Program-made: the position numbers and the translations under genes
The notes under the pieces: model-generated
Told to the model about the DNA's origin: nothing
The model's input: only the letters and a program-made list of their open reading frames with translations
The model's database searches: none
Source of the DNA: Spirochaetota bacterium
GTDB taxonomy: Bacteria; Spirochaetota; Spirochaetia; Sphaerochaetales; Sphaerochaetaceae
DNA length: 64,000 nt
Assembly (NCBI GenBank): GCA_023401595.1
Contig: JAEXDQ010000037.1
Location: 31,701 to 95,700 of the forward strand
Reading direction: 5' to 3'
Part shown: piece after piece, positions 1 through 64,000 of the stretch
Numbering within the stretch: position 1 is the first letter of the stretch
How the letters are laid out: every line of letters begins with the position of its first letter

Positions 1-230
1 TCGGCCTGAACGATTTGACGGCTACTGCGTATCTGATAGAACCGTCGTGGTTCAAGACCATGTTCGTCGCAGCCGATGTCGCGATTGGCGGGATTTGCGA
101 TGGAGAAACAGTCATAGACTACAAAGGGCTCTGGGGAAAAGAACCGAATATCCATTTTGCTTTTGACGTCAGTTCCAGAGCGGTAGTCGAACGCTGGATT
201 TCCGACATGGTCGCTTTCAAACCCCGCTAG
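1..230 (+). CDS. C-terminal end of a nucleoside hydrolase-like protein (5' end outside window)
   Basis: The frame is open from the window edge. The tail IEPSWFK..VAADVAIGGICDGETVIDYKGLWGKEPNIHFAFDV resembles the C-termini of inosine/uridine-preferring nucleoside hydrolases. Recognition is from memory only. Confidence 0.4.
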   Translation, partial: GLNDLTATAYLIEPSWFKTMFVAADVAIGGICDGETVIDYKGLWGKEPNIHFAFDVSSRAVVERWISDMVAFKPR

Positions 231-443
231 GTCATTTTCGAATATTCGCCCACATGCCGATAGGAGAAGGATAAGCTTTCCTCCTATCGGCATCACAATT
301 TTCCGAATTGTAGTTTATTTTTCATAATGCAATTATCATTCCTAGCTAGGAATATAAATTCCATCATTTATATAACAACCAAGTAATTTCCCCAGGATTC
401 TTTCCTTGTGGGTTATGTGCTACAATACGGACGGAGGAAACCG

Positions 444-1112
444 ATGAGATTCTCGACGACGGACCTGTTCGACCTGGCGCATTCCCTTGCGGCGACGCTG
501 CTTTCACATAAAAAGTACCCGTGGGAGGCGCTGGCGGAACTCAAAGAGTTCATAGTCCAAACGGGAGAGGAGCTGCCGATAGAAAAATATGAAGAAGTAG
601 CGGAACACGTCTGGGTGGCGAAGAACGCCAATGTGGCGCGATCCGCGTTTCTCGGCGCCCCACTCATTATCGGAGAACGAACAGAAATCCGCCACTGTGC
701 ATATATCAGAGGTTCGGTGCTTGTCGGAAACGACTGTGTCGTTGGCAACTCCACAGAGTTGAAGAACTCGATCCTGTTCGACGGAGTACAGGCCCCCCAC
801 TTCAACTATGTCGGAGACAGCATCCTCGGTCATCTGGCCCATCTTGGAGCGGGAACGATCACCAGCAACGTCAAGTCGGACAAGTCCTCCGTGACGATAC
901 GGGACAAGGCGACTGGTGAAAACTTCGAGACGGAGCTGTGGAAGCTCGGCGCGTTGGTCGGAGACGGGGTTGAGATCGGCTGCAACTGCGTACTGAACCC
1001 GGGAACGGTCGTCGGGCGGAACACAAGCGTCTATCCGCTGACCAGCGTGCGGGGCGTGATACCTTCCGACGCCATAGTCAAAGACGCAGCAACCATCATT
1101 AAAAAGCGGTAG
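444..1112 (+). CDS. Hexapeptide-repeat (left-handed beta-helix) transferase, GlmU C-terminal-like
   Basis: Imperfect hexapeptide repeats recur (IIGERTEI, VLVGNDCVVGNSTEL, ILGHLAHLGAGTI, ALVGDGVEIGCNCVL). I prefer the ATG at 444, preceded by GGAGGA, over the GTG at 408. Confidence 0.7.
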   Translation: MRFSTTDLFDLAHSLAATLLSHKKYPWEALAELKEFIVQTGEELPIEKYEEVAEHVWVAKNANVARSAFLGAPLIIGERTEIRHCAYIRGSVLVGNDCVVGNSTELKNSILFDGVQAPHFNYVGDSILGHLAHLGAGTITSNVKSDKSSVTIRDKATGENFETELWKLGALVGDGVEIGCNCVLNPGTVVGRNTSVYPLTSVRGVIPSDAIVKDAATIIKKR

Positions 1113-1308
1113 CGTCGCGAAACCAAATCTCATGACGTCCAGCTCGATGCCTTTTCATAGCGGAAACAATCGAAAAGTACATACGATGTATATCTGCTTC
1201 CACAAGAAACATTGGCGAACATCCATTTTGCCTATGCGATAAAACAATGCTGATGTTTCTTCATATAGAATTCTTGACAAATGGGAAAAATCATGTTTTT
1301 CTAAAATT

Positions 1309-1323
1309 AGAAAATAGTTTTCT
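1309..1323. promoter_or_regulatory. Palindrome AGAAAA-TAG-TTTTCT upstream of the TAXI-TRAP operon (candidate operator)
   Basis: It has 6-bp inverted arms and lies about 50 nt upstream of the 1371 start. The same arms recur at 21005-21022 and 22079-22092. Confidence 0.35.
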
Positions 1324-1370
1324 TATATAGAAAATTACAAACCCAAATTTATGTTTTCACGGAGGGCGTC

Positions 1371-2339
1371 ATGAAAAAAACTCTGGTTCTGTTGTGCATC
1401 GTGTTGCTTACCGGTTCATTGGTGTTCGCCGGAGGTACCGGCGAAGTCGCAGGGAACAGACCTTCCCAGATCGCTATTGCGACGGCAGGTACCGGTGGGG
1501 CCTATTATCCCGTCGGAGTCGGTTTGTCTGAAATTCTGGTGAAGAGCCTGCCGGGTCTCAGCGTAAGCGTTGAAGTCACCGGAGGTACCGTGGAGAATCC
1601 AGGACTCGTCGATATCGGAGACTGTGAAATCGGAATCGCGAACTCAGACATGGCGTTTTTCGCAATGGAGGGAACCACCCCCTTCGACCGCAAGCACCAG
1701 AACCTCCGAGGGTTCATCAACGGCATGGCTCCTGGCGTCGTGCATTATGCGGTGTTGGCGAATTCCGGAATCGATTCGTTGGAAGATCTGGTTGGCAAAA
1801 GGATTGCGGTAGGCCCCCAGGGGAACAGCACCTCGCTCTTCCTGGAGAAAGTCCTGAACCTGCTGGGTTACAAATGGTCTGACATCACTCCCAGCTATCT
1901 CTCCTTCAGCGAAGGAATGCAAGCTCTCGCCGACGGCAAGGTAGACATGGCTATCGCGTCCGCAGGACCTCCCGTCAGCGCGGTCCAGGAACTTGCGGCG
2001 TCCGGCAAGAAATTCAAGCTTCTGGAGTTCAACGATGAATTCAGAGCCAAGTTCCTCAAAGCCTATCCGTACTACATCGCCTATGACATTCCAAAGAAAA
2101 CCTATGGCCTGCCGGAGGATACCCAGACAGTCGCTACGACGAACATGCTCATGGTCAATGCGAATCTCAGCGAAGAATTCGTCTATGACATGACAAAGGC
2201 GGTATTTGAGAATTTCGATTCGCTTGTAGCGGCGGCCCCCGCCACTGCGACCATCACATTGGAGGATGCGCCGAACACCAGCATCCCATTGCATGAAGGC
2301 GCCGCGAAATACTATCGCGAACAGGGAGTACTGAACTGA
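1371..2339 (+). CDS. TAXI-family TRAP transporter solute-binding protein
   Basis: It has an N-terminal signal/lipobox-like region and the motifs ATAGTGGAYYPVGVGL and GGTVENP typical of TAXI (TTT/Imp-like) receptors. It is a paralog of 19969-20955. Confidence 0.85.
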   Translation: MKKTLVLLCIVLLTGSLVFAGGTGEVAGNRPSQIAIATAGTGGAYYPVGVGLSEILVKSLPGLSVSVEVTGGTVENPGLVDIGDCEIGIANSDMAFFAMEGTTPFDRKHQNLRGFINGMAPGVVHYAVLANSGIDSLEDLVGKRIAVGPQGNSTSLFLEKVLNLLGYKWSDITPSYLSFSEGMQALADGKVDMAIASAGPPVSAVQELAASGKKFKLLEFNDEFRAKFLKAYPYYIAYDIPKKTYGLPEDTQTVATTNMLMVNANLSEEFVYDMTKAVFENFDSLVAAAPATATITLEDAPNTSIPLHEGAAKYYREQGVLN

Positions 2340-4201
2340 TGAAGCTGAAAGAGGCATTGAATTCTAGATTTCTGGAAATATTCATTGCTGTCGTGACCTT
2401 GTTCGGAGGCTGTTTCCATCTGTATACGGGAGGAATCGGTACGTTTTCCTCCATGACGCAGACTGTGACGCACTGGTTGGTCATCTTTTCCATTGTGTTC
2501 CTTCTCTACCCGAAGAAACGGGAACGGAACATCCTGGATTGGATACTGACCAGCTGTGCGGCGCTGGTAGGGACATACATACTGCTGACCTGGGGGGGAC
2601 GCGTAAACCGCGTCTCTCCGATACTTCCCGCCACGGAAGTCGTCATCGGGGTACTGCTGATACTTCTGGTATTGGAAGCCTCGCGCAGATGTACCGGCAA
2701 TTTTCTGATGATCACGGCATTGGTGTTCCTCGTATATGCGAAAATCGGTCCGTACCTGCCCGGCATACTCCGGCACAAGGGCTATTCCTGGTATAGGATC
2801 ATCTCCATGCTCTGCTATTCAGAGACAGGGATATTCGGCAACGCATTGAGCATCAGCGCGACATTCGTCGTCCTGTTCGTCCTGTTCGGTTCGCTGCTGA
2901 ACGCCTGCAACGGAGGAAAGCTATTCATTGATATCGCATATTCCGTAACAGGAGGTTCAAGAGGCGGCCCGGCTAAGACCGCGATTCTCAGCAGTCTCAT
3001 GATGGGTTGCATATCGGGCTCTCCAGTCGCGAACGTGGTAACGACAGGCACGTTCACCATCCCTCTCATGAAGAAAGCCGGCTATGAACCAGAGGAGGCG
3101 TGCGCGGTAGAAGCCGTCGCTTCCACCGGGGGGCAGATCATGCCTCCGGTAATGGGCGCTGCGGCGTTCCTTGTAGCGGAATATGTGGGGATCAACTACG
3201 GAGAACTGTGCGTATCGGCATTCATCCCCGCTATCTTCTACTATATAGCGTTGTTCTTGATCATAGACGGACTATCGTTGAAGAAAGGGCTACTGGGATT
3301 GCCCCGAGAACAGCTGCCGCCGTTAAAATCGGCATTGAAAGACGGCGCCCACCTGTTCATTCCGATACTCGTCCTGATCATCAGCCTTGTCAACGGATTC
3401 TCATCGATGAAGTCGGTATTCTACTCGATGATCGTCCTCGTCCTGATAGCCGAGACAAGGACTTCGACAAGGATCAACTGGAAAGGGATTGTCAAAGCGG
3501 TGCAGGACGGCGTCATCTCCACCGTTCCGGTCGCGGTATCCTGCGCGGCGGCAGGAATCATCGTCGGCGTAGTGAATCTGACGGGTCTGGGCGTCAAATT
3601 CTCCAGTTCACTGATCGCGCTGTCGCATGGTAGCATTCCCATCGCGCTTCTGTTGACCATGGTGGCGTCCATCATCCTGGGATGCGGATTGCCTACGACG
3701 GCGGTATATATCATTCTGGCGTCGTTGGCGGCCCCGGCGTTAATCCAGATGGGAGTGGCCCCGCTGGCGGCTCACCTGTTCGTGTTCTACTTCGGATGCG
3801 TCTCCACGATCACACCGCCGGTGGCGTTGACATCCTATGCCGCGGCAGGTATCGGGGACGCCAATCCGTCCAAAACGGGAGTCAAAGCGTTCCTGTTTGG
3901 ATTGGTGGCGTATATCGTACCGTTCATGTTCGTTTTCTCGCCCGCATTGCTGTTACAGGATACTGTTCCCAATATCATCCTGGCTATCTGTACCGCATTG
4001 ATAGGCATATACGAGCTATCGGCGGGAGTCTCCGGCTACCTGAGGACCGAGCTGTCCGTCCCGACAAGGCTTCTGTTGATCGTCGGGGGATGCCTGCTCA
4101 TAGCGTTCGGCATAGTGACGGATATCCTCGGAATCTCAGCGTTGGCGATCGCTTACATCATCCAGACAGTCAAAGTCAAAAAACAATCACAAACAATATA
4201 A
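2339..4201 (+). CDS. TRAP transporter fused (DctQM-like) permease, TAXI type
   Basis: This is a 620-aa polytopic membrane protein whose start overlaps the stop of the binding-protein gene. It is a paralog of 17999-19897. Confidence 0.85.
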   Translation: MKLKEALNSRFLEIFIAVVTLFGGCFHLYTGGIGTFSSMTQTVTHWLVIFSIVFLLYPKKRERNILDWILTSCAALVGTYILLTWGGRVNRVSPILPATEVVIGVLLILLVLEASRRCTGNFLMITALVFLVYAKIGPYLPGILRHKGYSWYRIISMLCYSETGIFGNALSISATFVVLFVLFGSLLNACNGGKLFIDIAYSVTGGSRGGPAKTAILSSLMMGCISGSPVANVVTTGTFTIPLMKKAGYEPEEACAVEAVASTGGQIMPPVMGAAAFLVAEYVGINYGELCVSAFIPAIFYYIALFLIIDGLSLKKGLLGLPREQLPPLKSALKDGAHLFIPILVLIISLVNGFSSMKSVFYSMIVLVLIAETRTSTRINWKGIVKAVQDGVISTVPVAVSCAAAGIIVGVVNLTGLGVKFSSSLIALSHGSIPIALLLTMVASIILGCGLPTTAVYIILASLAAPALIQMGVAPLAAHLFVFYFGCVSTITPPVALTSYAAAGIGDANPSKTGVKAFLFGLVAYIVPFMFVFSPALLLQDTVPNIILAICTALIGIYELSAGVSGYLRTELSVPTRLLLIVGGCLLIAFGIVTDILGISALAIAYIIQTVKVKKQSQTI

Positions 4202-4212
4202 AGGAGTCACAT

Positions 4213-5292
4213 ATGGACGCGCATGAGAAATTCGACTTGCACAAGCTCATGGATATCGAGGTACCGCAGGAACGTGTGGACAGAATCAAGGACGTGGTCT
4301 ATTTCGACCGAGGGGATATCAGCGACGAAGTGAAGAATTTCCTGATCAAGGAGCAGATACGGTTCGTCAACATACAGTACGCCCGTTTTCTTGCGGGAAT
4401 CCACTTCACCCAGGAAGAAGTCGACGGACTGCTCGCCGGCTCCATAGATATCCACGCCCACGGTGGGTCGGAACCCTTTGAGCGGATATGTCTGGAGGAC
4501 CAGTTGATCAAGGACTGCATGGACGCGGGAATGAAGGCGCTGGTCATCAAGACCTGGTACACGCCCTCCGCAAGTCGCAACGCCCTGCTGATGAAGCAGA
4601 TCGACCAATGGGCCCAGGAACAGGAGAAGACCCCGATCAAGCTCTTCGGCGGCATTACACTGAACAATTCGGTGGGAGGGTTGAACCCCAACGCAGTGGA
4701 ACGGTGCCTCAAATTCCCCGGATTCAAATACGTCTGGCTGCCGATGGTGGATTCCTACCATCATAGGAAGCTTGTCTATGATGACCAGACTGGCGGAGGG
4801 ATTCACATTCTGGATGAAAACGGCAGGTGCAAGCCCGAACTCAAGGAAATCTTCCGCATAGCGGCTGACAACGACCTGGTGGTGGCGTCGGGACATTACC
4901 CGTATGCGGAAACCTCCGTCGTCTTCGAAGAGGCGAAGAAACTGGGTGTGAAGCGGCTTGAGGTCGTACATCCGGCGCATATCCATTCAAAAACGACTAT
5001 CGCCCAAATGAAGGAATATGCGAAGGAGAACGTCATGCTCATGCTGTCCGGTCTGGGGACGCTTTGTTTCCCGCTCCACGAAACAGGGCCGATCTATGCG
5101 GCGCAGATGATCCAGGAAGTCGGAGCGGATCATTTCGTCTATGGCTCGGATTTCGGACAGATACACAATCCCAGACATATCATCGGCAACAGATGGATGA
5201 TCCAGATTCTCCTGGCCTATGGCGTTTCTCAGCAGGATATCACCAAGATATTCAAGACGAACCCTGCCAGGCATCTTGGTCTCACAGATTGA
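4213..5292 (+). CDS. Amidohydrolase-superfamily-like metal hydrolase (uncharacterised subfamily)
   Basis: The ATG at 4213 follows AAGGAG. It carries the HxH-type motif DIHAHGG and the conserved block ERCLKFPGFKYVWLPMVDSYHH, which is shared with the paralog at 16900-18018. The ORF-track extension back to 3682 overlaps the permease and is rejected. Confidence 0.65.
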   Translation: MDAHEKFDLHKLMDIEVPQERVDRIKDVVYFDRGDISDEVKNFLIKEQIRFVNIQYARFLAGIHFTQEEVDGLLAGSIDIHAHGGSEPFERICLEDQLIKDCMDAGMKALVIKTWYTPSASRNALLMKQIDQWAQEQEKTPIKLFGGITLNNSVGGLNPNAVERCLKFPGFKYVWLPMVDSYHHRKLVYDDQTGGGIHILDENGRCKPELKEIFRIAADNDLVVASGHYPYAETSVVFEEAKKLGVKRLEVVHPAHIHSKTTIAQMKEYAKENVMLMLSGLGTLCFPLHETGPIYAAQMIQEVGADHFVYGSDFGQIHNPRHIIGNRWMIQILLAYGVSQQDITKIFKTNPARHLGLTD

Positions 5293-5335
5293 CGGGGAGA
5301 TACCCGCTCCTCCAAACATGCCTTTTCCTTTTCCG

Positions 5336-5369
5336 ATGGATGCGAAGAGCCCCTACTCTTTGCATCCAT
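5336..5369 (+). terminator. Hairpin downstream of the amidohydrolase gene (possible intrinsic terminator)
   Basis: A 14-bp stem (one G-U pair) pairs atggatgcgaagag with ctctttgcatccat across a 6-nt loop. The following T tract is weak. Confidence 0.4.
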
Positions 5370-5476
5370 TGGAATTATTTCATGGTGATGACTAAACCTG
5401 ACGTCACCGCTCCTACCTTCCGACGCCCTTGATTTATCCTTCGTCGGTACTTATAATATCGGTATAAAGGTACCCA

Positions 5477-6247
5477 ATGGAAAAAAGGAAAACTCCCGCG
5501 TTAAAAACCGTCGAGAAAGCGCTCGGCATTCTTGATATCGTTGGCGAAGCGAAAAAACCGATGTCGGCGTCGGAAATCGCACGAATCGCCAGGACCCCGA
5601 TCAGTACGACATACAAAATGCTCTCGACTATGGCGGAAATGGAATACATAGAGTTCGACGAAACCACGAAATTCTACCAAACGGGAACAAAAGTCCTCCG
5701 TTTCGCCAGCAATCTGAATGAGAGCAGGAGCATCAACCAAGTAGCGTTTCCAATAATGCTTACCGTCGCGGAACAGACGAAAGAGACAGTCCATCTTGGC
5801 GTTCCGGAAGAATACCACGGCGTATTCCTGGAAAAGGTCAATTCGCCTCATACGGTGGGAGTCCAGACCCGTATCGGGACGAGGATACCTTTCAATATCG
5901 GCGCTACGTCAAAAGCGATGATGGCGTTTCTCCCCGAAGGCAGATTCCAGGATTTCTGTGAGAACTTCCTGGACGATGGAACCGAAACAGGGAAACGGGC
6001 GGTCGCGAAAGCAATTGAACAGAGGGAGTCCATCCGACAAGCGGGCTATGCGGTGACCTTCGAAGAAGTAAATCCGAATGTCGCGGCTGTCGCCGCTCCC
6101 GTCTTCGGTTTTGGCAATATGCTCCTCGGGTCAATGGCGATCGCCGGACCATGCGAACGTTTTACAGAAGACGCGATCACCAGGTATATCCCGCTGATCA
6201 AGGAAGCCTGCAGAACATTATCGAAAAAACTCGGTGCGACAGTATAG
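5477..6247 (+). CDS. IclR-family transcriptional regulator
   Basis: It has an N-terminal wHTH (LKTVEKALGILDIV..MSASEIARIA) and a C-terminal IclR effector-domain layout over 256 aa. Confidence 0.85.
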   Translation: MEKRKTPALKTVEKALGILDIVGEAKKPMSASEIARIARTPISTTYKMLSTMAEMEYIEFDETTKFYQTGTKVLRFASNLNESRSINQVAFPIMLTVAEQTKETVHLGVPEEYHGVFLEKVNSPHTVGVQTRIGTRIPFNIGATSKAMMAFLPEGRFQDFCENFLDDGTETGKRAVAKAIEQRESIRQAGYAVTFEEVNPNVAAVAAPVFGFGNMLLGSMAIAGPCERFTEDAITRYIPLIKEACRTLSKKLGATV

Positions 6248-6308
6248 CTTTTCATCACCTCCCTCCGCCGGGCAATCACATTGATTGTGAAGGGAGGCGT
6301 ATGAAATG

Positions 6309-6322
6309 TTTTCAAATGAAAA
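6309..6322. promoter_or_regulatory. Palindrome TTTTCA-AA-TGAAAA upstream of HTH paralog 1 (candidate operator)
   Basis: It lies 73 nt upstream of the GTG at 6395. The equivalent TTTTCATATGAAAA sits 71 nt upstream of the GTG of the other two paralogs. Confidence 0.55.
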
Positions 6323-6394
6323 TTAATCGCCAAATATGCAGGTTTTGTTTCTATATGAAATATAGCGATGCGGCTACAGTTTATATGTATATCC

Positions 6395-6757
6395 GTGATA
6401 GAGTTTTGGCAAAGGGTGTATGCAGCGTTGGAAACAACGGGCCTCCGTATGGCGGATATCTCCAGACTCACGGACATTCCACGTTCCACGTTTTCAAACT
6501 GGATACGCTGGGGTCGTTATCCATCGGTGGACAATGCGGAAAAGATCGCCAGCGTATTGGGCGTCTCAGTGGAATGGTTGGTGAAGGGCGTCGATGTATA
6601 TGAAGACTATGACGATGACATGGATTCGCCCCTAGTGGTCAATGTCATCAATACGATACGGACGATGGATGAAAATCAGCTCAACGCATTGGAGCCGGTC
6701 CTGAGCTATATGGCCGCCCCGGAGGCAGACCGGCGATCCAGGACAAAGAAGGGATAA
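6395..6757 (+). CDS. XRE/Cro-type HTH regulator, paralog 1 (heads the Wadjet operon)
   Basis: It carries an HTH (MADISRLTDIPRSTFSNWIRWGRYPSVDNAEKIASVLGVSVEWL) and an acidic YEDYDDD linker. The GTG start is inferred from the conserved cgtgatagaNtt(t/c)tgg context shared with the paralogs at 37484 and 46001. There is no obvious SD, and an ATG at 6368 is also possible. Confidence 0.7.
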   Translation: MIEFWQRVYAALETTGLRMADISRLTDIPRSTFSNWIRWGRYPSVDNAEKIASVLGVSVEWLVKGVDVYEDYDDDMDSPLVVNVINTIRTMDENQLNALEPVLSYMAAPEADRRSRTKKG

Positions 6758-6819
6758 CCCCAGCGGGACAGACCGCGCCTTTGGAAAACCCTTGTCCTCC
6801 CCTTCTTTGCGGTTTCACC

Positions 6820-6848
6820 GTTTTTCATGGAGCACATTCATGAAAAAC
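6820..6848. promoter_or_regulatory. Split palindrome GTTTTTCATG-N9-CATGAAAAAC in the jetA promoter region
   Basis: It has perfect 10-bp inverted arms and lies 70 nt upstream of the jetA start. It uses the same TTTTCAT half-site as the HTH-gene palindromes. A third half-site lies at 6864-6871. Confidence 0.5.
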
Positions 6849-6918
6849 ATCAGGGAATCGGCGTTTTTCATCTTCCAAGACCTTTCCATAGCCTCTATAC
6901 TTTCGCAAGGAATATTTC

Positions 6919-8412
6919 ATGACAGACATTACGCAAGAGTATATCCAAACGCTTATCGACACAAACAGCGGCCTGAAGCTCCTCCATGCGCGGAACGCCA
7001 ACGTCATCATAGCCTTCCTGTACCAGGTATTCGGAAATCTCAATGAAACAAGCATGGAGCAGGATCGGCTCCTCGCATCCTTGGAAAACTATTTCAACAC
7101 GAACGACGTCGCTTCCGAGGCTCTGGAGATACCGGATCAGACGGATCTCGGGCTGGACAACAAGGTCAAGGCGAAAGCGGCGGTGAACGCCTGGTGTCAG
7201 AAGGGATACCTGCTCAGGTCCTACAATGAAAGCGTCCAGGAGATCATCACCCTCTCCGCCGGTGTCAGCAGGCTGTTCCGGTATCTGGAAGACATCGACA
7301 ACAGCACGAAAGGCATCGTCGGCGCCGACAGTCGTTTTTCCTCCATCATCCATCAGATCAACGAACTGGAGGAGAAGACAACCGAGGACCCCCTTGAACG
7401 CATTCAGTCTCTCAAGACGAAGCAACAGGCATTGCAGGATGAAATTCTCGCCATTGAATCGCAAGGGGTCGCGCCGACCTTCACCAAAGTCCAGATACAA
7501 GAGCGTATAGAAGAGCTTGAACGGCAATGCAAGGCGTTGCTGAGCGATTTCAGACAGCTCAAGGACAACAACCACAGGCTGTTCCTGCAAATATGCAAGA
7601 AACAGCTGGAGGCGACGGACAGCAGGGGCGACATCCTGCAATACACGATGGAGGGACAGTCGGCGATCTCCAGTTCCCCGCAAGGACAGAGCTTCGACGC
7701 TTTCTGGGGATATCTGACGCTGGAAGAAGAGGAAAACACGTTATACCGGCAGATCAAAGCGTTGGAGCATAAAATCGAAGACCTCGACCTGGACTGGGAT
7801 TTCACCTTCCTGAAAGGTCTGGAAGACCGGCTGTACGAAGAAGGCAGGAGCGTCAACGAAGAAAACCACATGCTCTCATCCCGCCTTCGGAGGATCCTGC
7901 TCCGTTACGCCAGCGGAGAATATCAGCAGATGCAGGAGCTGAGCCGGGAAGTCAAGGCGATGTGCGCCGCGCTCGACACCATACCGAAAGAGGCATGGAT
8001 GGAAGCCGATGGAAGACTCTCTCTCGATTCCACATTCTCCAGACCGCTCGTACTACCGCCGGTGAAGATGGAGCATTCCGTAACGAGCTATGAAGAGCAG
8101 GAAGCCACCGGAGGGGATGTCCTTGGCAAGGTGTTCGCACAACAGAGCATCTCCACCGCGACGCTCAGGGAGCATATCGATATCCTGAGGAAACAGTATC
8201 CGACCTTTACGCTCGCGACAGTCGTCGAGCGTTTTCCGTTGCAATTCGGTCTTGAGGAGCTTCTGAAATATCTGACAATGGTCATGCGGATGGACAGTGA
8301 CCAAAAAAGCGTAGACCCCTATGAAGAGGACAAAATACTCTTTCTTTCATACCCAGACGGTCGCCCCACTGTGGTGACCATACCCAAGGTGATCATCTAT
8401 GGAGAAAACTAA
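6919..8412 (+). CDS. jetA: Wadjet JetA (MksB-like kleisin, DUF3375-type)
   Basis: This 497-aa, coiled-coil-rich protein is the first gene of a 4-gene operon whose sizes and order match JetABCD. Its stop overlaps the jetB start. Confidence 0.75.
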   Translation: MTDITQEYIQTLIDTNSGLKLLHARNANVIIAFLYQVFGNLNETSMEQDRLLASLENYFNTNDVASEALEIPDQTDLGLDNKVKAKAAVNAWCQKGYLLRSYNESVQEIITLSAGVSRLFRYLEDIDNSTKGIVGADSRFSSIIHQINELEEKTTEDPLERIQSLKTKQQALQDEILAIESQGVAPTFTKVQIQERIEELERQCKALLSDFRQLKDNNHRLFLQICKKQLEATDSRGDILQYTMEGQSAISSSPQGQSFDAFWGYLTLEEEENTLYRQIKALEHKIEDLDLDWDFTFLKGLEDRLYEEGRSVNEENHMLSSRLRRILLRYASGEYQQMQELSREVKAMCAALDTIPKEAWMEADGRLSLDSTFSRPLVLPPVKMEHSVTSYEEQEATGGDVLGKVFAQQSISTATLREHIDILRKQYPTFTLATVVERFPLQFGLEELLKYLTMVMRMDSDQKSVDPYEEDKILFLSYPDGRPTVVTIPKVIIYGEN

Positions 8413-9226
8413 CAGCTGGGCGGCGGCCTGCATCCATGTCATGCAGAAACCTCTGTTCGCGGAAGACACGGAGCTGTTCGCTTCGTTGTGCAACTATCAA
8501 CAGGAAATCAGCGGCTACCTTTCCAAAATCGGATTGGAGCTCGTCCTCAACAGGGACCTTGGCTACGCATTCATTCGACAGTTCGACGCTCCCGAGGGAG
8601 AAGAGAATTCCCTGCCGAAGCTGATTCGCAGAATTCCGGTCACCTTTGAACAGTCTCTGGTACTGGTGATCCTGTACGATGAATTGGAAAAATTCGACGG
8701 CAACGGCGGCGACACCCCGTTCTGCATCGTAACGGAAGGTCAGGTCAGGGAACTGGCCCAAGCCTGTTGGCCCGGTGCGAATACCGACCAGACGAAATTC
8801 CAGGACGCCATTGCGAAGGCCTTGTCCGATCTTGCTGAGCAGGGGTTGATCCGTGAACGCAGGCCGCAGGGCATGAACGACCAGGAAAGCGAGCTTTACA
8901 AATCGAACCGTAGGTACGAACTACGCAATATCATCCGTGCGAGGGTGACGAAGGATTTCTTCATGGAGTTCAAGCGGAGGCTTGAGGAGTTCGCGAACGG
9001 AGGGAAAACATCCTCTCAAACAGAACGCAGACTCGTCGAAACAATATCCGGGGAGGCTGTTTCTCCCTTGGAGGAAGAATCGGGCGTCGAGGACATCGAT
9101 GAAACCGCCCTCGAAGCCATCCTCCCTACCGTCTATGACGATGAAACTGAGGATGAGGGCGGACCCGGAATATCAGCCGAAAGCATGGAAGATGGAAGAC
9201 AGCTGGAGGTACGTAATGCAGAATGA
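8399..9226 (+). CDS. jetB: Wadjet JetB (MksE-like, DUF4194-type)
   Basis: This 275-aa protein has an acidic C-terminal tail, holds the second position in the operon, and overlaps both neighbouring genes. Confidence 0.7.
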   Translation: MEKTNSWAAACIHVMQKPLFAEDTELFASLCNYQQEISGYLSKIGLELVLNRDLGYAFIRQFDAPEGEENSLPKLIRRIPVTFEQSLVLVILYDELEKFDGNGGDTPFCIVTEGQVRELAQACWPGANTDQTKFQDAIAKALSDLAEQGLIRERRPQGMNDQESELYKSNRRYELRNIIRARVTKDFFMEFKRRLEEFANGGKTSSQTERRLVETISGEAVSPLEEESGVEDIDETALEAILPTVYDDETEDEGGPGISAESMEDGRQLEVRNAE

Positions 9227-12200
9227 TTTCCTGTTCGACGACCTGATCGAGAAAACAGGCTACCGCCTTTCGGTCTTCGAGCTCTACAACTGGGGGACCT
9301 TCGACAACCATATCCTACACATGGAGCTTGGCGGGGAGAACTCCCTATTGACGGGGAGCAACGGTTCAGGCAAGACGACGATCGTCGACGCGATCCTGAC
9401 GCTGCTCGTCCCTACCGAATATGTCAGCTACAACATATCCTCAGGAAAGGACGGCCGGGATGGAAGGACGATGGACAGCTATGTCCGGGGGGCATGGTCA
9501 ACGCACAAAGGGGACGACCAGTTCTCGGCGAGCAAGGACTACCTGAGGGAGAAAGCCACGCACTCCATCCTGCTGGGTACGTTCATCAACGCGGGAGCCG
9601 AAAAACCGATCACGCTGCTGCAGATCCACTACTACAACCAGAGCGGCACGTTACAGCATCTCTATGCGCTTTTCGACCAGGAAGTCACCATCAGACAACT
9701 GCAGACCACCGCGGGAGTGTTCAACCCCACGAACCTGAAAGCGTTCAAGGCGGCGCTGTCGGAGTGCTTCGGGCAAGGAATCCAGTTCTTCGAGACATTC
9801 CGTAGCTACAGCAAGGTATTCGGAGAACGGGTCGGCTTCCGCTCCAGGGAAAAGGCGCTCAAGATATTCAGCAAGACCGTTGGCATGAAGGACCTGACGA
9901 ACCTCAACGAATTCATCCGCTACCATATGCTCGACGAGGTCGATTTCGAGTCTGAGTTCAAGAAGCTCAGCGAAAGCTACGACAACCTCCACAACACCCA
10001 GATCGAGATCGAAAAGGATGACGAACAGATCCGGCAATTGCGCAGAATTCTTTCTGAAGGTCAGCGCTTCGGCGAAAAAACGCTCGAATACGATACGGCG
10101 AAAAAGGATCAGGATTTCTGTGAAATATGGAAGGCGTGGCAGTCGAAAAGCTTCCTGGAATTTGAAATCGGCAATTGCCAGGCCGAACGGTCGCTAGTGG
10201 TCGGGGAGCTGACCGAAAAACAGCTGGCGCAGGAAAGCCAGGAGGCACGCAAGGACGAACTGCGAGACCAGTTGAACCAGAACGAGCAATACCGTCAGCT
10301 GGAGGCCAAGCGCAACACCCTCGGAGCCAAGCAGCTGCTGCTCCAGGAACGTCGGAGCACCAGGGAGTTCTATGCGGCGAGAGCCCGCAAAATCGACCTC
10401 CAGGTTCCGTTCGACACCGGCGGTTTCGAGGCGAATCTATTTTCACTTGCCAGCAGACAGAATGCGCTCGAAGACAAAAACGACGGTCTGCAGGAGAACA
10501 TTAATGTCTCGACGATGACCCGACAAGACCTTGAGAGCCAACTTTCCATCACTGAAGAGCAACTCCAAGCCTTGGCAGGCCGGGATTCCAACATTCCCCT
10601 GTCATATCTGCAGGAACGGAACAGGCTCTGCGAATGGCTCGGCATTGAGGAAACCGAACTGCCTTTCGCAGGAGAACTGATGCAGGTGAAGGAAGAATAC
10701 GAAGCGCAGCGGAAAAGCATCGAGCTGCTGCTCCATGATTTTGCGCTGACGCTGTTGATCCCGCACTCCCTCAGAAACAAGGTGAGCCAATACCTATGGG
10801 CAAATCAGGTAAAGGTTCCCGTCGCCTACGTCGCTATCCCGAAGGAGCAGTTTCTCCCAGCGGACGAGGAGGATGAGAGCCTCTTCTGCAATACGATAGA
10901 AATCAAGGAGGGGCATCCGTACAGCAGCTGGGTACTTTCCTATCTTCAGCAGGCGTACAGACATATCCACGCCCAGAGCCTAGATGAACTTCTCCATGCG
11001 GAATTGGCCTATAGTGAAAGGCAGCTGACCCGCGACGGAATCTACTTCAAGGCATACGCCGTTCCCCGGAAGAACTCGGACATCTATGTACTGGGCTGGG
11101 ATACGGCCCGCAAGCGGGAGCAACTGGTCGTTGACAAGGACAACCTCGTCAACGCCATGGACGAACTGGACAAGGCGATCAGGGAGGACTCCCGCGAGAT
11201 ATCCCGGAACAAGGAGAAAATCGAGGCGATCATCGAAATCCGGACGGTACGGACCTACGAGACCATCGACACCCGATCCCCGGAAGCCGAAATCGAAGAA
11301 CTCAACGCGCAGATCGCCGAACTGGAATCGGGTCTTGGCGACTACGACGCCCTGCGCAGGCAGCTGCAGCAGGTCGACGCTTCGATCCGGGAACTGAAAG
11401 CCCGATGTGAACATCTCGTTTCCGAACGCGGGCGTATCGACGGAAGGCTCAGTCAGTACGAAGCGACGTTGAAGTATCGTACTGAACTTCTGAAAGATAT
11501 CGACATCTCGACCCGGCGACAAGAATTCACGGACTTTTCCGAACGGTACGAGCTGTCCAACGTATGGAGCAACCTCGACAACCTCGATGAAGCGGCGGAA
11601 AGAATCCGCAAGTCCCTGGACGACAGGATCCAGCGGACGCTCGCCGAAATAAACGACAGCAAGGAACGATGCATCAACCTGATGTCCAGCTTCTGCAAGC
11701 CCGGCCAGGATACGTTGACGAAATATCCGAACTGGACCAGCAACCTGCTCGAGCTGGGGACGGAAAACTTCTCCATGCAGGACATCCCCTCCTTCAGAAA
11801 GGTGTACGACCACCTGCAACAGGACGATCTGCCCCGGCATAAGGAGGAATTCGCCAATTACCGAACCAGTCTGATTGGAAAGGATGTCATTTCCTTCAAC
11901 CGGACCTTGATGAACTGGCAACGGACGATCGATGAAAACATCATCGACCTCAACACCAGCCTCCAGCGAATCAACTACAGTCAGGATCCGGTAACCCAAG
12001 CGAAGACCCACATCCGCATCCGCAAGCAGCAGAACGCAGACGACATGGTCCGGAACCTCAAGGCGTTGCTCCGGGCCGCGATGCCGAACCCCACCGCAGA
12101 ATCAAACCTGACGATACAACAGAAGCTGGACGTCCAGAACAAATTCTTCAAGCAGGTCGAAGCGCTTCTCAGCTTCCTTCGGCAGGATGATGTCCGCCAG

Positions 12201-12620
12201 AAAGTGCTGGATGTGCGCCGATGGTTCATTTTCGCCGCGGAGGAGTATGACGTATCCACCGGCGACCAGCTTCGCTACTACCAGGACAGCGCCGGCATTT
12301 CCGGCGGTCAGAAGGCGAAGCTCGCCTATACGATTTTCGCCGCGGCGATCGCCAAGCAGTTCGACGTATTCAGCGACGACGGCGCCTCGCGTTCATTCCG
12401 GTTCGTCTTGATCGACGAGGCGTTCAGCAAGATCGACGATGAAAACAGCCGGTATGCGATGCAGTTGTTCAGTCAGCTCAACTTGCAGCTGATGGTGATC
12501 ACCCCGTTGGACAAGGGCAATCTGGTGCTTCCGTTCATCAAGACGGTGCATGTCACCGAATGCCCTGACGGCAAGAGGTCGCAGATCGTCAGCGTGAAGG
12601 TGGAGGATTTCGATGGTTAA
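9216..12620 (+). CDS. jetC: Wadjet JetC (MksF-like SMC-family ABC ATPase)
   Basis: The ATG at 9216 overlaps the jetB stop by 11 nt. It has an N-terminal Walker A (GSNGSGKTT), a long coiled-coil middle, and a C-terminal signature plus Walker B (GGQKAKLAYTIFAAAIA..FVLIDEAFSKID). The product is about 1134 aa. Confidence 0.85.
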   Translation: MQNDFLFDDLIEKTGYRLSVFELYNWGTFDNHILHMELGGENSLLTGSNGSGKTTIVDAILTLLVPTEYVSYNISSGKDGRDGRTMDSYVRGAWSTHKGDDQFSASKDYLREKATHSILLGTFINAGAEKPITLLQIHYYNQSGTLQHLYALFDQEVTIRQLQTTAGVFNPTNLKAFKAALSECFGQGIQFFETFRSYSKVFGERVGFRSREKALKIFSKTVGMKDLTNLNEFIRYHMLDEVDFESEFKKLSESYDNLHNTQIEIEKDDEQIRQLRRILSEGQRFGEKTLEYDTAKKDQDFCEIWKAWQSKSFLEFEIGNCQAERSLVVGELTEKQLAQESQEARKDELRDQLNQNEQYRQLEAKRNTLGAKQLLLQERRSTREFYAARARKIDLQVPFDTGGFEANLFSLASRQNALEDKNDGLQENINVSTMTRQDLESQLSITEEQLQALAGRDSNIPLSYLQERNRLCEWLGIEETELPFAGELMQVKEEYEAQRKSIELLLHDFALTLLIPHSLRNKVSQYLWANQVKVPVAYVAIPKEQFLPADEEDESLFCNTIEIKEGHPYSSWVLSYLQQAYRHIHAQSLDELLHAELAYSERQLTRDGIYFKAYAVPRKNSDIYVLGWDTARKREQLVVDKDNLVNAMDELDKAIREDSREISRNKEKIEAIIEIRTVRTYETIDTRSPEAEIEELNAQIAELESGLGDYDALRRQLQQVDASIRELKARCEHLVSERGRIDGRLSQYEATLKYRTELLKDIDISTRRQEFTDFSERYELSNVWSNLDNLDEAAERIRKSLDDRIQRTLAEINDSKERCINLMSSFCKPGQDTLTKYPNWTSNLLELGTENFSMQDIPSFRKVYDHLQQDDLPRHKEEFANYRTSLIGKDVISFNRTLMNWQRTIDENIIDLNTSLQRINYSQDPVTQAKTHIRIRKQQNADDMVRNLKALLRAAMPNPTAESNLTIQQKLDVQNKFFKQVEALLSFLRQDDVRQKVLDVRRWFIFAAEEYDVSTGDQLRYYQDSAGISGGQKAKLAYTIFAAAIAKQFDVFSDDGASRSFRFVLIDEAFSKIDDENSRYAMQLFSQLNLQLMVITPLDKGNLVLPFIKTVHVTECPDGKRSQIVSVKVEDFDG

Positions 12621-13833
12621 CGTTAGCGGGCTTCGCGAGAAAGCGACGCATAAAGCACCGCAAGCCCTTGACGCCCTGCTTGACCAGACTCCAGTATCGG
12701 CGATGAACAGCTGTACGCTTTTTCCATGGTCCGTCCCCTGCGACAAGGGAAACTACAACGACGAAGGGTGGCATGCGGAAATCGGAGCGTTGGAACAGCA
12801 TTGCAAAGCGGTTCTCGGCTATGGATACCGCCTCGTCTATGGACAAGCGCGCAATACGCGCTGGCAAGGCCAGGTACCAAATCTAGAACAGATTGTTTTC
12901 GATACCGCCGAAGACCTGTTCCGTTTCATTGCCAAATATGACGAAGCGACGTTCCTGCTGACAGTGGCGGATAATGCGGCTAAAACGCTGAGTGGCCTGA
13001 AGATCCCACTTGTCAGCCAAAAGCCCTGGGTTCAATGGCTTAAGGCGAACAAAACGGTCATCATGAACAACCGATCCGGCGACTTCTGGAAAGGCGTCCT
13101 TGACCTTGCCGCATACCTAGCGGCGAATCCCGACAGCGGCCTGTTTCCTAGGGAGTTGCCCGTCTCCGTGGACACCAAGTTCTTAGAATCCAACTGCATG
13201 CTTGTGCTGAGCCTTGTCAACTCGCTACGGTCGGATATCCCCATTCTTTCCGACAAAAGCTTGACCTGGCCCCACCGTCTCGGCCTGAGAACGAAAGAGG
13301 ACATGATACATCTCCGGCTTCCAGTCCATGCTGACTTAATGGTACAAAACACCATATGCTCACGGATGAACCACATCATCATACCCAAAGAAGCCTTCAT
13401 TTCTTTCTCGTATCCTTCTGTACGACGGGTCTTCATCATTGAAAATGAAACACTTTTCTTGACTTTCCCACTATCGGACGGAGAACTTGCAATCTATAAA
13501 GGAGGGTTCGCGATTACAGCTCTGGCTGGCGCCCAGTGGCTTTCATTTTGCGACCTCTTCTATTTTTCCGATATCGATGAACATGGTTTTGCCATGCTCG
13601 ACATAATGCGGGGAATGTATCCTGGAACAAAGAACTTCTGCATGGACGAACAGACGTACAAACACTTCTCCGAATATCGCGTACAGGGAAAAACCTTTAC
13701 AGGTGATTATGAACGGCTTACAGATTCTGAGATTGCGACACTGAAACGGATTAAGGCCGACATCGGATACGGAAGGCTTGAACAGGAACATATCGACCTC
13801 GGTTACATTGAACAGAGAAAACGGGACTTGTAG
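12613..13833 (+). CDS. jetD: Wadjet JetD (Toprim nuclease subunit, DUF3322/DUF2220-type)
   Basis: This 406-aa protein overlaps the jetC stop. It has a C-terminal Toprim-like Glu (FIIENETLF) and a DxD motif (FSDIDEHGF). Confidence 0.8.
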   Translation: MVNVSGLREKATHKAPQALDALLDQTPVSAMNSCTLFPWSVPCDKGNYNDEGWHAEIGALEQHCKAVLGYGYRLVYGQARNTRWQGQVPNLEQIVFDTAEDLFRFIAKYDEATFLLTVADNAAKTLSGLKIPLVSQKPWVQWLKANKTVIMNNRSGDFWKGVLDLAAYLAANPDSGLFPRELPVSVDTKFLESNCMLVLSLVNSLRSDIPILSDKSLTWPHRLGLRTKEDMIHLRLPVHADLMVQNTICSRMNHIIIPKEAFISFSYPSVRRVFIIENETLFLTFPLSDGELAIYKGGFAITALAGAQWLSFCDLFYFSDIDEHGFAMLDIMRGMYPGTKNFCMDEQTYKHFSEYRVQGKTFTGDYERLTDSEIATLKRIKADIGYGRLEQEHIDLGYIEQRKRDL

Positions 13834-13957
13834 GCTGCCCGCAGACTATTCCAAGTGACAATAGGATGAAATCGATCACCACTACTATCAAAATAATAAT
13901 ATAACTCTATTGATAGTTTCAAGAAACCACGATAGTCTATGTTATGAGGTACAGAAC

Positions 13958-14821
13958 ATGGATTTTTCAAGTTTTCCACAACTGAATACTTATTATGGAG
14001 GTTCCGAGAAGAAACTTGCGATTTTGATTGGAGAATCTAGTTATATGCTGAAGTTTCAGAAAAAGACCCCTTTCGGGTTCAGAAACAACCATATATCGGA
14101 ATATCTTGGTTCCCACATTTTCCAAATCCTTGAATTCAATGTGCAAGAAACGTATCTCGGAACATATCATGGACAGCAGGTCGTCGCATGCAAGAACTTC
14201 ATAGGAGCAGATGAACAGTTCGTACCATTCAACGATGTGGGGGAATCGACCCTCGACCAAGATAAAGAATTGTATCAATATTCCTATGCGGATATCATGC
14301 AGATGCTGAAAGACAACTCAAAATTGACGGATGTCAAGGAAACGATAACCTTATTTTGGGAGATGTTCATAGTTGACGCCCTCATCGGTAATTTTGATCG
14401 GCATGGTGGAAACTGGGGGTTTCTAAAAAAAGGCAATAGGTATCGGCTTGCACCCGTATTCGACAATGGTTCCTGTATGTTTCCGCAGATGGTCGATGAA
14501 CAGGAAATGCGCTCCGTCATTGATTCAAGACAAGCCACCGATGATAGGATATTCAAGTTTCCAACTTCTCAAATCAAACTGGATGGTAAAAAAAGTTCGT
14601 ATTACGAAGTTATTTCCAGCCTGGCGTTTCCTGAATGCAACCAAGCCCTGAATACGATTTGCGCACGGACGGATATCGAACGGATCATCGCATTTGTCAT
14701 GGACATGGAGGATATTACGGAACTCCATAAACAATTTTATTGCCATATGCTACGCAACCGATATGAAAAAATTCTGAAGACGGCAAACGACTCGTATCGA
14801 AAACACAAGGAGAACGTATGA
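13958..14821 (+). CDS. HipA-like Ser/Thr kinase, catalytic (C-terminal) domain only
   Basis: It has the catalytic loop DALIGNFDRHGGNWGF (compare the full HipA in this window, NYLIGNCDAHGKNFSF) and the Mg-binding LAPVFDNGSC. The N-terminal HipA subdomain is absent. The ATG at 13958 follows GAGG. Confidence 0.75.
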   Translation: MDFSSFPQLNTYYGGSEKKLAILIGESSYMLKFQKKTPFGFRNNHISEYLGSHIFQILEFNVQETYLGTYHGQQVVACKNFIGADEQFVPFNDVGESTLDQDKELYQYSYADIMQMLKDNSKLTDVKETITLFWEMFIVDALIGNFDRHGGNWGFLKKGNRYRLAPVFDNGSCMFPQMVDEQEMRSVIDSRQATDDRIFKFPTSQIKLDGKKSSYYEVISSLAFPECNQALNTICARTDIERIIAFVMDMEDITELHKQFYCHMLRNRYEKILKTANDSYRKHKENV

Positions 14822-15609
14822 AGGAACTGCGCACATCCGGTATCATCTGCGTCGATGACAACTACGGCTTTACCTATCAGGTATGCAGAATCGAGTACGT
14901 GTTGTTTGAAGACGAAACATTCAGATATATATTTACCCCGTTCTACAACATTATTGAATTCACTCCCCCAGAAATTTTTCAGGGGATTCCCGGACTCAAC
15001 CTGGATGTAAGAAAATCTGAATATGTCAGAGAAAACAGAACCCCGGTTTTTATTTCGGAACGAACACCAAGTACCAACAGGGAAGATCTCTGGGAACTTC
15101 TTGACGATGTAGGCCTGGAATACCTGAACCCATTGGAATGGTTGATACGTACCCCTTTGCAGTATTCCGGAGATAGCCTGTACGTAGTGAGAAATCCACA
15201 TGACGGCAGCAAGCAAATGATTCATTGCGACAGCATCGATGAGCTGGGAAACAGAAATCAGACAATCATACGGAAATTATTGGAAGTTATCTGCTCCAAC
15301 GCTGATTTTGTATCCAAAGAACTCACGATCAATGATCAGAACCGGAAATATCTATACGAAGTACTCATGCCCCTGTTTGTGAAAAGTGCGAAATATCAGC
15401 GCGAACGTCAAAAACTAGGCATCGGCCATGCCCGTGAAAAGTTCACAGGTAGAAAACCGATTTCAATTGACGCTCCTAAATTGGTAGAAATCATGACTGA
15501 CTATCTCAACGGGAAAATTTCAGTACAGCAGGCCTGCCTAGTCCTGCATGTAAGCGAAGCGACGTTCTATCGACGGCTTCGTGCGTTCAGGAAGAACCAG
15601 GTATCATAA
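14818..15609 (+). CDS. Partner of the HipA-like kinase: HipS/HipA-N-subdomain-like region fused to a C-terminal resolvase-type HTH
   Basis: An ATGA overlap with the kinase stop suggests translational coupling. The segment PVFISERTPSTNREDLWELLDDVGLEYLNPLEWLIRT..SGDSLYVV follows the HipA N-terminal pattern (FF..LLP..R...LL..G.D..GA). The C-terminus LVLHVSEATFYRRLRAF is HTH-like. Confidence 0.5.
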   Translation: MKELRTSGIICVDDNYGFTYQVCRIEYVLFEDETFRYIFTPFYNIIEFTPPEIFQGIPGLNLDVRKSEYVRENRTPVFISERTPSTNREDLWELLDDVGLEYLNPLEWLIRTPLQYSGDSLYVVRNPHDGSKQMIHCDSIDELGNRNQTIIRKLLEVICSNADFVSKELTINDQNRKYLYEVLMPLFVKSAKYQRERQKLGIGHAREKFTGRKPISIDAPKLVEIMTDYLNGKISVQQACLVLHVSEATFYRRLRAFRKNQVS

Positions 15610-15717
15610 TGAGAAGATAACCCTATTGATAGCACCCCAGCGGAAGATATATCAGGAGCCCCCGTCGGCTTCGGATGCACAACCACACACGTCAATGACA
15701 CTTCACCGTGCGTCCCG

Positions 15718-16749
15718 TCAGGCCGGCAACAGACCGGCGATGTCCTCCCGCGTGAATTCCGGCGCAACCGCCGTAAAATCCCGTTGCATCAATTTGCAGT
15801 AGACATCGACCAACGTATCGATATACGGAGTCTCGACGCCATATAGATTGCCCAGCTTGGCGACAGGGACAATGCCGAAGGGGATATCTTCGGTGATGAA
15901 TCTGTACTCGATGTTCCGGGGGCCCTTGCTGTTCGGGTAGTTCAGGTGGATGGCATCGTACAGATTATCGCAATCAGTATTCCATGCGTTGTTCACGATC
16001 TCAAGACAGGACTGTCCGGAAATCCCTATACGGGACATCACGGCCAGACGCTCCCGGTCTATCCGTTCAATATACGAAACGACATGGGAAGTAGCCCCTT
16101 CCCTGTAGAAATAATGCTCGGTCCCCTGTTCGATCTTGGAGAAACCGCAGAGCGCTATCGGCGCATGCAAAACAGGGTTCGAAGTGTCGAGCGACGTCAG
16201 GACAGGAGACGCCTTGGTAAAAAACTGGGGGAATACCGCCTTCAACTCGTTGACGACAACATGAACGGCTCCAGCAGGGAAAGCGGACACCCCCAGACTC
16301 TTTTTTATCTTCTTCAAAACACAATGACCGGCCGCAGGAAGATCCGTCATCAAATGCATTCCCCCTGTTTCCGCGAGGATAATCCCCTTGGCATCCAATT
16401 CCGGACCGAGAATCTGACGGAACTCCAATACCCCCCAATTGCTGTTGAATATCAGTATCCGTTGACCGGACTCCAGCCTTCCAGCGCACCGATGCGCTAT
16501 ATCCTTGTGACCGCTCGCCACAGTGTTCACGAAAATATAGTCCGCTCCGGCGATCGCCTTGTCGAACACTGGCTCGCAGCACGGACGGTATGTGCCGTCA
16601 AGCGCGCCGGCAATGACGATTCCGTCCCGTTCTATCATGGAAAGCTTTTCAGCGTCCCTGTCCCAGCAGACGACCTCCTGTCCCCTGTCCATCAGGTAGC
16701 AAGCAGTCGAATGTCCTGTTCTTCCCATCCCCAAGATCGTGCAACGCAT
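15718..16749 (-). CDS. NAD(P)-dependent opine (octopine/nopaline) dehydrogenase-family oxidoreductase
   Basis: The ATG at 16749 is preceded by GGGGGA. It has an N-terminal Rossmann motif ILGMGRTGHSTACYL, and its length and layout fit opine dehydrogenases. The upstream ORF extension to 16890 is rejected. Confidence 0.55.
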   Translation of the reverse strand: MRCTILGMGRTGHSTACYLMDRGQEVVCWDRDAEKLSMIERDGIVIAGALDGTYRPCCEPVFDKAIAGADYIFVNTVASGHKDIAHRCAGRLESGQRILIFNSNWGVLEFRQILGPELDAKGIILAETGGMHLMTDLPAAGHCVLKKIKKSLGVSAFPAGAVHVVVNELKAVFPQFFTKASPVLTSLDTSNPVLHAPIALCGFSKIEQGTEHYFYREGATSHVVSYIERIDRERLAVMSRIGISGQSCLEIVNNAWNTDCDNLYDAIHLNYPNSKGPRNIEYRFITEDIPFGIVPVAKLGNLYGVETPYIDTLVDVYCKLMQRDFTAVAPEFTREDIAGLLPA

Positions 16750-16899
16750 AGCGAATCCCCCGCAAAACATATATTCAGCAATGGAGGACGGCGACGGGCG
16801 AATAAACCAGGAACCATCGCCGAATCCTCCAACCACAAATTCTCCGACCACGGCACATGACCGACTCTCTACAAGCCGATCAGATGCCACCCAGGACCA

Positions 16900-18018
16900 T
16901 CAGTCTTCAAGACCGACCGCAGGTTCAATATCCAGATGCCTGGCGGTATTGATGCTGAAAATCTTCCGTATGGTCTCTTTCTTGACCCCATAGGACAACA
17001 GCAGCTGGACGGCCCATCTGACACCCACTACATGGGGAGGATTATGCACCTGGCCGTAGTCCGTACCGAAAACAAGATGATCCTCGCCTACTTCCTCGAT
17101 AATCTTGGCAGCATAGATCGGGCCCTCCTCATGAATCGGGAAGCAGGTGAATCCCAGCGCGCACAGCATGACCATGACGCCCATGTCGGCATATTCCTTC
17201 ATTTGCTTGATGCTGTGTTTGGAATGGATATGGGTAGGATGAATCAGCTCGCAATGCTTGACCCCCATTTTCCGGGCTTCCTCCATCACGACGACGGAAT
17301 CCTCATACGGATAATGTCCCGAAGCGAGGACTAGGTCGTTGTCGGCGCAGATGCGCATGATTTCCTTGAGCTCCGGCTTCACCTTCCGGTTTCCATCCAG
17401 CAGCTCAATCCCCGCGCCCGGTTCCCAGTTGTCGTTCACCACCCGTTGATGATGGTATGAATCGACCATTGGGAGCCAGACATACTTGAAGCCTGGAAAT
17501 TTGAGACATCGTTCAACAGCTATCGGATTCAATCCCCCTACCGTCTTGTTCAATGTGATACCACCGAAAATCTGAACCGGCGTGACAGGTTCAGGCTGCT
17601 CCGACGCCCATTTCTTCATCATTTTGTCGAGCAACTGATTTCTGGAAGCGGACGGAGTGTGCCAAGTCTTGAATACAACCGCGGCCATACCGGCCTTCGT
17701 ATAGTCAATAGCGACCTCGTCTTCCAACATTAACCGGCCAAAAGGATCGGAACCGCCATGGGCATGGATGTCGATAGCCCCTTTCATGCACCAGTCGACA
17801 TCCTTCGGATCGATCTTCACTCCTGCGACAAACCGCGCGTAGGTGATATTGACCTGCCGGCACCACTGCCGGATCATATAGTCCTGAACCGCTTCCGGCG
17901 TCCCCTCGGGCAAATCCATCCTCGAAAGGCTTTTCAAACGTTGGACACGTTCATCGCTGACAGAGGCGTCCAGGATATCATTCAGGCTGGAATACTCGTT
18001 AAACTGCTTCGTTGACAT
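16900..18018 (-). CDS. Amidohydrolase-superfamily-like metal hydrolase (paralog of 4213-5292)
   Basis: It shares DIHAHGGSDPF and ERCLKFPGFKYVWLPMVDSYHH with the other copy. Confidence 0.65.
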   Translation of the reverse strand: MSTKQFNEYSSLNDILDASVSDERVQRLKSLSRMDLPEGTPEAVQDYMIRQWCRQVNITYARFVAGVKIDPKDVDWCMKGAIDIHAHGGSDPFGRLMLEDEVAIDYTKAGMAAVVFKTWHTPSASRNQLLDKMMKKWASEQPEPVTPVQIFGGITLNKTVGGLNPIAVERCLKFPGFKYVWLPMVDSYHHQRVVNDNWEPGAGIELLDGNRKVKPELKEIMRICADNDLVLASGHYPYEDSVVVMEEARKMGVKHCELIHPTHIHSKHSIKQMKEYADMGVMVMLCALGFTCFPIHEEGPIYAAKIIEEVGEDHLVFGTDYGQVHNPPHVVGVRWAVQLLLSYGVKKETIRKIFSINTARHLDIEPAVGLED

Positions 18019-19897
18019 TGATCAATTCCTTCTTCTCAATAAATTTTATGACAGGCGTCTTACGCAGCAGGATGCAAAGGATCCCTAGTGCGAAGCCGAT
18101 ATAGTTGACGACCAAAAACGGCACGAACATCAAAATGACCAGCGCATAGCAGACGCACCGCCCGAATCCTGTGACTTCCTTGAACAAATACCCGACCGTC
18201 CCGCTCGCCACGAAGAACAGACCGAACGCGGCGATCAACAGGTTGGGGATGATCTGGGCAACGGGAGCGTCGAGCAAAAAGCTCGGTTCATACATCCAGA
18301 CATACGGCAAGATGAAAGCGATGATCGCATACAGGAACGCCTTGAATCCGACTTTCGGCGCACTGGCCCCTTTGCTGAGCCCAGCGGCCGCATAGGCGGT
18401 CAACGCCACCGGCGGCGTTATGGTCGAAATAATCCCGAAATAGAATACGAACATATGGGAGGCGATAGGGGTGAACCCCATGTTGACCAACGCCGGAGCG
18501 GCGACCACCGCCACTACGATATACACCGCCGCGGCAGGCAGGCCCATTCCGAGAATCAATGACGCGAACATCGTGAACACCAAAGCGACAAATGGATTGC
18601 CACCGCTGATACTGACGATTGAAGACGTGAACCGAACCCCAAGACCCGTCATACTGATAGCCGCTACGACGATACCGGCAGCGGCGCAGGCCGTGGCGAC
18701 GGGAATGACCTGAATGATTCCGTCCTTGAACGCCATCAGGATCTTCTGGACATTCAGCCGGGTACTCGCCTTGAGGAACGAGACTATGACAAGAATGATT
18801 ATCGACCAGAATACGGTACGTTGCGGAGAGTAGTTGTTGAACAGACATATGATCAAGACGAGCAAAGGAATCAGCAGATGACCGGACCGTACCATCGTAG
18901 CCTTTAGCTTCGGCAGCTTGTCGGCGGGCAGGCCCAGGATGTCGTGCTTGGCGGCCTCTTTGTCGACGATCACGAACAGCACCGCATAATACATGATCGC
19001 GGGAATGATGGCGGCTATGCAGATCTCGCCATACGGCATGTTCAGATATTCAGCCATGATGAAGGCCGCGGCGCCCATCATCGGCGGCATGAGCATTCCA
19101 CCGGTCGATGCGACGGCCTCGACCGCGCAGGCGGTCTCCGGTTCATACCCGGCCTGCTTCATCAACGGAATCGTGAACGTGCCGGTCGTCACGACGTTGG
19201 CTATCGGCGAACCCGATATGCACCCCATCAGACCGGAGGAAATGACGGCGGTCTTCGCCGGGCCGCCACGGAACCTTCCTGCGACGCTATAAGCGGCGTC
19301 TATGAAGAATTCTCCCCCACCGGTGACCTGAAGGAACGACCCGAACAGTACGAACAAAACTATGAACGAAGCGCAAGTTCCCAACGATATCCCGAATATG
19401 CCCTCCGTCGTGAACATCATGTACGGCATGACTCTCGCAAAGGAATACCCTTTGTGCAGAAAGATGCCGGGCATGTATGGTCCAAGCCAAAACAGATAGA
19501 TCAATGATACCGACGCCGTAATCGCCATCGCAAGTCCGGTGGTCCTCCTCGTGGCTTCAAGGACGACGAGTATCAGCATGATCCCAAATACATTGTCCAA
19601 TACCCGGAACAAGGGATCCGACGAAGCCAGCAGTTGGCCTCTAGACGGCCAGATGGCGATCACGTATACGGCGGACGCTATCGCACATATCAGGCACAAC
19701 CAATCGTACCATCGCAGCACTTCGCCGTCTTTCTTCGCCGGATATGCGAGAAAAACCAGCACGGCTATCAGCAACCAGTGATAGGTACGCAGAGTCATCG
19801 TGGAGACCGCTGTAATCCCCGCGATCAGATGAAAAACACCGGCAATCACACAGATAGCGATCACTACGGAATTCAGTATTTTTGAATCCTTTTTCAT
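17999..19897 (-). CDS. TRAP transporter fused permease, TAXI type (paralog of 2339-4201)
   Basis: This polytopic membrane protein is colinear with the other permease. I prefer the ATG at 19897 (MKKDSKILNS, GGAG upstream) by analogy with the paralog's N-terminus. Confidence 0.85.
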   Translation of the reverse strand: MKKDSKILNSVVIAICVIAGVFHLIAGITAVSTMTLRTYHWLLIAVLVFLAYPAKKDGEVLRWYDWLCLICAIASAVYVIAIWPSRGQLLASSDPLFRVLDNVFGIMLILVVLEATRRTTGLAMAITASVSLIYLFWLGPYMPGIFLHKGYSFARVMPYMMFTTEGIFGISLGTCASFIVLFVLFGSFLQVTGGGEFFIDAAYSVAGRFRGGPAKTAVISSGLMGCISGSPIANVVTTGTFTIPLMKQAGYEPETACAVEAVASTGGMLMPPMMGAAAFIMAEYLNMPYGEICIAAIIPAIMYYAVLFVIVDKEAAKHDILGLPADKLPKLKATMVRSGHLLIPLLVLIICLFNNYSPQRTVFWSIIILVIVSFLKASTRLNVQKILMAFKDGIIQVIPVATACAAAGIVVAAISMTGLGVRFTSSIVSISGGNPFVALVFTMFASLILGMGLPAAAVYIVVAVVAAPALVNMGFTPIASHMFVFYFGIISTITPPVALTAYAAAGLSKGASAPKVGFKAFLYAIIAFILPYVWMYEPSFLLDAPVAQIIPNLLIAAFGLFFVASGTVGYLFKEVTGFGRCVCYALVILMFVPFLVVNYIGFALGILCILLRKTPVIKFIEKKELINVNEAV

Positions 19898-19968
19898 ACA
19901 CACTCCAAGGAGTCGCCGCATGCACTCCTTCCCGACCTACAGCGGCGACATAATTCAATTTCGACGCA

Positions 19969-20955
19969 TCATTTCACAAGACCGGCTTCCCTGTAATACT
20001 TCATGGCTCCCGGATGGATATCGACCGTAGTATTCAACGCATTCTCAAGCGTCAGAGTATTTCTCAGACCAGGAATGGACTGATAGACTTCGTCCAGATG
20101 CTCGAACAACGTCTTGGTCATCTGATATACGATTTCTTCCGACAGACCTTCACGGACGATGATGATATTCGCGGTCGCATAGGTCTTGACGACCTCGGGC
20201 TGGCCTGCATACGTGTTGGCCGGCAGATCATACGCAACATAGAACGGATTCTGCTTGATGAACTCCTCACGGTCAGGCATCTCCAGCAATCTGTAGGCTT
20301 TTCCTGACGCGGCGAGCTGCTGGATTGATGATACGGGGATGCCGGCGGGAACGATCGAACAGTCCACCGTTCCATCGAGAATACCCTGGCACCCTTCGGT
20401 GTAGTTCATGTAGCTTGGAGTAAAATCATCGAACGTCAAGCCATAGAACGCCAGAATGGCCTTGATCGTGGACAGGCTCCCGTTTCCCTGGGTTCCTACC
20501 GCCACTACCTTGCCGCGCAAGTCGGCGGGAGTCTTGATATCGGAATTACCACGGACGGCGAAATGCAGCACCCCCGGCTGAAGCCCGGCGGCCAACGCAC
20601 AGAATTTTGGTTCTTTCAAGTTTTCATATGGGGTCATCTGATGTTTCGCGAAATACCCGATATGTTCGTTCGTCAACGCGATATCCAGCTCCCCATCGCT
20701 CATCAGCACGGGGTTCTCCAACGCTCCTCCCGTAATCTCTACGGTAATCTTCGTCGGAAGGTATTTCTCAAACAAAGTCCCAAGCGTCACACCTACAGGA
20801 TAATACGCGCCGCCGGTCCCCGCGGTACCGAACGTCATTACCTTCGGCCACTGGGCGGTCGCGGCGGAGCCGGAAGCATTTTCCTGGGTCCCGTTGGCAA
20901 AAACCGGTACGAGCACCATCAGCAGAACTAAAAACCCGACACAAATTCTCTTCAT
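19969..20955 (-). CDS. TAXI-family TRAP transporter solute-binding protein (paralog of 1371-2339)
   Basis: It has a signal peptide plus the motifs GTAGTGGAYYPVGVTLG and GGALENP. Confidence 0.85.
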   Translation of the reverse strand: MKRICVGFLVLLMVLVPVFANGTQENASGSAATAQWPKVMTFGTAGTGGAYYPVGVTLGTLFEKYLPTKITVEITGGALENPVLMSDGELDIALTNEHIGYFAKHQMTPYENLKEPKFCALAAGLQPGVLHFAVRGNSDIKTPADLRGKVVAVGTQGNGSLSTIKAILAFYGLTFDDFTPSYMNYTEGCQGILDGTVDCSIVPAGIPVSSIQQLAASGKAYRLLEMPDREEFIKQNPFYVAYDLPANTYAGQPEVVKTYATANIIIVREGLSEEIVYQMTKTLFEHLDEVYQSIPGLRNTLTLENALNTTVDIHPGAMKYYREAGLVK

Positions 20956-21004
20956 GTAGACCTTCCTGTCCCTCTCCTTAATGTGAGGAATCGTTGTATT
21001 TTGT

Positions 21005-21022
21005 ATAGAAAACCTTTTCTAT
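21005..21022. promoter_or_regulatory. Palindrome ATAGAAAA-CC-TTTTCTAT upstream of the second TRAP operon (candidate operator)
   Basis: It has 8-bp perfect inverted arms and lies 50-67 nt upstream of the 20955 start. The same core occurs upstream of the LacI-family gene. Confidence 0.4.
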
Positions 21023-21040
21023 TCAGAGTAAAAAAAGTCT

Positions 21041-22063
21041 CTATATCATTCGCACTGAAGAATTCTCGACTATTTTCGTTTCAAGTATCTCCCTATAGTC
21101 GTTGGGTATTTCATCGTCGCCTAAAATCTTTGAAACGGCCAGTTCGCCCAGCCTATAGAACGGAAAATGAACACTTGTCAGTCCAGGACCTCCGATATAC
21201 TCACTATCACTATAGAAACCGCCTGTGCCGACAATGGATATATCGTCAGGAACCTTCAGCCCCCGCTCGGTCACACACTTGATCGCACCATATGCGATAT
21301 GGTCGTTGGAGCAGTAGATCGCGGATACGTGGGCCCCTGAATCCAGCAGCTTCTCACAGTTCTCATATCCACCCTTCGCACTGTAGTCGGACAAGTACAT
21401 CTTCTCAGGATCGTATATCAGTTCATGCGAGGCCAACGCCTGCTGATATCCAGAGAATCGTTCTCCATCAACCAGGTGATCACGATATCCGCCAAAGAAT
21501 GCGATATCCTTATGTCCTTTTGAAATAAGAAATTCAGTAGCACGCTTCCCTACCAGCACATTATCGACGGAGATAATGGGAACAGCGAAGCCCTGCGGAG
21601 CCAGCGCAATGACGCGAGAGCCCTGCTGCTGCAATTCGCGCACGATGGATTGCAATCTTTCAGTCGATTTCTTACGTCCATAGGCACCGGCGCCGATGAT
21701 CACGCCGTCGTATTGTTGTTTGAGAATCAACTGATAATACTTCATTTCAAACTCGGTATCCTGCATGGAGCTGAATACGGTCGCTATGATATCATTCTTG
21801 ATCGCAGTCTCGGTCACCCCTCGTTCGATTTCGCTGAAATAAGGGTCGCTGATATTTCTGACGATCAATGCGATACCGTTTTTCATCCGTCTTCGCAATG
21901 CCTGGGCGGATCTGTTCGGGACAAAATTCAAGGCTTTCGCACTATCCAGAACCTTCTGTCGCAACGCGGAAGAGACCGGATACCCCGTGTCGTTGACGAC
22001 CCGTGATACCGTAGCGATAGAGACCCCCGCATGTTTTGCGACATCGACGATAGAAATCGACAT
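21041..22063 (-). CDS. LacI-family transcriptional regulator
   Basis: It has an N-terminal HTH (IVDVAKHAGVSIATVSRVVN) and a periplasmic-binding-protein-like sugar-binding core. Confidence 0.9.
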   Translation of the reverse strand: MSISIVDVAKHAGVSIATVSRVVNDTGYPVSSALRQKVLDSAKALNFVPNRSAQALRRRMKNGIALIVRNISDPYFSEIERGVTETAIKNDIIATVFSSMQDTEFEMKYYQLILKQQYDGVIIGAGAYGRKKSTERLQSIVRELQQQGSRVIALAPQGFAVPIISVDNVLVGKRATEFLISKGHKDIAFFGGYRDHLVDGERFSGYQQALASHELIYDPEKMYLSDYSAKGGYENCEKLLDSGAHVSAIYCSNDHIAYGAIKCVTERGLKVPDDISIVGTGGFYSDSEYIGGPGLTSVHFPFYRLGELAVSKILGDDEIPNDYREILETKIVENSSVRMI

Positions 22064-22078
22064 ATATACTCCAAACTT

Positions 22079-22092
22079 AGAAAACCTTTTCT
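22079..22092. promoter_or_regulatory. Palindrome AGAAAA-CC-TTTTCT upstream of the LacI-family gene (candidate autoregulatory operator)
   Basis: Its core is identical to 21007-21020. It lies 16-30 nt upstream of the 22063 start. Confidence 0.4.
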
Positions 22093-22249
22093 GTATTTAA
22101 GAAAACCACAGCTTTTTTTTCTTGTCAAGAACAATATTGATTTTTTTCAATCCGTGCGAAGTATATGATAACACCTCTCCCCAAAAACAGAGGGCAAGAA
22201 AGCTACGGGGATGCCCCCTGCTGGTAAAACAGTAATTTGCAATTTTCTT

Positions 22250-22281
22250 GGAACAGGTATGATTTCGGTCATACCTGTTCC
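22250..22281. terminator. 13-bp perfect hairpin (ggaacaggtatga / tcatacctgttcc)
   Basis: The perfect stem has a 6-nt loop and is followed on the plus strand by GCTTTT. No plus-strand gene lies upstream, so its role is unclear. Confidence 0.3.
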
Positions 22282-22320
22282 GCTTTTAGCAGTACATCCA
22301 CGGGGATGAAGCCTATGAGG

Positions 22321-22701
22321 TCATATGAGATATGAATCTTCTGTTTCCTCTTGCCGCTGGACTTGTCTGGCGCTTCTACATAGACCGCCTTGACAAGCTC
22401 TCTGAGTGCGTATTCGCATATTCCAACGCAGATACAAACACTTGCCACAAGTTTTCAATATCGTTTTCTTGACGATCTCTGATGAAGTAATAAAGGTAGC
22501 CGCCATATTATTTAAGACAGGGATTCCGTCAAAAGAATTTGGAACAGATGCCTGAACCGAAAATTCCTGTGCAAAACCTTGCAAAATGGATATTTTGTTC
22601 GTATTTGTAATGCCCTTATTGAAAAGGCCAAAAATCGTAAACGGATCAATATCGACGATGTTGTTTCTGCCTCTAACTTTTGGATACGCTTTCGTTTCCA
22701 T
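22321..22701 (-). pseudogene. Probable N-terminal remnant of a restriction-associated (McrB-like AAA) protein
   Basis: The first ~70 aa (DIDPFTIFGLFNKGITNTNKISILQGFAQEFSV..SFDGIPVLN) resemble N-termini I recall from McrB-type GTPase/AAA restriction subunits. The rest is low-quality sequence and no ATPase domain follows. The region is AT-rich. Confidence 0.3.
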
Positions 22702-22735
22702 AATTACACCCTCTTTATCCTATTTTCCAAAATCA

Positions 22736-23947
22736 TTACAAATTCATTTTTGGCAATCGGTTAAGCAGCCAATCCGAAATGTCAATAATCCTTACGCCCT
22801 CGTACTGATACTCATCGTGCCGAGTACGGGCAATGACCATTTTGGGATAGGCATCTTTAATTTGAAGTAAGGGCGAAACTTCACGTTCAAAAGTCTTGTC
22901 GTCGCTGATATTGTCAGATACCTGTATATAAATCTTCTCGTTTCGTTTGATTGCAACAAAGTCGATCTCTTTCTTGTAAAGCACACCGGCATAGACCTCA
23001 TACCCTCGGCGGAGTAGCTCTATCGCAACCACATTTTCAAGAATTCTGCCATAGTCCATATTTTTCGTACCGAGCTTGGCATAGCGGAACGTGTGGTCAC
23101 TCAGATAATACTTGTCGTTGCTGGATAAATACTTTTTGCCTTTAATGTCGTATCTGCGGACTTTATAAAAGGCAAAGGTATTGCACAAATACTGAATATA
23201 AGAGCTAATGGTGACGTGGTTAACCTTTTCCTTTAAGCCGCTGAATATGTTTGTGATATTTCGTGCCGAGGTCAGATTGGAGATGTTGTCCATCAGGAAA
23301 TCCACAAGTCTGTCCATCAGCTGCATATTGCGGATTTTATATTTTTTGCGAATATCACGAACAATCAATGTATTAAAAACGTCAGCAATATAATCATACT
23401 TGGCTTCTTGATCTTTATAGAGATAGGAGCCAGCCATACCGCCCTCAATCATATACTTATCCACGGCGGCATACTTGTCGCTGTAACCAAAGTACTGCAT
23501 ATATTCGTTGAACGAGAACGGGAATACCTTGATTTCAAATGTTCTTCCGGTAAACAGCGTAGCAAGGTCGGAACTCAAAAGGAAAGCGTTTGAACCGGTA
23601 ATATAAATATCAAACTTTTCAGATGCGTGCAGACCGTTGATTGCTTTTTCAAAGTCAGTACACATTTGGACTTCATCAATCAAAACAAAGTTTTCTTTGC
23701 CTGCCACATACTGAGAATTGATATAGTCGTATAAAGGTCTGTACTCAAGCAAATGGTCAAACTCCGGCAGATTGAAATTGATTTGAATGATATTGTGGGC
23801 GGGTACGTTTTGTTCGATATGTTTTTTGAACGCTTCAAGCAGCTTGGATTTTCCGCTGCGGCGAACACCCGTGATTACCTTGATATCAGGAGTACCAATT
23901 ACATTGATAAGTTTTTCTAAATATTGACTTCGAATAATAAGTTTCAT
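22736..23947 (-). CDS. AAA ATPase with DUF4143 domain (COG1373-type)
   Basis: It has a Walker A (GVRRSGKS), a Walker B (VLIDEVQ) and a C-terminal DUF4143-like region. It is a paralog of 50327-51532. Confidence 0.8.
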   Translation of the reverse strand: MKLIIRSQYLEKLINVIGTPDIKVITGVRRSGKSKLLEAFKKHIEQNVPAHNIIQINFNLPEFDHLLEYRPLYDYINSQYVAGKENFVLIDEVQMCTDFEKAINGLHASEKFDIYITGSNAFLLSSDLATLFTGRTFEIKVFPFSFNEYMQYFGYSDKYAAVDKYMIEGGMAGSYLYKDQEAKYDYIADVFNTLIVRDIRKKYKIRNMQLMDRLVDFLMDNISNLTSARNITNIFSGLKEKVNHVTISSYIQYLCNTFAFYKVRRYDIKGKKYLSSNDKYYLSDHTFRYAKLGTKNMDYGRILENVVAIELLRRGYEVYAGVLYKKEIDFVAIKRNEKIYIQVSDNISDDKTFEREVSPLLQIKDAYPKMVIARTRHDEYQYEGVRIIDISDWLLNRLPKMNL

Positions 23948-24446
23948 GGCGCATCACCTCATAGTAAGTATTATACCAAATATTTCCAATTTCAATAGAT
24001 TTTCAAAAATGGTAAATAGAAATTTACAAATTGGTTGTTTTCACTCTGCTACACTAATTCACACAGATAGATAAAGTTTGATATGCCCGCTTTCGTACAA
24101 CGCATCACACCGCATAAAACAGGCGATTTTCAACCCTAAAACACACAAAAAACAGACGACACCCAACCGAAGTTAAATGTCGCCTGTTTTGTTACCCAAT
24201 CCTGTTCGACAAATGCCGATTTCGTAATTTTTGATTAATTACTGTCTTATCGGCACACGCCCGAAACCGTACTGTTTTTGGGTCAACGGCTCACCTAGCC
24301 CGCCGACCTCTTCCAAGCACGCATGATATTCCGCTCGCCCATCAAAAATTTTCTTTGCCAAACCATGGCGCTGAGACATGCGAGGGACGAAACAGAAATA
24401 GGCCCGCCCGTCGCCCTGGCTTCAGATTGCATGATTACAGATACCG

Positions 24447-25052
24447 TTATAACAACGCCAACGCTTGGAGCTTCGCCCGGAGTTCCTGGGCCGAATGGAA
24501 CTGATAGCCATGCATCCCCACCGAACGCGCCGCCTCGACGTTATCCAACCGATCGTCGGTGAAAAAGAATTCCTCAGGTTTGAGGTTCTCCCGTTTCGCT
24601 ATCTCAATGAAGAAAGCCGGATCCGGTTTCGCGAGATGAAGTGCATCGGAAGTATACGTCATGTCGAATATCGCATAATCATTGCGCTGTTCGTGCCAGA
24701 GCCGATGCGGCGGTTCTACATTCGTTCCAGCGACCACCCGAACGCCATTGGACTTCAAGTCAGATATCACTTGTAGTGTGTCGGTTTTCCGTACTGGAGT
24801 AAAATATTTCGTGTAGAGACGCGGTTCGTCCGGAATACGGACGCCGGTCATCTCCTGGAACAACAGCCAGAACTGTTTTTCGTCCATAAGTCCGCATGTA
24901 AGGTCTTGCAGGACTTTTTGCAGACCGGGACATAATGAAACGAACGAATCCACATGAGTCACGCCAAAGTCACGGAGAAGTTTCCTTTCCATGGTCTCGC
25001 TGGAGAATTCATCTACCACGCCGCCCATATCAAACATGCAGACTTGTATCAT
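24447..25052 (-). CDS. HAD-superfamily hydrolase
   Basis: It has motif I FDMGGVV and a C-terminal FTDDRLDNVEAA, typical of HAD-IA phosphatases. Confidence 0.7.
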   Translation of the reverse strand: MIQVCMFDMGGVVDEFSSETMERKLLRDFGVTHVDSFVSLCPGLQKVLQDLTCGLMDEKQFWLLFQEMTGVRIPDEPRLYTKYFTPVRKTDTLQVISDLKSNGVRVVAGTNVEPPHRLWHEQRNDYAIFDMTYTSDALHLAKPDPAFFIEIAKRENLKPEEFFFTDDRLDNVEAARSVGMHGYQFHSAQELRAKLQALALL

Positions 25053-25697
25053 CGTTCACCTCGTACTTTCACGGATAATGAGCCGGACTACATTCCGTCA
25101 TAGGATCAATGGCGCATGAACATACTTCATTACGACTATCCTATCCGACAAAGTATAGTTTGCATCAGTACCAAACGCAACACCTGATCGGGTGTGCGTT
25201 ATCGGTTCACACTTTGCGTGCCAGCGGAGCAGATAAAGGGAACGGACATGGAGAGCGTAAGATTTTTATTGAAAAAACGCTCTTCTATTTAGCAGGTTTC
25301 TTGTTCCAGCCTGATCGTTAAAAGATTTTTACATGAAGAAATTCGATTTTTCACGATACAGAACACACAGAAACTATCCGAACCTCACAAAACATCTGAT
25401 GCGACATCGTACTGGAATAGAACAGGAATCGTATCGGCGAGAATCGTTCACACAGGTATATGGGAAAACAATTTCGCCGTCAACGATACAATACTGTTTA
25501 TATAATTCTTTCACTTAAAACAGAATATTCAGAATTATCATAACCTCTTTTCGTGGGTGTCCAACTATCCGGCACCTGCTAGCGTAGTCATTTATCAATA
25601 TTTTTTTCTGAAATTCTAAATTTTTGACAGATTTTCTTTACATCTAAAAATTAGTATGATATCCTGACAATATATCAGACACCTAAGGGGGTACGTA

Positions 25698-26666
25698 ATG
25701 AAAAGAATAATTTCCTGTATCTTGGTAATCGCCATGAGTTTCTGTCTGTTCGCGGCAGGTCAGGGCGAGGACAACTATCCAAGCAAGGCCATTGAGCTTG
25801 TCGTTCCGGCGAAAGCCGGCGGTGGTACCGATATCAACGCTCGTGTTCTGGCTACGGAACTCCAGAAAGAGATCGGACAGTCGGTAGCGATCGTGAACAT
25901 TGCCGGCGGAGCCGGTACAATCGCCGCCGCGGAAGTACTCGACGCGCCCGAAGACGGCTACAAGGCGCTTTATTTCCATGCAGATCTGATCATCAACACA
26001 TTGATGGGCATGGCCGACTATGACTGGAAAAACGAGTTCAAAATCGCTGGTATCGTCTCAAGATCCTTTGATTATGCGGTTATCGTTCGAGCGGATGCTC
26101 CATACAATACGGTCGCGGAATTGATAGCATATATCAACAAGACGGGAGCGAAGCCAAAGTACGCGATGGAGACCGGAGGTATCGCACATGTCCTCGCCCT
26201 GGCCTTCCAAGACGAAGCCGGCGTTGAATTCAATCTCGTCGATGTCGGCGGCGCCGCCGACAAGATCACGAACCTCCTGGGCGGCCATGTAGACATCATC
26301 ACCATGCCCTATGGAAATGTCCGTGATTACGTTGCGAACGGAGATTTCAAGGTCATAGGGGTCATGGGCGGAGAGAGAAGCCCGTTCGCTCCGAACATCC
26401 CGACTTTCAAAGAACAGGGACTGGATATCGAACACGAGACGTTCTTTTTCATCGCCTACAACAAAGAGACACCGGACAGCATCGTGCAGTACATGAGCGA
26501 TGCGTTAGGGAAGGTAACCGCAACCGAAGAATTCAAAAAAGGTACAGAAAACCTGCAGTATTCCGTCAGTTACATGGACTCCGCCACCGCGCTCGAGTAC
26601 ATGAAGGATAAGGAAGATGGATACAAACGGTATGCGGAAATCGCTTTGGCGGCACAGAAAAAATAG
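25698..26666 (+). CDS. tctC: Tripartite tricarboxylate transporter substrate-binding protein (TctC/Bug family)
   Basis: It has a signal peptide, YPSKAIELVVPAKAGGGTD and AGGAGTIAAAEV motifs, and is followed by tctB and tctA. Confidence 0.85.
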   Translation: MKRIISCILVIAMSFCLFAAGQGEDNYPSKAIELVVPAKAGGGTDINARVLATELQKEIGQSVAIVNIAGGAGTIAAAEVLDAPEDGYKALYFHADLIINTLMGMADYDWKNEFKIAGIVSRSFDYAVIVRADAPYNTVAELIAYINKTGAKPKYAMETGGIAHVLALAFQDEAGVEFNLVDVGGAADKITNLLGGHVDIITMPYGNVRDYVANGDFKVIGVMGGERSPFAPNIPTFKEQGLDIEHETFFFIAYNKETPDSIVQYMSDALGKVTATEEFKKGTENLQYSVSYMDSATALEYMKDKEDGYKRYAEIALAAQKK

Positions 26667-26747
26667 CGTGATACGACAGGACACGCAAGGCTCGGTGGCG
26701 TGATACGCCACCGGCCTCTATCATTCACAGACAATGTGAGGAAAATC

Positions 26748-27254
26748 ATGTCTACAAAAGTCAAGAATTTTTTTGCGGGAATTCTGTCCATCGTCATGGC
26801 GGTTCTATTTTTCACCAGTTCCCTGGGCATCAGGAGTATCGGGTATTCAGAAATCAGCGCCAGCTTCTTTCCCAAGGCGATCTCAGCCCTGCTGCTGATT
26901 CTCGGTGCGGTTCTGGCAATTCCAAATTGCAGGGAAACGTTCAGTTGGATGAAGGAAAAAGGCTTCCGCAGGGCGGAGGGTGTGAAATCGGCGAATGTCA
27001 CGCAATACATCTTCTCGCACAAACTGGTATTCACAATGGTGCTTGTCGTCGCCTATTGTCTCGGCATAGAACAGGTCGGGTTCTTGACGACAAGCATCCT
27101 CTATCTATTTTTCCAAGCTCTTCTGCTGGGCAATTCATTCAGTAGAAGAAACATCCTTGTGGCACTTATCATTTCGCTCCTGGTCTCAGGAATCGTCTTC
27201 GGCGTATTCCGCTATGGGTTCAAGATCAGCCTGCCCAGCGGCATATTGATATAA
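26748..27254 (+). CDS. tctB: TctB-family small membrane subunit
   Basis: This ~168-aa protein has about four TM segments and sits between tctC and tctA. The ATG at 26748 follows GAGGAAAA. Confidence 0.7.
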   Translation: MSTKVKNFFAGILSIVMAVLFFTSSLGIRSIGYSEISASFFPKAISALLLILGAVLAIPNCRETFSWMKEKGFRRAEGVKSANVTQYIFSHKLVFTMVLVVAYCLGIEQVGFLTTSILYLFFQALLLGNSFSRRNILVALIISLLVSGIVFGVFRYGFKISLPSGILI

Positions 27255-27266
27255 GGAGTCTTCCAC

Positions 27267-28769
27267 ATGTTAGAAATGTTTTCCATAGGTTTTTCAGCGA
27301 TACTGACTCCGTTCGTCCTGCTGCTCATTTTCATTGGCAGTATCGTCGGTATCATATTCGGAGCCATTCCAGGTCTGACGGGAGTCATGGCGTTCGCGGT
27401 CTGTCTTCCGCTGACATTCTCCATGACCCCGGTCGCGGCTATGGCGTTCCTCTGCGGTCTGTACCTCGGCAGTTGTTCCGGCGGGCTGATTTCTGCGATC
27501 CTTCTCAAGATTCCAGGAACCATTTCATCGATAGCAACGACATTCGACGGACATCCCATGGCCGAAAAAGGGGAAGCGGGCAAGGCTCTCGGACTTGGAA
27601 TTTTCTCTTCCTTTATCGGCGGTACCATTGGATTCCTGATGCTGTTCTTCATTTCTCCCCCTCTGGCGAAGCTGTCGATCAAATTCAGTGCGGTTGAATA
27701 CGCCGCCGTAGCGTTCTTCGCATTGACACTGATATCCAGCGTCTCGGGGAAATCGATCATTCGCGGATTGATAGGAGCCTTGCTGGGCATTGCGTTCGCA
27801 TTGATCGGAGTATCTTCCATCGACGGAGTCGCACGATTGACTTTCGGTATCAGGAAACTCTATTCCGGCTTAAACGTACTACCGGTGCTGTTGGGCATCT
27901 ATGCGGTGACCTCGATCTACGACCTGGCGGAAGGTATCGATACCGAAATCCAAGGAAAGGCCTACAACTACAAGATAAAAGGCTTCGGCTTCTCCTTGAA
28001 AGAGTATTTCAAGCATTACATCAATATCATCAGATCTTCATTGATCGGCGCAGGAATAGGCATCCTGCCCGGTATCGGCGGTGGTACGTCGAACATCCTC
28101 GCCTATATCGCCGCCCAAAAGACCTCCCGGCATCCTGAAGAATTCGGAACGGGAACCGAGGATGGAATCATCGCCCCGGAATGCGCAAACAACGCCTCAG
28201 TCGGGGGTTCCATGATTCCATTGTTGACACTAGGTATTCCAGGAGACACCGTCACCGCAATATTGATCGGAGCTTTGACGATCCATGGATTGACGCCGGG
28301 ACCGCTCCTGTTCCAGAATAATGGAGATCTGGTCTATGCCATCTTCGCATCCTTGCTGGTCGCGAATCTGATGATCATCATCTCCCAATACGCAGGTATG
28401 CGGTTCTTCGTCAAGCTACTGAGCATTCCGAAGAAATACCTCGTCCCTTGCGTCATCGTCATGTGCGCCATCGGCTCCTTCTGCGTCAATAACCGAGCGT
28501 TCGACATCGTGATATTGCTGTTCTTCAGCTTGCTCGGGTATGTCATGAAAAAGCTCGACATCCCCTTCACCCCGTTTGTAATCGGCTTCATACTCGGTCC
28601 CATGTTCGAGATCAATTTCCGCAGGGCGCTGATGCTTTCGGAAGGAAGCTTCCTCCCCTTCATCACAAAGCCCATTTCCTTGGTGTTCCTGCTCTGCGCG
28701 GTTCTGTCGATCGTGTTCGCCGTAATAAATGAGCTAAAAAAAAGAAAGGAGCAGGTACATGCCGGCTGA
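27267..28769 (+). CDS. tctA: TctA-family large permease subunit
   Basis: This is a 500-aa polytopic membrane protein with typical TctA Gly-rich loops (GAIPGLTG, LPGIGGGTSN). Confidence 0.85.
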   Translation: MLEMFSIGFSAILTPFVLLLIFIGSIVGIIFGAIPGLTGVMAFAVCLPLTFSMTPVAAMAFLCGLYLGSCSGGLISAILLKIPGTISSIATTFDGHPMAEKGEAGKALGLGIFSSFIGGTIGFLMLFFISPPLAKLSIKFSAVEYAAVAFFALTLISSVSGKSIIRGLIGALLGIAFALIGVSSIDGVARLTFGIRKLYSGLNVLPVLLGIYAVTSIYDLAEGIDTEIQGKAYNYKIKGFGFSLKEYFKHYINIIRSSLIGAGIGILPGIGGGTSNILAYIAAQKTSRHPEEFGTGTEDGIIAPECANNASVGGSMIPLLTLGIPGDTVTAILIGALTIHGLTPGPLLFQNNGDLVYAIFASLLVANLMIIISQYAGMRFFVKLLSIPKKYLVPCVIVMCAIGSFCVNNRAFDIVILLFFSLLGYVMKKLDIPFTPFVIGFILGPMFEINFRRALMLSEGSFLPFITKPISLVFLLCAVLSIVFAVINELKKRKEQVHAG

Positions 28770-30219
28770 CGTCCATTGCAATGTCCTGCTGATCAATGTG
28801 GACCAATGGTCCGGCAACTTTCTTTCCTGCATGGGCTCGAAGGTCATGACCCCTACTATCGACTCCCTGTGCGCGATCGGGACGCAGTTTGTCAATGCAT
28901 ACAGTTCAACACCGGTCTGCATCCCCGCGCGCAGGGAGATTCTCTGCGGGTGCGACGCAAAGGCCCATGGGGACAGGACGTTCGAAGTGACCAAGGAGAT
29001 GCCGAAAGGGATGCCGACTATCGCGGAGGTATTCAGCTCCGCCGGTTACCAGACGTTCGCGTCAGGCAAGCTGCATGTCTATCCGCAGCGATCCAGAGCA
29101 GGATTCGACGATGTATATCTCATGGAGGAGGGGCGTCACTATCTGGATGTGAAATTCGATGATTACGAACGATATCTGATGCTGAACGGCCGGACGGGCG
29201 AAGAATACGGCCATTGCATGTGCAACAATGACTATCTAGTGAATCCTTGGCATCTTGAGGATAAGTTTCATCCGACAAACTGGATTACCCGCCAGATGTG
29301 TGAAGCCATCCTTCGCCGGGACTCTTCCCGACCTGCGTTCTGGTATCTCTCATATAATCATCCGCATCCCCCGTTGGCTCCCCTAAAACAATATCTCGAC
29401 CTGTATGAGGACGTGGAGATTGCGTTCCCGCCGATCGGGGAATGGGCGAAGCATCAAGAAGACGGGCCGGAATTCTGCAAGAACTATTGGGACTTGTTCT
29501 CGCACATGAAGGATCCAGAAATGGTGAAACGGGCGATCAAGGGATATTTCGCCCTGTGTACACATATCGACCACCAGATCCGGTTGGTATTGGGTACGCT
29601 CCGCGAGCAGGGAATCCTTGACGATACAGCGATCGCGTTCATCGCCGATCATGGTGAAATGCTGGGGACACACAATCTGTGGCAAAAAAACATGTTCTAC
29701 GAGAATTCCGCGAAGGTTCCATGCATTATCGTCCCTCCTGTCGGTTCCGACAAGCTTCGGGAGCATTATCGCGACGAACGGTTGGTTCAGCTACGGGACG
29801 TCATGCCGACATTGCTCGACATCGCCGGCGTTTCAATACCGGAGAGCGTCAACGGGATGAGTCTTGCGATGGACGGCGCGTTGAATTCCCGTGACTACAT
29901 CTACGGAGAGCTATGGGAGGACATACGGACGTCACGGATGATCAGAAAAGGAAAGTACAAGCTTATCTACAGTCCGTATGGGAATCGATTCCAATTGTTC
30001 GATCTTGAACAGGATCCGTATGAATGCAAGGATCTTGCACAGGCGCCGGAAAAACAGGCGGTAAAGAAGGAACTGACCAAGCTGTTGACGGACAATCTGT
30101 ATGGACAGGATCTCAGCTGGCTGGACGACCAGGGACGTCTTGTGGGATGCGATATTGTTGAAAAGAATACGAATGTACTTGGAAAGCACGATTTTCTCTT
30201 GCAAAGAGGGTACCGATAA
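28759..30219 (+). CDS. Formylglycine-type sulfatase (arylsulfatase A family)
   Basis: An N-terminal NVLLINVDQW is followed by the sulfatase signature C-x-P-x-R (TPVCIPARREI). Its start overlaps the tctA stop by 11 nt. Confidence 0.85.
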   Translation: MPADVHCNVLLINVDQWSGNFLSCMGSKVMTPTIDSLCAIGTQFVNAYSSTPVCIPARREILCGCDAKAHGDRTFEVTKEMPKGMPTIAEVFSSAGYQTFASGKLHVYPQRSRAGFDDVYLMEEGRHYLDVKFDDYERYLMLNGRTGEEYGHCMCNNDYLVNPWHLEDKFHPTNWITRQMCEAILRRDSSRPAFWYLSYNHPHPPLAPLKQYLDLYEDVEIAFPPIGEWAKHQEDGPEFCKNYWDLFSHMKDPEMVKRAIKGYFALCTHIDHQIRLVLGTLREQGILDDTAIAFIADHGEMLGTHNLWQKNMFYENSAKVPCIIVPPVGSDKLREHYRDERLVQLRDVMPTLLDIAGVSIPESVNGMSLAMDGALNSRDYIYGELWEDIRTSRMIRKGKYKLIYSPYGNRFQLFDLEQDPYECKDLAQAPEKQAVKKELTKLLTDNLYGQDLSWLDDQGRLVGCDIVEKNTNVLGKHDFLLQRGYR

Positions 30220-30266
30220 GACAGACAATGTCATATCTCAATTTCATCCCACACATAGGAGCTAAA

Positions 30267-30956
30267 ATGGAAAACATACAAGACAACATGGAATTCTTCT
30301 CTGGTTTGCTGGACATGTTGGCGGCGCATCTGGGCGACAACTATGAAATAGTGCTGCACGACTGGTCCAGACCATACGAACATACGATCGTCGATATCAG
30401 GAACAATGGCATCACGAACAGGAACATCAACGATTGTGGCAGCAACCTGGGCCTGGAAGTCATGCGGGGAGATACAAAAGGCGCCGACAGATACAACTAC
30501 ATCACCAAGACGAAGGATGGAAAGACACTGAGATCTTCAAGCCACTATATCAGGAATTCAGAAGGCAAGATCATAGGGGCCTTGTGTATCAATACGGATA
30601 TCTCCGATACTTTGCAGTTCGAACGATACCTGCAAAAACACAACATGTATGATCTCGGACACAAGAAGTCGGAAGAGTTCTTCGCGAACGATGTCAATGA
30701 ACTGCTCGACTACTATATTGAAGAGACGCAGGTGACGATCAACAAGCCGATATCGAACATGGACAAGAACGACAAGATACGTTTCTTGGGAATCCTGGAC
30801 AAGAAAGGAGCCTTCCTGATCAGCAAATCGAGCGAGAAGCTCTGCACTATCCTAGGCGTTTCGAAATTCACCTTCTACAACTATCTTGAGCTGGCGAGGG
30901 AAAAAGTGGGACAGGAACAGAAAGGAACCGAAGAGGGCAACAAACAAGGTTCCTGA
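30267..30956 (+). CDS. YheO-like PAS-domain / HTH transcriptional regulator
   Basis: FFSGLLDMLAAHLGDNYEIVLHDWS..HTIVDIRNNGITNR matches the YheO-like PAS pattern, and the C-terminus LCTILGVSKFTFYNYL is an HTH. The ATG at 30267 follows AGGAGC. Confidence 0.7.
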   Translation: MENIQDNMEFFSGLLDMLAAHLGDNYEIVLHDWSRPYEHTIVDIRNNGITNRNINDCGSNLGLEVMRGDTKGADRYNYITKTKDGKTLRSSSHYIRNSEGKIIGALCINTDISDTLQFERYLQKHNMYDLGHKKSEEFFANDVNELLDYYIEETQVTINKPISNMDKNDKIRFLGILDKKGAFLISKSSEKLCTILGVSKFTFYNYLELAREKVGQEQKGTEEGNKQGS

Positions 30957-30968
30957 TTATTTTCACCA

Positions 30969-32327
30969 ATGGGAGAGATTATGAATATTGATGTTTTCAT
31001 CGAACTGGTCGTCTTTCAGTCCGAAGGCGTCCAACATGTCTTTGACTTTCTAGAAAAGAATCGGATCAAACATATCACGATATCCCCCCAGTATTTTGTT
31101 GAGACGGGGAACATGGACGACCTGCGGCTGCCTCCGCTCGACCTGGATGGTCAGGCGCGGGAACTGGAACGGCCGTTGTTCAATGGGGAGACAGTGAAAT
31201 ATGGTAAGAAATACCTCTGTTTTACTCCAGATGAAACTTTGTACGCAAAAACGTCCTACCGACCGGATTATCGGAATTCTGATACGGATTTTTGCGCGGA
31301 GGTCGTTCAGGAAGCAAAAAAACGTGGAATCAGGGTTTCAATCTTCATGCCAAACGTTCCGAAAGGCGGCTACCGGCCGGAAGACCGACCGGTCGATGTG
31401 TATGGGAAGACGCAGATTCCCAAAATATCCAACGAAGCATGCAGGAACTCTGACAACGTAGTCCAATACTACATCGCTCTCGCAAAGGATCTGCTCAGAG
31501 TTTATCACCCCGATGAAATCATGCTAGATTGGATGGAGTTCACCGACTATTTCTTCTCAGACAATCTCCTCTGTTTCTGCGACAGCTGCAAAAAGAAAAT
31601 GAAGCGACATGGATATTCCGTAGAACGACTGGAGCAGTCCGCTACCGATGTCTTCGACTGGGTACGGGTTCAATCTGCCGCGCCAGTATTCGAGGACCTA
31701 GGATGGGATGGGATCTGGAACCAGATCAGTCCGGGGATAAAGGAACTGTTCGCATTCAAGCGCAAAGCGGTTGAAGATCTCCTGCTCACCTTCAGGGATG
31801 AACTGGACGCCGTCGGTGGAAAGGACGTCGCTCTATTGTTCACAGGCTTCGGGCTGCCGATGAACAAGGCCACTGGACTTGACCAGAATCTCTGCGGAGG
31901 GCAGAAGAATCTACGAATCCAATCGAAAGCCTATCGGTTCCATTGGGGACTCATGGTCAGATGGTATGCGCAGGAGCTTGCGCAAATCAACGGAAAGACT
32001 CTGGCGGAGGATTGGATACCGTTTGCCAAGAATCTTTTGGAGGTCCAGGATGAATCTCTGGATATCGAACATTTCAGGATGCCAAGCCCAGATGAGATCG
32101 GACCGGTCGATTTTAGTTCTGAATGCAGGAAAGTGGAGGAAACCTTGCGAAATGCAACGGACAAATCCCGGGCATCGATAAGAATACATGGTTATGGTCC
32201 TGTAGAAGTCTTCACAGACCGTGTCGCATTCGCGGCGCAATGCGGATACCAGGACATTTCCGTCCAGCGCTATGGCTATCTGTGCGATGCGAAAATCAAT
32301 TCTCTAAGGAAGTACAACGGACAATGA
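30969..32327 (+). CDS. Hypothetical protein (possibly a glycoside-hydrolase-like TIM barrel)
   Basis: This long ORF has an ATGA overlap with the next gene. I recognise no firm family. An alternative ATG at 30981 follows GGGAGAG. Confidence 0.5.
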   Translation: MGEIMNIDVFIELVVFQSEGVQHVFDFLEKNRIKHITISPQYFVETGNMDDLRLPPLDLDGQARELERPLFNGETVKYGKKYLCFTPDETLYAKTSYRPDYRNSDTDFCAEVVQEAKKRGIRVSIFMPNVPKGGYRPEDRPVDVYGKTQIPKISNEACRNSDNVVQYYIALAKDLLRVYHPDEIMLDWMEFTDYFFSDNLLCFCDSCKKKMKRHGYSVERLEQSATDVFDWVRVQSAAPVFEDLGWDGIWNQISPGIKELFAFKRKAVEDLLLTFRDELDAVGGKDVALLFTGFGLPMNKATGLDQNLCGGQKNLRIQSKAYRFHWGLMVRWYAQELAQINGKTLAEDWIPFAKNLLEVQDESLDIEHFRMPSPDEIGPVDFSSECRKVEETLRNATDKSRASIRIHGYGPVEVFTDRVAFAAQCGYQDISVQRYGYLCDAKINSLRKYNGQ

Positions 32328-33208
32328 TGGACTTGCAAGCGACACCGATCGTCGATATGGTATCATCGCTCGGGGAATCTCCCGTATGGGATCCCAGGAC
32401 CGAACGATTGTACTGGATCGACTATACGGAGAAAAAAATCAATTGGTATGCGCCGGGAACAGGGAACTGCTCGACGTTCCAGCTCGATGTGACACCTGGT
32501 TGCGTGGCGCCGACGGAGCAAGGCGACCTGCTGGTAGGATACGAACACGAAATAGGGTTGTTCGATATGGAATCCGAACAGCTCTCGACCTTGTTCGCCC
32601 CGGAGACAGGCAAGGACTACAACCATTTCAATGATGGCAAATGTGATGCGGCGGGAAGGTTCTGGATTGGCTCCATAACGGAGACGCAGGATTGGCCCGG
32701 CGCGGCTTTTTACCGGATCGATGGCAAAACCGGCTGTGAGATGGTATTCGACAAGGTCACGACTTCAAACGGTCTGGCCTGGTCCCCTGACAATAAGACG
32801 TTCTATTACATCGATACCATGACTTATTGTGTCGCGGCATTCGATTTCGACCTTGAAAGAGGGACATTGTCCGGTAAAAGGATTGTCATCGATTTCCATC
32901 AGGAAGCAGGCCGGCCCGATGGTATGACGATCGATGAGGAAGGCTTTCTGTGGATCGCGCATTGGAACGGAGGCATGATATCCAGATGGAATCCGCACAC
33001 CGGCGTCTGTGTAATGAGAATACCCGTTCCGGCCTACAATGTCACATCCTGCTATTTCGGCGGCACCGCCAGGGACAGGCTGTATGTAACGTCCGCCAGG
33101 GTGGAAACGAACGAAGAGAAGCTCCGACGATATCCGCTGAGTGGACAGACGTTCGTCTTGCGGACTGGGGTAGCGGGACTACCTACGAATTTCGTCAAAG
33201 GAATGTAA
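32324..33208 (+). CDS. SMP-30/gluconolactonase/LRE-family lactonase
   Basis: It carries ESPVWDPRTERLYWIDY, NDGKCDAAGRFWIG, SNGLAWSPD and PDGMTIDEEGFLWIAHW, consistent with beta-propeller lactonase motifs. The ATG at 32324 overlaps the previous stop. Confidence 0.8.
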   Translation: MMDLQATPIVDMVSSLGESPVWDPRTERLYWIDYTEKKINWYAPGTGNCSTFQLDVTPGCVAPTEQGDLLVGYEHEIGLFDMESEQLSTLFAPETGKDYNHFNDGKCDAAGRFWIGSITETQDWPGAAFYRIDGKTGCEMVFDKVTTSNGLAWSPDNKTFYYIDTMTYCVAAFDFDLERGTLSGKRIVIDFHQEAGRPDGMTIDEEGFLWIAHWNGGMISRWNPHTGVCVMRIPVPAYNVTSCYFGGTARDRLYVTSARVETNEEKLRRYPLSGQTFVLRTGVAGLPTNFVKGM

Positions 33209-33209
33209 C

Positions 33210-34370
33210 ATGAATCAGAAGCTTCTCATACGGGACGTGGGGTCCACTTATTCGATTCCCTCCCTGATAGGAAAAAAGGTTTCGTTGCTGATAGATGAGA
33301 ATGGCATGATTGAACGGATCGGCGATATCAAGGCCGAGGCATCATACCGGGTACTCGACGCATCGGGTCTTGCCTTGTCTCCAGGATGGGTCGATGTTCA
33401 TACGCATGTCTACGACGGTGTCTGCGATATCGGACTCGATCCCGACCTCATAGGTCCGGCAACCGGGGTCACGGCACTGGTCGACGCAGGGTCGGCAGGG
33501 CACGTAAACTATCAAGGGTTCAAGAAATATATTATCGATAGCCACGACTATGGTATCTATGAGTTCCTGAACTACGGGTCAATCGGGATATCACGGTGCA
33601 ATGTCATCTGTGACTATGAGACCGACGACTTCATCCAACCGGAAGAGACGATAGCATGCATCAATGCGAACAAGGATCGGATTCGAGGGGTGAAGGTCAG
33701 GGCATGCAAGGTGGTGTTGAAGCATAGAGGCCTGGAGGTGGTACAGGGAGCGAAGGCTGTAGCAAGGGCTGTAGGACTCCCGTTGATGGTCCATGTGGGG
33801 GAACCCGGCCCTACCCTGTCGGATATCCTTGACGTGCTGGAGGCTGGAGACATCGTGACCCACTGTTTCCATGGAAAACCAGGCAACATACTGGTTCCAG
33901 GAACAGATCGTATCATCGATGCCGCGGTCGAGGCGAAGGCCCGGGGCGTATTGTTCGATATCGGACATGGTGCGGCGAGTTTCAACGTCAGCGTCGGCAA
34001 GACCTGCATATCCCAGGGCTTCCTTCCCGATTTGATTGGTTCGGATTTGCACACGGTCAGCATCGCGAAAAACGCTGTCAATCTACCGGTTACGATGTCG
34101 AAGATACAGTCCTGCGGGCTATCTTCCGAACAGGTGGTGGACTGTGTCACGACCCATGCTCGGAATGTGTTGGGTATCGAGAGCTTCCAGCAAGCATCGC
34201 TGATAGGGACACGTGCTGATTTCACGTTGTTCCAGGAAAATCACGCTGCACGGACATATTACGATGCGAGCGACAACAGGATTGACACGTCGTTGCAGTA
34301 TGTACCTCGGTATACAATCTACGGTTCCGAAGTCGTGCGGTGTACATGTGGCGCAGAAAGGAGTGAATGA
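33210..34370 (+). CDS. Amidohydrolase/deacetylase-family metallohydrolase
   Basis: It has the HxH motif PGWVDVHTHVY and later MVHVGEP and HCFHG metal-ligand blocks. Confidence 0.75.
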   Translation: MNQKLLIRDVGSTYSIPSLIGKKVSLLIDENGMIERIGDIKAEASYRVLDASGLALSPGWVDVHTHVYDGVCDIGLDPDLIGPATGVTALVDAGSAGHVNYQGFKKYIIDSHDYGIYEFLNYGSIGISRCNVICDYETDDFIQPEETIACINANKDRIRGVKVRACKVVLKHRGLEVVQGAKAVARAVGLPLMVHVGEPGPTLSDILDVLEAGDIVTHCFHGKPGNILVPGTDRIIDAAVEAKARGVLFDIGHGAASFNVSVGKTCISQGFLPDLIGSDLHTVSIAKNAVNLPVTMSKIQSCGLSSEQVVDCVTTHARNVLGIESFQQASLIGTRADFTLFQENHAARTYYDASDNRIDTSLQYVPRYTIYGSEVVRCTCGAERSE

Positions 34371-35470
34371 TGGACATCTATGAAAAGCTAGGAATCAGGA
34401 AGGTCATCAACGCCCAGGGAACGTTGACGAAGCTGGGAGGTTCCTTAATGGATCCCAGCGTATTTGACGCCATGAGAGAGGCGGGAGCGGCATTCGTCGA
34501 TATCAATGAGTTACATCGAAAGGCGGGAGAATATATCGCAAGATTGCTTGGGGTAGACGCCGCATGCATTACGAACGGAGCCAGCGCGGGTATCGCGATC
34601 AGCGCCGCGGCTTGTATCGCGGGTTGCGATAAGGGCCGTATCCTGCAGCTACCGAATACCGAAGGCTTGAAGAACGAGGTCATCATGCTCAAGGCCCACA
34701 GGAATCTGTACGACCAGGCGTTGCTGCTTTCCGGCGCTAGAATCGTGGAGCTGGGTTTTACCTCGTTCAGCTGTCCGGAGATGCTGGAGAACGCTATAAC
34801 CGATAGGACGGCGATGTTCTTCTATGCGTCCGAAGCGGAGTCCATGCGAGGCTCAATACCGGTGGAACAGCTCGTCCCCATATTGAAGAAGCATGGCGTT
34901 CCGCTGGTGGTTGACGCCGCAGCTGAACTGCCTCCTGTTAAAAACATTACGAAATACCTGGAACTGGGCGCCGATCTTGTCGTCTTCAGTGGCGGCAAGG
35001 AAATTCGCGGGCCGCAATCCGCGGGATTCATCCTCGGTAAACAGGAGTTGATTCGAGCCTGCGATGAAAACTGCTGCCCTCACCACAGCATCGGCAGGTC
35101 CATGAAGATCGATAAAGAGACAATCGGCGGTATCGTGCGTGCGGTGGAACTATTCCGTGAACGTGACTACGACCAACAGATGCAGGTCTGGCATGACTGG
35201 GTACGTCTGATCTGCGATAGGACGTCTGACCTGACGAAGGTCAACGGGAAAATAGGTTATCCGACCGAACCCGGCGTTCAACCGAATATCATACCTCGTT
35301 TCTATTTTCATGTGGATGGTCTTTGTCCCGAGGAAGTACAACGGAAACTAGCTGATGGGGATCCTGCGATACAAGTCGGCATAGAGAATGGTTGGATAGC
35401 GGTAAATCCGCAGTGTCTTCAGGAGATGGAGCTGGAAACGGTCATCCTGGCGATACGGAACATAAGATAA
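34367..35470 (+). CDS. SelA-fold PLP enzyme, DgaE-like (D-glucosaminate-6-phosphate ammonia-lyase family)
   Basis: The N-terminus reads IYEKLGIRKVINAQGTLTKLGGS. The PLP-lysine block VVFSGGKEIRGPQSAGFILG resembles SelA FSGDKLLGGPQAG. Confidence 0.7.
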   Translation: MMDIYEKLGIRKVINAQGTLTKLGGSLMDPSVFDAMREAGAAFVDINELHRKAGEYIARLLGVDAACITNGASAGIAISAAACIAGCDKGRILQLPNTEGLKNEVIMLKAHRNLYDQALLLSGARIVELGFTSFSCPEMLENAITDRTAMFFYASEAESMRGSIPVEQLVPILKKHGVPLVVDAAAELPPVKNITKYLELGADLVVFSGGKEIRGPQSAGFILGKQELIRACDENCCPHHSIGRSMKIDKETIGGIVRAVELFRERDYDQQMQVWHDWVRLICDRTSDLTKVNGKIGYPTEPGVQPNIIPRFYFHVDGLCPEEVQRKLADGDPAIQVGIENGWIAVNPQCLQEMELETVILAIRNIR

Positions 35471-35488
35471 CGATTTGGAGGTTGCATT

Positions 35489-35950
35489 ATGCGAATAGAA
35501 CAGAAGCTGAGTGAGATGGGTATCGACCTGCCGAAAATTCCCCCTCTCGCCGGCATGTACAAGAGGGTACGACAAGTGGGGAACCTATTGTTCGTCTCCG
35601 GGCAGGGACCTACGTTGAACGGCGAAGCATTGGTCTCCGGCAAGGTAGGCGATACCTGTACGCTGGAAGACGGACAATATGCGGCGAAACTGTGTACAAT
35701 CAATGCGCTGAGCGTCTTGAAGGATTATCTCGGGAACCTGGACAGGATCAAAAGCTTCGTAAAGATACTCGGGTTCGTAGCCAGTGCGAATGGTTTTGCG
35801 CAACAGCCTTCGGTAATGGACGGAGCCTCTCTGTTTCTTCAGGAGGTATTCGGCGATGCGGGAGTCGCGGCGAGGTCGGCGATCGGTTCCAATCAGCTGC
35901 CAAACGATATCACCGTTGAAATCGAATATATCGTTGAAATAGACGTATGA
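35489..35950 (+). CDS. ridA: RidA-family enamine/imine deaminase
   Basis: This 153-aa protein has GNLLFVSGQGP and a C-terminal VEIEYIVE, typical of YjgF/RidA proteins. Confidence 0.85.
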   Translation: MRIEQKLSEMGIDLPKIPPLAGMYKRVRQVGNLLFVSGQGPTLNGEALVSGKVGDTCTLEDGQYAAKLCTINALSVLKDYLGNLDRIKSFVKILGFVASANGFAQQPSVMDGASLFLQEVFGDAGVAARSAIGSNQLPNDITVEIEYIVEIDV

Positions 35951-35984
35951 CGCCCTCACTTTGCAACTGAGTCCCCCACACTTC

Positions 35985-36013
35985 CACAGCGGCCCTGCCG
36001 CTGTGTTTTTTTA
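35985..36013 (+). terminator. Rho-independent terminator after ridA
   Basis: A GC-rich stem (cacagcgg(c) / (g)ccgctgtg) is followed by seven Ts. Confidence 0.8.
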
Positions 36014-36272
36014 TCCTGCTACTCGATAGCGCCAAAACTCAAATAGATGGTTTCCGGTTGTAATCCATCTATCCGTTGCCTTTTCCCTCAATCAGAAACG
36101 TATAGATTGCGCTTTTCATGACATTAAGAAAATAATGATATTTCTCAAGGAATTTTCCTTTACAAACGACATATTCCATCCTACCATCTCACGAGATACA
36201 GCATTGCTTACAGACAATACACATAACCGATAGACGTATATTCCGAGAGGAATATCTGACCGAGGAGGAAAA

Positions 36273-36809
36273 ATGATTACCGATTATGTGAATGCCACCG
36301 TACACGACATACGGAAAGAAAAGCAACTCGACATACAAGATCTGTCTGGTCCAGAAGGACCTTCAAAACATTATCTCACCTACCTCCCCTGTTCATGGAA
36401 TCCTCGGCTTGATACTTTGACAAAGATCGCGGCACGATTGAATACGACAATGCTGGAAATTCTGCGAAGGGCAACGGACAAAGCATATGAAGCCGGCGAT
36501 ACGGAAGCGCCAGCCCCGGAAAGTTACGAAGCTCCCCGGCACCTCGTCTGTTTCTTTCCAGACAATGTCCATGAATATTTCGGTGTCACGCTCAGGGAAC
36601 TGAGGAAAACTCAAGGGCTCAGCCTTGAGCAGCTCGCGGCAAGAACCAGAATCGACAAAGCGAATATCAGTCACCGGGAAACCGGTAGCACCGGGGCGAT
36701 CACGCCGACCCTACTCTATCTTGAGGTCCTGGCCGACGGACTGGAAATCTCATTGCTGGAGTTCGTGGAACGAATGCTGGAGGCCGCCTATGAACGCAAG
36801 CGGTATTGA
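36273..36809 (+). CDS. Protein with two tandem XRE-type HTH domains
   Basis: The second domain is clear (LRELRKTQGLSLEQLAARTRIDKANISHRETG..LLYLEVLADGLEISLLEF). The first is more degenerate (VHDIRKEKQLDIQDLS..LDTLTKIAARLNTTMLEIL). Confidence 0.6.
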   Translation: MITDYVNATVHDIRKEKQLDIQDLSGPEGPSKHYLTYLPCSWNPRLDTLTKIAARLNTTMLEILRRATDKAYEAGDTEAPAPESYEAPRHLVCFFPDNVHEYFGVTLRELRKTQGLSLEQLAARTRIDKANISHRETGSTGAITPTLLYLEVLADGLEISLLEFVERMLEAAYERKRY

Positions 36810-37114
36810 CGGTCCCTTGCGGGCGTCGGCTCATAGGGCCAATCAGGAACCCAGGATCATCGACGTGGAGGTCCATGAAGTGACGACACAGGGTATCCAT
36901 GAAATAAAAAGGACATCCTACGACCGGATTCGACGTCTCAGTCTGGTGCGACCGTTCCACCGGCATACGGATCCAATACTTCGCGTTCCTATCCGTGTTC
37001 TTGACCCGACCCATAAGACCGCAAGGATAGCTCTTCCTCTGCACCACATTAAACGATTCAGATACGGTTGGTCGAGAAGCGCCTCGCGAATGCTGAACCA
37101 ATAACGTCGCTTGA

Positions 37115-37180
37115 GGGTCGATCTAGGGTCACTCTAGGGTCACTCTAGGGTCACTCTAGGGTCGATCGGTGGTCACTGAA
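37115..37180. repeat. Six tandem 11-bp units (consensus GGGTCACTCTA)
   Basis: The units read directly as gggtcgatcta gggtcactcta gggtcactcta gggtcactcta gggtcgatcgg tggtcactgaa. The period is about one helical turn. Confidence 0.9.
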
Positions 37181-52215: not shown

Positions 52216-53697
52216 TCAGAAAGTGTCATCTTTTTCAGAGAAGTATCTCTGTTTTGAACTCTTTGGTTTCTCAGGAAGGCTCATTTTCAACATTCCCTGC
52301 TCTATCAATGGCTGTACAATCTGACTCATCGTGTAATACTGAGAATACCCCATAAACGTGATGATCTCTTCTCTTGAACGGGGAGTCGCGCAATATGCAA
52401 GAAGCTTTTTATCTCTATCGCCCAGTTCCAAGAGCCTGTGTTCCTTGTATGATGCGTTCTCGTTGAGAATGGAACCGTTGTACAGCGTCACCTTGAACTC
52501 ACCGTCCATGACTGAAAAAACTGGATCCGGCAGGAATGCAGCCTTCATCTCCTTTCGGATGGTAGGGATGCCGGAATAACGATTTTCCGTCTCCTTGAGG
52601 ATTTCGAGCATATTGGCTAACGCCGGGTTTCTTGTCTCCGGGTGGACTTTTCCCAGAGAGTCGATAGATATCCTGCCATAAAGCCCACCCATGTTGGAAA
52701 CTTCCATACGATCACTGAACATACAAATGGTGATGGGAGAGCCTTCGGTGTGAATGCTGTAATCGCGGTGCACGAGGGCGTTGAGGATTACCTCCCTGAC
52801 CGCCTTGATGGGCAACTCGGGTTTATCTTTCCTCTCTCCCATGTCGTTCACGATGGTTTTCACCCGCATGTTCCTCTGGACAAACGCCACAGCTCCAGAA
52901 AGCATTTCTGAGATGGTACCCGTAAGCCTTTTGTTCGCAAGGAACCGTTCTCCATCGGAGCCCGTATCCCCCATCTCGGTACCGGGCACTACCACTGCTG
53001 TGATACAAAGTTGCGGGAAATACGCCTGTGGATACTTTGAGAAAACCAGCACACCCGATAATGTCGGCAAACCTTCGGATGTAACCCCCATGAGCTCAAG
53101 AATCTCATCATCTGTGGTGTTGCTGCTCAAATTCTCTCTCTCAAGCTTCACCGCATCAAGATATTTCTTCACCAGCTCCGGCTGGAAAAAAGAGACCTTT
53201 GCCCCTTGGACAACCCGCAAATCGTCCCGAATCCTCCGTCTGAAGGCTTCGTAGGTATAAATTTCATATTCGTTCATTGGTTCGTCAGCATCACCCACGC
53301 GGACATAAGATCCTTTCCATATTCCCGATCCCTTGTAGAACACGGGACGGAATGAGACGTCCACACCGGGTACTTCCACAGCCAAAACAAACTTGCCCTC
53401 AATCTCGGCTACGGTGAACAGGGGTCTTACCTCGGGTTCCATCTGTTTGCATTGGGCAGAAACTTTTTGTTGTAAATCTTGGATATCATAGACACCAACG
53501 ACAGAAAAGCCATCCTTCTCTTTCAAGCCCAAGATGATGGTTCCACCTTCATCCTGGTTGGAGAAGCTGGAAAGACTGTCATAAAGCTTAGGACAGCCTC
53601 CACCCGCAGTCTTGATTTCGATGTCCTGCATCTCGCATTTATAGTCCTGTATCTTTTTCACCATCTCAACCAGTTTTTCTTCAATCATGGAAGCCAC
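52216..53697 (-). CDS. AlbA_2 (Schlafen-like) DNA-binding domain + HATPase_c_4 ATP-binding + C-terminal wHTH protein (RecG-like regulator annotation class)
   Basis: The N-terminus is E..IE.K...G.P..LYDSLSSFSNQDEGGTIILGL. The middle carries AVREVILNALVHRDYS, which is typical of this family. Confidence 0.65.
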   Translation of the reverse strand: MASMIEEKLVEMVKKIQDYKCEMQDIEIKTAGGGCPKLYDSLSSFSNQDEGGTIILGLKEKDGFSVVGVYDIQDLQQKVSAQCKQMEPEVRPLFTVAEIEGKFVLAVEVPGVDVSFRPVFYKGSGIWKGSYVRVGDADEPMNEYEIYTYEAFRRRIRDDLRVVQGAKVSFFQPELVKKYLDAVKLERENLSSNTTDDEILELMGVTSEGLPTLSGVLVFSKYPQAYFPQLCITAVVVPGTEMGDTGSDGERFLANKRLTGTISEMLSGAVAFVQRNMRVKTIVNDMGERKDKPELPIKAVREVILNALVHRDYSIHTEGSPITICMFSDRMEVSNMGGLYGRISIDSLGKVHPETRNPALANMLEILKETENRYSGIPTIRKEMKAAFLPDPVFSVMDGEFKVTLYNGSILNENASYKEHRLLELGDRDKKLLAYCATPRSREEIITFMGYSQYYTMSQIVQPLIEQGMLKMSLPEKPKSSKQRYFSEKDDTF

Positions 53698-54276
53698 CCC
53701 TTAGTTGATTTTCTCTAGAATACCAACTAAATTGTCAAATATCAAGAGAATAACAACACAATAGTTGGGATTCTTATTGATATTCTCCATTTCAAGTTGT
53801 AATTATACTTGTTATTTTCGATTTTGAGTTGTGATTCATTAAAAACCCACTGCCAGTGTAAGACTGCTTAAGAGAGTACTCCCTTCCCTTCTCGCTAAAG
53901 GCAGCAAGCTACACTTTCACTATTTCAAGCATTTTCTCTCTTTTCATCAACCATCTCATTCAAGATGTTTTTACAACAATGCAGAACAACTGTTCAGGTC
54001 GCCATCGAGGAGCCTCCCCTGGACGTGGGCACAAGGAACATAGAGCCTTGAGGCAACAGATGCCCCTCCCCGTCCCCGTTCTCCAGACTTTCGTTCTGGA
54101 GCCTTCCGCGCATGGCGGTGAGTACCGGATCGTTGTACAGCTTCACCAAGTGGAGTTTCCATCCACTTTTCTATGCTTTTCTCTCAGCAAATCCCCCAGA
54201 TTTCTGCACAGAGCCTTCTTTTGTTCTCTCTGCTTCTTTCCGTCACAAAGCCAACTGGCACAAACCGTCAAATGTA

Positions 54277-54306
54277 AAGAATCCCAACTATAAAGTTGGG
54301 ATTCTT
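54277..54306 (-). terminator. Perfect 13-bp hairpin downstream of the minus-strand sugar operon
   Basis: The arms aagaatcccaact and agttgggattctt flank a 4-nt loop, about 100 nt past the stop of the SDR gene. The U tract on the minus strand is weak. Confidence 0.4.
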
Positions 54307-54409
54307 CAGTTCGGGGATTGAGCGATTCATCAACAAGCACTTGAATATCAGGAAGTATACGGGCGGTTCCCCTCGCTCCTCTAGCTGACGACAAACCATG
54401 CGGCAATGC

Positions 54410-55177
54410 CTATTTCGCCGTCTTTCCTCCATCAACGACAATCGTCGTACCCGTTACAAAATTCGATGCGGCAGAAGCCAGATATAACGCAGTCCCTTTG
54501 AAGTCAGCGGGAACGGCGATTCGGCCAAGTGGATGATTTCTGATTACAGCTTCCTTCTTATCGGGATTTTGCGCATAGTATTCTGCGGTAAACTGTGTAT
54601 CTGTAGCTGTCGGAGCTATCGCATTGCAAAGAATACCGTGGGGAGCCAGCTCCAAAGCGAGGGTTTTCATGAGCATGACGACGCCAGCCTTGCTCGCGCT
54701 ATACGCACCGAAATTCACGCTGGCACGATAGGCTCCGGTAGAAACGATATAGATGATCTTACCGCCACGCCCCTGCCGTACCATCAGGTCTCCGACGGCG
54801 CGCCCGAGATAGAAAGCGCCATACAAATTCGTTGAAACGATCCTGTCCCATTCATCATCGGACATAGCCAGCAATGGCTTGCGATTTGTTATCGCCGCGC
54901 TATTGATAAAAATATCAATTGGACCGGATTTCACGGCCTCCTCAATCATCTCATCGACAGATTTGTGTGACGACACATCGCAGACAATGCCATCTGTGAA
55001 GAAGCCTTTTCGACGGCAGTCGGAGACGGCTTGCATCAGCTCGGATTCGAGGCGATCAACAAGGACTAACGAAGCGCCAGCCTCTGCCAAAGACTCCGCA
55101 CAGGCAAGCCCTATCCCACGAGCGCCGCCAGTGACCAGCGCACGTTTTCCATGAAGATCAAACAACTCCAGGCTCAT
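54410..55177 (-). CDS. SDR-family oxidoreductase (KduD/gluconate-5-dehydrogenase-like)
   Basis: It has TGGARGIG and YSASKAGV motifs. The ATG at 55177 forms an ATGA overlap with the upstream gene's stop. Confidence 0.85.
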   Translation of the reverse strand: MSLELFDLHGKRALVTGGARGIGLACAESLAEAGASLVLVDRLESELMQAVSDCRRKGFFTDGIVCDVSSHKSVDEMIEEAVKSGPIDIFINSAAITNRKPLLAMSDDEWDRIVSTNLYGAFYLGRAVGDLMVRQGRGGKIIYIVSTGAYRASVNFGAYSASKAGVVMLMKTLALELAPHGILCNAIAPTATDTQFTAEYYAQNPDKKEAVIRNHPLGRIAVPADFKGTALYLASAASNFVTGTTIVVDGGKTAK

Positions 55178-56925
55178 ACGAAATCCCCCTTCAGAAGCCC
55201 CCGTGACGCCAACCTTTCCGAAAGGTCTTTCCAAAGGCAATCCACTCGGTCAGGATCCAACAACGTATAGATGGTATGGGGATGATAATCCGTCGTAGCA
55301 TGAAAATCCCGCAAACGCCGTTCCATCTCATGCAACGTTTGAAGGAGGGCTACTACTCCGCCCTGTATCTTCAAATACTGACTTCCGTCTTTCGACTCTT
55401 CGGTCTCGCATAGATAACGGGCCGTACAAATCGCATCAGAGGCCACTTGGAACAGCTCCACATACAGAACTTGTACAGAAAGCCTGTCGCGTAACCACTG
55501 AAGCTTCTCAGTACGTAATCCAGGGCAGGCCGACCGGCCAAGACGCTCCACGGCAACGGCTTCTTCATACGCCTGCAGCTTCTCCGCCATCGCTCGTTCA
55601 AGCCTCAGAAAACGGGGAGAAAGAACTTCCCGTTTCGATTCATCCCAATCCCGTAATGAGTTTTTTTCCTCCGCCAGCCAGAACGCATGCTCATAACTGA
55701 TGGGCATCAGGCTTGAATCCGAAAACACACATCCATCAATGAACACCGTCTTGCGAGTAATCGCCCATGTCCGAGACATGATATCGGAGAACCAAACGCA
55801 AGCCTGCCGCCGTTCAACAGCCGTCGCCCGTTCCTGATACCATCCTTCGCGAGAAAGGAAACGGTCATATATCTCCTCAGCCGAAACAGATAGATCGACG
55901 GACAGGCGTCCCGCAGAATACAGGTTCATCAGATTCGGAGTTCGGAAAACAGTGTGGCCATCAAGACTTTCCCAATCCGTCCGGAAAATCACACCGTCCG
56001 CCCCCTTCTCCTTCGAGTGCCGCATACGCCGCCTATAGTCTTCCATCAAATCGGCAATCCCAATACCCCAGCCAAAGTATTGGCCCATGGCGTCGAACTC
56101 AATCCATTGTTCATGCTCCCCGACATCGCCGATACGTGAATTTTCCGGAAAGGTCGGGTAATAATCATGGGGAGTGTTCTTCAAAGAAATCACGACATCG
56201 GAAGGAAGCTGTTCCATCACATGTGAAATTTCAGCGTGAGCCTGGGGATCAAACACAAAATCCCTGACTACCAGCCGCTTGCCTGCGGCATGAATGGGCT
56301 CGTACATCGCATCCAGCAGGTTTTTGAACCATACTTCCTTCGGCGTATTTCGACAACGTTCACATGTACAACGGTTTGATTTGATCGATACCTTGCTTTC
56401 ACCGGTCGCCGGTGCGGTAATGATACCCGCCACCTCGGGGAATTCTTCAAAGAATTCTTTGAATTTCACCCGCGTGAACTCAAACCAGAATGGATCATTC
56501 GCACAGATTTTCCCTTCCTTCACTAATTCGGGATGGAACTCCAAAATGATTTCTGGAAAATAAAGCTCCTTGTTCTCAATGTAGACTTGAATCCCACGGC
56601 GACGGGCCTGTTCAAGCACCCGTTTGAAAAATGCCCGCCGTTGGTAAGGACTGGATCGCCGGGTCGGAGTATATTTGTACAAGGAACGGAAAATTTCTTT
56701 ATATCGTTCAAATATGGAAGCATAAGATTCTTTCTCGCAACCGAAATATTTGCCGGGATAGATAATCAAATCGATAAAATCGTTCCGATGAAGTATTAGC
56801 GTATTGAAATTTTCCTGTACCATGAAGTCCAGACAACGTATGATCCAATCGTAATCCCAGGCATACAGGCTATGCAGTTCGAGCGCTCTGACGGCGAATT
56901 CGCAACTTTCTTCATTTTGTTTCAT
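55174..56925 (-). CDS. Hypothetical protein in the sugar-utilisation operon (possible glycoside-hydrolase-like enzyme)
   Basis: This 583-aa ORF starts at ATG 56925, just after the permease stop. I recognise no firm family. Confidence 0.5.
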   Translation of the reverse strand: MKQNEESCEFAVRALELHSLYAWDYDWIIRCLDFMVQENFNTLILHRNDFIDLIIYPGKYFGCEKESYASIFERYKEIFRSLYKYTPTRRSSPYQRRAFFKRVLEQARRRGIQVYIENKELYFPEIILEFHPELVKEGKICANDPFWFEFTRVKFKEFFEEFPEVAGIITAPATGESKVSIKSNRCTCERCRNTPKEVWFKNLLDAMYEPIHAAGKRLVVRDFVFDPQAHAEISHVMEQLPSDVVISLKNTPHDYYPTFPENSRIGDVGEHEQWIEFDAMGQYFGWGIGIADLMEDYRRRMRHSKEKGADGVIFRTDWESLDGHTVFRTPNLMNLYSAGRLSVDLSVSAEEIYDRFLSREGWYQERATAVERRQACVWFSDIMSRTWAITRKTVFIDGCVFSDSSLMPISYEHAFWLAEEKNSLRDWDESKREVLSPRFLRLERAMAEKLQAYEEAVAVERLGRSACPGLRTEKLQWLRDRLSVQVLYVELFQVASDAICTARYLCETEESKDGSQYLKIQGGVVALLQTLHEMERRLRDFHATTDYHPHTIYTLLDPDRVDCLWKDLSERLASRGLLKGDFV

Positions 56926-56930
56926 GGACT

Positions 56931-57815
56931 TTACCCCTTCAACCCAGTAGTGGAAACACCCTCTACAAAGTACTTTTGTGTAAAGAAGAACAAAATAACT
57001 GGAGGAAGCATCGACAGAACCGACATCGCGATTGTCTGATTCCATGCTATCGTATCGGTGACATCCAACGACATCCTCAATGCAAGCGACAATGTATACT
57101 TCTTTACACTGCTGATATAAATCAACGCATTGAGGAAATCATTCCACCGCCAGACGAATTGGAAGATGGTGACAGATATCAATGAAGGGACGCACAACGG
57201 AGTAACGATAAGCGTCAAGATTTTGAAACTGTTGCAGCCATCGATTCTAGCCGATTCGTCAAGCTCTCGGGGAATTGAACGTATATACTGGACCAACATG
57301 AAAATAAAGAATGAATATGTCGCAAACGCCGCCGGAATGATAAATGGAAGATATGTATTGAGCCATCCGAGTTTGTTGAACACCATGTATCGGGGAATGA
57401 TGACCACTTCGTTGGGCAGCATCAACGACGCGATGACCAAGGCGAACAACACCTTCTTCCCTCTGAACTTGAAACGTGCGAACCCATAGGCCACCAGCAG
57501 GCTGGATACAAGGGTAAACAAAACGGTAGGTACTACCATCAGGAATGTATTGACGAAGAACAGGCTGAACGAATATTGTCCACTTCCTTTCCAGCCATCG
57601 GTATATCCATTCCACAACACCTCTTTCGGTATCAAAGAAATGGAACTGAAAATCTCGTTATTGGTCTTGAAGGAGGCCGAAACCATCCACAACAACGGAT
57701 AGACCATGACGATCCCAATGATTGACAGGAACGTATAGCACAGAAAACGTCTTATGATTTTCTTCGTCCTTGCTCCAGCGAGTCTTTTTTCAATCGTGGT
57801 CGGAAAAGTCGGCAT
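56931..57815 (-). CDS. Carbohydrate ABC transporter permease (MalG-like)
   Basis: It has six TM-like segments and the EAA-type loop LDESARIDGCNSFKILTLIVTPL. Confidence 0.85.
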   Translation of the reverse strand: MPTFPTTIEKRLAGARTKKIIRRFLCYTFLSIIGIVMVYPLLWMVSASFKTNNEIFSSISLIPKEVLWNGYTDGWKGSGQYSFSLFFVNTFLMVVPTVLFTLVSSLLVAYGFARFKFRGKKVLFALVIASLMLPNEVVIIPRYMVFNKLGWLNTYLPFIIPAAFATYSFFIFMLVQYIRSIPRELDESARIDGCNSFKILTLIVTPLCVPSLISVTIFQFVWRWNDFLNALIYISSVKKYTLSLALRMSLDVTDTIAWNQTIAMSVLSMLPPVILFFFTQKYFVEGVSTTGLKG

Positions 57816-58723
57816 CAGAAATCACCCCCATCTTCATAGAATGTCCAGTATGGCGATGACTTGAACGTCAGCGCTGTGAAAATCATGATAATCGCGAACA
57901 ATACCCAGGACTGCGCGGAAGCATACCCCATCTTCAAAAACTTGAAGGCGTTCTCGTACAACATGATTCCATACAGGTACGTGCTGTTGAGCGGGCCTCC
58001 CTGAGTAATCAGGTACGGTGCGTTGAATTCTTTGAATGCGTTGATCATCTGCATGATCAGGTTGAAGAATATGACTGGAGACAACATGGGCAGCGTGATT
58101 TTGAAAAATGAACGAACCTTGCCGGCTCCATCGACCTTTGCGGCTTCATACAGCTCGTTCGGAATATTTTTCAGACCAGCGAGGAACAACACCATGGAGG
58201 AGCCGAACTGCCAGATGACCAGCAATCCCATGGTCCCCAACGCAAGGTTCGGATTTCCCAGCCAATCAATTGCAGGAATATGAATCAGAGCCAAAGCGGA
58301 ATTTACGGTACCATCCTTGCTGAACAGGAATTTCCACAGAATTGAAATTGCAACGGAACCGCCCAGAATCGAAGGAAGATAATAGATGGTACGAAAGAAA
58401 TTGATGAACTTGATCTTCATGTTGAGAATCAACGCAATGAACAAAGCAAAAATGAGCTTGCCAGGCACTGCCATCAACACATAGATCATGGTGGCTTTCA
58501 AGGACTTCCAGAACAACCTGTCCGACGTGAACATCCGTTCATAGTTGGCAAGCCCGACAAATTTCATAGGCTTGAGAATCGAGAAATCCGTGAAGGAATA
58601 GATGAACGATGCTATAAACGGATAGAGCTGGAATCCAACAAACCCGATAATCCATGGCAATATATAAAGATACGCTACTTTCTGATGGGCTGGATCGTAG
58701 TGTTTCAGACGTTTGTGATTCAT
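57815..58723 (-). CDS. Carbohydrate ABC transporter permease (MalF-like)
   Basis: It has the EAA loop LYEAAKVDGAGKVRSFFKITLPMLSP. Confidence 0.85.
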   Translation of the reverse strand: MNHKRLKHYDPAHQKVAYLYILPWIIGFVGFQLYPFIASFIYSFTDFSILKPMKFVGLANYERMFTSDRLFWKSLKATMIYVLMAVPGKLIFALFIALILNMKIKFINFFRTIYYLPSILGGSVAISILWKFLFSKDGTVNSALALIHIPAIDWLGNPNLALGTMGLLVIWQFGSSMVLFLAGLKNIPNELYEAAKVDGAGKVRSFFKITLPMLSPVIFFNLIMQMINAFKEFNAPYLITQGGPLNSTYLYGIMLYENAFKFLKMGYASAQSWVLFAIIMIFTALTFKSSPYWTFYEDGGDF

Positions 58724-58866
58724 ATTTCTCTACTCCTTTCATAGCCAGGTGGCAAGAGTTTCCCAGACTGGCATCCATGAGCCAGCCTGGAAAACAGGGG
58801 TGTAACGTTGTACGTGGGATACGGGTGATGTGCGACTTTATACGCAACACCCCGAAATCATCATCC

Positions 58867-60201
58867 TTACTGAATCGTTTTGACCAATGCGGACAATTCT
58901 TTGATAAATCCGTCGGTCGCCTGCTCCGGAGTCATCTTTCCATATCCAATCTGCTGGACATAGTCTTTGATCAGCGCAATGACTTCAGGATTCAAGCTGG
59001 GGCCGTTTTCTGCGACACCAGCGCCAGAAAGAGCCTGGGATACCATATCCGAGACTTGCTGAGGAATGACCTTCGCCTCGACAAGCTGATCCTTGGCTTT
59101 CGAGTTGCAAGGAATTCCCCGCGTATCCTTCAAAATCGCAATCGCTTCGGGATCGTTCAACATGAAGTTGATGAAATCAGCCGCGACATCAGCATGTTTG
59201 GACTCCTTGTAGACGGTCAAGAACATGGATGGAGTGACAAGAATTCCGGGGTCCTCAGCAGCTTCCATGATGGGGTACCTGAATGTCGCCAAATCGAAGT
59301 TGCTGGCATTGTCGATGCCGGGAATCAAGGATGAGGAAGTCGGGAACACGCCAAAATTCTGGTTCAACCAGTTGGGGTTCTGGTCGGCGTAGACATTTTC
59401 GTACAGCACGCCCTCATTGAACGGAGGAACGGTCTTGGTATCGACAAGCTCCTTGACATATGTAAACACCTGCAACAAATCCTCTCTAGTGAATCCCAAA
59501 GAATAGTCGTCCTTGATCAATGTCGTACCAGTGAGCTGCTTGAGCATGGTCTTTACCATATACATCCAATGCTCGGCATTGTTGTACAGCAAGTATTTGG
59601 AACTGTCCTGAGCATTCACCTTTTTTCCGTTTTCAATTACAGTCCGCCAAGTCCATTCATTCGAAGGAGTGATTCCAAATTTCTTAAGGAATTCAACATT
59701 GTACAGATACCCCATACCGTTCACGCCGACAGGCAAACCAATCAGATAGTCTTCGTTTCCACCGTAGATTTTGGCGAAGCCCATGTCAAAGCCGCTCATG
59801 TCGATATAGTCGCCCAAGGTATACATGTTGATAAACTGACTGCCCTGGTTCATGAGATCACTTACCCATTTGTAGTCGACGGTAATGATATCGGGAGCGG
59901 TCTTTCCAGCCAGCTGCGTCAGCAGCTTTTGATAATAATCGCCGAAGGCTCCATATTCACCTTCAATCGTAACATTCGGATGCTTTTGCTGATACAGCTT
60001 AATGACTTCCAAGGTAGCCTGATGTCTTGTATTGGAGCCCCACCAAGAAAAACGCAACGTTACTTTTTCATCGGACGACGTCTTGGCTATCGTGGAAGTC
60101 TTCCCCGCCTCCACAGGGGCGGGCTCTTTCGCTCCAGCGGCGAAAATTCCCTGAGCCAAAACCACAATGAGCAAACAGACAAGCAGTAGATGTTTTTTCA
60201 T
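58867..60201 (-). CDS. Carbohydrate ABC transporter extracellular solute-binding protein
   Basis: It has a signal peptide, is 444 aa long, and carries a WWGS-type motif (FSWWGSNTRH). Confidence 0.85.
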   Translation of the reverse strand: MKKHLLLVCLLIVVLAQGIFAAGAKEPAPVEAGKTSTIAKTSSDEKVTLRFSWWGSNTRHQATLEVIKLYQQKHPNVTIEGEYGAFGDYYQKLLTQLAGKTAPDIITVDYKWVSDLMNQGSQFINMYTLGDYIDMSGFDMGFAKIYGGNEDYLIGLPVGVNGMGYLYNVEFLKKFGITPSNEWTWRTVIENGKKVNAQDSSKYLLYNNAEHWMYMVKTMLKQLTGTTLIKDDYSLGFTREDLLQVFTYVKELVDTKTVPPFNEGVLYENVYADQNPNWLNQNFGVFPTSSSLIPGIDNASNFDLATFRYPIMEAAEDPGILVTPSMFLTVYKESKHADVAADFINFMLNDPEAIAILKDTRGIPCNSKAKDQLVEAKVIPQQVSDMVSQALSGAGVAENGPSLNPEVIALIKDYVQQIGYGKMTPEQATDGFIKELSALVKTIQ

Positions 60202-60477
60202 ACAATCTCCTTTTGTGAAAAATGTGACCTTCTTGGCTTTGAGGATATCATGCGTCTTTCAAATGTCCGTAGCGTGAAGACTTTAGATTTCCAACACATT
60301 AGTTCATATCATTGTACAATACTTTTGAAATGTGAAATATTGCATCAAATATATTCAATATTTATTGTCAACCTAAATAATTGTTCATTACCGCTCCCTA
60401 TGATTTCCACGTAAGGAGTTTTTTCTTGAAAATTAAAATAGACCGCTATATGCTGACACAGACGGGGAGATTAATAC

Positions 60478-61227
60478 ATGCTTGATTTGGTCATCGTCGA
60501 CGATGAATATGAAATCCGTAACGGACTTCAGAATTATTTTCCATGGGGAGAGTTAGGTTTCGTTGTAAGGGGAGTCTTTGCCAATGGGACGGATGCGTTG
60601 GATTTCATAACCGGCAATGAGGTAGACGTCATTCTCACCGACATCAAAATGCCGGGGATCAGCGGCTTGGATTTGATACAGGAATTGATTGATACAAAAC
60701 CGACGCTACGTTGCGTCGTGATAAGCGGCTTCCGTGACTTTGAATATGCAAAACGCTGCATGGCGCTTGGCGTCAAGGACTATATCGTCAAACCGACGAA
60801 ATATGAAGAGCTCAAACAGGTCTTCACCAAAATCGCAGAAGAGCTGAACAGCATAAAGACGACGGCCGATTCCACCTTGAATCAGGAGGGCTCCGGGAAC
60901 AAAGTTATTGGGCAAGTGAAAAAATACATCACCCAGAACCTGAGGAATGCTTCATTGGAGAGCGCGGCATACCATGTAGGTCTCAATCCATACTACCTGA
61001 GTTCCTTGTTCCATCAGCAGACAAATGAAAAATTTTATGACTATCTTTTGAGAATCAGGATGGAGACCGCAAAAGATCTGTTGATAGGCGGGCCTCTGCC
61101 GATACAGGAAATCAGTAGGCGAACCGGGTACATGAACGCGAATAGTTTCTCAAGGGCGTTCAGAATATTCTACGGCACCAGTCCCAAAGAATTCAGAAAC
61201 AGGCAACACATGGACACGAATCCTTAG
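60478..61227 (+). CDS. Response regulator with AraC-type HTH output (YesN-like)
   Basis: It has a receiver domain (VDDE.., ILTDIKMPGISGLDL, KP) and a C-terminal AraC HTH. Confidence 0.85.
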   Translation: MLDLVIVDDEYEIRNGLQNYFPWGELGFVVRGVFANGTDALDFITGNEVDVILTDIKMPGISGLDLIQELIDTKPTLRCVVISGFRDFEYAKRCMALGVKDYIVKPTKYEELKQVFTKIAEELNSIKTTADSTLNQEGSGNKVIGQVKKYITQNLRNASLESAAYHVGLNPYYLSSLFHQQTNEKFYDYLLRIRMETAKDLLIGGPLPIQEISRRTGYMNANSFSRAFRIFYGTSPKEFRNRQHMDTNP

Positions 61228-61239
61228 GAAAGCCAATAT

Positions 61240-63078
61240 ATGAAACCATCGCATGAACGAACGGACAGGATACAGGATGTCTTCACATCCATGAAGCGGA
61301 AATTCTTTGTCAAAAACATGCTCTTGTTCATCCTGCCCATGCTCATTCCATTGTTGCTGATCGGTTCCGTATCGATATGGATGCTCACCACCTATGTAAA
61401 AACAGAAATAGACCGTCGGAACATGGAGCAATTGTCAGCAAACGCAGCAACTATCGATTCCATGATCAGTGAACTGGAACGACTCAACATTACGTTGAGC
61501 GCGAATCCTTCGGTCCGTCTCAGGCTCAAGAACGTCATATTGAAAATGGAAACGGAACAAGGCATTCCGGCCCAGGACTATGAAGTCGTGAACACTATCG
61601 TGGACCTGCTTTATGGCTCAGCCAGTTTCAATCCGAACATAGCCTCGCTCTATGTCTATTTCAACAATGACAGCGGATGGTTCATTTCCAGTTCCAATCG
61701 TTTTTCCAATCTTGATTTTTTCTTCGACACTTCGTGGATGCGAAGTTATCAAGAGCACATCAATCGTCCCGAGCGATACTGGTTTGAATTCCGAACTATC
61801 GACAACTACCTGTTCCAAACCGGTACGTCAGCGAAGGTCCTGACTATCTACCACAAAATATATTCCTCCGGAAAACAAGAACCGGATGGGATACTGGTTC
61901 TCAATGTCATGGAAAATCAGCTGAACAAGGCCCTGGCAAAGCTGCTCAACGGGGACAATGAGCGATTGTTCGTCCTAGACGCCAACGGACAGGTTGTGTT
62001 CCAGAGCCATTTGGACTCCAGCCCCCCAGCTGTTCTCGAACCTGGAACACATGGTTCAGAGTCGGTGAATTCGTATACCGCGGCATCCGGCGCTTATCGT
62101 AGCTACCAGTTGCCATCATCGTTGTATGACTGGCAGTATCTCTACCTCGTGCCCAAAACGGAAACCTACGCCGTACCGGATATGTTGATCCGGTTGGTCC
62201 TTGCCGTCTGTGTCATAGCGGGTTTGTTCGGCCTGTTCGTCGCATATCTGCTGGCGGTTCGGAATTACGGGCAAATCATTGAGCTGGTCAACGTCATCCA
62301 GCTGGCAAAGGATGGCAAAGAAATCCCCGCTATTTCAAATACCCAAGGCGATCTGTTTCATTATGTCATGCAGAATGTCATCCGGTCGTTCATCCAGATA
62401 GATTATCTTCAGGTGCAGTTGTCGGAGCGAAAGTATTATGCGAAGACCCTGGAGCTGCTTGCCTTGCAGTCCCAGCTGAACCCCCATTTCCTGTACAATA
62501 CCATACAGACAATCCTATGGAAGACCATCGCCTTGACACAAGGTCCAAATCAAGCCTCAGACATGATGGAGCGCCTTTCCGATGTCCTGCACTATGCATT
62601 GGATGATCACGGGAGCATGGCGCTTCTGTACGATGAAATACGTATCACCAACTCCTATATCGATATCCAGAAAGCCAGATATCGGAATCAATTTGATGTA
62701 TCCTGGGATATTTCGGATGTCGATCCAAACATTCGTGTTGCGAAATTGATGCTGCAACCACTCATAGAAAACGCCATCTACCATGGAATCAGGGAGAAAA
62801 AAACAAATTCCTCCATTCGTATTTCATTCACCATGAAAACGTTGACGCAGATGCGGATTCGGATTATCGACGATGGACTGGGGACATCGCCACAGAACCT
62901 GAAGGAAATCCGGAAACGGCTTGCGTCAAACAAACGGGAGCCATCCGAGCATATCGGACTTGTGAACACTGCAAAACGGTTGCAACTTCTCTATGGTGGA
63001 CAAGCGTCGCTATTTATCTGTAGCAGGCAGAACCATGGTACCATCATAACGATATTGTTACCTGTGGGGAAAGATTAA
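61240..63078 (+). CDS. Sensor histidine kinase (YesM-like, His_kinase + HATPase_c)
   Basis: It has two TM segments, the H-box LQSQLNPHFLYNT, and an N-box (QPLIENAIYHG). Confidence 0.85.
   Translation: MKPSHERTDRIQDVFTSMKRKFFVKNMLLFILPMLIPLLLIGSVSIWMLTTYVKTEIDRRNMEQLSANAATIDSMISELERLNITLSANPSVRLRLKNVILKMETEQGIPAQDYEVVNTIVDLLYGSASFNPNIASLYVYFNNDSGWFISSSNRFSNLDFFFDTSWMRSYQEHINRPERYWFEFRTIDNYLFQTGTSAKVLTIYHKIYSSGKQEPDGILVLNVMENQLNKALAKLLNGDNERLFVLDANGQVVFQSHLDSSPPAVLEPGTHGSESVNSYTAASGAYRSYQLPSSLYDWQYLYLVPKTETYAVPDMLIRLVLAVCVIAGLFGLFVAYLLAVRNYGQIIELVNVIQLAKDGKEIPAISNTQGDLFHYVMQNVIRSFIQIDYLQVQLSERKYYAKTLELLALQSQLNPHFLYNTIQTILWKTIALTQGPNQASDMMERLSDVLHYALDDHGSMALLYDEIRITNSYIDIQKARYRNQFDVSWDISDVDPNIRVAKLMLQPLIENAIYHGIREKKTNSSIRISFTMKTLTQMRIRIIDDGLGTSPQNLKEIRKRLASNKREPSEHIGLVNTAKRLQLLYGGQASLFICSRQNHGTIITILLPVGKD

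Positions 63079-64000: not shown

Follow-up and report, generated by a model that had tools for sequence, protein, structure and literature searches.

An HTH gene with a conserved upstream operator pair as the apparent first gene of a mobile Wadjet cassette in Sphaerochaeta-type genomes

The Wadjet operon in the window, by which we mean the whole 64-kb stretch of DNA that was analysed, appears to travel in a mobile HTH-jetABCD cassette whose integral first gene encodes a small HTH protein, a reading supported by synteny. Autoregulation of this gene and its paralogs through two upstream sites, O1 and O2, is well supported by their conservation. Read-through from the autoregulated HTH promoter may be the main way in which Wadjet is tied to the regulator, an explanation to which we give about an even chance, and direct control of Wadjet by the HTH protein at half-sites before jetA is possible. 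The sequences directly show the sites and how they are conserved, the synteny and the lack of a canonical operator at jetA; binding, promoters and read-through are inferred. The features are collected in Table 1.

Table 1 Positions of regulatory and coding features in the window
Feature	Position	Strand	Remarks
O1	6309..6322	.	Perfect 14-bp palindrome TTTTCAAATGAAAA; 23.6 bits, rank 3 in the genome
O2	6348..6361	.	Weaker site TTTCTATATGAAAT; 18.5 bits
Putative -10 of the HTH promoter, TATATG	6382..6387	+	7 nt before GTG
HTH paralog 1	6395..6757	+	120 aa, XRE/CI-type; HTH domain, acidic flexible linker, helical C-terminal domain
Split inverted repeat GTTTTTCATG-N9-CATGAAAAAC	6820..6848	.	Arms 6820-6829 and 6839-6848, 9-nt gap; left arm semi-conserved, right-arm CATG only in this genome
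Conserved block GTTTTTCATCTTCCAAGACC	6863..6882	+	Holds the proximal TTTTTCAT (6864-6871) and a putative -35, TTCCAA (6873-6878)
Putative -10 of the jetA-proximal promoter, TATACT	6896..6901	+	17 bp after TTCCAA; kept in 8/8 lineages including G001
jetA Shine-Dalgarno, AAGGAA	6907..6912	+	Read from sequence; rGGAA in close lineages
jetABCD	6919..13833	+	jetA 6919-8412, jetB 8399-9226, jetC 8982-12620, jetD 12613-13833
Paralog 2 module	37400..37861	+	O1 37400-37413, O2 37439-37452, CDS 37484-37861; AAA_13 / PDC-S06 ATPase gene downstream
Paralog 3 module	45917..46369	+	O1 45917-45930, O2 45956-45969, CDS 46001-46369; divergent from a DUF2589 operon

The operon is a complete Wadjet system of four co-directional genes. 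Pfam profiles identify JetA (DUF3375, 8.5e-74), JetB (DUF4194/MksE, 4.5e-29), the SMC-type ATPase JetC (AAA_29 and SbcC_Walker_B, 7.6e-22 and 4.6e-20) and JetD (DUF3322 and Toprim JetD_C, 2.3e-29); the true start of jetC is probably later than 8982. HTH-jetABCD follows an IclR gene in the genome of the window (G000), in G003 and on metagenome contigs (L068-L074 and L084). In L067, L080, L083 and G001 it lies at a second chromosomal site, downstream of a hexapeptide-transferase gene. HTH identity at the second site is 79%, 76%, 60% and, in G001, 40%. Because the unit recurs at two chromosomal sites with identity this low, we conclude that the regulator belongs to the Wadjet cassette, and the dedicated regulator-Wadjet link proposed in the preliminary description is supported by this conserved unit. 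Full-length relatives of the HTH protein were found in Sphaerochaeta-type assemblies only (13 clusters, E below 1e-33). Sixteen other Wadjet loci, drawn from 400 Spirochaetota genomes, all lack such an upstream HTH gene, one of them having an unrelated toxin-antitoxin pair. These loci rule out a general HTH-Wadjet pairing across the phylum and point to a stable, lineage-specific acquisition rather than a general feature of Wadjet.

A reading of the HTH gene as a HipB relic was also rejected: a HipA-like module follows Wadjet only in the IclR-site lineages G000, G003 and G002, in G001 the 1.1 kb after jetD contains no HipA-like match, and non-Hip modules are likewise headed by members of the HTH family. 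In the window (13910-15609), the HipA-core gene after jetD matches the candidate defence system component PDC-M03A (E = 6e-32), and there is a weak match of its partner to PDC-M03B. Some relatives carry reduced Wadjet operons. Among the same-genus IclR-site relatives, jetD is a 48-aa stub in G003 (L021 5270-5413) and has no match in G002 (L022), and in both genomes a HipA-like kinase gene directly follows jetC; the HTH gene, O1/O2 and the conserved block upstream of jetA are nevertheless retained in these copies, which lack the nuclease subunit. At L080 3460-6315 and L081 2622-5477, a 125-aa jetA fragment precedes an 856-961 aa product with DUF3375 and SbcC_Walker_B, an arrangement suggestive of a deletion within the Wadjet operon.

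Three HTH proteins of 120-125 aa are encoded in the window, all of them above the Pfam cut-off for HTH_3 plus Phage_CI_repr. Their start codons are an aligned, conserved GTG (6395, 37484 and 46001), and the distant orthologue of paralog 1 in G001 has ATG at the same codon. An AlphaFold2 model of paralog 1 (pLDDT 80) predicts a five-helix HTH domain at residues 3-64 (helices 3-15, 19-26, 30-39, 45-55 and 59-64), an acidic linker modelled with low confidence (65-78) and a helical region at the C terminus (79-117). The sequence of the recognition helix, STxSNWxR, hardly varies among the paralogs, in keeping with the half-site TTTyCAw that they have in common. Foldseek and PDB profile searches place SinR, the P22 C2 repressor, DdrO and C.Csp231I nearest to paralog 1, all with weak scores, and the remaining matches are likewise weak: PADLOC models of the RmrA N-terminus, Control_protein (E = 2e-4) and capH, and NCBIfam RstR. 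By its domains and its model, the 120-aa protein is a stand-alone XRE/CI-type regulator with a predicted helical oligomerisation domain. A fourth paralog, 49% identical to paralog 1, lies outside the window (G000 contig C5:64220-64558). Its O1, TTTTCAGATAGGAA, and its O2, CCCATATGAAAC, 39 bp further on, are both degenerate; four tandem GGCTCAATCTA repeats come before it and a convergent gene after it, leaving it without a downstream partner.

The 14-bp palindrome TTTTCANNTGAAAA that the preliminary description reported 71-73 nt before each GTG is exactly where it was said to be, at distances of 73, 71 and 71 nt for paralogs 1, 2 and 3, with three matches found against 0.01 expected from shuffles. 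Across the 3.44-Mb genome, TTTTCA-NN-TGAAAA occurs four times, three of these upstream of the window's HTH genes. A weaker second site (O2), absent from the preliminary description, accompanies each of these three palindromes (O1), its centre lying exactly 39 bp downstream of the O1 centre. The same layout is found before homologues from metagenome contigs and from a further four genomes of the genus, down to 40% protein identity; by eye, the 39-bp spacing is seen in the sequences of L023, L024, L026, L027, L028 and L067. In G001, the two sites read ATTTCATTTGAAAT and TTTCCATCTGGAAC. O1 is unchanged among the G000, G003 and G002 orthologues while its flanks diverge. When upstream regions of homologues at 40-80% identity are aligned, O1, O2 and a TATAyr box emerge as conserved islands in otherwise scrambled sequence, and the O1/O2 pair forms a conserved footprint before every close homologue examined. 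Scoring the genome with a matrix built from 23 O1/O2 sites, we found that genuine sites reach 18.5-25.3 bits and that all six sites of the window fall within the top 11 positions; O1 and O2 are confined to the promoters of the paralogs. The O1 of L080 carries a G-to-A change (TTTTCAAATAAAA).

The TATAyr box lies 6-7 nt before the HTH start codon in all eight aligned lineages, and paralog 1 has no Shine-Dalgarno sequence before its GTG. With the box 7 nt from GTG and no Shine-Dalgarno sequence, the HTH mRNA is probably leaderless, its start codon coinciding with the transcription start, which would put the centre of O2 near -40 and that of O1 near -79 from the HTH start. The HTH protein, as a dimer or tetramer, probably binds both sites in its own promoter, and the perfect O1 and weaker O2 would jointly set the level of the protein, negatively, positively or both. 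The conserved footprints (O1, O2 and TATAyr) argue strongly for the autoregulation that had been proposed. Its sign is another matter. The positions of O1 and O2 would be compatible with repression by occlusion of the -35 region and equally with activation in the manner of lambda PRM or the C proteins, and since both fit, we use the term autoregulation without assigning a sign.

We then turn to jetA. The split repeat and the additional TTTTTCAT are present as described, 48-99 nt before the ATG at 6919. The preliminary description took these half-sites to be an operator inside the jetA promoter, a claim that our scans contradict. No full operator (TTTyCA-ww-TGrAAA) occurs in the region upstream of jetA (6758-6930), and the best matrix score there, 2.6 bits against the range of genuine sites, is a background level reached about twice per kb genome-wide. 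Extending the scan over 6363-14564, which includes the jet operon, yielded no site above 9 bits. The 23-site matrix thus rules out a canonical O1/O2-type operator at jetA, in the spacer and in the operon alike. The right-arm CATG is specific to G000, the other six lineages retaining only an A-run, and G001, the most diverged cassette, has an HTH-jetA spacer of 44 nt with zero half-sites.

Conservation upstream of jetA is concentrated elsewhere. We aligned spacers of 119-161 nt from seven distinct cassette lineages, which are related, so that their conserved blocks are not fully independent observations. One block, (G/T)TTTTTCATCTTCCAAGACC, is invariant but for its first base (G or T) in all seven, and the rest of the spacer is scrambled; a search of the genome for a second copy with up to two mismatches found none. 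TATACT follows the block by 13-14 nt, and a purine-rich Shine-Dalgarno sequence and the ATG come next; in G001, TTCCCA-17-TATACT stands directly after the HTH stop codon. We regard TTCCAA-17-TATACT as a putative weak promoter of the sigma-70 type. A consensus promoter scan did not call it, its -35 matching at only 3/6 positions, and a transcription start 6-7 nt past TATACT would coincide with the edge of the Shine-Dalgarno sequence. Comparison of homologous Wadjet loci thus gave a mixed outcome for the motif: the proximal TTTTTCAT is invariant in seven lineages, but the split palindrome is not kept.

An invariant half-site that abuts a putative -35 is what would be expected if the HTH protein bound TTTTCAT half-sites and directly repressed a separate jetA promoter as the main control of Wadjet. 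The clustering of half-sites also fits such a model: the jetA spacer holds the only TTTTTCAT triple within 51 bp in the whole genome, and against dinucleotide shuffles of the spacer the TTTTCA count has P = 0.006, with 0 of 5000 reaching the TTTTCAT count. The left arm of the split repeat is kept as TTTTTCAT, TTTTTCAC or GTTTTCAC in five of the seven lineages, so that most have a second TTTTCA 30-43 bp upstream of the proximal copy, or about three or four helical turns (by eye). The split repeat can moreover be described as the O1 palindrome plus 11 bp, roughly one helical turn, and the linker of the protein is flexible. We nevertheless consider direct repression at jetA unlikely, given the background-level score, the missing CATG in six lineages, the half-site-free spacer of G001 and the lack of half-sites in the HTH/PDC-S06 spacers of the paralogous modules. 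TTTTTCAT is also a common word: being the reverse of gene starts of the form ATGAAAAA, it occurs 18 times in the window and 557 times in the genome. Genome-wide rarity, on which the proposed operator depended, accordingly holds for the full palindrome and for the TTTTCAT triple but not for the single TTTTCAT. The conserved A-run and T-run could equally produce curvature upstream of a promoter, conservation of the proximal TTTTTCAT may reflect T-tract architecture of this kind, and the half-site evidence at jetA would also be explained by T- and A-tracts together with spacers of common descent. The HTH protein may bind half-sites at jetA, as a minority reading.

Another explanation takes the inverted repeat at 6820-6848 not as a protein-binding site but as an RNA hairpin in a read-through transcript, serving as an attenuator, processing site or stabiliser. 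When the fold of the spacer is predicted, the repeat forms its main stem, and its perfect 10-bp arms exceed what half-sites would require. Yet it folds as a weak AU hairpin, the spacer fold has a z-score of only -1.3 and no U-tract follows the stem. Complementarity is missing in G002, L080 and L083 and poor in L067, and the genome contains 551 perfect 10-bp inverted repeats of which this is one. We judge an RNA role highly improbable. A minus-strand mini-ORF in the same spacer (window 6818-6871, starting at 6871; MKNADSLMFF..., MKNADSLMFFMNVLHEKR in G000) was judged unlikely. Its start is the reverse complement of the invariant TTTTTCAT, GGAAAGG lies 9 nt upstream and the first ten codons are indel-free in six lineages; it is probably spurious, with lengths ranging from 10 to more than 30 codons and changes that, assessed by hand, are mostly non-synonymous.

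The explanation that we favour is read-through. jetABCD lies directly downstream of the HTH gene, and our search for an intrinsic terminator between the HTH gene and jetA returned only a 5-bp stem at chance frequency, so the genes are probably co-transcribed. With no terminator and a spacer of just 44 nt in G001, co-transcription is the simplest coupling, and we also counted the half-site-free spacer between paralog 2 and its PDC-S06 gene toward it. The weak jetA-proximal promoter may add basal expression, and the regulator could gain a secondary hold of low affinity on this promoter through the invariant TTTTTCAT beside the -35 and one or two half-sites further upstream. Control by read-through would matter little if TATACT belonged to a real, strong, constitutive promoter. 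Wadjet is expected in the literature to be constitutive (PMC11662680), and the HTH protein might accordingly control only itself, possibly along with the promoters of other paralogs, leaving jetABCD constitutive and its half-sites a product of chance or promoter architecture. The -35/-10-like pair and Shine-Dalgarno sequence conserved right before jetA would suit this arrangement, as would the lack of a full operator there. Constitutive expression is harder to reconcile with the way the HTH gene stays beside jetABCD through relocation and at identities as low as 40%, a persistence that speaks for a functional link, with the lack of a terminator and with a half-site cluster that is statistically unusual, and we find it rather doubtful.

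Dedicated regulators beside Wadjet have precedents. The preliminary description assumed that none had been described; however, BrxR/CapW regulators, the one regulator family reported there, are reported to co-localise with Wadjet operons (PMC9122601, PMC11662680), and the assumption holds only in part. BrxR/CapW and HTH paralog 1 share a logical role, that of an autoregulated repressor heading a defence operon, but differ in fold and family: BrxR/CapW is wHTH-WYL-WCX, whereas paralog 1 has 120 aa, no WYL domain and Pfam matches only to HTH_3 and Phage_CI_repr. CapH, of the CapH+CapP pair, is a small XRE HTH protein whose C-terminal domain serves oligomerisation; its gene heads an immune operon, and the protein binds the promoter region of that operon (10.1101/2022.04.27.489752). 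Paralog 1 resembles it in domain layout, as modelled here, and in its position at the head of an immune operon. The PADLOC capH model matches weakly and not significantly (paralog 1, E = 1.5e-3; paralog 2, E = 5e-3), and no CapH chain is among PDB profile matches at E < 0.01. Unlike CapH+CapP, the HTH paralogs have no gene for a CapP-type protease (a Zn-metallopeptidase of the ImmA/IrrE type) beside them, and no induction route is apparent. Searching the whole genome with PF06114 for such a partner gave none near any paralog; the matches are C3:8681-8983, inside a 402-aa HTH-M78 fusion that holds the only clear M78 domain, and one below threshold. A tblastn search of the genome for a SinI-like antagonist, consisting of the C-terminal domain alone, returned just the four paralogs. 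With neither an adjacent protease nor such an antagonist, we propose no inducing signal.

The closest logic to HTH-Wadjet is that of restriction-modification controller proteins. C.PvuII has a leaderless transcript and is co-transcribed with the nuclease gene, and autoregulation buffers or delays the nuclease (PMC2175313). Like paralog 1, C proteins (C.PvuII, C.AhdI and C.Csp231I) are small XRE regulators with a DNA-cleaving defence partner and two palindromic upstream sites, and C.Csp231I is among the Foldseek matches. The C-boxes of controller proteins abut within ~35 bp. The HTH sites differ: their centres are 39 bp apart, 25 bp separate them, and they do not form two abutting C-boxes; paralog 1 also has an extra C-terminal domain of ~45 aa, and Wadjet has no methyltransferase needing a head start. 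SinR of Bacillus subtilis is the best Foldseek match (1b0n, E = 7e-3, TM ~0.5). It similarly joins an HTH domain to a helical multimerisation domain and offers a precedent for a half-site cluster as target, but there is no significant sequence relationship, no SinI-like partner turned up in the genome and the biology is different.

Given that dedicated regulators beside Wadjet are already known from BrxR/CapW, an XRE-headed HTH-jetABCD unit would be a modest addition to the regulation of defence operons. Wadjet is usually treated as a constitutive anti-plasmid system, and a fixed XRE regulator upstream of jetA would give this SMC-type defence a testable transcriptional control. The HTH family would then be a regulator family of its own, separate from both BrxR/CapW and CapH/CapP. 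Since other defence-like modules of the island are headed by paralogs that share the operator, cross-regulation of several systems by one operator code is testable as well. A bolder idea, quite improbable in our estimation, is an island-wide regulon in which the four SinR-like paralogs, with one operator code and one recognition helix, would co-ordinate Wadjet, the PDC-S06 ATPase and the DUF2589 conflict operon, engaging the spaced half-sites at jetA through the flexible linker so that Wadjet would be inducible. If true, a mobile Wadjet cassette could thereby have a circuit for establishment or homeostasis like that of C proteins, as opposed to the constitutive Wadjet that is generally assumed. 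For the engineering of Sphaerochaeta-type strains that resist transformation, it would be of use to know whether the HTH regulator offers a way to switch Wadjet off.

The surroundings of the other paralogs and of further operator-like sites yielded several minor observations. The AAA_13 ATPase after paralog 2 (window 37938-39806) matches the candidate defence system PDC-S06 in PADLOC at E = 5e-111. On the minus strand 5' of paralog 2 (window 37226-37272) lies a 14-codon remnant of DUF2589 type, MGVFRKIANFRKKA; an intact gene of this type is divergent from paralog 3 at 45036-45731. G003 (L023) has the intact arrangement, with the DUF2589 operon divergent from the HTH gene and PDC-S06 after it. 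The fourth perfect TTTTCA-NN-TGAAAA of the genome, GTTTTCAATTGAAAAC (22.1 bits), is outside the window on G000 contig C50 (16325-16338), in the intergenic space between divergent genes that are not HTH paralogs, and may be an extra target of the family or a chance occurrence. A near-operator of 17.4 bits, ATTTTCATATGTAAAG, at L075 259-274 (G000 C3:7439-7454) overlaps the ribosome-binding site of an ORF that precedes the 402-aa HTH-Peptidase_M78 fusion gene (L075 877-2085), in an AT-rich island with MazEF-like genes. Also outside the window, G000 contig C38:91365-92799 holds four copies of TTTCACGTGAAA within 1.5 kb, which look like the operator set of a different regulator.
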